Source: Bigelowiella natans CCMP2755
Taxonomy: Eukaryota > Protista > Cercozoa
DNA: 58,567 bases
Assembly: GCA_000320545.1 (NCBI GenBank)
Contig: ADNK01003197.1
Location: 1 to 58,567, forward strand
Direction of reading: 5' to 3'
Shown here piece after piece: positions 1 to 58,567 of this stretch. The position numbers were made by a program, and so were the translations under genes. Each line of letters starts with the position of its first letter. Positions within the stretch are counted from its first letter, which is position 1. The notes beneath the pieces were generated by a model. That model did not search any database and was not told the origin of the DNA. It worked only from the letters and a program-made list of their open reading frames with translations.

Positions 1-1830
1 GTCGTACATGAACACCCAGTCCCCCTTGTTCAGCGGCAGGTAAACCTACATGATGGGAGAGAAGAGGGGTTGGGGGGGATAAGTGACAGCAACAGAGCAG
101 TTTACGTCGCTGTGTTGTTTCAGTACATTGTCATCTTTGCCGGTAACACGATTGTAAGCTTTCCACACGCGGTCTTTTGGCACGTCGCGCACCTGAAGCA
201 GTGATATAAGAAGCAGAGGAAGAAGAGTAGGTTGAAAGAGGATTCATGCGCGCGCGCGCGCGCTGCATCTATCTACCATCGAATTTCTCGCTCGCCTCGC
301 GCAATGCTGGCGAGTGCCTGGCACGCTCTTGCTGCTGCTACCTTGGTGGATCTGATGTCGGGGAAGATTCGAGTCGCTACGAAGTCGTACTTTGAATCGT
401 CCCTACACGAGATGGTGATTGGTGCTTGGAGTGATGATGTTGATGATGATGGCGATGATGATGATGATAATGGTGATGATGATGGTGATAACAGCACGAG
501 AAGCTAGGGGTCAGAAAAACGAAGCAAGGACGATAGCATAAAGCGGCTGAAAGGCTGCGCGCGCATGCAACCCCCCCCCGCCCCTCTCTCCCCCTCTTTC
601 TCTTGTCCCTCACCTCATCTTGTAGCGCGTTTTGGTGAATCTAGAGGAAGAGACCGAGCCGAGCGGGGAGAGTGACAGCGGCGATTTAGCCTTCTGCCCG
701 CTATCCCCCCCCTCCTGCTGGTGTGGCACCTCAACCAGCTTCACGTAATTCGAAGGAAACATCCCGCGGCTTGGGACCTGGTGGGCAAAAGGCAGCAGAG
801 TCGTGTGTGTGACTTACATCGCAGCTAATGAAGGCGTAATGCTGCTGCTGCTGCCGCGGTGCGCGGCAGCATCTACGGATTCTTAAAATTAGAGCAAGAG
901 CAGTTAATCGTCGCTCACAAGTTCCCCAAGCATGGTGTTGGCAGTGGCACCTACCTCTCCATGGGTCTCGCCGATCCACCAACCCGACTCCTCTTGCCTG
1001 TTTTAGATATGAATAATATGAGGAAGGGGGGGGGGGGGGGGGATTCCTTCGGTCAGGAGGAGGGCTATAGCGATGATGGTTTTGCCGATTGATTACTACT
1101 GATGGAAGAAGAGGGAAAATAACTCTCCCAATCCCCCCCACTGGCATGTTCACGTATTTTTCCGTGTTGCACGTACGAGAAAACAAAGATCGCGTCGCCC
1201 TTTGCGAAGCTTAGGTCACTCGTGTGCTCCTGAAACGTATAAATTCCGACAAAAAAACCGGTGCAACGATAATGATGTTGATGATGGCAATAGATAGCGA
1301 TTTGTGAGACAACTATACTGGCACTGCCACCACCACTACTGCTACTAATACTGCTGCCAGTACTACGCATCACCGTGTCTGGAATATAATCGTAGAGGGC
1401 CACAGCTAATTTGCTTTCATCCTCGCTCTCGTCGTCGGAAGAGAGAAAACTGGAAAAGGGAAGAGAGACGTGAGTAGGCCCGCAACATAGGGAGGTGTGT
1501 GCGTGTGCTTTGATCATGACCATCACCGCCATCATCGTCAATCATCAACTATCATCGTTGCTTTGCTTACTTGGCATTAGGGTCGTCATCATCGCCTACG
1601 GCTAAGGTGAGTTCCCTGACATTTATTACACCCCCCCAGAGATGACAGAAAACAAAGAACACAAGAATATCAAAGGAGGATGAGGAGCGGTGGCGGGCAT
1701 TTGGAACACACGTTTCCATGCTTACAACACTGCTACTACTACTCCTGCCTACCTATCCCTTGCCAATTGCGCACTAATGTTGCTCATAACCAACACGCTT
1801 GGCCTCTTCGCCTGCGAAAACAGCCACATG
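1..1830 (-). CDS. SH3-domain protein, multi-exon, 3' end beyond the window; probably at least two SH3 domains
   Basis: GT-AG exons 1449-1374, 1229-1177, 997-955 and 777-614 splice to AVALYDYIPDT-EHTSDLSFAKGDAIFVFS-QEESGWWIGETHGE-VPSRGMFPSNYVKLV, which has the ALYDY, WW and GxFPxNYV SH3 motifs. Exons near 1-190 give a second SH3-like start (KAYNRVTGKDDNVYLPLNKGDWVFMYD). 5' end approximate. Confidence 0.85.
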
Positions 1831-2439
1831 GCGGGTTATTTCTGTCATGGGATTGAGTTTTTTTATGATAGTTCAATCGCACATTCTTTGATTATTCTGC
1901 TTCCCCCTCTGCTCCCCTCCCCCCCCCCCAACTCTCTCTCTATGTGTGTGTGTGTGTGTGCTGTTCAGCAGTTCATTCTACCAGCGGTCTCCGATTTTGT
2001 GAGCCTACTCCTAAGATAAAACAATTGCAGCTTCAGAGGGCAGTCCTTAACAAGTAGAAAAGCTTTACATTGCCCAGACGAAATACATGCATGCTACAGC
2101 TCGCTATAAACACATACTACAAATTCACACAAGCATCCAATTACGAAAGAGGAGGAATACAGCGTGCATGCCGCTCCAAGAATGTTTACAAATCGGCTAC
2201 ACAAGCTACGCGTAATGTGTTGACTCGACAAGGGACCCACCGAGAGTGTTCTTCGCTCGCAAGCTACCCAGAAGCTTCTCTTTGTTCTTACCTATTAACG
2301 TGCATGGGTGTGTGGAGGTTGAATGGAAACGGTAACATCACTCTGAACGAAGACCGTAAAACACTCGAAATGTACATAACTTTTGTTCACAGAGAAACTA
2401 AAGAATAAAACTCCACCACAGGGTGAAGCCACAGCACAC

Positions 2440-3107
2440 TTAAATATAGTCACCACTGCCGACGGTGTTGTAGAAATTAGCGATGGCGGACAACGATCCA
2501 ATGCTTGAGTCCTCCATTTCGGAACCCCCTCCCCCGCCGCCGCCTTTGTTTATAATTAACTTCAGTGAGCATGATTATATTCCCAGAACATGACAAAATT
2601 TTTGATGCAACAGTCGTCTTGACCCGTGGATTTTGCGGTGATGGAGCTGCTACCTTTTCCAGAGGCGGCGTCTGTAAGTCTCAGGGAAACCCCACCATCA
2701 CCACGATCATCCGTTTTCTTGGTCAGTACCGCCACCTGCTGCACCAGCTCTTCGATTTTCTGCCTCAACTAAACGCAATAATGTTCGTATGTAAATTTTC
2801 AAGCGGATAGAAAGGAAGCTTTGTACGACGATCCGGTTGGATGCCATGATATGCCAATCATTCATTCTCAAATTATATCAGCATCTTCAAACAAGTATAG
2901 TAGTAATACCTGGACTTCGGTGGCTTTCCACGCCTTTTTTTCATCCTCCAGAGCTTTATTCTTATCCTCTAGATCCTATTGATCGCAGAATAGCGCAACA
3001 AGATCATGGCTGTTGTTGATTGACGTAGATTTGCAAAAGTGGGTAGCGTAAAAGAAGCCTACCTTGACTTTTTTTAGCAGGGCTTCCTTCTCAAAAGCGG
3101 TGGCCAT
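2440..3107 (-). CDS. Small coiled-coil hypothetical protein, 4 exons
   Basis: In-frame GT-AG splicing gives MATAFEKEALLKKVK-DLEDKNKALEDEKKAWKATEVQ-LRQKIEELVQQ...-GSEMEDSSIGSLSAIANFYNTVGSGDYI*. Further upstream exons are possible. Confidence 0.6.
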
Positions 3108-3588
3108 TGTGAAAGTGTTCTACAAGAGTAGCCTGGTTCTGCAACAGGTTGACCAGATCTGGGGGCAGCACGCGAAAGGCTCCCGCCCGATCCAAATGCA
3201 AAACGTGAGCGTTCGAGTGCTTCCGGGGAGGGTGGCAGAGTTCAGATATAAAAAAGTAAAATCGTTTACAAAGCGCAGGGGTAAATAATGATGCGACAGC
3301 ATTTAATGCCTTGTTACAATCGACTCCCAAGAATCGACAGATTGCCCTCCTTTTGCAACAGTCACCGGTTGTCGCACGACTGGAAAAAAGGGACCGATGC
3401 GTCGGCATGTCGCACCTCCCAAAAGAGGGTTCGGTTCGAATGAAAGTCAATTAGCTGGTGGCGATTCTGGCAGGTTCTTCGCTGCTGCTTGGTGGAACAT
3501 TCGAGAGCTTTCCTGCAGAAATCCTGGAAAGTTCGCTTCCTGTTGGACTCGTCGGCCAGCATCAAAATCCAAAGGCTAACGCCTCAAA

Positions 3589-5196
3589 ATGAGTCGGATA
3601 AAAGGCTGTAGGCCGGAGGTGGTTGATGGAGGAGGCCGTGTGTCAGTGCTATCGTGGAACATCCTAGCACCGCAGTATTGCTCCAAAAAGCAGTTTCCCA
3701 GGTCACCGGCAAAGTGCTTGGACTGGAAAGTTCGGATGGGAAGAATACTTGACACGATCGCGAGATATGACGCGGATATTGTATGCCTTCAAGAGATGGA
3801 GCTTGCGAGCTGGGACTCTGTCCTAAAAGATTTTGCTACAAAGCATGGATACTCTCTCGTTCACCAGAAGGACAAGGGCTCGAAGGCCGGGATAAAGTAC
3901 ATTGGCAATACAACAATGTTCAAGGCAGCTCAATTTACGATTGAGTACGAGATACATAGATCTCGGGTAATGGTGACAGCTCTAAGACAACAAAATGAAG
4001 AAAATGATGATAAGAAAGATCATGTGAAAAATGATAAGAGAATAGAAGACGAAGATATAAAGCATCACTCGTCAGAAAATGATGAAGGCGTTGTCTGGGT
4101 GATTGCGAACGCACATCTTGACGCAACAAAGCCGAACCATCGTTTAAACCAGATGAAATCCCTCTTTAAAAGAATAAAACCCGAAAACAAAAAATCAAAC
4201 CATCGGCTAATCTTGTGCGGGGATCTCAACGCCGGGCCTGACTCCGAGGTCGTATCCCTCCTCCAGAATGGTAGAGTCAAAGACAACAATGGTTCTGTGG
4301 TTGAATCTGGGTTCGAAGACAACTTGAAGAGTGCATATCGTGTGAGGTGGAACCGAGAACCAGCGTTCACAATAGCGGTGGGGGGATGGTCCGGGGTTTT
4401 AGACTGGATATGGTTTGATTCACGTTGTGCGGACTGCTGTCATGTGGTGCCAATATTCACTTCGGCGCACACTAGAAACCAAGTCTGTAAAAGGGGGCTA
4501 CCTTCTGACTTGATACCCTCTGATCACTGTCCCATAGCTGCAACCTTTCGAGCCGTGTCGGTGCGAGCTCGCAAAAGCTTACCAATGAGAGCTACACCTA
4601 AGAAAATGAACAGAAAGCAAAAGAAACGTCTCTTCCGGATGAAACGTAAGAAAGCAGCTGCCGCGAAGAAACATCACATGACAACATTGAGGAAGAGTTT
4701 TCACAAGCCCGAACCCATATGCAAAGCAAACAACGGTATCAAGAAATTTGGTTCTCCGTTCAAAATTCCTACGAGTCTTCCAAATCTTCGAAGAGCTAAA
4801 TCTGCTCCTCTTGCGACTAGTAGAGGTTGCAAATCGACCGTTGTTCCTTCACCACATCTGTATTTACGAAAAGACTGTGCCCATCATGGGGTCACATCAT
4901 TGCATGAAGTTTTTCTTCCTTTTGGGAGGCCACCTGAAGATGAAAGGACCGCCTTTGACTTCTCAAAGAATTCAATCAATAGTTGTCATCGGGGAGCCCG
5001 AAAAAGCAGACAAAATCAGAAGCTGTTAATGAAGTGTCTCGACAAAACACAATGTCACTTGACTTTCGCATCCTTAGCTTCCGTTCGCGTGCAGCAATGC
5101 AACCTAATTTGCTCTCTTCAAAGTACACATGCTTTCAGTCACTCGTTTTTGTCAAGTTTGTCACTGGCAGGTTGTGAACATGGCAGATCACGCTGA
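3589..5196 (+). CDS. Endonuclease/exonuclease/phosphatase (EEP) family, CCR4/nocturnin/PDE12/Angel-like, with a basic C-terminal tail
   Basis: 535-aa ORF with EEP motifs SWNILA, DIVCLQE, NAHL, LCGDLN, LDWIW and PSDHCPI. The end of the C-terminal tail is uncertain because it runs into the TpA-depleted zone. Confidence 0.9.
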   Translation: MSRIKGCRPEVVDGGGRVSVLSWNILAPQYCSKKQFPRSPAKCLDWKVRMGRILDTIARYDADIVCLQEMELASWDSVLKDFATKHGYSLVHQKDKGSKAGIKYIGNTTMFKAAQFTIEYEIHRSRVMVTALRQQNEENDDKKDHVKNDKRIEDEDIKHHSSENDEGVVWVIANAHLDATKPNHRLNQMKSLFKRIKPENKKSNHRLILCGDLNAGPDSEVVSLLQNGRVKDNNGSVVESGFEDNLKSAYRVRWNREPAFTIAVGGWSGVLDWIWFDSRCADCCHVVPIFTSAHTRNQVCKRGLPSDLIPSDHCPIAATFRAVSVRARKSLPMRATPKKMNRKQKKRLFRMKRKKAAAAKKHHMTTLRKSFHKPEPICKANNGIKKFGSPFKIPTSLPNLRRAKSAPLATSRGCKSTVVPSPHLYLRKDCAHHGVTSLHEVFLPFGRPPEDERTAFDFSKNSINSCHRGARKSRQNQKLLMKCLDKTQCHLTFASLASVRVQQCNLICSLQSTHAFSHSFLSSLSLAGCEHGRSR

Positions 5197-6300
5197 TGAG
5201 CTCTTCTTCGATGCCATGATGCGACTTGTTGTGTGAACGCATGAAATTTGTCATGAAATGATCAATTGTGCAGCATCGAATGAGCTCACTGCGCACTAAG
5301 TCACCTCTAGACAGACCTGTCAACGTTGCACGCATGCCGGCACGATCATGATTTTGTTTTCATGCACCTGCACGCTTTCGATCAGCTTGAAAACCAAGAG
5401 TGCTCAGAATCACTTTTTGTCAACTTTCGAAGGACGCAGCATCGCTATATATCGAATTGCGTGACGTGTGTGTGGATTGGAGGGTCGTCAGAGATCCATG
5501 CTGGCATGCTGAAATTGCACAGTCCAGCAGTCTAGCAGTGTGGCTCATCACCATGCGCAAAAGGATTTTGGCAAAGTTCCTTCAGAAACTTGTTTGACTC
5601 ACAAAAAAACTCTTTCAAGTTGCTTTTTTTTTCGCTTGCCAGTCGCATCTGTGATTCAATGAGTTTGTCACTGCAATTTTTCGCTCGGTTTCGGTTTTGC
5701 CTTTCAATTGCTTTTTTGCTTTCACCACGTTTCACTTTGATTCAGCAGGTTTCAGTTGAATTTTGCTGAAAGTTTTGTCCAACACTAGAACACACCTTCC
5801 AAAGTGAAACTCACAGTTCTGTCAGGTGACAACAATGTGTTCTCTGTTTTGCGTGGTTTCAACGAACATCGTTGCGTCGCCCCACGACAACACCACAGCA
5901 GCAAGACGTCTAGACGTGCCAGCGCTAGCAGCGTGTCGCTTTGCGATGGAAATGTTTGCATAATGTGCCTTAGCGATCATGTCAATTTCATTTTCATCAC
6001 ATGCACATTGCACACTCAGTGCTCAATGCTCAGCTGTGCTGGTCAAATGGTTCTCAATGCTTCCTTGATCGACGTGCTGGCGTGGGTCGATCCGATTTTC
6101 TTTCACGTGCTTTGTTTTTTCATCATTGCCACAAACTCATTGTTGATCGGTTTCATGGTCTTCGTCAGTGCAGATGTTGCTCACCATGCACTTCAGCGTG
6201 GTTTTTGTGGCGTTCAGTCCAAGGAAGCGCACAAGTTCCGAGTTCGGAGTGACGGGGACGTCCAGCTCCCAAAATCCCCACGAGTTGAAAAACATCAACT
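5040..6300. other. TpA-depleted, CA/TG-rich zone with CpG retained
   Basis: Hand count gives about 11 TA dinucleotides in 5161-6299, five of them within CTAG. A single 60-nt line of the neighbouring EEP exon (3901-3960) has five. CG remains abundant. Confidence 0.85.
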
Positions 6301-6800
6301 ACCAAGAGAAATCGCAAGACGCAGGTGAAATTCGGCATGCGTTTTTTATTTTCCAGGAGCTGCCAAAAACTACCGGCCGGGTAAGTGAAAAGCCGTGCGG
6401 TGTGAAGGGAAGGGAGGGAGCGAGCAGGGGCTTGGGGGTGGGTTGGTGGAGGGCTTGGTTGGATCGTAACAGTGGGAGAGACACGGAAAATTTTAGGGTG
6501 AAACTGCTGCCAACACGCACACAAACACACAAACACACTCGCCCTGTGTAGGTTCAAAAGTAGTAAACCAAACCTGTACGACGATGTTTGGGACTCGATC
6601 CTTTTTGCAACGCTCTGCAAGAAAGTTTACAAGCTTCAAGGGCCTTCCGAAGAAGGTCCCGAAATATTTCGTCGATAGAGAAGACTTGAGAGTTAGCAAA
6701 ATAGACATCTGGAAATGATAAAACTGATCGAGTTTTCAAATCATTGGATCAGGTATTTCGTGGAAATCGGCAATTCTCCACCGCGGTAGTCCCCATTCCT
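5200..6800 (-). CDS. Hypothetical multi-exon gene whose 3' exons lie in the TpA-depleted zone; possibly eroded
   Basis: Two clean GT-AG exons (~6708-6577 MSILLTLKSS...PNIVVQ; ~6299-6186 LMFFNSWGFWELDVPV...TLKCM). Downstream exons cannot be spliced cleanly. Confidence 0.4.
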
Positions 6801-6941
6801 TCTGTCCCCTCACCTCCCCCCCTCCCTCTAGTATCGATGTAAATTTAAAAGTACTCGTGAGGCACACATATGCAGTAAAAGTAAGCAGAGAACGAATATC
6901 ACTGAGTCGTCTCAACATCAAATTCCGCTCACTGTCAAATT

Positions 6942-7478
6942 ATGTTTTCCCTGTTATTACTACTCACTGCTTCTGCGGCTAATTCGAAGGGTGCTGCAGT
7001 GACAGAGGCAGACGTCCTTGAATGTCAAGACAAATGGGCCACCGCAATCAAGACCATTAGCAAGACTTACCTGGAAAAGGGAGACTTTGTCGGTGCCGCC
7101 GGCGCCGCAGCAGGGGAGCTCTACGGCTATGGTCACACCAACGTTCTCTTTAAGCCGACTAAGGCAGCAGAGTATCCCTTCCGCCCCACCGGGGGGGAGG
7201 CTATGTCGTACTTCGTCGGTGGAAGCAACGTCGATGGCGGCTACGAAGAAGATGGCGGGTTCGCCATTAACGGGGGCAATGGGTGGAAGGAGGTTGTCTT
7301 TACCAACCACCAGATTGACCTGAGCGGTCCTGTCGCCATCGCTATGGGATCTTACGTGTTTACTTGTGCCACCACCGGTGACGAGGCCAAGGTTGAGTAC
7401 ACCTTCGGTTACAAGCGTAACGACGACGGCAAGGTGCGCATCTTCCTCCACCACTCGTCGGTGCCGTATTCGCAATAA
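6942..7478 (+). CDS. Iota-class carbonic anhydrase (COG4875/LCIP63-like, NTF2/SnoaL fold), single domain with signal peptide
   Basis: Intronless 178-aa ORF with hydrophobic N-terminus MFSLLLLLTASAA. It carries LFKPTKA, SYFVG, G-Y-F, VEYTFGY and the diagnostic C-terminal IFLHHSSVPY. Confidence 0.9.
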   Translation: MFSLLLLLTASAANSKGAAVTEADVLECQDKWATAIKTISKTYLEKGDFVGAAGAAAGELYGYGHTNVLFKPTKAAEYPFRPTGGEAMSYFVGGSNVDGGYEEDGGFAINGGNGWKEVVFTNHQIDLSGPVAIAMGSYVFTCATTGDEAKVEYTFGYKRNDDGKVRIFLHHSSVPYSQ

Positions 7479-7629
7479 TGGGGGCCTGCAGCAGGAACAT
7501 TGTGCTTTAGCGAATGGCGATGGCGTGTGTGCCTTTTTGACCTGGAAAAACGAGCTCCATATGCATGTTTATTTTAGAAGGACGTTGACAAGCTATGTCT
7601 TTCTTCATCTAATTACCCTTCGTTCACAT

Positions 7630-8480
7630 GATCTAGCTATCGTAGTTAGTGATGATCGATGGCTGACACCCGCATGATGATGGCCATTTCTGTGCATGTG
7701 GTGCCACATCTAGACATAGATTGAATATATTCGGTACTGCATTATCTGCTAGTCTGTGTACGTGAATGATGTACGCAACGATTGATGGCAAAGAATTACT
7801 GGAGTAGGACAACTGCGATGCGGTGTTCATATAATGCGTAAGTCGATCGATTACATTGTACGGACCAAGATTATCTATCTAGATTATGCACATAGCTAGC
7901 TAGCTAGACTAGTAGAGCCAGCTAACCAGGCTAGCAGGCGGGTGCCATATCCAGCGCTAAAGCGGCCAACATGCTAGCATGCACGTAGCACTACTTTGAT
8001 ATTGCATGAACAAGTACATGCATGAAGATATGCCTATAACTATCATCACCGTGCAGATGTGACACCGTTTATTATACGTACGTACTTGAGGCAGCGCATT
8101 GCCATGCCTTTGTTGCATTGCATTCACCATCTATAAGCGTCGTTGTGCGAACGCCACGTCTACAAATAGACCCCCAATGCGCACGTACACACACGCACAC
8201 ACATGTTCTGTGTTGTAGCAGCACTGCTCTAGTGCTGCACAAAATTGGCCGCCACGCTAGCACGCTGTATACGTCAAAATCGTGGTTTCTAATATCAACC
8301 TTTTTAAACACTGCTAGACTGATGACGTACCGCCCAAGCTAGCAAGCTAAGCAAGCTAGCGAGCTGAGATACTATCTTACAAATTCCAACTATCTTTCTG
8401 GGGAGCTAAAGCTTAGGCATGGGCGCCATATTTACTTAAGATAGTGCTATTGACATGAACCCTGCGACTTGGATTCAGAG
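7630..8480. other. CTAG/GCTAGC/CATG-rich intergenic block between convergent genes
   Basis: Runs such as tagctagctagctagactagtag (~7893-7915) and caagctag-caagctaag-caagctag (~8335-8360). No credible ORF. Confidence 0.7.
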
Positions 8481-8733
8481 CCTCTAAAATGCCCTCTGTT
8501 GAAATAGAGGCACAAACACAAACAGTGTGCACAGATCAGCGAATCTACCATGAGAGATGTGGAATTAGAAGCAACCGCATCCCAAAACATCCCAAATCAG
8601 CTCAGCACGATTGCTACTTCCCAACGCCCTGCTGCTCACTACAACCACAGCCCTTTCTACTAGTACTACTACTCCTAGTGGATACGCAAAGCTGCACGTG
8701 TTTGTGCAGTGCTGTGCGCTATCATGTGGTGTA

Positions 8734-10731
8734 CTACTGACCAGCGGGAGGTGGTGGAGGGATCCCGTCTTGGGTATCTTGCGTCCTGATCAGCTCGCTC
8801 ACCGCAAAGAAAATCGCCGTACAGTTGATGAGACTCACCACTAATATCACAATCCAGGCCACTGTGTGGCTCTGCTCCCTTGACAAGCAGGGCAGGACTC
8901 GGAAAGGGGCGACAGCATCTGGCGATGGATTTATGTAAGGTGAATGAGATGCGCGTATTGAATGGGGAGAGGGGGCTGATAGGCTTGATGTGAATACAGC
9001 GTGGTTCTAACCTTGGAAATCATCCTCCTCCTCCTCCTCCTTCGGCATGTTTTTCGGTTGGTGATGATACTTCCGAGGTGGGCCTGGAGATGGATCTTGC
9101 TCGGTACTACCGTAGTTGCAGCTGAAAGGGGGGGGGGAGAGCAACGTAACATGCAAAGTGAGGCCCTTGCGATTCCTCTTCCATTTTTGTTCTTAAGGTG
9201 AATTCTCTCTCGTATGGAGCAACATCCCTTTGGCAAAGGGGGGATGGGGAATGGGGGTACAAGGGCTACCATCCGCAAATTAATAAGAAACACACGCACA
9301 CACACACACACGCATATGTATGTCTCTATAGTAAGTAAAGTTAGGTGAAGATATATATTCATATTTATATATTTGTGTGTGCGTGTGTGAGTGCGTTGTT
9401 AATATAGAATGGCGTCAGTATTGCTGCTCGATGCCATCACTGTTATCTGTATGTTGCTCTAGTCTCTCCTATCATGCGGTGTGCGTACATTTGGGTGCTT
9501 CTCCACGATATGGTACAGCCGCCGCTCTCTCCCTCGCTATCCCTCCTCCTATTTTTCATCATCACTTCTTGCTTCTCTGAATAAATGGGGGGAAGAAGAG
9601 GGAAACAAAGATGAATCAGGAAACGATAACATCACGATTTCGCCTCGAAAGATGGCAAAGAGGGGCTCAGCTGGCCACGCTGAAAGCACTAACGACAACG
9701 TTGGCTTTTGTCCTGCACCAAGACAAAAGCCCCCTCCTCTCTCTCTTCTTGTTGCGGGCAGGGTGAAAGTCGGCAGCGCCGGTGTTCCACTCGGAAAATC
9801 GACTCCCGGTTTCGAGCATTAGGTATAGTTATTATTAGTCGCTTCTTCCTGGCAAGCTCACTACCTTTTGCAATAGCAGCACCAGCAGCAGCAGCTGCTT
9901 CTTCCTTCGAGTCGCCCAACGTCGTCGTGATCGAGGTCATCTGCGGAACACCAGATACATACAACCGCCATCATTGCTGCTACTACTACTTCTACTCTCA
10001 ATATTGGTTTCAGCACCTTGCACACTCCCTTGCTTTCCCTGGAGATGAGGTACATCGCACACGGAATCAAGAAGTTGAGGGGCACGACAGTCAGGAGCCC
10101 CGACCTGCTCCATCCAAACAAAAATACAATATCCTCACCATGCGCATTGCGGGGCTGGGGGGGGTGGGGGGGCTGACTCATATTACCACCATTAATCATC
10201 ACTATCATATCAAATGCCCTCGACATAATTTACCACTTTTGAATAATTAAAGGAAATGATAGAAAGACCGCAGAGGCCAGGAGCAGCGTGCAAGCGAAGA
10301 GGAGACAGAGCGGATTACTACAACTGTCTGTCTATGACGACGACGAGTGCTGGTGCTACCAATTCAGAATTATATTGAGTTTATTCCCGGACATGGTCAG
10401 GAACGCAATTAGCCAAGGGAGAACCTGCAGCAGCAGCAGCAGCGGCATCAGAGCCAACGGCAAAAAAGGATAAAAAGTGCATTGGGCCACGACGAGACGG
10501 TCTGCTCCCACGACATATGATAGCAACAACAACAACAACAACTGCTAAGACTGCTACTCACCACGGCTATCATATTGCCGACAAAGGGACCACAGACACC
10601 TGTGAGACGGAACAGGCAGCAGCAAAGGTATCATCATAATGATGGCGGTCTTCCTCTCAGACGCGTGGTGGTGGTGGGGGGGCATCCGCTCATATACGAG
10701 TGAATGCTAGTTCCATAATGAATCGCAACCA

Positions 10732-10809
<78 letters not shown>

Positions 10810-12934
10810 ATGTTTTTGATATCGTCTCTCATCATAACATGTATCGTACCGCACGCATCATATCATCACCCCCTCCCCTTCAATTCTGGTTGATATTACG
10901 GTTTTCGAGCAGATTATATCGGACGATGATGGAGAGGATGGGTATTCCAGGGACCAGCACGAGGGGGGGGAACAGCTGCGCCAACACCCGTGTTACAAAC
11001 CTGCGTTGTTATCATCATCACCATCATCATTTTCTAGTCGATGGAGTGAGGTGCGTCTACTGTCAGCTAGTGTAGTCAGAACAATCAGAGCAGCAGGTGT
11101 ACAGCGTTTGCTGGTTTTGCTTACCACTGGCTCGGCATGCTTAGTTTCGTCAACAAGTCCTGCAGAAAGAAGGATGGTGATCAATCAGCCCTTACTTACA
11201 TCGCTGTTGGATCGCGCTGCAATGCGATTCAGGCTCGATGCTCGGTGGAGGGGGGGGAGGAGGAGGAGGAGGAGGAGGAAATAGAAGAGAAAGAGCTAGA
11301 AGGAGGACAGAAAAGAATATAGAGAAGGGGTAAAGAGATAATAGCGAGGTGCGATCTAACGTCCGTACCGCCCCATTGGGGAACTGATAGGCCATTGCCC
11401 CGACGCAGCCCATCAGTGCAAACATGAGCGTGCCTGTGTGCGTGGGTTAATAGAAGTCAGAAAGAACAGAACAACGCGCCGAAATCGAACGGCCACGCCG
11501 CGGATGAACGAGTGTTATTCACTACTCCCGGTACTAGGATGAATCAAGCACCTGTCGATATCGTTGACGAGAGAGTTTCATGGATGCGGACCTGTTGTGG
11601 CCGTTACGAGGACAAAACCACACGTCATCATCATAATCACCATCATCATCTTATTCTTCCTCCTCCTCCTCCTCCTCCTCCTCCTCCTCCTCCTCATCAT
11701 CATCCAAAGAGCTGGAAGATGCATTTCCATTATATTCTATGAAACTATAGAGCTATTTTCTTCATATCGCTATCTTTTGAGGTATTACATCCTTTCGCTT
11801 CTCGTTAACCTGTGGTCGTAATAATAGTCGTAATAGTAGGAGGAGGAGGAGGAGGAGGACAAACTCCGTTAAAATAAGCTTTCCATTTTTCAAAAATACT
11901 AGCAGCAGTGGTGGGGTGAGATTAAAAAATCTTTCACCACTCGAAGGTTGTTCAATTGCTTCTGCTCATCCATCACCATCACCATCACCACCATCATCAT
12001 TATCATCTTTGAGATGCAGCGCTTATGCGACGGTAGCGCGATCATCTTCTGACGTACCCAAGACGGCACGGTCACAACGAAGGCGAAATTGAACAGGATA
12101 GACCCGAGCGTCGCCCCGGCGCCATGGTTCAGGCTCTGCATCATCATCAACAAAATAACGTCATATGGTTCTTGGGAGTAGGAGAAGATGGGCAAAAATT
12201 GTTTGCTTCACGACGGGGGCAAGCAGCGGCTTGGGCAGGGCTCTCACTACTACTTACCGACACTGGAAGATACTCTGGATGGAGACCATTGTTGAAGAAT
12301 TGGACGCAGAATTCGCCCAGCAGCACACACCTGCGCCGATTTTACATATTTAAAAAAAAAGAAATCGTATCATTGTAAGAGTGTGCCCCCTTCGTCTATG
12401 GTGTGTGTAGACTGAAAAGGCGGCGCTAATGTATGGTGATATCAGTGCGAGTGGCGAGCGAAAGTTGAAGAATCGAGTGTATTTGTGTGTGTGTGTATTT
12501 GTGTGTGTGTGTGTGCGTGCTTGCTGTTACATCCACTAATATTTCTGAATCTCATCCTCTTTTTCTTTTTCCTCCCCCTCCTCCCCCCCTCCCCCCCCCC
12601 GTCCTCTCCTCCGCGACACGTACAAGGCGATAAATGAAAATATCTGGATGATCATGTTTTCTTCTAAGTTCCAGAAGCCTATTGGAATCTGAGGAGATGA
12701 TGGGGGGTGGGGGTGAGAGTAAGTCTAGAGGGCTAGATTGAATTTATATTATTCACAATTTCGGCTAAATCAATAAGCATAGTGCATGTTCAAAGACAAT
12801 GCAGTGGTCTTAATGCAGTTTATTCTAACAGGGAACGCTAATCCCCCATTTTGTCATGCTCAGGTCTCATTTTTCTACCCTCCTTAAGCCCTTAACGTTC
12901 TTAATGTTTCCAATGTCCTCGCAGTTAATATCGT

Positions 12935-12971
<37 letters not shown>

Positions 12972-14384
12972 TGAATTACCGAGATAATAGCCAGCGCAAC
13001 GAAGCCCACCGATACATATTCGATATTTTCTCCAAAGACGCTGTCTATATCAATGGAACTCTCCGTAACACACACGACTCCGAAGTCAGGGCTGAGCTCC
13101 AGGGCGCAAACCTGAGAAGAAGTAATGAGGTAAACGTCAAAGAACAAGAGAATGAAGAAAGTCTTGTTTGAAAAGGAGCGGGGAAAGGGCGATCCCACGC
13201 TTACACATCACGCATATGGCAGTTTTGCTGTCCAGCGGTGTGATGAGGCTTTTTATTGTTTGGTATGGCTGGTGTGTGTGGTGTATCATTTCATTTGTAT
13301 ATTTCATGTTAGCCCCTACTTGGCCAAAAACCATCAATATAGTCTGGTCCAAGGTTTGGGCGGATTCCAGAATGGCAGAAACGTTGCTGCAACGGTATGG
13401 CAAGCGATTAGATTAGGAGGAGGAGGAGGAGGAGGAGGAGGAGGAGGAGGCGGCGGCGGCGGAGGCAGAAGAGACGACCAACACTCACAAATATTTTAAC
13501 TACTATTGGTGCAGGAACCTCATTGCACGTATTCCGCAAAATCATGTAAACAACCTTGTTGTGATGTTGAAGAGGAAAAGGATGAAGACAATGTAATAAC
13601 CCCATCGTGGAAACAAAGCACGGGCCATCTCCATAAACTCCACCCTGATGGATTAACCATATCAGGATTAGCTGCTCTCCTAACGCCAACATTCTGTTCG
13701 CAGAAAGCTAAAACTTTCCAAACGACAAGTCTACTCTCTCACAACCTGCCCTCGAAGTGCTCGTTTCCGTGAAAGCGGGTCATTGTCTGGAGCGCGAAGA
13801 AATAATCGACGACGAAGAGGAAGACAACAGTAAAACAGTTACGTCAACCAACATTCTTGATGGAGCGAAAATAAAGTTAAACTGGCGTTCACCTCCACCA
13901 AGAATCCAGCGCTTAGAAGAGAACCAACAGCTGCGCCCTGAGAGGAAGGAATGCTAAATAATTGAAACTGCCACGATATTATATATCTTCAGTGCGTGCT
14001 GCGTATTTTGTGAAAGTTTGTGTGCGACAGGCTTCCCGTACAAATAGTAAAGATGTCGCTGGAAGCCATCCTCCGTGTTGATAAGCCACGCACATCGCAA
14101 CCTAAAGGACAGAATGAATTAATTGGAGCAAAGGCAGGCTGTATGATAATGAAGGTTCTACCAATCCAGGCCCGGTGATGTTGTTGAGGAGCAATGCATA
14201 GGACGATAATGGGGAAATTGTCTTCTTACCAAAGCTGTTTTTTCCAAAAATCACAGTTTAGTGAAAATTTTGTGAGGTTCTACTTCTCTGTTAGATTAAC
14301 TGATTACTTGGAAGCGATGTTGGGGTCAAGATGACCATTGAGCAGGTAGGCTGCTGATTCTTGCTTATACTGCGATTCTACCAT
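8734..14384 (-). CDS. Amino-acid transporter (Aa_trans/AAAP family), roughly 18 or more exons
   Basis: Spliced peptides MVESQYKQE..., FGKKTISPLSSYALLLNNITGPGL, YQHGGWLP, VEFMEMARALF, AILESAQTLDQ, PIGFWNLEENMIIQ, LGSILFNFAFVVTVPSW, PGIPILSIIVRYNLLEN, NIILNW-SGLL...NFLIP. Many TM segments. Confidence 0.85.
10731..10807. repeat. Compound (CA)n(GA)n microsatellite, intronic
   Basis: Directly visible. Confidence 0.95.
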
Positions 14385-15039
14385 GACTAATATAGATGCG
14401 TGCTGCGATCAATGGGTTATTCCGCGCACGCAAGTACGGAACCCAGCAGGAAACCCTGCCTTGAACTCGTTCGCAAAAGAAAAATTAGGGGGGGGTGGGT
14501 CAGGCAAGAAGTGAGATCTCTGCTGCGATTATTTCCGGTTATAAAACCTGTCCTTTTCTCCCGAAATAGATTTATTTTCATGTCGCAAGTACTGAATCGA
14601 CGTCGTTACCTCTCCAGCGAACGAACACAGAAGAGATGCAACAACGTAGTGGCTGCCTACCAAGAGAAAATCCCCGCATAAAGTCCAAGATTTTCTGCCT
14701 TGCGACAACCTAAAGAACGGTTTCCAACGAGAGAAAGGACGGACTAAATTTCAGTCGTCCTTTGTTCCTTGGTGTTGATGGAGCTGTTTTCTTCCTGCGA
14801 CAAAGCATTCGAAGATGGCAGATCCATGCCATTTTTGTTGCCTCGATTTCCCATGTTAATACGAGTACTCTCGTACGAGTATGAGATGAGAAATTACGAT
14901 CAACGTTGCTGACGGAGGGTAAATACTACCGTTTTATGTTCAACGACGTACTAAAAATTATCACCTTACAACATAATCGCTGGTATTTTGCCCAAAGATC
15001 ATCATTTTTCCTGTCTGAACGGGTATCAAACAAACAAGC

Positions 15040-15958
15040 ATGTTGTCGGTACTCTCACTGTTGCTAGCCATGTCCTCCGCATCTCCCCTGCCCTGGCCCA
15101 AGCGCCCAGTGGTCGTCGAGTATTATTTCGGATCACAATGAGGTGCGTGTACGGAATTTGGAAAAAATGACTTTGCTAAGCTCTTCCAAGGTAATTTAAT
15201 AGCATACGCTGGTATCCGAAATTGGTTTTGAAAAGATGATTTGTGAATTCACAGCCTTCAAGTCCGATCCTGGCGTAAAATGGTCCCTCATGCCCGCTGT
15301 TCGCGACCCTAATCAGCCGTGCATTGACGAATCAAACTGTGACTGGGAGATGGCAACTCTCTGTGCTTTCAATCAAACCCAGAGCGAAGGACAGGTCGAT
15401 CAGAATTAAGTTTTCCAGCTTCTCAAGAATTTTTGCGTGCGCTGATCTCAATATTCAACAATTAAGGCGAGTTTCCTAATTTGCATGGACGAGGAATCCT
15501 CAAGTACGAAGGATGCACTAGCAGCTTCTCAAAATTGTTGTTCTGACAGCAGCATAGACTATAGTGCCCTGAAACAGTGTTTTGCTGGAGAATCTGGTCA
15601 AGAACTGCTTGACGAGGCCAGTAAAATTTTCAACAAGAAATTACCAGGGTATAATGTCGCTTATGATGCCATGGGACGTTGAGTCAGCTTTACGTGACGT
15701 TCCATATTTTATCAAAATAGGCACGCCACGGTTCCGCACACATTTGTGAATGGACTCGACACCATTCCTCTTTATGATGAACTTAAGTCCAGGATCTGCG
15801 AGGCGGGGTCAAAGGTGTAGCAGCTCTCTTAGAACTATGCATGCATAATGTTATATGATAGAATCTATTCGAGATGCCTGAGTCTGTGTTCTTTATAGGC
15901 GTCTATATGTAACAATTTCAACAGCACTCTCCTCCCTACACCTTTTTGTGAGGTCTAA
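15040..15958 (+). CDS. GILT-like (gamma-interferon-inducible lysosomal thiol reductase-like) selenoprotein, 5 exons, Sec at codon 34
   Basis: Exons 15040-15190, 15255-15394, 15467-15648, 15721-15814 and 15899-15958 are all GT-AG and in phase. Signal peptide MLSVLSLLLAMSSA, then VVVEYYFGSQ-U(TGA 15139-15141)-GACTEF (UxxC). Later FLICMDE, LKQCFAGESGQELL, VPHTFVNG and ICEA resemble GILT. SECIS downstream. Confidence 0.85.
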
Positions 15959-16049
15959 ACATGTGCACCAAGTTGCCAATTTTCGGGCATATGCAATGAT
16001 AATGAGACCAGCAGAATGTTAGATCAATGGGTCATAATTGGGACATATT

Positions 16050-16128
16050 AATCATTGGCACAATGATTGATGCGAAATTGAAACCAGTCTGCTGGGCGTA
16101 GGCATCATGACACATCTTGGCAATGATT
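16050..16128 (+). promoter_or_regulatory. SECIS element (type II-like) in the 3' UTR
   Basis: Helix I AATCATTG (16050-57) pairs with CAATGATT (16121-28). Core ATGAT (16063-67) faces TGAC (16108-11). Helix II TGATGC (16068-73) pairs with GCATCA (16102-07). Unpaired AAA (16081-83) is followed by mini-stem CCAG-tctg-CTGG. Confidence 0.85.
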
Positions 16129-16399
16129 CTTTGTCTCATGTTTCCAATTGATCATCAGCATCAAATACTGATTCGGCCATCTTTGTAATTTCTATCGTGC
16201 AAGCACTTTGATAACAGTACTCATTAAGTCATTGGCAAAATGACACGCATTGCGCATGTATGTGCGTGTCTAGGTGTGTGCACGCTGCATAAATGAACAT
16301 CGTGGGTGGAACACAATGAAGATCACAGATTGAAAATATATCCGATGTACATCACGCATACAATCTAGCAATCATGCAAAGACGTCCAGGGCGTACGCA

Positions 16400-17490
16400 C
16401 GTGCGGAAGTGATCATTCTTGTCATTATTGCAATCTCTATATCCACGATCATCATCCTCTGATGAGCCTTCTCATCTAGTTCTGTGTGCGAGAATTCGGA
16501 CAAAGATGGAAAATTTTCTACTATTACGCACCTGCATGGTACATGCTTGTAAATTGTCAAGTGTTGCCGGCTTTTATGGTTTTGGGGATCAATTTCACTT
16601 TCAATTCAGTGCAATGTGCAACCCAACGATGGCCGGACGGACACTCTGCGAACGTTGGGAGCCACTTTTTCAGCAAAAGGACATTGATCCAATTTAAGAG
16701 CCAAAAAAGTCAAATTGGATGAATTTGTGCTTGCATGTGCTTGGTGATCATTGCATTTGTGCTTGTAATTGTTTGATGATCATTGTCCGCTCAGGGGGCA
16801 CGGTCTTCTAGTCTTGCTACCTTGTTGTGTTGTCCAGTCCACTGAAGCAGCTGTTGTGTGTGGCGACAAAGATTACCAAGCCGCAGCATCGTCGAAACTG
16901 TTGATACGAGTCTTCAGTCTCTCAGCTGTGGAACACTAAAAGTACTGCTGCGAGCATCACCAGCGTTTTTTGTGGAGATTGCAAGCCTTACTTCTTGATG
17001 TGGATGGGGTGAGCAAACCTTCTGGAATCGTATTTTGGGCCGAACCTTCTCTGTACAATCCAGCCGAATCTTGGGCAATTCATGCCGTTTTGCCCCAATT
17101 CGATCTAACCTTAGTTGTCGCCAGGAAAAAATAGAAACCACTAATTTGGAGGAGAAATCTCTTGGGCGACAACTCCCTACAAGCCCAATATCCAGCATGT
17201 GATCTCACTGAAAATTCTACAGCTAAAACATCATAGGATTTGTCCTTCAAATAGGTGCGACATGTTGTCGCAGAAGTTAAAACCAAGGTGACTTGAGAAT
17301 CAGTAACACTTCGCGGAGCTATTTTGATCTGAAATGATCACAGATCTGCACAACAGCTGGATACATCGAAAACAAGGGATTATTGCGGGGAGCTTGGCTG
17401 CACAATGGCACCGAACCCGGTCCTCTATTACGCTCTCCTTTTGTCCCCGATCACCCCTGGCCCCCTCCCAAATGATTTGCGTTCGCTGTT
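16400..17490 (-). CDS. Hypothetical multi-exon gene, possibly PX-domain-like
   Basis: Possible spliced peptides DVLAVEFS-IELGQNGMNCPRFGWIVQRR and MLRLGNLCRHTQQLLQW resemble the PX W-x-V-x-RR strand and final helix. Exon structure is ambiguous. Confidence 0.3.
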
Positions 17491-17571
17491 TCAAGCGATT
17501 AAAAATGTGCAGCGGCCCGCCATGAATTATGGAAATGGGAATTTTGTGGAAGGCTCTTCATGTGATGTTCA

Positions 17572-18461
17572 TTGATTTTGCAGGTGGTGGAGCGCAGAAA
17601 TGGAGCAGGTTCTATTTTGGTGTTTATCGTTCTGCTCTTGCTCCTGGGTCGCGCTATATGGCCAAGTATCCCTCTGGTAGCACAGAGAGGGGGCATGCTA
17701 GCATCCGCCGTTCCGCCCGATAACGCAGGCAAGCAACAAGCCTCGACCAACGCTAATGAAGGAAACGGAGGCGGCAGCTCCCCACTAATGCGTGGGTTAT
17801 ACTCACAGCTGAAAGCGATGTGGGACAAGTGTGTGCCTAGTTGCAGGAGTCGTTGGTTACCAACGCATGCAAGGTATAGCCGCATTAACACCGGTGATGA
17901 CAATGAGGGCTGGCGAAGCCTAAAGGGGGGGATGGGTGATAAGAACGATCGTGATGGCGGTGAAAGTAGTAGCCGTCTTCTCGACAATGCTGCTAGCAGC
18001 AGCAGCGGCAGCGGCGGCAGGCTTGTCAAATGCCGAAATGATGGTGAATTGGACTACGTGCAACTTCAAACTCACACAAGGCAGAGGGAGGTAGGTGGAT
18101 GTTAGCATTAATTCGGTTGATTATTCTCATATTTAGTTGAGTAGAGGGATGGCTGGGGGGGAAGGGGGGGGGGGGGTTAACTACTGCCGCCTCAAAAATT
18201 GTCAGCAGATAGCATGCTCAAATATGTACTTAGTTCATCATTACTCTTAGGTTCTGGTATTCTCTCTTTTCCTCGGGCTTACGACGATCTCATCTGCAAA
18301 CCTTCGCAGAGCTTTGACACCTCTTTTGAATGCAATTCGTCGTCGAATGTAAGAAGATCCTGTTCAGAAGAGAGTGTCATTGTGCTGATCTCATCCTATC
18401 ACCAGCTTACGAGATTTCATTATCAGAAAATCTGGAGCATCGAAGACCTACATGCAAGCGG

Positions 18462-18502
<41 letters not shown>

Positions 18503-21500
18503 TCCCTCTCTCTCTCCCCCTCCCGCGCCCTCTCTCTCTGTTTGTATGTGCTTGTGTGTGTTTGTGAGGGGGGGAGAAAGAAAAAAAGAGTATGAATTAG
18601 TGTAAATAGATTTGCTCAGTGGTGTTTCTCCCAAAGGCTCTACGGAAAAAAGAAGGGTCAAAGCGTGATGACGATCATGATGACTTTTGTCTTTTTTTCA
18701 GATACAATATTTGGCCTCTTCCCCACAAATTCAAGCTGCCAAAGTAGCTCTAGGACTTCATCTAGGAATCTCCGTTCTCTACCTATTCACCACGGTGTGG
18801 AAGGAATAACATGCCATCAAAAACTACTTTAACACATTGAAACTAGCACACAACGACAGGACCGCCAAACGGGTGCCCGTGTGTAGCATGCCGATCCTGA
18901 ATATTATGCTGTTTCTCCTTACCATCCAGACAATCTTGCCACGGTGGTCCTTATGGTGGAAAGTAAGTCCGTGCAGCTGCTTAGGCGCCACACAACATCA
19001 TCATCACAGAAGTGCGGCCTCGTGAAATAAACAGCATTTTTTTGACTAACACTTCCGCCACCCAGGCCGCATTGTTCACCAAGCCAACAAACGACCTGAA
19101 AAAGGCGCATGCCGTGTGGGCAAACTCAAAGCAGGGGTATCCATCCAATCTACACTCCTTTGAGAAGAAGCATGACAGTGATGTATAGGAAAGGTGTGAG
19201 GTTGTAGCTTCAGCGTGCTGTGATAGAATGATTTATGCGTTTCAATGGTCGCCTTGCCGGTTCTCGCTCTCACGCCCGTTTGTCACAGAGAGGCTCAGCT
19301 GTGCATGCTTTCTAAATTCACTCCAATCTTCCAGGGTGAGTGGCCATTGGGGGTTGTCGTAGGGATAGCATCAGAAAATAGAGCTGTTCAAGGGCGAGCT
19401 TTCTTTTTATTTTTTATTTGTACGAAGCATGACGTGATGAGATTTTGCCATTACAATTTGAGGCCGCCGTTTTCACGCGACTTTCCTCCCATATTAGACG
19501 TTAGTTGCCGCCAAATTCATATTCGCTAGCGCCTCTCACACTGTGCACGTATTGACACAGGCGAATGGGACGTCTATGAGCGGGCCGGAGGTCGGATAGA
19601 AGAGCATCGATGGCCACATTTTCATGACCAACGATTGCTTGATAATAACAGATCTGCTGCGCGCCTTTACATGCTACTATTTGCTCTGCCATTGTATTTA
19701 CAGTGCATCCATGTGAGTGTGTGAGTGTGTGTATTTATGTGTTTGTGCGCCTACTGGGCGAATATGGAAATTCTTGTGCGTAGGAGCTGACGTGATGAAG
19801 ATGCTGCTGGCTGATACACATGAGAATGAACAAGGTAGTAGGAGGAGGAGGAGGAGGAGGGGGAGGAGGAGGAGTAGATGTCGCAGATACAAAGAATGGG
19901 GGTAGCTGCGTTGTACGCATATGCACCAGCAGCTAGCAGCTGTGAAAATCATCTGATGTGCTCTTTCTCTTATTTCCCTTTCGCACGCGCGACTTCTAAT
20001 CAGCCATCTTTCTACCACCCGCCCCGCAGCTCTCCGGAACAACGCCCTCGCAACATTTGGGAAAAACCTCCGCAAGATGATTCTGAGCGATCGTGCGCCG
20101 CACAGAAATACATCAGCTCCGCTCTTCCAGGGCGACGATAAAACCAATATGACAACTCAAGGAGGAGGGGAAGGAAACCTTGCACAAAAACAAACAGGAG
20201 AGCCATCCGGGGATAACGACGACGGCGCTGATTCTCATCGACAAGATAGCCCTTTGCTAATTGGTGCTGCTGCTGCTGCTGCTAGTGCCCCAGCGAGGAA
20301 GATACGCGACTTTAAAGACTTTACATTCTCACATCGAAAGTTCAGACTAGTGCAGGAGGTCGAGTCACCATCATCGGCAGCATCTTCATCATCTTCATCA
20401 TCAGCAGCAGCAGAAGGAGAGCCTTCACCCTTATCTTCGTCCTCCTCCTCCTCCTCCTCCTCATCGTCGCCATTGATTCAGCGGAAGAGAGAGAAGGAGG
20501 TGCTGCGAACACGCCTCTACCCAGTCGTGCCGAAGATCGGCTCTCTGCCCATTCGAAGCCTGCGCAGTTACCGAGGCCTGAATCGCCTCTCTGTGTCACG
20601 GCTGCAATTCGAGTTTGGGTTAAATATGGTCCAGCGCAAGCCAAGCAAGCACATTGTTTACATGTACCTCGAGAAGATCCTCACCCCCCTGGTGGTATGG
20701 CAGCTCTTTCGCACCTTCTTAACCTACACGGAAGGCTATAAGAAGAGGGCCTTGAACGGCCTGGCCAGCCTCCTCGGCTTCCAGGTCCTGGAGACGTTGG
20801 CGGAGAAGCTCAAGGAGCGCTCGGCTGCAGGGAACGAGGACGACCTGCTCGGGAAGCTGGCGGCCTCGATGGGCGGTGTGCTGCCAGGCGATGAGAGCTC
20901 GAAAGAGCACTACATTGACAAGGAGGACCGGCTGTACGTGTACCGCAACGACGTATGGGCGATTCTGCCCGCGGCGAAGCTCCTCCCCGGCGACATCATA
21001 TCGATCAAGAGCAGCGGCACGGTCGCCAGCAGGTCGCGCGTGGTCCCGGCCGATGTGTGCATTGTGCGGGGCGGCGTGGTGCTCGACGAGTCCCTCATCA
21101 CCGGAGAATGGCTACCAAGCGTCAAAAAACGGCTAAGCCTTTACAGCAAACAGGCCAAAAAGACCCCGAAGGGCGATGCGCCTCGCAGCAGCGACAGCGG
21201 GGAGGCGGATCTGCTTCTTGACTGCGATAACAAACACAGAGGGAGCTACGCATCTGCTGGGACGACCGCTCTGAGCCATTGGCAGGGCGCCGAGAATGAA
21301 GGCCCCCCGGTTACAGCAACACCGGACGGAGGTGCTCTCGCCTTTGTACTGCGCACGGCACGAGACTCCACGCAAGGGCGGTTGGTTCGCATGATTGAGA
21401 CGAGGATCAGCAAGCCCCAAGACCAGCTAGCCAAAGACTCCGTGGCGCTGTTCTTCTCCCTCGCCGTCATGTCGATTTTCATGAGCGTCGGCCACCTACG

Positions 21501-23784
21501 ATCGTCGATCACTTCCGGGGCTTCAAGGACGAAGGTGGCCATGCAGGCCTTGCGAGTTTTCTCGCATGTTCTCCCGGAGGATTTGAGCGGAATCTCGGCA
21601 CAATCGGCGCTTATGTCCGTGGAGAATCTGCGGCAGAACGGAATCAGCACGGGGCAGGTCAACCGCATCCAAAGCGCCAGCCAGGTAGGCACTGTCCTCT
21701 TCGACAAAACAGGGACGCTGACCCAAGCTAGCCTGGAGTTCTATGGCTGTGTGGATTACAAAGAGCCGCTGCTGCAAACCTGGGACGCTGCTGCTGCCGC
21801 CGTTGAGACGGAGCAGCAGCACAGGGAGGAGCCAGATCTGGTACCGGGAAACATGCTAGAACCCGGCGTTTCGAAGTCGCGGATGGTCCTTGCAACCTGC
21901 CACCAGATCGTCCGCACGGAGAGCACAAACGAGCTCGTGGGAGACCCTTTGGAGCTCTCGGCTCTGTCGGGATTGGGTTGGAGCGTCAACGCGGCTGGCC
22001 TGTCCGTGAAGAAGGAGAATCCCGGGGAGGAGTGGTCGCGGACGCATCATGTCTTCAAATTCGAGGCGGAGAGGGCGATGAGCTCCGCCATTGTGGAGTA
22101 TGGCGCGTCCGTGGGACTCCCCGAGTGGTACGTGGTTGCGAAGGGGAGCCCGGAGGCCTTGAAGAAGATCATGGTGAATACACCGTCGTGGTACGATAGC
22201 AAATACGCGGAGCTCTCCCGCATGGGCTACCGCGTGTTAGCTTTAGCACGCAAGCGAATACCGAAGGACGAGGGCAAAGACCTTGCCAACAGGCTCGCGG
22301 AGGCTGAAGAGCGGGGAGAGGATGGCGGCGGCAGCACCCACAGTATCCGGGAGTCGCTAGACAAGAGTGGCCTCCGATTTGTGGGATTTGCCTGCTTCCA
22401 GGAGCCGCTGCATCGTTCCACGCGCAGCTCGATCGATAGGCTACGAGAGGCAGACATGCGCATGCACCTCATCACAGGCGATGGGTCCTTCAACGCGATC
22501 AAGATAGCGAGGGACTCCGGGCTCATACCGAGAGCTTACAACGTGGGCATTCTTGACTACGACCCAGACTCGAAGTCGGCTACGCTCAGGGACTTCGATA
22601 GCGACAAGCTGCTCAGCCCGAGCGTCAACTTAACAGACCCGATCTCATCCTCGATGGTGGCAATGGCGGCAACATCGACACGACCGACGGGTGGTTCGGA
22701 GGGGGGGGGCACGCTCTGCGTAACAGGGAGGGCGCTTGACGTGATCCATGACGCGCAGAATGAGAACCAGACTCGAGCGTTTTGGGAGCGGATTTCCGAG
22801 GACCGGGGGGCTGTCAGTGTGTTTGCCCGCATGAAGCCGATCCAGAAGCAAAGCGTCGTGCGCATGCTGAAGAAGGCGGGAGCGGCTGTGATGATGGTGG
22901 GCGATGGGGCGAACGATGCTGGGGCTCTCCGTGCTGCAGACGCAGGACTCGCTCTGCTGCCAAGCTCGTCATCTCCTAGCATGATAGAAGGAGGCCGGCC
23001 GCCCCCTGTTGCGGAGGCCAGCCAGGCAGCCTCCTTCGTCACACGCATAAGTGGCATTGGGGCGGTGCCTTTGCTAATCTCGGAGGCGCGTCGCTCCCGA
23101 GCTTACTTGGTGCAATCCCTCATCATAGAGGCGCTGTTCAGCGCGCTCGAGGGCTTCGACTTCGCGGCGATGTACACGCAGGACACGAAGCTAGACGAGA
23201 ACCAGGACTCGATACTCCAGTTCTTCTTCTGGCTGATGATGAAGGGCATGGGAGGCAAGAGCCGATTGCAGTCGCTCTTCAATGCGAGAAGAGCCATGGA
23301 CGATGATGGGATTCCGAACGCAAAACCGCCTTATTCCCTCTTCCAGCCGTCGTTGAGCGTATCTATGCTACTTCAGTTTGTACTGCACACTGCCGTCACC
23401 CGCCTGGCAATGATGACCGCGAGGGCTAGCTCAGGCGAAGACTACGACATCAAACAGGTAGTAGCCAGCACGATGCTGCTGCTCTTAGCGGTGCAAACTG
23501 GTTCCGTAGCGATCGCAAATTATGCGGGGAAGCCTTTCCTTCCGGCGATCTCCGAGAATAAGCCACTTCTCTTCGGATTCAGTGCTGTTGTCGGCCTTAC
23601 TCTCTTGGGAGCCCTCGGTTGGCCCGCGGTCGTAACCCGTCGTCTCCACCTTTCGCCGTTACCTCGCCGGTATAGGATGCTGCTCGCAGTGTTGCTCGCG
23701 TTGGACGCTAGCGGTGGCTTGCTGGCAACGAGGTTTGCGGAATGGTTTTACGATGCTGATCGCGCACTAGCGAGATTAGCGTGA
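17572..23784 (+). CDS. P5-type (P5A/Spf1/ATP13A1-like) P-type ATPase with several small 5' exons and one ~3.65 kb terminal exon
   Basis: Terminal exon from ~20131 has LLPGDII, VPAD, DESLITGE, FDKTGTLT (~21700), VGDPLE, AKGSPE, ITGD, FARMKP-QK and MVGDGANDAGAL. Upstream exons (~18700-19335: ILPRWSLWWK-AALFTKPTNDLKKAHAVWANSKQG) resemble the P5A N-terminal region. 5' start uncertain. Confidence 0.9.
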
Positions 23785-23799
23785 AAAAAAAATGTCGAA

Positions 23800-24400
23800 A
23801 TGAACAATGTGGTCATCGTATCTGTGCATTCAGACTCTTCAAAAGTGATCTAGTGATACTTTGTCGTTCCGTGCGTATGTGTGTAGCGTATACACACCCA
23901 TCGTATCAAGCCATGTGATAGTCTAGTAGTACTGCCGGGGGGCAGAATCGCGCGCTTACGTAGGATAATGGCTACCATGCATTTGAATATATAAGTGCAA
24001 CTTTGACTAAGTTATTTGCCTCCTCACTAACTAGCTCACTTTCTAACTTTGTGATGTAGCACAAGCACGCACAACATTTGCAGTGCAAAATTAGTGCGAT
24101 ATTCAATTGCAATAACCAATAATGTAAGGCTAATGGTGTGACATAACAACAGCACCTGCAGCAGAGATCTCGCTCGTTATTAGCATTTACACGCGAATAC
24201 GTCCGGATGCGCTATTGTTCAATTTATATGCCTGTATACTTACTGCGTGCGTAGGATATAATTGCTTGTAAATGATGCTACTAGCTAGCTAGCGACTGCA
24301 TCTTGGTACAAGCGGCTTCGTACATCATATTATTCATGCAGCCTGATCGCACATTCATCCTTGTGCTCTGAATACGACGTGTGTACGAACGTTAATATAT
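23800..24400. other. CTAG/TGCA-rich intergenic block between convergent genes
   Basis: gtctagtagtac, ctaactagctc and ctactagctagctagcgactgca. Non-coding. Confidence 0.6.
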
Positions 24401-24419
24401 CATTTTTCTTGTTGACTTC

Positions 24420-27400
24420 TCAATGTGCTATTAAATTATCGTTCAAGGTTAGATTTCGGATCTTGAAGGCACTATATCTGACAATCTTATCCAATGCGTT
24501 GAAGTCATCTAGTCCCATCTCTAACGTCGATGGCATGGTCGGCGCGTTTTCGATGAGCCGCCCGCTTTTGTGGAAGATCGCCCCGATCTGGAACCTAGGG
24601 AGTGTGCGATGTTCAGTAACGAAGAAGCTTTGTAAACGTTGCGAATTTAGGAATTGAATTTATGCGACAAAAAGGAAAAAAAAAACACATCCATCGGAAA
24701 GGCTTCCACTTACTGGATCTCGAGCTTGCTACCCAGCAGCTGGTGTGTTAACATAGGCCCCGCACCGCCGCCATCAAAACCGCCGACCAAGAAAACATTC
24801 GGGAAACATCTAAGGGCACTCGCGAGAGTACTGCCGCTATTCGTTGTCTCCGAATCAACGAGAAGCGCGACCGGCTTGCCATAATACCTGCACAGATACA
24901 TGACCTCACTTCTTACGTCACAAGTCGCACGGGAGATATAGGATGTTCACGAGACAACCAAAAAAGATTCCATACATTCTTTCCATTCTAATTTCTATTC
25001 CGAGCCCTCTGGCCCTTGTACATGCATTTTCATTGCCCCTGCTCGTGTCCATTTTTTTTTTTTAAATCTTGTTTCATTTGCTTGTTTCTTACGGTAGGTT
25101 GAGGTCGCCTTGAGGCACTGAAATCGTCTTATCCGCCATTAGCTGCCGGTGCAAGAACCCGTCGTTCAGCTCGCAATTCAGCCTCCACAGGCCGTCGATT
25201 GACATTGTGCGCTCCGCTGTTGTCATGGCCGTCTTGTTGAGATCATCAAAATCTCCAAGGAAATCGAGCAAGTCTTCCCATTCACTAGGGTCCTGAAGCA
25301 GGCTTATTTCTCGCTTCAAGAACTGTCGTGTCTCTCTCACCTGATGCGGCGCGCAGAAATACTCCGTGCAGTTCCTTAGGGCGCGAATCAAGGTGGAGAA
25401 CTCTGTATGGGGCAAAGAAGATTTTTTTTTAATAAATGATCGAAGGAAGGAAGAAAAGTGAGGGGAGAAGATCGCAACAATGCAAAAAGACACATTGACT
25501 CTGCATGGAATATAGGCGTGCACACCAGCACAGTCTCCTCACATAAATGCAGGGCAATGTGGAAGACACTGCCGCCGTTTGCATTAAGAATTAAGGGGGA
25601 AGCGAATACTCGGCACCCGCGCAAGAATAGAGGGGGAGAGAAGGATCGTGTTCACTGTCTTTCTTTCCATTCTAGGAAGTTTTCCCTTCGGGGTGCAAAT
25701 ACCTTGCTGACTCAATCTGCCATCTTTGTCTTTATCAAAAACCCCAAGTATGGCCTCGAGAATAGGCAGTTCATCCTGAGGCGAAACTTGAGAGGCCCGT
25801 GCCGCGGCATATATGTTCATTGTTAACATGTCCTCGGCACTCTTCCGCTCCCCTGAAACCTGGTGTGTGTGAAAGCAAATGTTAGCGGTCTCTTCTTTCT
25901 TTCCCCCTTCTTCCTCGCCCCCCGCTCATCATCCTTACTATCACCATCATCATCATCATCATTGCCACCACTCCATCGTGTCCTCAGTTCTTTTTCGCTG
26001 CGTAGTGGCCTACCATGTAGTGGAATTGGCTGAAGTCCTTGGGCCTAAGATTGCCCCACTGAGGCGTGAATTTCCTCGTCTTTGAAGACGACTCAAAGGC
26101 CTGGATAGCCTGGCGCTCCGCTTCGGTCCACACGCTTGCCGTGGGGGGGAACATCATGTACCTGGCACGTCGCACCATCAGCCACTCAGCCAGGGAAAAG
26201 ACGGAAATGGAGAAACAAAAAAGTATATATCGACATGTCTTAGCATAAGAGGAGATGATTGCTTACTCCCTCATCTTCGCCTCTCCCTCCTTCTCCGCGA
26301 CCCTGCTACTAGCTTCTCTTTTGTTCAGCATCGTCGGCAGCTGCGCGTGCGTTTTTCCAGCAGCACTGCTTTCGCTTGATTTCTCCGTGCTGTTAGCTTT
26401 GTTGTTGTTGGCGATACTGCCACCATCACTATTCTGACGTGCCACACGCTCATGACCCAAACGGAGGGCGCCTGCAAGGAGAACCGACGGTTTCTTCTCT
26501 GGCTGCGAGAATAAGCGCGTGAGGAGGTGCACAAGGCCTGGGGCATGCCCGGACGAGCCTCTGTATCATAATATATGGATGGTGATAAGGAAAAAGATTG
26601 TATAGCAAACTCCCTTCAAGTACCAAATGATTAAGACGTCGTTCTCCTCTCTCTCCTCCTCAGGCTCCCCCCCCCCCCCTTCCCCCCTCTCGCCAGCTCG
26701 GTGTATGTGACTCACCGCAAGTCTAGAATGGTTCCAAGCGACGAATTGTGTTTCAGTCCCTCGATCGTCAGGATGTTGTGAATCTTCCGGATAAAATGGG
26801 TTGTGGCGTCCATTTCGTTGAGGTTGAGGAAGGTAACCGAGCAGTTGTTGTCCTCGTAGACGAGAATGTTGTCTCCCATAGACGTGGTTTGATAGGCTGG
26901 CGCGTCCTCAGGCCTCAGGGGAACCTCCAGCTGGATCAGGTCTGCAAGGTCCTCCTCCTGCTTATTCTGATGGCCGTCATCCTCATCCTGGCCTTCGTCA
27001 AGCCTTTGGGTGCTTTTTAGGTGCTCCGTGGGACTCGTACTCAACCTTCGCTTCTCCACCTTCTGTCCAGCATCGCTACCAATAGCAGCGCTTGTGTTGG
27101 TGGGGGGGGCTGAATCACTTTCCTTGTGATCCTTGCAACTAGCACTTGCACTAGCCGGCCCAGGAGCGCTATGATGTTCTTCGTCGTCCTCATCCTTGTC
27201 CTCATCCCTCTTTTCCTCCCAACTCTCGTTCTCTTTCTCCACGGCTGCCCTCTTGAGTGTGAGCGTAACCGTCTCTCTCTCCGGTTCTCCCCGCAGCTTT
27301 CGCAATTCGGCCACGTACTTTAGGCACGAGATGGCCTTCCTCCGCACGCGATTGCGGGGCCCTGTGGGCACGAATCGAGACCTTGATGCCGACTTCACCC

Positions 27401-27880
27401 ACGAATCAACCGTAGAGTTGTCGATAGCTACGACGATGGGGTGCCTGTAATGGTGGTTGTCAGAGGCAACTATGTCTCCCTTGGTGACGCGTGGTGTGCG
27501 CAAAGCAGGTGCGTGCATGGCCAGAAAATACAATCATAAGAAAGGGGATTTTTCTCTGCTATTCGCATTTACACATCTCTATCTTCCTCTCTTTGCAAAT
27601 GTATGTGTGTGAATACGCGCATTCTCAGCCCCTCTCCCACCACCCTTTCTCCTTTATATGTTATCCGTACGTCTCGATCAGTGGGTAGGGGTACGGGAGG
27701 TTCATCGTCGTCAAGAAGCTATTGAAGTAGCCTTCTCTCACGTAGCGCCTCAAAATGGCGTTTCCGTACTCGCTGTTCAGCTTTTCCATCAATTGGAAAT
27801 AGTTCCTAGAATAAAGCAGTGCGTCATAATAATAATAAATAGTCAGATGCGCGCGCACACCAAACCACAGAAACCTCTTC

Positions 27881-27924
<44 letters not shown>

Positions 27925-29085
27925 CGCAGTTAAGTTCTCGCTTAATCCGGGTCTTACTCTTTCTGATGCGCCTCCTTGGCGAACGGGAAGTAGTCGCAAA
28001 GCGCATTGACAACGGCCTCCTCCAGCTCCTTCCTCGGAACGTTTTTGGTCAGCATGACGGCGTGCTCGGTGACGTCGTGATCCTGCGAGGTCTGAAAATC
28101 TTCCACCTGACCTGGCGTGGGCAGAACATATCGACTCCTCTTTGCGTCCCAGATGATAAAAGGGGCAAGGATCACAGAGGCGATGCCCGCTTGCCGCATC
28201 GTTGGGGTCAGTGATGAGGAGGGCGGCAACGTCTCAATGGTGCTCAACTGCACCTCCACAGACTTGAAGAGGTGCCGAAGCATCGAGGCGATCTGGTCAG
28301 GAGAGATGTGCTGCAGGATTTGGCAAAATATCTCCCCGGTACTCTGGTAAGAATTACCGTCATCATTGGCCAATGCATGGTAGCGGTGAAACGATTGAGT
28401 GCGTGGAATGGTGAGACGACGGTGATGTGGAGATGAAAGAGAGCTGCCTACGACTACACTAGAACAACTACTTGCTGATATCAAAACTGAAACATCGACT
28501 GATGAAACTAGCAGAATCTGCCACCTGTATGGCCATGATGCCGTGTTTTGTGTCCACGTAATCAACGGGCGCTATCGAATGCGACGTCGCCAGGTTCATA
28601 CTCTCCGCTAACCGGTGTCTCTGAATCCTCGCCTGAGCCAAAGATATCGAGCGACATTAGTCTTATTGTTATCGGATATAGCAGTAGTGCGAGGAACAAC
28701 ATCATGATTAGAGCGACAGAAATGATGAGAAAGCAGCGGCTATTCCAGATGTGCATCTGCTGCCGGTGCCGCACTTGCCGCAGCGGCAAATAATCAATAA
28801 TACACGGACACGATATGAGAGATCTGCACACACCTGGCCGTCGCCGAAGCGATGCAATATGCGCCCCAAGCCTGTGATGATGTCTCCAGTGGTCAACGGC
28901 TCCTTCTCCTCAGCCTTCGCTCTTAGCTTCTTTTTTATCGTTTCAATCTCCCTCCGTAACGACGATGAAGTCCCAGATGGTTGCTTCAGGCGGTAATATG
29001 CGGCGTTTTTGGCCACGCAGGTGGAGAAGTCTTCGATGTCTTGCAGGGCCTGTTCCAAGCTGATGTACCTCCTCACGCTCGACAT
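24420..29085 (-). CDS. Peptidase S41-like protein with insertions including an EF-hand, about 11 exons
   Basis: N-terminal QALQDIEDF...NAAYY...LGRILHRFGDGQ; PDZ-like KGDIV...VVAIDN; ILDLR-GSSG; YYGKPVALLVDSETTNSGSTLASALR...NVFLVG...GGGAG. Spliced EF-hand loop DKDKDGRLSQQEF. Confidence 0.7.
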
Positions 29086-29272
29086 TTTGGCGAATCTGAA
29101 GTGGAGAATGGGAGTGGAACGAAGAGGAGGGGGGGGGGAGGGATTAGAAAGGCGAGAGGGATATTGTGATGTGAATGGAATTGTTGACCGAATGAATTTA
29201 TCATTGTTACTTCGTGATTATGATGATGATCTCGATCGATGTGGTGATATTTGTTACAAAGTAATGATGAAT

Positions 29273-30151
29273 CTATCGATATGATCGCGACGATAACGAT
29301 GGCGGCGACCTGCTATCCAGTTCTTTATCGGCTTGTGATAGATGCTGCAGAGCTGTAGACGTGTTCTTGGCCATTAATATTCGGTGGTCGATCACTTTCT
29401 CATCGTCTGTAGCTACGTGCAAAAACCCTGCCTTGTGCAAGAAGAAGTAGAAGGAAGCCCCGAACTCGGCCATCACACTGTGAAGAGGGGTCGGGGGGGG
29501 TGTCGGGGGGGGGGCACGTAGTTGTGAGTCTGTGTGTGTGTGTGTGTGCGTGTGTGTGTGCCTTTGAATAAAGTCGTGATAAATTTTCCTTCTTCACTCT
29601 CTTTTCGCTCTCCTCCTCCTCTCTCTCTCTTTCTCTCTCCCTCTCTTTCTCTCCGGCGCGCTTGCTTATCTCTAGCTCTTGGTTTCAAGCAGTACTATAT
29701 CTGTACTACCACTTTTTCTTCCATCACTGCTACTGCTACTGCTACTACTAACTACTTCTACTAGTTTTACCGGTAGCCGTTAATGAAGAAGTTGACGTCT
29801 ATATTTCGATCATGCTGACACCGACTGAGCAACTCCTTAACGCTTCGGTACGCCTGGTCTCCATGAACCGGTTTCAACAAAGCTTTCACGCCGGGGGTCG
29901 GTAGAGAGGACACATCCTTCATGAAGTTAGTCTTATGTCGAGCCATCAGCCTTGTTATCAGCCGAGAGAGGTCGTCATCGTCCTTCAAAGGCATTGATTG
30001 GGCCTTCTTGATCACGTCCGGAGAGATGTCGTAAAGGCCGTTCCAGCGTGAGTAGCTGTTTTGCAAGGCGGGGAATCGTGATATAGGCATCAAAGATTGT
30101 ACACGCTCCCCCCCCCCCCCCCTTTCCTCCCTCAAACACGTTATCATCGTA

Positions 30152-30194
<43 letters not shown>

Positions 30195-33127
30195 GTCTCC
30201 CGTGGTCACAAATCCCAGGATGAGTAAGGAAGAGATGTGTAGCTACCATCGCTCATCTTTCATTTGCATCAGCATTCAGTAGATCATATATGCTTCTTCT
30301 TCTCTCTTCTTCTCATGATTGCATTAACAGTTATCGATTTCATCATATTCTACATGTTTCCCGTCGCGACGACAACCCCACAAGTACGATATAATTATTT
30401 TTGGAGGAGGGGGGGGGGGAGCGTACAAGTCGGTGATGGCCTGCTGGGACCATCCCTGTATTTCGGCCTGCAAATTGTCCAGGCTTCTGGAGTCCATTCC
30501 ACGATATTTGCCAAACTGCCCAACAATATGCTCTTCTTCCACCTCGCTTTCCTGCTTGCCCTCCAAGTTTGCATCGTCATCATTTTCTTGCCCCTTCCAC
30601 TTGCCATCTCCTCCCCCCGCCGTTTCGTCCCCATCGCCATGATCTCCCCCCCCCCCCTCCCCCCGCTGCTGCTGCTGCTTCTGGTTCTTATGCATCATCG
30701 TAATCAAGCCGGCACCAGCGGCTGCTGCTGCAGCTTCTCGATCTGCTTTTTCTTCATCGCAGTCATCGCCATTGTTTCTGTCATTTTCATCCCCGCTATC
30801 ACGAATGTACCCTCCTTGTCCAGTACCCGTCAGCGGAACGTTTCTTCTTGTCGTCTCATCGTTTGCCTCCCCCCCTTCCAAGAGGTGATGAATTCCGGCC
30901 ACTACATCTTCTGGAAAATCGTCGGCGTTGGCCTTAGCTTGCTGCCCCCCTGGGTCGTCCTTGCTTTCGCTGAAGCCCCCCCTCAGGAGGAGGGGGGGGA
31001 AGGATCTTGAGCTCTCACTATGATACTCCCCTCCTAAAATTCCATTTGCATCTTTTCGCCTGCAGCGAGAATGACCGCGAGAAGCGAGGGGAGGATGATG
31101 ATTCTCTTCACGATGATCAAAACCAGCATCACCACCACCACCACTTCTTCCGAGAGCATTGTTGTTACTCCTATCCGCATTGATTCTCTCTCCTGCAGCA
31201 GCCTGTTGGCGCTGCTGAAAGCTTTGCGCCATCAACTCCGCGTCTTTCAAGCCGCCACTAAGGTCGCTGGCCTTTTGCATGTTTTCAGCGTGGACCCTGC
31301 GCCTTTGCTCGTTCGCCTCGCGCTCTCTTACCCGCTTAGCCCATTCTGCAGCTCGCTGAGCTTGAATGGCGGCCTCCATGTTGTCCTCGGCAAAAGAGAG
31401 GTAGTCCTCCCTTGACAAACGTGGATGCTGGTGGCTGCTGTCCTCTTCAGTGTCTGCCCCGCTCGCCTCCTCTCCCCCCCCCTCGCCCCACCTCCCTCGT
31501 GCTGCCCCCCTCCTGACTTTTGACTTGGGATCTCGTACGCCGTCCTCGCTTGCGCCACCTTGTTGGCCTCTTCCTCCTCCTCCTCCTCCTCCTCCGAAGG
31601 GCTGCCATACGGCAAAGTCCTCGATCACTTGCCTGCTAGCCCGTTGGGTTGGGGGTGCATCTCCCCAGTGCTGCTGCATCATCTGCTGCTTTCGCATCAT
31701 GCTCTCTCCCTGGGGAGGAGAGGGTTTTTCGATTGCCTGCATCATCTGATCGTCGCCTTTCGTCGTCACGGTAGAGCTCATAGAAGCCCCGGGCGGTTCT
31801 ATTTCCATCGCATCATCATTGCCTTCTTCCATGCGTGATGAGTGAGGGTTGGCCTCCTCCCTCCTCTTCCTCCGTGCAAGCTTGCCCGCTTCCTCGTGCG
31901 TTCTCACCACTCTCTCCCGCTCGGACTCCGCTACTCGCATTTCCTGAGGGAAGGGGGCAGTGTGACGACAATGTGTGCATGGTAGATGCATATGCATACG
32001 AGCAAGCAAGCGGCGCGCGCGCGTGCAAAACACACAGTCAGCGAGCTGCCAAACCGACTTCCGAGCGGCGCATCGTGATAAGTTCTCTCTTGCGCTTCTC
32101 CTGAGGAGATAGCGGGGCCTCTTCCCATTCTACCCCCCCCTGCTCTTGTTCGTCCATTTCCTCGTCTTGCTGCCCTTGCTCATTGACTGGCATCACCTAA
32201 GTTGAACCAAAGATTAATTCCCCTGCCATCAAAAATCATCAGCTATGCGAAATGATTAGGAGGGTACCCCATCCTTTGTGCTGCTTCTTTTCTTTCTCCT
32301 CCCTTCTCCTTCTTCTTCCTGCTCCATCTTCGTCGCAGCCTCTGCCTCACCCACGGTCATTCCAGGCGGAAATCGTTGCCCTACAACAAATACGTAGGAG
32401 TAGTGTTGATGGCGACGAGAACAGTTATGATCGAGGAGCCTACTTCAGGGGCTATCACACCCTTCTCACCGTGCCCTCATTTCTCCACATCAAATCGAAA
32501 GTGAATACCTTCTAATGGGGGGGGTTCCTGTTGTTCGCGTGACCAGTGCGAAAGGACTCGAGGGCTGCTGCTTCTGGATTGCGTGCCAGCTTCTGTAGGA
32601 CAGTGAAACGTGTGTGAGATACAGAGTGGGATCATAATCATCATCGTCCTCCTCCTTCTCCCCCCTCACATCGCCAATCACCCTCCTCACCAGCATCGCA
32701 ATAATCTGCCATCAGCGAGGCGTCATCAGCATAGTAAGACAGCTTAACGGGAGGATTTACCTTGAAAGGAGTCGGATTCTTCGCCCTTCGCCCCTCTTCT
32801 TCCTCCTCCTCCTCCTCCTCCTCCGCTCTCTAAGCGTTGGGGTATTCCGTGTCCATGTACGATCGAAGGAAGTGTTTGCCGCCATTTATCTTGCGCTTCC
32901 TGATCGCGCTTTTCCCGTTGATCTAAGACCCTTCTCCTTCTTTCCGAGGCCTCTACCTGTGCTTTATATTGCTGCCTCTCGTACTCTGCGATCGCTCGGT
33001 TTCTATTCTTCGCCTTGATCTGCTCCTCAGAATTGCCCTTCAACGCCTCTGTAGCGCGCCGTTCGCGCTCGCGCTGTTTCCTATTGTTTAAGACATGAAG
33101 CCGTCATTTACACACACACACACACAC

Positions 33128-33164
<37 letters not shown>

Positions 33165-33531
33165 GGCACTGAGGACCGAATATGTATTGGCTCATCGTTC
33201 GCTATTGTTTTACACGCCACAATTTCAATGGTGAATAGCAACGATGCCTCTCCGTTAAAAGTTAGCTTGTCTATGGTCTATGATTTCGAACATTGGTCGC
33301 AATGTATCACTAACACTCACTCTTGCTCCTTGAGCTTCTCTGGATCGTCAGTCTCTTCGTCGTCGATGATATTGAGGTCGCCAGAGCCAGGCTTCTCACG
33401 ATTGATCTCGCTCTTCAACGTCTCGATTTCCCTGAACATCGTGTGTGTGCAGGGGGGAGGGGGGGTTATTTTCCAGGAGACTTGGTATGTATATCGACCA
33501 AGCGTGGAGAAGTCTGGAGGGTTTATCATCG

Positions 33532-33563
<32 letters not shown>

Positions 33564-36494
33564 GTTATCATCGTTATCATCCGTGCTACCCCCATCATGA
33601 TGAATGACTTCCGTTTATTCAAACATAGCATGAATCAGCATATTGCACTAATCCTCCTTCTTCCTCACCTGTAGGTGTCAAACATCTGCTCGATCGTCTG
33701 GGGCTGGTTCATTTTCCCCTTGAGCTGCACGAGACGCGGCAGGTTTGCAGCTTTCTGGAGAAGCTTCTGCTTCTCTTCACTGGCCATGTTCTTACGACGG
33801 TGATTCTCCTCTATCTCTTGCACAGCGACTCGTGCCCTGGCCAGGTTTTCTTCCAGCTTCAAAGCCGCGTCCAATGTCATCGCCGAGGATGATGATGATG
33901 ATGATGACGATGATTGCGGTGGTGGTGGGGGGGGGTGCGCAGCTGGATCGGATGGGGAAGAAGGAATAGCAGGTTGCTGGGAGGGGGGCGAAGACGTTGG
34001 GATAATTGTCGGCTTGGATGCGCTGCTCTCTTCTGTTGGCATCGTCGATGGGTTTTGAAGTGGTTTGCTTGAATTGCTAGTAATCTTGTCCGCGTCGTGT
34101 GCTATTGTTGTTGTTGCTCCTGCTGCTGATGATGCTGCTCCTGGGGCTTTTCCTGGAAATGCTTTTCCCTCCCCCTGAGAATCCTCCTCATCCCCATCCC
34201 CGTCCTCGTCCTCGTCCTCGCCATTCCACCCGGGGCTATAGCCTTTGTAGTAGTCTTTGAAAGCAGCTTTGTGGTTTGCCGCAGAGGTTGGACGATACAA
34301 TGCGGGTTCATAGTTGGGATATGACAATGGGTGCTCCAGCTCGTCCTGAGGCGGCCATTGTAGCCTGATTATATACGAGAAGAAGAGCCATTATGACGAC
34401 GGTAACCTTGATGTAATTATTGCCTATATTTGCAAGAGAAACAACACGCCGAATATGCCCGAGATTTGGAACACAATCTCTCTCTCTCTCTCTCCCTCTC
34501 TCTCTCTCTCTCTTTCACTTTTCGAATGATCTATGCTACAGTCCGTTTCTCCTGATGATTTTCGCACATCTGCCGCTGCTTCTTCAAATGGTTGCTGTCT
34601 GTTTCTGCTCTCACTGATACGTGGTTTATGACTATTTTTAGTGGGGATGCATGACTGCTCTTGGCGTTACATGTCTGGCTTTGGGAGGCCCTTCCGCTTG
34701 GCTTTCTTCAGGTGTTTGAAGTACTTCTCGCGTGATTCCTCCGTTTCATAGTGGCCAGTCACACGCTTCAGGTGCTACGGTTGGTTGTTGGCGGAACGAA
34801 TATTAAAGCATGAGTGGGTGGGGATAAGTTATTAGGTAGAGAGGTGAAGGTTTAAAAGCAGAACAACGGTTGCATCGTTATCATCATCATCATAATCATC
34901 ATCAGCAGCAGCAGGAGGAGGATGAGTATGATGAGCAGGATTCCCACCTCGATTTCCTTCCTTTGTGCCGAAGTCATCTTCTCGTAAGACGCCATGTGCT
35001 TCTCTCGCGCCTTGACCTCGTTCACCTTCTCCCTGCAAGCAGCAACCTCAACTTTAGTATTGCACACCAAGAAGACTGAAACAGTTGGTTTATTTTCTAA
35101 CATGTGTCCTGCTCATATTCAGGGGCAGGGAGGAGAGCCAGTAGTATCACACACCTCAAATTGAGTTTGTTATCAGTGGCAAGTCGTTTTTGAAGGTCCT
35201 TTTTGAACCTAGCCTGTGGAGAAGAGAAGAGACAAATTCGTCATAAAACCCTCACTGTGCTCACATTTGCATGCATACCAACCATCTGCGTGCATAATGT
35301 AACATAATATGATATACGAGCAACCAAGGAAGATAGGATGAGAAATCAAAGGAAAAAAGAAAATATGCTCCACTGCATCTCTTCAGCACCAACCATATAT
35401 CCCCAACATGGCCACCCACACACTAAAGTTACTAGTCTCTACATTTTCTTGCTCGATGTGGCTCTCTAGTGTGCCGTTCTTGAATCGCGCAAAATCGTCT
35501 ATCATTCTCTGAAACAACACAAGATGAAGAGGCCGTCGTGTTCATTTCTCTCGGTAGCAACGAGACAATGGACAAACCATGGTAAAAATGACAGAAGCGA
35601 TAAATGCTGATTAGGGTCGCGGGATGGGTAGAGGGCAGGAGGGGGAGGACAAACAACCTGTTGCTCTGCATCCTCATGGGCCTCTCCCATCTTCATGAAT
35701 GAGTCCCAGAAGTCCTCGCTGTCCGTCTGGTTTTTGAAGGGAGACGGCATCTCGAAGATGTTCTCCTCTACCACATTCTCAATGAACTCTTTGTAATCCT
35801 GTCATGATGAGAGGAATAGAGATGTTGAAGGTGTGGAGAAGGGGGGTGGGGGGGGGGGATGCAGGAGGATGAAAAGGGAAGGGGAAATTGAAGGTGTATT
35901 TTCCTCTTACTCCTCTCTTCACCCTTCTCCGCCTTCTTCTCCACCTTCTCCTCTCTGTGTGCGTGTCTGTACATGCTAACGGAGCACAGGCTGCCTCTGC
36001 ATATCTATACCTGCTTCGTTTTTAAGGAATAGTTGGCAAATCTTCCATCTTCCTTGGCTTTCTCCGCAGTCTTGATAAACCTTTTCACTCGCATCTTCAT
36101 GATGCTAAACTCAGGGTCTGTGATTTCATCATCATCATTATCATCGTCGTTATCATCATAGGCAGCAGACTCAACGGAGGGCTCTTCCCGCCCACTTGAT
36201 ATCGTTGTTGCATTGAGAGCTGCTTCTGCCTCTGAAATCGCCGCAAGACTTGCCTGTTATGAGTATGATACATTGTCCCAAATGAGTACGTGCTCGCACC
36301 GCAGCACATGTGACAGGCGTAAGTACCTCTTTGACCTCTTGATATTTCTTCTGATCAAGAGATGTAAGCATGCTGCTGTTACTTTCTTCTTCCAACGGTG
36401 AAAGCTCATCTCCATCTTCTAGTTCGGTGCTGTCGCCGTCCTCGTCGTTGTCGGTCTTATCCTCGGGGAGCTGAAGAAGATGTTCAGCATGCTA

Positions 36495-36540
<46 letters not shown>

Positions 36541-37880
36541 TGCAGCATCCTCGTCGACATCTTCAGGCATTCATCTCAGTGAAAGCGGTGCTGTCGTAGA
36601 TCAGGTTGTGGAATATCGGATGAACACTGCGAAAGCTACAAAAAGGGTTCACGCATGCATTGCTCGCATTAGCAACCCGCTGTCTTCCTTTCTCCTCTCA
36701 CATATATCCGGCCGAGTTACCTCCTCGAAGCGGTCGTTTGGGTCCTCCATCTTCGCCGTGTCCAACAACCTCTTTAGATCTTCGGTACGCTGACGAAGTT
36801 GGTGATAGTCCTTCTCCATTTCACCCTTATATTGGAGAATATGCTCTCCGGGTTGCTGCTCTTTCAGCTTCCTCTGCTCTAGTGCCGTTTTATTCTCGTA
36901 AGTCGCTGGCTTCACTGGACTGTAGGACCTCGCTTTCGAAGATCCCGATGGCTTAAGTTTGGACGATATCATTCCAACCACCTTCTTCCCAAAGCTGTTG
37001 TTGATTGAAGGAGTCAGAAAATGACAATAATAATGATTTTCAGCTGCTATGCTAATAGAAAGTAAGGTACAGGTACATCCAATCTCATCATCGAGGCGTA
37101 GAATCAGAATACGACAGTGCTTAGATATGTGGTCTATAATCCCTTCACCGCACTTACTCTGTCTTCCAGGCGACGCCGCCAGCAAAGGAAACCATGGCTC
37201 CAAAAGCGCCTATTGTAAGTACGATTCAGAAAATAACAACAGGAATAGAGCAGAAACAGCAACAATTACGTAGACACACAAGAAAACAAGTTGAAATTTG
37301 GATAGTTAGAGTATAGTCATGATGAATTCTTGATTGCGTTTTTCCTAGTATCTCACAGAATCAGGAAAGAGACTTAACTATCCTAGATATGTATATACGG
37401 GCTACCGAGCTTCTTTTTCCAGGACTGCCTCCCCACTTCGAACGCCGATGCTTGTCTTTGCACGCCCATTCCAGACGAGGATCCAAAGTCGTCGCCCACA
37501 CCGTCCTGCCACGTATTCGGTCGTCAATCACATGTTGTGTTGCGAGCAAGAGGGTTCTCATAGATTCAGCGGCGACCCGTCGTGGAGTCACACACAGAGT
37601 CTATTCGGACCAAAAAAACGCCAACGTGCGCGAGAATACGTACCAAGGCAGATCCAACCATCGCTGGAGGAACATGTATCCATGGGGTCTTAGGTGTGGC
37701 AGTAGTACTTCTACTTCTATCCCTTCTAGGTATTGTCCCAGATTGAGTGGAGAGTATCACAGATGCCGAGATGCTAATTAGCGAGATTATCACGATGATC
37801 TGTCTGTGATAGTGTCGCAACTGCCCCGGCCTGCTTCCCCTCCGCCGGAGCCTGCCGTCGACCAGCAGTCCTAAAGGCAT
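29273..37880 (-). CDS. Large low-complexity/coiled-coil hypothetical protein, many exons
   Basis: Series of GT-AG-bounded charged exons (e.g. 36995-36690, 35770-35597, 34365-33670, 33080-32750, ~31950-30425, ~30065-29770) ending SLSSRSYR*. Hydrophobic segment near the N-terminus. No recognised domain, and it could be two genes. Confidence 0.6.
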
Positions 37881-38499
37881 TATCCAAAAAGTAAGAATCA
37901 GCGGAATCCGCAATCAACAAGCACCACGTGACCTCCCCCTCCTCTAATCTAACATCTGCGGAGGATATTGGCTTCCTCTTCTGGCTGCAGCCTGGCATGG
38001 CTCTAACAACCACGGGTAAAGTCTAATCCCACATGATAAGAGATCTTTGTTGCGATTTGTTTGACATAACGCAGGGGGAGGGTAGTCAGTTAACCATCTC
38101 GGAGGAGGGGAGCCATAATCTTGTTCAGATCTTATTTGCGAGCAGCCTCTTCCGCTCTTCCGACAAGGGAGTTTTCGTCAGAAAAATACCGATAAATCTT
38201 CCTAAAAGCACAAGGTAACATGTCAATCCCTATCTACCAAGTAAAATAAACTTATCTGAAAACCCGATCTTGTGAATATGATACTTATATCTTAGGTATT
38301 TTATTGATGAGAATTTGTCCAACGAGTATGTTGGTTTCCCGCTGTTCGCCGTTGGCTGAGCGATGGAGCAACTGTGCGTGTCGCAAGAAGGGAGGCCATA
38401 TTACTATTTTTTAGGGTTTATTTTTTTGTCGCACATGAATTATCACATCAATTCTGCAAAAGTGGGAGCTCGAGCTCACCACCCCCTCCCACCTTCCAA

Positions 38500-38773
38500 G
38501 ATGGCACCCGGTCGGTCGTCTGTCTTCGACAACCACACATCGCCTCGATGTGGCATGCAATATTCTACCTAGAGATTGTAGATCGTGCTGTGGACCTTTT
38601 CACTATGTGTATGTGCGTTTGCCTTTTGAATGCAAGTAATTTGGCTTCTTCCGTCGATGTAATTCTTTTTAGTTGTTCCAAACCCGAGCTCGTTGCAGTT
38701 GGCTCAAAGCATGCGCGTACTTCTAGTCCTTCACTTCCTGCTTGCTATTGTAGGGGTAAGTGGCTGAGCAATA

Positions 38774-38821
<48 letters not shown>

Positions 38822-39004
38822 GTTGCTAGAGATCGATTCTTCTAAAGATCGGAAAGATGAAAAAGCAAGGCAGATATTTGACTCTTCCGTTTATCGTAGC
38901 TATTCTTTGGCGAAAAGCACAAAAATGTCATATTTGATATTTTCCTCGCTGGACTTGGGTAGCACAATTATATGAATCATAAACACACACACACACACAC
39001 ACAT

Positions 39005-39045
<41 letters not shown>

Positions 39046-39637
39046 GTTTTGATCATTCAAGAAATGGCTTTAAAATTTAATAATGGTAGCAGCTAAATTT
39101 ACCACTCTTCCCCCGGATAATCAGATTCTGGGCAGTTTACGATAAGTCGAAAGGATTTGATCCGTGGAAAGTTGGCTTGTACAGGTCAAAAACCTAGTGG
39201 TGGCTGATTCGTCTGCATAAACGTGGGAACCAGAATGGAAAATACTTTGGCTTTCGAGCATAAATTAACTTGCAGTACTTTGCTACCCCTTAATTTATCA
39301 GTTTGATCTCCGTTCTCTTGGTGATGCAGTGTCTACAGAATGTCTACCTTGGCCAGGCATTGTAATAATCCCTTAATAACTCTCGTCCCAGATCTTATTT
39401 ATCAATATTTTTCTAACATTAGTTAGTATAACGCACCTCAATGCCGTAATTTCTTGAAACGTTTTCCTTAAAGAGCGGCCAATTGTAGTATCGTGTTTCA
39501 ACAACTTATATATCGACACATCCTCTTCTTTCGATCCCCGGCCAGCACTGCGCCTGGAAGGACGCCCTTACCCCTTGTCGCCCCCAGCATTAGGAAACGA
39601 GTTGCTATTGGAGGCCTGGCGGTTAGTAGTGATGACA

Positions 39638-39671
<34 letters not shown>

Positions 39672-39749
39672 CAATGGTGGTAATCAACTTCTCCCCCCTC
39701 TCGCCCTCATATATTACACACGCACGCACACGCACACACACACACACAC

Positions 39750-39816
<67 letters not shown>

Positions 39817-40496
39817 TAAAAAAGATAGGGGGGCATGAAACGCGGTGTGGGGCTGTTCACACGTACCAAAGATCATGACATACAGTTGGTCGAAAATTAC
39901 CTCTGACTGATGTCCATGTTTTCAGGGAAGAACCAGGCAAGTGTCAGAGCTTCAAGCCGCAGCGTTCCATATCGTAGCAGGTACGCGCTTTACCTACGAA
40001 CACACACACAAAAACCACTCACTTGTGCTCACAAGTGTAAAGTGTAAGAGTATAAGACGATGCTAAAGCGTATGAAGAAGGAAGATACCAAAACCTTTAG
40101 CATTAGCGAGGGCATATGCACCAGTATGGTGTATGTGTGTGCGTGAGGAGGGGGGGGCGGATCAGCATCGCATTATTCTAGAAGCAGGCTCGCTAGCTAG
40201 CTAGCTGTAGTTTGAACACACAAGCCCATTAGAAGCCGCTTTGATACAATACTTACATTAATGTATTCGCAGTTTTGGTATCGTTTCGTCTGTATAAGTC
40301 CCTTCGTGAGCAAGAATATCTCAGTAGCCACTCGCATCAAAGCATGCAGCAACAGCAGCAGCAAGCACCCTCTTGGAATCAAAAGTCATTTGACGAAGAC
40401 GGTGAGGAGGAAGAGAAGCTTGTTCATGATACAGAAATGAGCGTGGTAAATCGAAAGAAGAAGGTTGATCTTGAGATGCCCTCTGCAGAAGGATGA
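38500..40496 (+). CDS. Small multi-pass membrane hypothetical protein, multi-exon
   Basis: Exons giving SMRVLLVLHFLLAIVG, FWAVYDKSKG, SVLLVMQCLQN, ILFINIFLTLVSITHLNA, VSELQAAAFHIVA and LVSFRLYKSLREQE...EG*. Start approximate. Confidence 0.5.
39630..39816. repeat. Compound (GAT)n ... (CA)n(TA)n(GA)n microsatellite cluster, intronic
   Basis: Directly visible. Confidence 0.9.
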
Positions 40497-40549
40497 TCGA
40501 TAACTGACCAAGAACCCAATGCGAGAAAGTACACCTAGGTGCTAATCGA

Positions 40550-41230
40550 GACTCTTCTTTTAGCGCTAGCGTACTACTTAACGCAAAGTGCTAGACCACA
40601 TACGGCGAGATAATGTCTCGTTCTGATAGGCAGTACATATCGATTCATATGCATCTAGATGTAGACTGTACACGTGAAGCTTACATTCCATCTCAAGACA
40701 TCTCTAGATATAATTAACAAAATGGACCTTTTGCTCGACAGTGTCTGCATGTTCGACTATAGACATTGTTTCGTTATTGGTCGACCGTATATCACTTGCT
40801 AGATCGATCATACAATGATATATATCTAGCTAGCTAGATATGCTAGAATATGCGTCCTGCTGCTGAAGCCTGTCTAGCTTACTTCTGTGAGCTCTATCTA
40901 GCTATCTAGCTATGTGGTCAGCCAGCGTCGTGCATCGTCGTCGCACGTACATGCTAGCATGCAGCTGCATGCATGACAGACACCACTAGACCACGTATCA
41001 TCATAGTACTACGCTATATAGCATGATCCTACATTTACACATGCTAGCATACAGTAAACATCTAGACATATTAGGATTACTGTGTCTATTATTACGTCGT
41101 AACACTATATGTATGTACAGTAGCACGCCAATAAAGGGTTACTGTCTAGCTAGCTAGCTGCGCATGTGTTCATCATCTGCGGCTGGCGTTCCGCAATGAT
41201 GGGCATGCATGCGCATGTTCTAGCGCTAGC
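40550..41230. other. CTAG/GCTAGC/CATG-rich intergenic block between convergent genes
   Basis: atctagctagctagatatgctaga, ctatctagctatctagct, gtctagctagctagctg and gcatgcatgcgcatg. Confidence 0.7.
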
Positions 41231-41511
41231 ATTTTGTTTCGCGTTTCCAACCACCATTTATTTTCAGTACAAATTTATTATGAGTTAGAAAACCCTCGTA
41301 CTCTACATTTTCATCAGCTAAAGCCGTGATTGTTGTACTGTTTCCCACAAATGGGATGAAAGATTCAGCTTCGCTGCTGATTTGGTCCTTCATTGATTAA
41401 CAATGAAGGAAAATTAAAAACCTGGCTGACCAAAGAACGGATGCTAGAAAGATGGATATACTGTTACTTAATTGACAAAATAGGTAGCAACACTGCATGT
41501 CGATGTGCCCT

Positions 41512-44033
41512 TTATTTACGGCTTTTACGGCGTCGCTTTGCACTAGAAGAAGCTTTCTTTTTCTCAGCCGCAGTCTGTTGGATGAATCATTACATCTCAG
41601 TTCTCGATGGTGATTAAAATTTTTAAAAATTGTGGATACCTTTCTTTTCTTGGATTTCTTTGGAGGTTCTATTTTTGTAAACGTTTATTAAAACAGTGTT
41701 TTTTTGTCAAGCAGGATTGGATTCACCTTCTTCCTCTTCTTCATCCTCGTCCATGTTTTCGTCTTCGTCGTCTGACTTTTTCTTTTTAGGAAGTTCGTCT
41801 CCAAGAATCTACGATATACCGACTGTAAGATATAGAATGCTGAACTTCACTCATTCGATTACCTGTTCATACGAAGTCCTAACAAGACTTAGAATTTTCG
41901 ACTTAGATGCTTTCTGCAGCTTAGACATAGACTTCAACTTGTTCCTAAACAAACAATTATCGGGATATCAGCGCTGAGCTTAGGTAGGAAATAGTTATGC
42001 GTACTTGAGATCAGAGATAGTATTATCTCTATCCTTGATCTGTTTCTTGAGTTTCAAGAGATGGTCGTCCTGGCAATTTGATAAGGGGGTCAAGACAAGA
42101 ATTTCGATTCATATCTGTAGTTTACCTTAGCTTTAAGAGCAGCAGCAAGCTTGTCTTTCATCTTTTCAATTTTCTCCTTAGACTTCTCCTTCATCTCCTT
42201 GAATTTCTAGGTATTTTAGATCAAAATTACGACGGAAATCGCGATGTGGTTAATTTCACGTAGAACCTCTTTGAACTTCTCTCCGAGAGCTTCTTTCTTC
42301 TTCTTCGCAGAAGTGTCCTCTTTCTTCTCCTTCTTAGTGGTTTTTTTGGTGGTAGAAGCAGCAGCTTTCTTGGCATCCTGGATTTTCCACTGTATTAGTG
42401 TAATCGGTGGTCGACGTTGCTAATGGAAGTACCTCGATATGTTGGAGGATCTCAGATGTATCAACTAGTTCGTCCCGGTACCTAAACACCAGACATTAGG
42501 ATTTTCTACTCGGATCAAACATTACTGAGGATTAATTACATCACGAAGCTCGCGTCTCCTTCCTCATCCTCCCATGGTTTTCCAGATTTGGGATGCTTCA
42601 TTTTAAGCTGATCAAATCCCCAACGCTCTAGAAGTGCCTTCATAGCATCGTTGTCTTCTCCTGCATAATACATCCAAATTTCAGATCGGATGATGCCTGA
42701 ATTTTCGATACTGCTTTTAAACTCACCATCCGCGACGCTCACTATAACTTTCTTCATGCCGCACTTCACGAGAGCAAGTGCGATCAAGAGATCTCCGTGC
42801 CTGAACAGAATTTTCTTAATTTCGAGGCATAATTGGACTTGTATTGGTAAGTATACCCAGCGCCACAAAGAATTGGGACATCAGACCAAATCTTAGATCC
42901 CATGCGATCGTTGCCGATTTCCTTCTGCATTTATTCAAGTATCTTAAAAATTTGAAGGAAACTCTAGTACAGAAACTTGTTATACCGTGATATCCTTCCT
43001 GCCTGCAAGCATGATAGGATCAACTTCGTAGTGTTCCTCATCAGGACCAGGGTACATGCTCAAGTAAGCGTTGTGCATGACTACGAAGCCACAAAGTAAG
43101 TTGTCTCCTGATAAATGTTGGAGTAAGTTTTCCTGTAACTGGATTGTAAAAGTTAAATCTAACCGGTCTTTTGACGTAGAGCAAAGATTCGAAGCCCGTT
43201 CCACCAAAAGTTTGATTTGCTGTATGACTTGCTGTATTCCTTATCCTCAGGTGGACTGTTATCCAGCTTGGTAGAACCGGCAAGAAAAGATCCGTGCTTG
43301 CAGGAGAAGTAGTTGTACATGAATTCTGTACGAACTTTTCCCTAACGATGTTTTTCGAAAGATTAAGCTCCAGGAAAGGCACACAGTGTAAAATACCAAC
43401 CTTTGTGAGATGGCGAGCACGACCTCCCTTTCTGAGTTCGCCATGGATTTCCTATTCAGATAATATCAGAAACTGACATTTTCACGGCCTGTAGTAACAC
43501 AGCTTACCTCGGCGTTCTCATCAGTGACTTCGAAGATCTCCACCTTGAGCTTGTTAGCGAATTTTTTCAGGGCTTTGTCTAGCTCTTTCATGGTCTCCTT
43601 GTCAAACGTCTGATAGGTAAAGAATTGTTACTTACTTAGCAAAGCAAAGTCTATCACATTAATTGATACGATTAAATGTTATACCTTCTTTGGAGTCTTT
43701 GAGGAAGAAGTCTTCTTGGATGCTATAAACAGGACAAATCATGAGTATACTACGTCTTAGGAGCAGTGCCGGTAGCTTATAGGTCACACCACTGAAACCG
43801 TTATTGTATATTGGATACAACAATTTGTACACAGTATTTCTTATTTCTATGAACTCAACACACGCCACTACGCCCATCCTCTCCTCTGCCAACGGCCTCA
43901 TCTGCTCACCTGTCTTCTTGGAAGCCTAACGGTTAAATATTCAATTAGCTCCGGTTTCACCCATCACTCCTACTTTTTTGCCCAATCGCTAACCGTTAAC
44001 AACTACCCCTAATAAAACTTGTTTTCCCACCAT
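41512..44033 (-). CDS. GNAT-fold acetyltransferase-like protein with Lys-rich N- and C-terminal tails, about 16 short-intron exons
   Basis: First coding exon is ATG only (44033-44031). Spliced MASKKTASKKTSSSKTPKK...LLCGFVVM...DVPILCGAG-HGDLLIALALVK...VIVSVAD-GEDNDAMKALLERWGF resembles GNAT motifs A and B. Ends KKASSSAKRRRKSRK*. Confidence 0.6.
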
Positions 44034-44229
44034 TTATGTAACGCTAAGGGAGATGAAATGGTTGGGGGGTGGCAACCTTGATGCTTCCGCGCCTGCTCGC
44101 TGCTTTACCGCGGGCCATTGTTTGGTTGGTTGTTTGGGTTTTTTTTTGTAAACCAATTTGGAGCAAAGGAGGGCGATTCCTGTCAGGTGCTTCTGTTTGT
44201 GATCCTGCGACGTAAAACTTTCAAAATAG

Positions 44230-45390
44230 TTAAAATACAAAATAAAAGGTCAGGAAACAATTATCCCCTTGTATTTTAGTCATATAAATTGAACCGATAA
44301 GTCGTAGTAAATTTATGGCATTGACTTCGGCCAAAAATCAAGCGTGATAAGATGAAATATATATTTCATAAATAAGAGATCATAATTAAATTAACTTATT
44401 TGTAATACTAAGCATGTTATATAAATACGACATCATTTTCAAATTGTTTATGCAACTTGTATCTACAAAAAAAAAACCAAAATGATATATATCAATCTGA
44501 ATCTGTTGTCAATGGCAGCTTGGAATCAGGGCGTAGTGGAGGAGAGGAGGGGGTTTTAGCGATACAATCTTTTCAGTCAAATTTAGTTGTTTATTTCCCG
44601 ACTAATTAATGGAATTTTTGAACCTTTAAAGAACAAAAAACTTCAATGTACGCGTAAAAAAATCATATTTGAATGACTTTTGTTATCATGATGTACACAT
44701 TTGAAACAATAAAAGCCTTAATATTATTTAAGATATTTAATATGTGATAAAAGTGCTCTTCTTAAATTTTGTTTGATATTTTCCTCTTACAATAGCTTAT
44801 AGTATGCTGTCGTATTAATTATTTATCCTTCATAATGGTGAAAAATTTGGTTCGTCTCTGTCATTTATTGGGTGATTGGTAATGGGTATGCTCTTTCTTA
44901 GCGGGAATTGAAGCATTTGGAGTCACAGGAGAGTGGAAATAGAAATGTTAGGTAAATATTCTCATCATAACTACTACGAATAATCAACCTTAAATAATTG
45001 AAAATACAGGTAAATAATTATATGTTTACCCATTCCACACAAATATGTAGAGAATAAATGCAAATAATTCTTCATTTTGTAAAATTTTGTAACTCAGGTA
45101 GAAACTTCGAAAAGAAAGATGTAGGAAATGACACTTGATAACACACACCGACGTCAAGATTCCAACGAATCAATATCGCAACAGTCTCAAAAAATTCTAG
45201 TCCATAATCGATGTTTTTAACAAAGACAAGACGCTATCATCAGAAAATGACCGTGACGCTTTTTTCAGAATTATTTTATGTTGTGAAGCAAACACTGTCC
45301 CGCGTGTAGAAGAATAATTTGGTAATTGAACATATTTTAGTGTTTTTACCTAATGTTGTAATTATGCACTACTAACGGTAACACGCCCGT
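44230..45390. other. AT-rich island between divergent genes
   Basis: Visibly much lower GC than its flanks. No ORF of 60 aa or more lies within it in the track. Confidence 0.75.
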
Positions 45391-45674
45391 TTATTTTTCG
45401 GCTTGAAAGGGCGCGAAAAGTGAGTTTCTACCTGGAGAGACCGTTAGGAAAATTGATCGGATTAACACGAATGTGGTGGATATGATGAATTCTCGTCGTT
45501 GTAGGTTGACGCACTTTGAGAAACTGGTATGTTTCCGGTTAAAAGTGGTACATCTGGTGGGATTATGGAGAAATTGCGAAATAAATTGGTGTGAGAGAGA
45601 GATTGGAGTAGGGCAGCTTGCTAGCATATCTACGTCGACGTGTAGTTGTAAACCCTTCTCACCAGTCGTCGGCC

Positions 45675-46453
45675 ATGGGCGGAACACATGAACCAAAACC
45701 AATTGGAAGGATCATCGCCACTCTGTGCGTTGTTCTTTGCGGGTTGATGTCCACATCACTCATTCCAGGTGCTTGTCATTACCAGGTTGATGTGCCGTTG
45801 AAGCTCATCTGGGGTGTGTTGTTTGCTTAGCATCTAAGCATGTAAATATCAAGTCAATGGTAGTTCCGGGTTCGCGGGGAAGAGTGCTCCGACCACAAGC
45901 GTCTAGAATATGCAATGAAAATCGTGAGAAAATCAATACTCTTTCGCTGCCACAACGTCAAAGAAGGCGACAGGTTTTCCATTTTTATATTGCTCAGATG
46001 AAGAGAACACAACGCATATTCTCAGGTAGTACCAGGGATAACGTTGCTGGCCCTGTCAACAATTGCAGGACCTGCTCCCTCTACTCGAAAAGCGAGCGCA
46101 GGTATCCTTGGCAGTTAAATAGTTAATCCATACTAGCGGTCGGACAAGACTGTCAATCAAAATATTTAAAGGCCGTTGCTAGAACTAACTGTAATTGCTA
46201 ATATTCCAATTTTGGAAATATTGCATTAGAGATATGCAATATACTTTAATGTTTGAACTACTTCAACAGATATTTCGAAGCCCAAACGAACTGGTCTAGC
46301 TATTGAGGAAATACGTTCCATTCTTCAAGAGGACTTTGAGACTAGAAATTCTTTCGCGTCCGGAGATTTATCGGTTTATTCTTCTCTGACCCCCATCCCC
46401 TTGGACTCATTGCTCCGACTATATATTATTAAGTTTGAAATACCCGTATTCTC

Positions 46454-46490
<37 letters not shown>

Positions 46491-47331
46491 ATGCACGTAT
46501 ACACACGCACACGCACACGCGCACACATTTAAGTGCACGAATGTGTGTACACGATTCACTTGTGTTCGTTTCCTATCTCCTTGATAATTCCTTCCTTAGG
46601 AAGATATTTACGACGATAACTGCGTCTTTACTGATCCAATTCAAGTGACGAACGGATTAAAAACTTACATCAAAGGAGTTCAGGTGACAGTTTATTTGAC
46701 TACTATCACATCCTCGACGTCAATTTCTTTTATACGTATTCATTTGACAGGCTCTGTTTAATCCAAAGTTATCGAAGTGTCGATTGTTGGAACCAATGAC
46801 AGTTACTGAGAACGGTGATAGTGCTAGTTAAAACAACGTTATCAATATTGTGTTTCTGAGGATATGCTGCAGATTTGCCGATGTTTGTTTCTTGCATGAG
46901 CATTTATCTTTTAACTGACAAAGCTCGCCATGATATAAGGTCGTATATTTGCTCGTTGGGAAGCGGAGTTTGTAACGAATCTGCCTTTCTCTCCAAAATT
47001 CAAGCCATACACGGGTAGGCTGAATTCTTACACGTATAGTAAACGTGAAGTCACACAAGGGTCGATTAAAATCCATAATATCAATTGCAGGAACGACGAC
47101 GTACACGGTGGATAAAAGAGGGCTTGTCATCGATAGGTGAGCCAATGAATCCAGACCATGAGCAGTGAAAGTTGCATGGTGGCTGATGTTTGCTTTGTCA
47201 CTTGTCGTTCAACTGTTGCTTCTAGCTTTGAAACTTGGGATAAATCTGTGGCCGCTGTGAGCACCTCTCTTCATTTTTGAAGAGGCGACCTAGGGCGGTG
47301 GGTGGACTAGATGCTCCCTCCTGGGGCATAA
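45675..47331 (+). CDS. DUF2358 (SnoaL/NTF2-like) protein with signal peptide, transit peptide and twin-arginine lumen signal
   Basis: Spliced IRSILQEDFETRNSFASGDLS-EDIYDDNCVFTDPIQVTNGLKTY...ARWEAEFVTNLPFSPKFKPYT-GTTTYTVDKRGLVID-SFETWD. Leader is IIATLCVVLCGLM, then a basic Ser/Arg-rich stretch, then QRRRQ-VVPGITLLALSTIAG...ASA. Confidence 0.8.
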
Positions 47332-47399
47332 ATCTGAGCACACATTCTGTATGTTCGAGGGGCATGTCTTACGTCATCTGCATACCTGGCTGTAAATCT

Positions 47400-48570
47400 T
47401 GACTTCTAGACATGTGCGCGCATCAGAGCTCCAGTTACAAATGATGGTTCATTATGCGTGTGCACGTGGTGCCGCCTGCCAGCCAGCGCGCCACTGCGAA
47501 CACACAGCTAGTCCTACTTACGCATGCTATAATATTGTAATTAGCACATGTATAACTACAAATATGTGCAGATGTACCAGCGGCCATGCTATGCATGATG
47601 ATTATTCGAAATGCTATAAAGCGATGTATGAGTGCATCGTGCACTCACGCGTTGCACTTGAACATCACGATGGACACATGCACAACGACACGTGTGCGCC
47701 CAGCTGAAATGTGCGGGCACGTAGGTTTTGTGCAGTCTTTGCAATTACCTGCAACGGCGCGCGTGCACACATGCAATGGCGATCAGGCGCGGTGTACATG
47801 GTTGAGCATTTGTGCCTGTGCCTCCTTGTTGTGTTGCGAGGCGGTGATGCGCTGCACCAACAGCGCGCATCGCATGCCGCAAGTGCTAGATGACTAGCTA
47901 GATGGGTGAGCTGCGATGAATGCTAATAACTAGTTCTAGTAGAGTTCTAGCTAGAGTTGTTCATATTCATGCATGCCAGCTAGCTAGCACTTAGAGCACA
48001 ACATCGAGATGGATGCATGCAGGCATGGTGTTGACGCTTATGCTAGACCTTGCGGTGGTGCCCAAGGACGTCCACATTTGTGCACCGGCGTGTCAGCGCG
48101 TTCATTTTCACACATACGCACACACATGCGCGTTTCTCAGATCCAAAGATCAACACGCATGCGTGGCAAGACCACATTCGTTGCGGTGCGTTGCACACTA
48201 GCGCACTTCATTCGGCGAACATTTGCAATTCCTATGCAAGTCTGTCATGTCGCGTCTATTGATTAGCAGCCTAGCAGCGCGCCAGCGCTGCATCTGTTCG
48301 TCAGAATGCATTTTACTTCTTCCAGCATAGTCATGCTGCATGCTAGCATGGGTCATGGATGGAAAATGCTCAGTGCACAGTGCATCTATTTCACATTAGT
48401 AACGCACAGAAGGCTGCGATTTAACACCGAATCTGTAGCGCGCTCCTATTAAAGCAATGAAAGCTAGCAAAACAAATTTGACAACCTACTATTTAGCCTG
48501 GCTGCATTATGATGTTTATGATCATGTTGAATGTAAATTGGCTTATGTTTTGATCGATGCACACCACTAG
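47400..48570. other. TpA-poor, CTAG/CATG/TGCA-rich intergenic block between convergent genes
   Basis: Only 3 TA in 47641-47880, then 9 CTAG within about 47885-47987. Confidence 0.8.
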
Positions 48571-48576
48571 ATACTT

Positions 48577-49256
48577 CTAATACTTGTATGTATTGCTGAT
48601 AAATTCAGTCACAGCCACGCTATCTCCCTCCCAAACCTTACTCTTGCCATTACTGTCCAGAGCAATCTCTAAATCTTTCTCGCTCACATGCATGTTGGCG
48701 AACATTTTCTTCTGGAAAAGGTTATATTGGCTACAACTCGCTTCGCTGCTCACGTTACCACCGTGATCAAAGGATGCAACCTTGCTCGCAGCACCCGCCG
48801 AGGCAGATTTCTGTTTCTCATTCTTGCAGTTATTTTCCTCGTTTTTCTCCTCCTCTGTCCTCACTTCTGTTTTGATGCTTCTTCTGCTTCTTCTTCTTCG
48901 TAGATCCTCTTCAAGAGTTACAGCGTACCTAAGATGCACACAGCAACGATGTCGACAGCCATTTCCATCAGAATAGCCTCTCCGTCAACATTTTCCTACA
49001 ACCGTCATCGCATCTGTAGCATGCATATACATATGTACACTGTACACATTTTAGATACACATGCATATGTACAACTTCTTCATATGCTGATTCTGCTGCG
49101 AAATTCTGCTAACCGCATTTATTCGTATCATCCTCATCGGCAACACAGGACTTAATCATCATGTTTGTTCGAATTTACAGATCGCGATCGCCATTGTTAT
49201 CGCCTCCATGCTGTCCTTCTTTCCTCCCTCCTTCCTTCTCTTCTTTCGGGCGCTGT

Positions 49257-49290
<34 letters not shown>

Positions 49291-49709
49291 GTTCCATCGT
49301 CGCATGGGTCGTCGTCGATGACATTCTCGCTGTTTTGCGTAGCAATCTCTTCGTATCCTCGTCTGTACCTATCCCTGTTGTCGAGGAGGAGGATCGCTTC
49401 GATGAAGCCGTATTGCTCATGAGCGATAGCCTCGCAGGTGAGCTTGAGGCCGCGCTAGTAGCAATACTGCTCGTGGCGAGGCAAGTGCAGGTTTCATACC
49501 TGTTGTTGCTATAACTTCCATGCATTTCCGACATGATCATATTGAGGAGATTTCCTGCATCAGGGCGCTCCTTTGCATCGTATCTGAGGCAAGAAGCGAT
49601 CAAGGGCATTGCGAAGGCCATTGTCTGCCGCACATCTGGGGGGAAAATGAATGTAGGCTGAAATTTATCATGATCGTCTCGATGATTCTCAATAATAATT
49701 AATAATGTC

Positions 49710-49747
<38 letters not shown>

Positions 49748-50134
49748 TTACGGAGGAGGATAATGGCTATGATCTCGATGGCGATGCACATGCACAAACG
49801 GCATGCAAAACTAGTTCACTGAATAGACAGAATATCTGGACGCATAAATTCAAAAAGTCATCATAAAATAAGTTGCTCAGTTACTCAGGGCAGCAGCAGC
49901 AGCAGCAGCTGCTTCAATGCACGTGATAACCTGGAGGGATAGCAAGCCTAACATCTCCCTTTATAATAGCTCGGATGGGGTTGTCCAGTAAATGCGCTTG
50001 TTCATGATAAGGGCTGCTGCCCTTGGTAGCGATTTCCCACAAAGCTACTCCAAACGCCCAGATGTCACTTCGTGAGTCAAACTTGCGAGTCTTTAGAGCT
50101 TCTGGTGAGGCCCATGCCCTGCAAAGAACAAGAA

Positions 50135-50175
<41 letters not shown>

Positions 50176-51415
50176 AGAATAATAATAAGAAGAAAGGGTC
50201 GTGGATACAATCATATATACACGCGCCGATGAAAGAAGATGATGATGATGATGAGCTAATGCCTATGCGCTGGGTACTATTAGTCGAGTGCTTTTATGTA
50301 TGTGATAGCTGCAGAAACAACATATCAGTGCAAAGGATCGTGCCTACCATGGAAACGTGGAATGTCGTATTTCGTAGTAGCTTTCCTCTCGGCTGAGGAT
50401 GCGTTATAGCCCATAATCTGATACAAGGACTGTCCCGTTTTCTTTCATAAGCAGATTCCTGCACTGTTGAATGATTAAGTGAAAAAACAGTTGTTGAAAG
50501 AAGAAGAAGACTGCACTGTTGAATGATTAAGTGAAAAAACAGTTGTTGAAAGAAGAAGAAGAAGAAGAAGAAGGAGATGATGATGATGAAAATTGTTCAT
50601 ATACGGGAATTGATACGAAAAACGTTGGTAGTTATCCCAATCTATCCCCACTGCACTGATGATGCAGTGCTGTTGACAACAATTCAAACGATCTGCTTTT
50701 GCTAATAACCATGCTATTACAGCGATGTCCCTGTGCACAATCCTTGCTTCATGGAGGCACTTGATGCCAGCGCACACGTCCTTCGCTATTCGAAAGAATC
50801 TAAAGACAACGTGGATATATGATAGGTTTAGCATTAGAATGGAAGGCTGGGACAAAACGAAGACAAAACTGATAGGAAATAGTGCAAGTAGCGACGGGGG
50901 GGGATACCTGAGAGCCTCAGTTACGAAACATTCAAATGATTGACCATCACAGTAATTGCATTAAAAACAAAGGAACATGCAACATGCTGCATTGAAATCT
51001 CCAACGTCGTCATTTTCAGTAATACCCATCGATCACTGATCATCATCGCTCCGCTACCACTACTACTTGCACCACCTCTCTCTCTGCCTGAGGTCCTCCT
51101 TGTCGTGCAAAGTTGTCAGGTCTCCTTTCTCACAGAACTCGACTATTATGCACAGTTTTCTCTTCAGAGTCACGATTCCTAGCAGCTGCACCTTCATGGA
51201 AGTGTGAGCACATGAAGAATACTTTCAATGAGAGATGGATGATGATAGTAACTCAACTGATTGCTACAGACCAAATTGGGGTGCGCCTTTAGATTTGCCA
51301 TCGTCTCCAATTCATGCATAGCATCAGATGAAAAACCGCCTGCTTTCTTCGGGACTTTAATCACCTATCAGAAAAAACCAACTAAATTTTATTCATCGTT
51401 GTACATTGGACGCGC

Positions 51416-51486
<71 letters not shown>

Positions 51487-53600
51487 ATAAATCACCGCGG
51501 TGATGTATCTTTTCCTCCGATTTTCTTTGAATCTTTCATCGATTTTGGTGTTCGTTTTCTTTTCCTTCCCTGCGTGCTTCTCCCCCCTGTTCTCGTGTAG
51601 AGCAGCCGCGCCATGATCACCACCACCACCACCACCACCAGCAAAGGTTGCTGCCATTAAAGGTTCTTGAATCCATGCTTTGTGCACTGTCCCGAAGTTT
51701 CCGTCACCAATCTTAGCAATTAAACTAATCTCTGACTCTTCGTATATACGAATAGAACCCAGTGTAAAACGATGAAGACTGCTGCTAGATTTCTCATCTT
51801 GGCCGCCTCCCTTCTCTTCCTCTCTGTTGCTGATATTGCTTGTTTGACAACAACCTTGACACCAACGTTTATGCGGCAAAGCCACTATCACGATGACGAT
51901 AGCGATTAGGATAGAAACACCGATTACTACGATTATGATGACCGCGTAAGATTGGAGTATTTCCTACAAAACAAACAAAACACAAAACAACCAAAGATAA
52001 AGTCGCTGCTCCTGAGGGGGCAGTAAATAGATACATTCTCTTCTGGAGAGGCAGCAGCACCGAATATGACAGGGGTCTCAGGAGACACGGTTGGTGATAT
52101 AGTAGGCGAGGTTGTGAGGGGGGGGATGAGTTGGATTGGGGCTGCAGTGACAAGGTCCCTAGCACCACGGTCGTCTAGACTCCGACACACAGCTTGAAAC
52201 TCAATCGACATATCAGGAGGAAAATCCTCTGGAATCTACCATATTTACATTTGATCTTACCATTGTTTCTCATTTTTGTTATGAACTGAGGCGATGTCGC
52301 GCTGCTTCACTTCCCCTCCTACCCCAATGATCGCTTGTGAGAACGTACCTCAATACTGAGAGAGAATCCGACGATGGAGTCCACAGTTGCACTCACCACT
52401 GACAGAAATGCACAAGACCCTGCTTCTCCATCTGGGGGAAAGGCCAGAAACTCTGGGGCTAAATCCTGACTAAAGTTGCCCCCGCTTGCGAAAATCACTG
52501 CATTGGTCGCCGGTAGGACGCTAATCGGAATGCGTAGTTGATGTAGTAGTAGCAATAGTAGTAGTAGTTGATGTAGTAGTAGTTGCAGTAAAAGACGAAG
52601 ATGGTGAGATTATCATGATGCGATAATAACAACATGGCAGGTGCACGCTTGGACATAAACAAACACTACGTAGGGCTTTACTGCCTCCACCGCCTTTGTA
52701 TCTTCCCATTCTCTCCCCAACCTCCCTCTTTGATTGTTGGTTTTCAATTCCTTGTGAAGCGTTGCGAACGAGCACCTGAGAGTTCTCCTTGTCCCAGGTA
52801 TCAATGTCGTGTTGGATATGAGTACTTGACAGCCCCCACTCCCGCTAATAATTCTCGACCTCCCGCAAAAGTATGAAAACAGTGGAGAATCGAGGCCAAC
52901 TCGCCATTGCGAGACGTTGCACAAGGGGCTGCTGTTAACTGCTTCCTCTAACGTGTTCGCATTTGCAGATGTAGTAGAGTCAGATCTGAGGCAATTGACA
53001 CTATATGAGAAAACTGCAGACGGTTGCCTAATCTTCATCTTTCCTAGATGTTGTTCTATGATCTTCCTATAATACACTACGCCGACGAAAACACCAAGAA
53101 TAAACTAACTACCTCCATGTTTCTCCTTCATAATTCGAAGATAAGACAAGATTTGAGGACACAAAAATACTTAGCAGCAACCCCAGAAGCTTGCCTGAAA
53201 GGTTTTTTTCCACAAGATTCTTTCAAGTGATGACAAAGGAATGTATTGATTTCGTAAATTGCAATACTCATCGCAGTCGAAGCCATTAATTCACGACAGG
53301 AGGCTCTTCAGATTTCTCTTTGTGTTTCTGTTCTGACATATCCTAAACCACAGGCTTCGTTTAAGTATTAAATGGGCCTCAATCTACACTTCAGATTGAA
53401 AGAGGAGATTCCTTGCCTTGTCCGGCATAGAAAACATCACAGAGTTTGAGAAAGCACCTTCTGGTACTTCCCGTGGCGCGTCCCTTCGCGTCCGCTGCTT
53501 AACATGCGATCCCATTTACTGTTGCGACAGACAAATACAGAGGTTTTACCGTAAAATAGATTCCATATTTATTGTGCGACAACCGAACCATGGTGCTACG
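48577..53600 (-). CDS. Single-pass receptor tyrosine-kinase-like protein with an in-frame TAA in the activation loop (possible pseudogene, null allele or sequencing error)
   Basis: N-terminal hydrophobic segment, ectodomain and TM (AVIIIVVIGVSILIAIVIVIVAL, ~51950-51880). Kinase motifs IGDGNFGTV, AVIK, HELETM, HPNL-VQLLGI, VEFCEKGDL, HRDIA-CRNLL, SDYGL*RIL, FPW-AWASPEAL, SDIWAFGVALWEI and ERP. 5' end approximate. Confidence 0.85.
50459..50562. repeat. Perfect 52-bp tandem duplication covering a 3' splice site of the kinase gene
   Basis: ctgcactgttgaatgattaagtgaaaaaacagttgttgaaagaagaagaaga occurs at 50459 and again at 50511. Confidence 0.95.
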
Positions 53601-54017
53601 AGTGCTGTACGAGTAGTGCCTTGACTACTGTGGGTGCTCTTTTTTTTGTGTAATTATTCCACTGGTGAATTCCTGGAATTTGCAGGCCAATTTTGGAACA
53701 ATTACGCTATGTTTACTCGAAAATAGGCACATATTCTTCGTATCTGCACCTGCGACATAGGATCAATGAGATTTTGATGGATAATCGCATGTTTTTCATT
53801 ATATTTTTTGAAATAAAACATAACGAAGACTTTTGGCGTGTGCTGTAACCTCTCAATCACAACCCGTTCATCGATCAAGGTAAGGTAGCTAGTTAGTAGG
53901 TGTTGCTCACCTGCTCACCCTGTTTCCCCTTTCCCCCCTCTCTTTAAATTGACTAATCCACGTACTTCAGGGGGTAGCTTAGTGTGAAGCAACAATTCTT
54001 TGGACAATACGTTGACC

Positions 54018-55010
54018 ATGGACGGCCCAATTTCCCCCAAATCTGAGTTCAAGGTGTGGTTGACAAGAGAGTGAATAGTCCTTCAAGCGCAAAGCTTTGA
54101 TCTTGCATTTACGATGAGATGAAAGTGTTTGCTAGAGCAAATGAACTGAACTGTCTTATTTTACACTGAATTGTATCTAATATGCCATCCTGGCTGGATT
54201 TCCTGCAGCTGCCGGACGTTCAGGAGTCTATGGTGTACTACATCTCAAACTTCCACAAGATCAGAACGGCATCCAGAAGAAAACTGAGTGTGGAGATACC
54301 GAAAACTGGAAGAAAAATTGGCTTCTTCAAAACGTAGAACAATTACATATCACAAATCAAATTTTCCGAACAGGAGTCGAAATGTCACCATGTGCTGCTA
54401 TTTTGCATCACCAGTTCCTTCATGGAGCTGGAACCCATAGCCCCGTCACAGCCTGGGAAGAGCTCTGTCAACGTTCTTGAGGTAGATCAAAAGGATGAAC
54501 AAAAGGTGTCTCGAGATCCTTGGAACCAAATGAATCATCATCTGAATCAGGGTTGTCTTCACAGAAATCAAGTATTCCAGAAGTCGACGTGTACTCGATG
54601 CGGTTTTCTCCTGACAGTTCGGAACTTGCCATAGGATGTACCGGTTAGTTTGTTTCTTCAACCGCAGTTGTTCGTCCGTACACCGGCCATGCCCCTCTAA
54701 GACACAACCATTCACTTTGCAATTATTGTGAGCGACATGCAAAATTTACCACTGTATACTTCGTAAACCAGATGGGACGATCCGAATTGTCGATCCCCAA
54801 GAGACAAAGCTCTTGAAGATCCTCAACAACACCCAGGTAGCATGTACCATAGATATGCAACTTAAATCATTCAATGGAAGAGAACTAACACAAATGACAC
54901 ACGACCAGGAACAAGTCCCTACCACATGCGTACGCTATCGTCCAACAGTCGGCGCATCCCAGAAGACCAGAAACGTGATAGTCTCCTCCACTGGGGATGG
55001 TAATACTAGC

Positions 55011-55043
<33 letters not shown>

Positions 55044-55393
55044 CGTGGTAGTGGTAGTAGCAGTATAAAAATAAGAAGAGGAGGAAGCAAGTGATGATGA
55101 AAAGGTAGCAGTAAGTGCTACTTCTGGCATATAATAGCTGGTAGCATGAGCCTCTTTACAAGAAATCATTGATACTATTAATAGAACCAACTCCATATTC
55201 TGTTCGTCAGGGAAAATCCAGCATTGGCACGTGCCTTCGCAAAAAAAGATATTTGAGCTTGAGGAGAAAGGAAATACAATCTTAGCTCTCGACTACTCCT
55301 GGTAATAGATGATGATGAGGATGATGGTGATGATGTTTAGAGATGGTGCGAGGTAATGGGAAAATGGTATTTGGCGAAGGCGAGGACCAAATA

Positions 55394-55437
<44 letters not shown>

Positions 55438-56930
55438 TTTTTTTGCAAATATTGTGTTGTGTGTGTGTGTGTGTGTGTGTGTGTGGAGAGTAAGAGAGAG
55501 AGGAGAGGGCATGTATTGATGATTTTCTCCTCCATCCATAGCGATTCGGAATTGTTTGCATCTGCTGGGCAAGACAAAGTGGTACGTGTTTACGAGGAAG
55601 GAACAAAAAGTCTTCTTACCGAACTGAAGATGGGACTGGGTAGCAGGTGATAGAAGACTTCCATTATTAGATAGCCCCCAGTTCTTCTTGTTGGATCATC
55701 GGTTTACCAGCACACAGCAAGCAATCGTCCACACTAAATCTCACTGTTGTTAATTAGGGATTCAGATGGCCATTCCCAACGCATATATTGCGTAAAGTTT
55801 CACCCAAGAGATCCCAATATGATTCTTAGCTCAGGATGGGATGATACTGGTGGGTGATTCGGAACGATGTTCGTTTATTGCTCCTCAATAAGTCTCTTTC
55901 CTCTCTCTTTCTCTCTCTCGTACTTCTCTTGCGCCAGTGCACGTGTGGGATATCCGTGCGGGATGCTCTGTCAAGAAATGGGACGGCCCACATGTGTGCG
56001 CTGACTCTCTGGACATATTTGAAGATGTTGTTTTGACGGGATCTTGGAGGTTTGTAAAGCATAACGTTTAGGGTTGAGAAGCAACCGTAGATGCTCACAG
56101 CATGTCCTGCCAACGTTATTAATTATGGCTGGAAATGGATTTAAAAGCATAATGGCGATTTTAAAATTAATATATATATATATATATATATAATATCGAA
56201 AATATATTTATATTTTGGCGCACAATAGGGAAAGAGAGGGACTTCAGGTTTGGGACCTGGGCACTGGAAAACTGCTGAAAACGATAGATTTTCATCGAAA
56301 GGTGGTGTAGTGATATCCTTGCCATTCATTCAGTTAGATACAAATTTACTAAAGTAGCCAATGAGCTGGAGCTTTGACGCCCTCATCATGATTTATGTTC
56401 ACTAACTACATTTTCTAACTTATAATCCGAGATTCGTGATGCTATCTGAACAGTCTACAGATACTACAACATCAATTGCGAGATAAACTTTGACAAAATA
56501 TGTCTTTCTTTATTAGGATAAGCAGGAAACTGAGACGGATCACATTTATGGAGCAGCTTTTAGTATGGACGGAGACTTAATCGCTGCAGGAGGGAGCTTT
56601 GTAATGCAGATATACCTTTTGTGATGCTCTTCATATTTCTAATTAACGTATTTCTTTTCTGATCAAAAAGACCTCTGAAACAAGGATCTTTGATGTTCGC
56701 CACAACTTTCGACGAGTTGATAAGGTGGGAAACTAGTTTAAAAGTGTTTTTAGAGAAAATTACTGAGATAATGACTGTGATGTGGCCAGATGCGCACCAA
56801 AGCCAAAGGCGTGTACTCTGTGACTTTCTCCAATAGTGGCAGGAATCTTGCTTCTGGGTCTAAAGCCGGAAAAGTGAGCATACTAGACATGATGCCTGAA
56901 ATGGAGGAGGACGATTCCCCTCAAAACTAG
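54018..56930 (+). CDS. WD40-repeat protein, multi-exon
   Basis: Spliced VYSMRFSPDSSELAIGC, GTIRIVD, GKIQHWHV, LFASAGQDKVVRVYE, GHSQRIYCVKFHPRDPNMILSSGWDDT-VHVWDIR and LQVWDLGTGKLL. Stop TAG at 56928-56930. Confidence 0.9.
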
Positions 56931-56989
56931 GGCTGAGGAGAACGCAATGTCCTTACAGTAGCTGTACCGCGTTGCGTCATCGTGGCATC

Positions 56990-58050
56990 ATTTTTGCTGC
57001 ATGTGTGCGCTGCATGTAAGCACAGCTAGACACCGTTGTCGTGCATCGATCACTGCACACATCCCGTGCAAGCATAGCATGGCATGCTAGCATGAACGGT
57101 GAGAACGTGGTGACGCTACATGAACTGGTGACACTCAACACGCACGCACGCTAGCACGTAGTGCACGTCTAGCTAGCAGTGACGTCATTACATGCGCACA
57201 AGAACCCGAGCTGTGGTGCATTGCATGACAATTGACAATTCAAGCATCATCATCGTCATGAACGGCATGCAGACCATGCACGCATTCGCGCGACATGGCG
57301 AAGCTCGATGATGGACATGCAATGCAACAATGTCATATGTAGTGTTACTGTGTCCATGATACTGTCTCGTCGAGTCCCAATGATGACAACAAAAAATGAC
57401 TCAATGCGTGCCCGGTCATTGCCTAGATTGCCGGGCGGTGCGCGCGCGACGTGCGCGATCGACAGAAGATCATGGCTGTTCGCATGCAATCACAGCTAGC
57501 AGTGTGATCTTCCAGCAATAAAAAGAATGACGGACTGCACTTGTGCAAGTCAAACAAGATTTCTGATGTTGCCGCATAGCTGCACGTCACTGTGATCGCC
57601 GCTGCCTTGTGCGTGTGCGTCTGTCGACAGCGCGCCAGCAGTGACCTGCAGCGTCGCACGTTTCCAGCTCCACCTCCACGTGCAGTCGACCGCTTGCAAT
57701 GCACCAAACGTGTCCATTACTGCACAAACATCATGATGATCACTATCAAGCAAACACCGACCCACACCAAAAGCGTGAACATGACAAGCACAAGGTTTGA
57801 CGTCCAACAAAAACGCTGCGATGAATTGAGCATGACAACGTCACATCGATGTCGGGAAGAACAACGTGCAGCGATGTGGAATCAGACATGACCCACCCCT
57901 CTCCCCAGCTAACACGATTCGATGAATGAATGAAGTGATTCCAATGGTGTAGTTGAAAGGATCATCGGATGGGGTGTGTGCTTGCTCATCCGAAATCTGA
58001 ACGATTGCCACGTCCACAGCGTGCTTCCGAAAACGATGTCGCTCAGGCAA
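56990..58050. other. TpA-depleted, CATG/TGCA/CTAG-rich zone at a probable convergent junction
   Basis: Several 60-nt lines have 0-1 TA, many of the remaining TA lie in CTAG, and CpG is abundant. Confidence 0.75.
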
Positions 58051-58421
58051 TGCGGCCGTCTAATCGAAAATAAGGTAAAAAATATTGATGTCGCAACCTC
58101 ACAAATGGCCATTCAACCACTGAGATAAGAACCACATCTCCGTGGCATCTCGATAGGCTCCGTAAAAAAACCTCGAACCTTAAGCATCTACGACAAGGAA
58201 ATCCCAAGAGCCATAGTTGTAATGGGGTGAAAATACCTTGTCGTTCTATACAATTGCCCTGGTTTAGGTAGCAAAAGCGAACTCCTATGTTTGGCGCCAA
58301 AATAGCAGTAGAAAGACGACGAAAGGCATTCCCCTCTCTCACTCGTCAGGAGCATCACGCAAACAACGCGAAGGAGGAGGACGACGCCAACGATACACAA
58401 AGCTTGCCCATTTCCATTCAC
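57250..58421 (-). CDS. Hypothetical gene with a hydrophobic N-terminus; 3' part lies in the TpA-depleted zone
   Basis: Start MNGNGQALCIVGVVLLLRVVCVMLL plus several GT-AG-like exon candidates. No recognised domain. Confidence 0.3.
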
Positions 58422-58532
58422 AGTGAGTGCAGTGCATGGATTAATCCGCTTTATGCTTGGGAGTCGAAAGGCTGCATGTCACAGATAGAAGAAGACAGAG
58501 TAGCGAGCGAGTGAGCGAGCTAGAAGGCGAAC

Positions 58533-58536
<4 letters not shown>

Positions 58537-58565
<29 letters not shown>
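58537..58565. repeat. (GA)n microsatellite
   Basis: Directly visible. Confidence 0.9.

Positions 58566-58567
<2 letters not shown>

What the first reader, a model, noticed from the sequence alone, without database searches (positions are those of the whole stretch)
15040..15958. Hidden selenoprotein: GILT-like reductase with a UxxC active site
Seen: a five-exon gene in correct phase whose only interruption is TGA at codon 34. It sits where the first Cys of the GILT CxxC motif lies (YYFGSQ-U-GAC versus typical YYESLCPxC), after a signal peptide, with a SECIS about 90 nt past the stop. Established: UGA plus a 3' SECIS encodes selenocysteine, and Sec-containing GILT forms have been reported in some algae and invertebrates. 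The family is therefore not new, but standard ORF calling misses this gene (the track shows only a 65-aa fragment).
Basis: partly seen in the sequence, partly recalled or inferred. Interest (0 to 1): 0.78.

Follow-up and report, generated by a model that had tools for sequence, protein, structure and literature searches.

The report
Spliced algal selenoprotein, divergent GILT-like reductase
This marine alga's gene is spliced and transcribed with an apparent stop codon at its active site, which very likely encodes selenocysteine in a secreted enzyme predicted to break disulfide bonds; selenium forms of this enzyme class are already known, but this branch lacks the class's signature motif and databases mostly cut its proteins short.

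Summary
All four introns are seen in spliced contigs, and single contigs from two studies run from exon 1 through the unchanged TGA to past the SECIS-like hairpin. TGA stands at the same column in 34 of 35 related loci, none has Cys, and the 35th is a chance hit. A SECIS rule fires in 8 of 19 relatives' 3' regions against 3 of 600 shuffles; Rfam finds none. Sequence and predicted fold match mouse GILT best, with Sec on the first Cys of its CGAC. The GILT signature CQHG is absent (0 of 25), and the gene sits in a separate clade with a Cys sub-branch. Sec-GILT has been in print since 2008, and the host, Bigelowiella natans by database label, is a known selenoprotein user. I could not see whether the published sequences are this clade. 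Sec insertion, location and activity are inferred. This scan noted similar genes twice before in other genomes. A correct, modestly interesting re-annotation.

The parts
15040..15190 (+). Exon 1: start codon, predicted signal peptide (about residues 1-15), first strand and the U-G-A-C active site
   Evidence: covered by spliced contigs from 15010/15020; no ATG between 15010 and 15039
15139..15141 (+). In-frame TGA, codon 34, inferred selenocysteine
   Evidence: Unchanged in the contigs of X1, X2, X5 and X7 that cover it; TGA at this column in 34 of 35 related loci; aligns to the first Cys of mouse GILT CGAC
15191..15254 (+). Intron 1, 64 nt; database model P0002 starts inside it at 15236
   Evidence: Joint in X1, X2, X5, X7
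15255..15394 (+). Exon 2, with the C-x5-C-x2-E-x4-C motif that replaces the GILT signature
15395..15466 (+). Intron 2, 72 nt, AAG acceptor
   Evidence: Joint in X1, X2, X3, X5, X7
15467..15648 (+). Exon 3, helical insertion with FLxCMD motif
15649..15720 (+). Intron 3, 72 nt
   Evidence: Joint in X2, X3, X5, X7
15721..15814 (+). Exon 4, with the conserved VPH proline (Pro163) at the position of the thioredoxin-fold cis-proline (recalled role)
   Evidence: (invariant Pro)
15815..15898 (+). Intron 4, 84 nt
   Evidence: Joint in X1, X2, X3, X5, X7, X13
15899..15958 (+). Exon 5 coding part, ending in TAA
16050..16128 (+). SECIS-like hairpin in the 3' UTR: lower helix, core ATGAT (16063-16067) / TGAC (16108-16111), 6-bp helix II base, bulged upper helix, AAA at 16081-16083, apical 4-bp minihelix (type II form)
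   Evidence: inside contigs X2 record 5 and X7 record 8; not detected by Rfam
15959..16217 (+). 3' UTR as far as contigs reach (true end not shown)

Best explanation
This is a five-exon, spliced, transcribed gene whose UGA codon 34 is very likely read as selenocysteine, giving a predicted secreted GILT-like enzyme that likely reduces protein disulfide bonds in an acidic digestive compartment. Shown: exon structure, TGA in the spliced RNA contigs, conservation of TGA, similarity to GILT. Inferred, step by step: (1) the 3' UTR SECIS directs Sec insertion at UGA34 (about 0.95); (2) the signal peptide sends the 193-residue, acidic (pI 4.6), probably glycosylated protein into the secretory path, where eight conserved cysteines would form structural disulfides; (3) Sec34, at the start of the first helix of a thioredoxin/DsbA-type fold, would attack a substrate disulfide and Cys37 would release the product, as the CxxC pair does in GILT; (4) the likely site is the lysosome or food vacuole, where a selenol stays ionised at pH near 5 while a thiol largely does not (pKa values recalled), so ingested proteins would be unfolded for proteases (about 0.6).
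For: Splicing and the TGA in RNA contigs. TGA at the column in 34 of 35 loci, 0 Cys; the 33 loci grouped form 26 groups at under 90% local identity. SECIS rule: 8 of 19 relatives plus the window, 0 of 20 reverse complements, 3 of 600 shuffles; held-out intron-bearing loci 4 of 11 (two independent), 0 of 11, 6 of 330. Signal-like N-terminus in 22 of 26 relatives by a crude hydropathy rule. Family profile against the PDB: mouse GILT 6NWX, E 9e-10, positions 4-172 of 181. The window protein scores 64.8 bits against a profile of 13 CQHG-bearing domains; the best of 300 shuffles scores 7.0. Model of relative L003 (47% identical): pLDDT 93, best match 6NWX, TM 0.76; Z 17.9, rmsd 2.4, 169 aligned. 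B. natans is reported to have 23 selenoprotein genes (PMC7539508). A GILT orthogroup marks phagotrophic stramenopiles (IndVal 0.79; PMC8163842) and GILT is listed among phagotrophy-related functions in chrysophytes (10.64898/2026.10.27.762293).
Against: No direct evidence of Sec incorporation, location or activity. Rfam detects no SECIS in the window or in 16 relatives. 11 of 19 relatives had no hit under my rule, which I wrote after seeing the window's hairpin, so the window's own hit is not independent. The upper helix II is bulged, and folding z-scores run from -2.14 to +0.84 with the bounds chosen. The CQHG signature is absent. Pfam gives no GILT hit for single exons or the truncated models, and P0013 alone finds no GILT in the PDB. 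The fold margin over DsbA is small (Z 17.9 against 16.0). The model is of a relative, not of the window protein. The phagotrophy links in print concern canonical GILT, whose detection misses most of this clade. The runs with the spanning contigs are only guessed to be RNA (the splicing supports the guess), and the one raw-read run gave 10 reads, none establishing a joint.
Confidence: 0.68

Rival explanations
1. It is a selenoprotein, but works as a DsbA-like disulfide oxidase or isomerase, or as an antioxidant, in the secretory path or outside the cell, not as an acid-compartment reductase.
For: DsbA and BdbD are the next fold matches (Z 16.0, 15.2). 12 of 25 members also match Pfam Thioredoxin_4. 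The GILT signature is lost. A sister sub-branch (L033, L034, P0193 and relatives) carries a Pro-rich stalk and a Cys-rich tail, which would suit a surface or secreted role.
Against: GILT is the best match by profile (E 9e-10 against 0.0064 for BdbD), by Pfam (21 of 25 members) and by fold. The pattern of structural cysteines follows GILT. The C-terminus has no ER-retention motif (motif recalled).
Confidence: 0.26
2. UGA34 is a true stop: the gene is a pseudogene, or makes only a shortened protein from Met63 without an active site, as the database models have it.
For: Database models P0002 and P0011 start after the TGA; 114 of the 150 best representative hits begin inside the domain after the Sec column.
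Against: That truncation is what gene callers produce at a UGA. The sequence upstream of the TGA is conserved with signal peptide and YFGS motif across 26 groups. The codon is always TGA, never TAA or TAG. SECIS-like hairpins are enriched. The X7 variant differs at four places in exons 1-2 but not at the TGA.
Confidence: 0.03
3. UGA is read as Trp or Cys through a changed genetic code, not as Sec.
For: Four database proteins carry W at this column (P0013, P0029, P0068, P0181). Their DNA was not seen.
Against: TGA ends the reading frame at the normal C-terminus in relatives L001, L005 and L008. The W forms are most simply gene calls under table 4 (inference). TGA occurs only at the catalytic column in the 19 full-length relatives aligned. 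SECIS enrichment.
Confidence: 0.03

Closest known systems
Sec-containing GILT of marine eukaryotes (Zhang and Gladyshev 2008, PMC2398784; listed for Aureococcus in PMC5917014 and among the rarest algal selenoprotein families in PMC7539508)
   Same: Eukaryotic GILT homologue with an in-frame UGA and a 3' SECIS, from marine plankton (passages seen).
   Different: Whether the published sequences have CQHG or belong to this clade could not be seen: figures are not held and the supplement of PMC7539508 could not be read. Here the family is wide (34 loci, 26 or more groups), not three reads.
Canonical GILT / IFI30 (mouse, PDB 6NWX; Pfam PF03227; plant OSH1)
   Same: Same fold (TM 0.76; Z 17.9, rmsd 2.4, 169 aligned), the same x-G-A-C active-site letters as mouse CGAC, signal peptide, N-glycosylation sequons (90, 197), matching structural cysteines and VP motif.
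   Different: Sec in place of the first Cys; CQHG-x2-E-C-x2-N-x4-C replaced by C-x5-C-x2-E-x4-C; the first strand follows the signal peptide within about 8 residues, so there is no long N-terminal propeptide (propeptide recalled); about 18-20% structural identity; separate branch, support 100/99.
DsbA / BdbD thiol-disulfide oxidoreductases (PDB 3BCI, 3EU3)
   Same: Thioredoxin fold with a helical insertion, CxxC and proline loop.
   Different: Weaker match in every test; they lack the GILT-type cysteine pattern; bacterial oxidases.

Membership tests
Eukaryotic selenoprotein gene (UGA + 3' SECIS) | In-frame UGA kept in the spliced mRNA | tested here: met
   Contigs of X1, X2, X5, X7 cover the TGA unchanged and show the intron-1 joint
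Eukaryotic selenoprotein gene (UGA + 3' SECIS) | UGA aligns with Cys of homologues, with conservation on both sides | tested here: met
   Aligns with the first Cys of mouse GILT and with Cys in 24 of the 29 representative hits that cover the column; TGA in 34 of 35 loci
Eukaryotic selenoprotein gene (UGA + 3' SECIS) | SECIS with RUGA / AA / GA pattern in the 3' UTR | tested here: met
   Pattern at 16063-16111, inside the transcript; 8 of 19 relatives against 3 of 600 shuffles. Caveats: own rule, no SECISearch; Rfam gave no hit
Eukaryotic selenoprotein gene (UGA + 3' SECIS) | Host has the Sec machinery (tRNA-Sec, eEFSec, SBP2, SecS) | not testable with these tools
   No genome held. PMC7539508 reports 23 selenoprotein genes in B. 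natans
Eukaryotic selenoprotein gene (UGA + 3' SECIS) | Selenium in the protein | not testable with these tools
   Needs labelling or mass spectrometry
Canonical GILT (IFI30) | CxxC/S active site after the first strand | tested here: met
   U-G-A-C aligns with C-G-A-C; defining features as listed in PMC7017176
Canonical GILT (IFI30) | Signature CQHGx2ECx2Nx4C | tested here: not met
   CQHG in 0 of 25 aligned members; 24 of 25 have C-x5/6-C-x2-E-x4-C instead, as does the window protein
Canonical GILT (IFI30) | 10-11 conserved cysteines, signal peptide, N-glycosylation sites | tested here: met
   11 Cys plus Sec, 2 sequons, hydrophobic N-terminus; 8 Cys columns at least 90% conserved beyond the active site
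Canonical GILT (IFI30) | Pfam PF03227 above its cut-off (22.4 bits) | tested here: inconclusive
   Relative L003 scores 24 bits; 21 of 25 members match at E<=0.1, best 1e-9; window exons and truncated models give no hit; the whole window protein was not scanned against Pfam
Canonical GILT (IFI30) | Disulfide reduction at acidic pH in lysosomes | not testable with these tools
   Needs assay and localisation
Published Sec-GILT (Zhang and Gladyshev 2008; algal selenoproteomes) | Falls in the same clade as the published Sec-GILT sequences | not testable with these tools
   Sequences are in figures or an unreadable supplement; none of my homologue hits was named as such
DsbA-type oxidoreductase | Closer to DsbA than to GILT by profile and fold | tested here: not met
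   GILT ranks first, though the fold margin is under 2 Z units

The most novel reading that the evidence does not exclude
An undescribed, widespread marine-protist selenoprotein family: a GILT-fold clade without the CQHG signature, distinct from the published Sec-GILT, hidden because databases cut its members at the UGA. It used selenocysteine ancestrally, reverted to Cys in one sub-branch, and is a selenium-dependent step of prey digestion in phagotrophic and mixotrophic plankton.
Probability: 0.3. Interest if true: 0.62.

Novelty: new variant of a known kind. Interest (0 to 1): 0.4.

Why it matters
It corrects a gene that two database models have without its active site, and shows the same blind spot across a family: 114 of the 150 best hits begin after the Sec column. 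Sec-GILT has been predicted since 2008, and none of the passages I read reports an assay. A cultured alga with a full-length transcript makes it testable whether selenocysteine gives an advantage in acidic digestive compartments, and natural Sec and Cys forms in one clade give a ready comparison. Surveys that link GILT to phagotrophy would be missing most of this clade. It is not a new kind of system.

Tried and rejected
Rfam at gathering score over the window and at E<=10 over 15940-16260: no SECIS family. At E<=1 over 16 relatives: 4 unrelated weak hits. Pfam on single exons, P0002, P0003 and P0011: no GILT hit. P0013 alone against the PDB: no GILT. A second possible hairpin at 15975-16065 folds no better than shuffles (z -0.28) and fails the rule; rejected. 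The constrained fold had its 3' core placed two letters off and is not used. A relaxed hairpin scan gave ATGA...GA stems without the AA in L003, L026, L027 and L030, and nothing in L008, L016, L023, L024, L025 or L033; it is unspecific (2 reverse-complement hits) and not counted. L035 matched by one short motif and is rejected as chance. In L019 the TGA counted at 312 may be the start of an intron, with another TGA directly after the intron; either way the codon is TGA. No paralogue in the window. No alternative joint that removes the TGA in the 8 runs laid, of 24 listed; contigs show presence, not absence. X18 raw reads were too few to use, and X11's small share is not used as habitat evidence. 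No whole genome was held. The language-model atlas and the wide structural search gave no result, so both are untested. Two GILT reviews were not held. PMC12691970 (passages) describes a Cys-His-Asp triad for GILT; I did not rely on it. Searches for the host's feeding mode gave listings only; I read none of them.

Full report
Observation. The five exons 15040-15190, 15255-15394, 15467-15648, 15721-15814 and 15899-15958 join in phase to 208 codons and a TAA, with one internal stop, TGA at codon 34, in YYFGSQ-U-GAC. The introns are AT-richer than the exons (GC 0.33-0.39 against 0.42-0.53). I laid 8 of the 24 runs listed. All four joints appear, each in 4 to 6 runs, with exactly the modelled lengths and no other joint. 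Two contigs from different studies hold the whole gene: X2 record 5 (15020-16177, no other letters) and X7 record 8 (15010-16217, 8 other letters, none of the six listed in the TGA or hairpin core). Of X7's four coding differences, two are silent and two change residues 6 and 20. These runs are RNA by the tool's guess; the skipped introns and the empty flank upstream support it. The one raw-read run gave only 10 reads.

Host and annotation. Exon 3 is 100% identical to database protein P0002, labelled Bigelowiella natans. That model starts inside intron 1 and stops inside intron 4; the transcriptome model P0011 starts at Met63. Both lack the active site. PMC7539508 (abstract, section 5 and passages) reports 23 selenoprotein genes in this species and names GILT among the least widespread algal families. 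Its supplement could not be read, so this gene may already be listed there.

Is the UGA conserved? A scan with patterns from the C-terminal half, so not biased towards the TGA, returned 35 metagenome loci. In 27 the alignment crosses codon 34 and the codon is TGA, followed by xxC. Six more show the motif and TGA beside an intron, L014 shows it after a probable intron, and L035 is a chance hit. That is 34 of 35, none with Cys; the 33 that I grouped form 26 groups. Most read U-P-G-C; L033 and L034 read U-G-A-C like the window. A Met plus hydrophobic stretch precedes the motif in 22 of 26. In the protein databases the family is cut at this codon: of the 150 best representative hits (1602 in all at E<=0.001), 121 do not cover the column and 114 of those begin inside the domain after it; the 29 that cover it have C (24), W (2), S (2) or H (1). 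Of 61 further hits, 60 do not cover it and one has W.

SECIS. A hairpin with ATGAT at 16063, six perfect pairs, a bulged upper helix, AAA, a 4-bp minihelix and TGAC at 16108-16111 stands on a lower helix from 16050. My rule, written after seeing this hairpin, finds 6 sites in the window's 117 kb of both strands. It also fires in 8 of 19 relatives' 3' regions, 0 of 20 reverse complements and 3 of 600 shuffles, and in 4 of 11 held-out loci (two independent), 0 of 11 reverse complements and 6 of 330 shuffles. Against this: 11 of 19 relatives have no hit, Rfam finds no SECIS anywhere, and folding energy alone is only weakly unusual.

Family. P0002 finds mouse GILT in the PDB at E 0.0008. The profile of 25 members finds it at E 9e-10 over nearly the full length, with the Sec column on the first Cys of CGAC; BdbD follows at 0.0064. 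Pfam GILT matches 21 of 25 members but none of the window's single exons or truncated models. The window protein scores 64.8 bits against a profile built only from 13 CQHG-bearing domains, against 7.0 for the best of 300 shuffles. The AlphaFold model of relative L003 (pLDDT 93) matches 6NWX best (TM 0.76; Z 17.9, rmsd 2.4, 169 aligned, against 16.0 for DsbA). The GILT signature given in PMC7017176 (passages) is not met: CQHG in 0 of 25. In a tree of 53 domains (the window protein, 19 loci, and 33 domains picked from the proteins that cover the active site), 35 rows without the signature are split from the other 18 at 100/99 on a long stem. Inside, an 11-row branch of Cys-type forms (one has Ser; two lack the second Cys) is sister to the Sec forms L033 and L034 at 99/99. 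One is labelled as a dinoflagellate protein. This fits a Sec-to-Cys change within the clade, but the inner root is open, rows were chosen by similarity to the query, five of the 18 outer rows lack a literal CQHG, and the published Sec-GILT sequences are not in the tree.

Mechanism. Shown: gene structure, transcript, conserved TGA, GILT-like sequence. Inferred: SECIS-directed Sec insertion; entry into the secretory path; Sec34 as nucleophile and Cys37 as resolving residue, as described for the two cysteines of GILT; an acidic digestive site of action. The last step rests on analogy, on the low pKa of selenols (recalled), and on two papers that tie canonical GILT to phagotrophy in protists (PMC8163842, section 11; 10.64898/2026.10.27.762293, passage). 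PMC4053784 (passage) notes a GILT in Acanthamoeba. That chlorarachniophytes can feed by phagocytosis is recalled, not read here. The stretch between signal peptide and first strand looks too short for a plastid transit peptide (inference).

What is known. PMC2398784 (passages) introduced Sec-GILT as a eukaryotic selenoprotein family from three marine reads, one with a SECIS. PMC5917014 (passages) lists a GILT-superfamily selenoprotein in Aureococcus. Searches for GILT with selenoprotein, selenocysteine, selenoproteome or SECIS and for B. natans with selenoprotein found no paper on this gene, on a signature-less clade, or on an invertebrate Sec-GILT; the library lacks most subscription papers. 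Two earlier notes of this scan describe similar genes in other genomes. They are unchecked AI notes and a sequence look-up did not link them to this protein. One says no Cys form was found; I found a Cys sub-branch.

Verdict. A real selenoprotein gene (about 0.95) that works like GILT (about 0.65-0.7) and fails the canonical GILT signature test. It is a variant of a known kind; interest 0.4.

Noticed in passing
L033:37-1077, L034:43-921; P0193-P0225: A Sec sub-branch with U-G-A-C carries a Pro-rich stalk and a Cys-rich C-terminal domain; many database members are cut at the UGA.
   Followed up: partly
P0046, P0052-P0054, P0064, P0069, P0101, P0111, P0114, P0127, P0134: Cys-type branch of the same signature-less clade, sister to Sec forms; one member is labelled as from a dinoflagellate.
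   Followed up: partly
L026, about 62 nt after the stop at 1904: SECIS-like stem with CCC where AA is usual; L003, L027 and L030 also have ATGA...GA stems without the AA.
   Followed up: no
window 28211-28263 (+), 57120-57183 (+), 58421-58354 (-), 48211-48149 (-), 37531-37469 (-): Five other hits of my SECIS rule; probably chance, not checked for upstream UGA genes.
   Followed up: no
window 6906-7475 (+): 190-codon frame with a signal-like start and no Pfam hit; from memory it resembles iota-type carbonic anhydrase repeats, untested.
   Followed up: no
window 3580-5193 (+) and 19957-23781 (+): An exonuclease/endonuclease/phosphatase-family gene and a P-type ATPase gene; no evident link to the finding.
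   Followed up: no
window 16347-16500 and 14500-14529: Separate contigs mark neighbouring transcripts on both sides of the gene.
   Followed up: no
window 15965, 16008, 16046: Runs X5 and X7 have a 2-letter insertion after 15965; X7 has further differences in the 3' UTR outside the hairpin core.
   Followed up: no
window 15302-15516: A seawater metatranscriptome contig (X11) crosses intron 2 unspliced: DNA or unprocessed RNA.
   Followed up: no
P0022, P0085, P0141: Proteins with three or four tandem GILT domains.
   Followed up: no
L005:32-1567: The GILT-like frame is continuous with a long upstream repeat-protein frame, probably a chimeric assembly.
   Followed up: no
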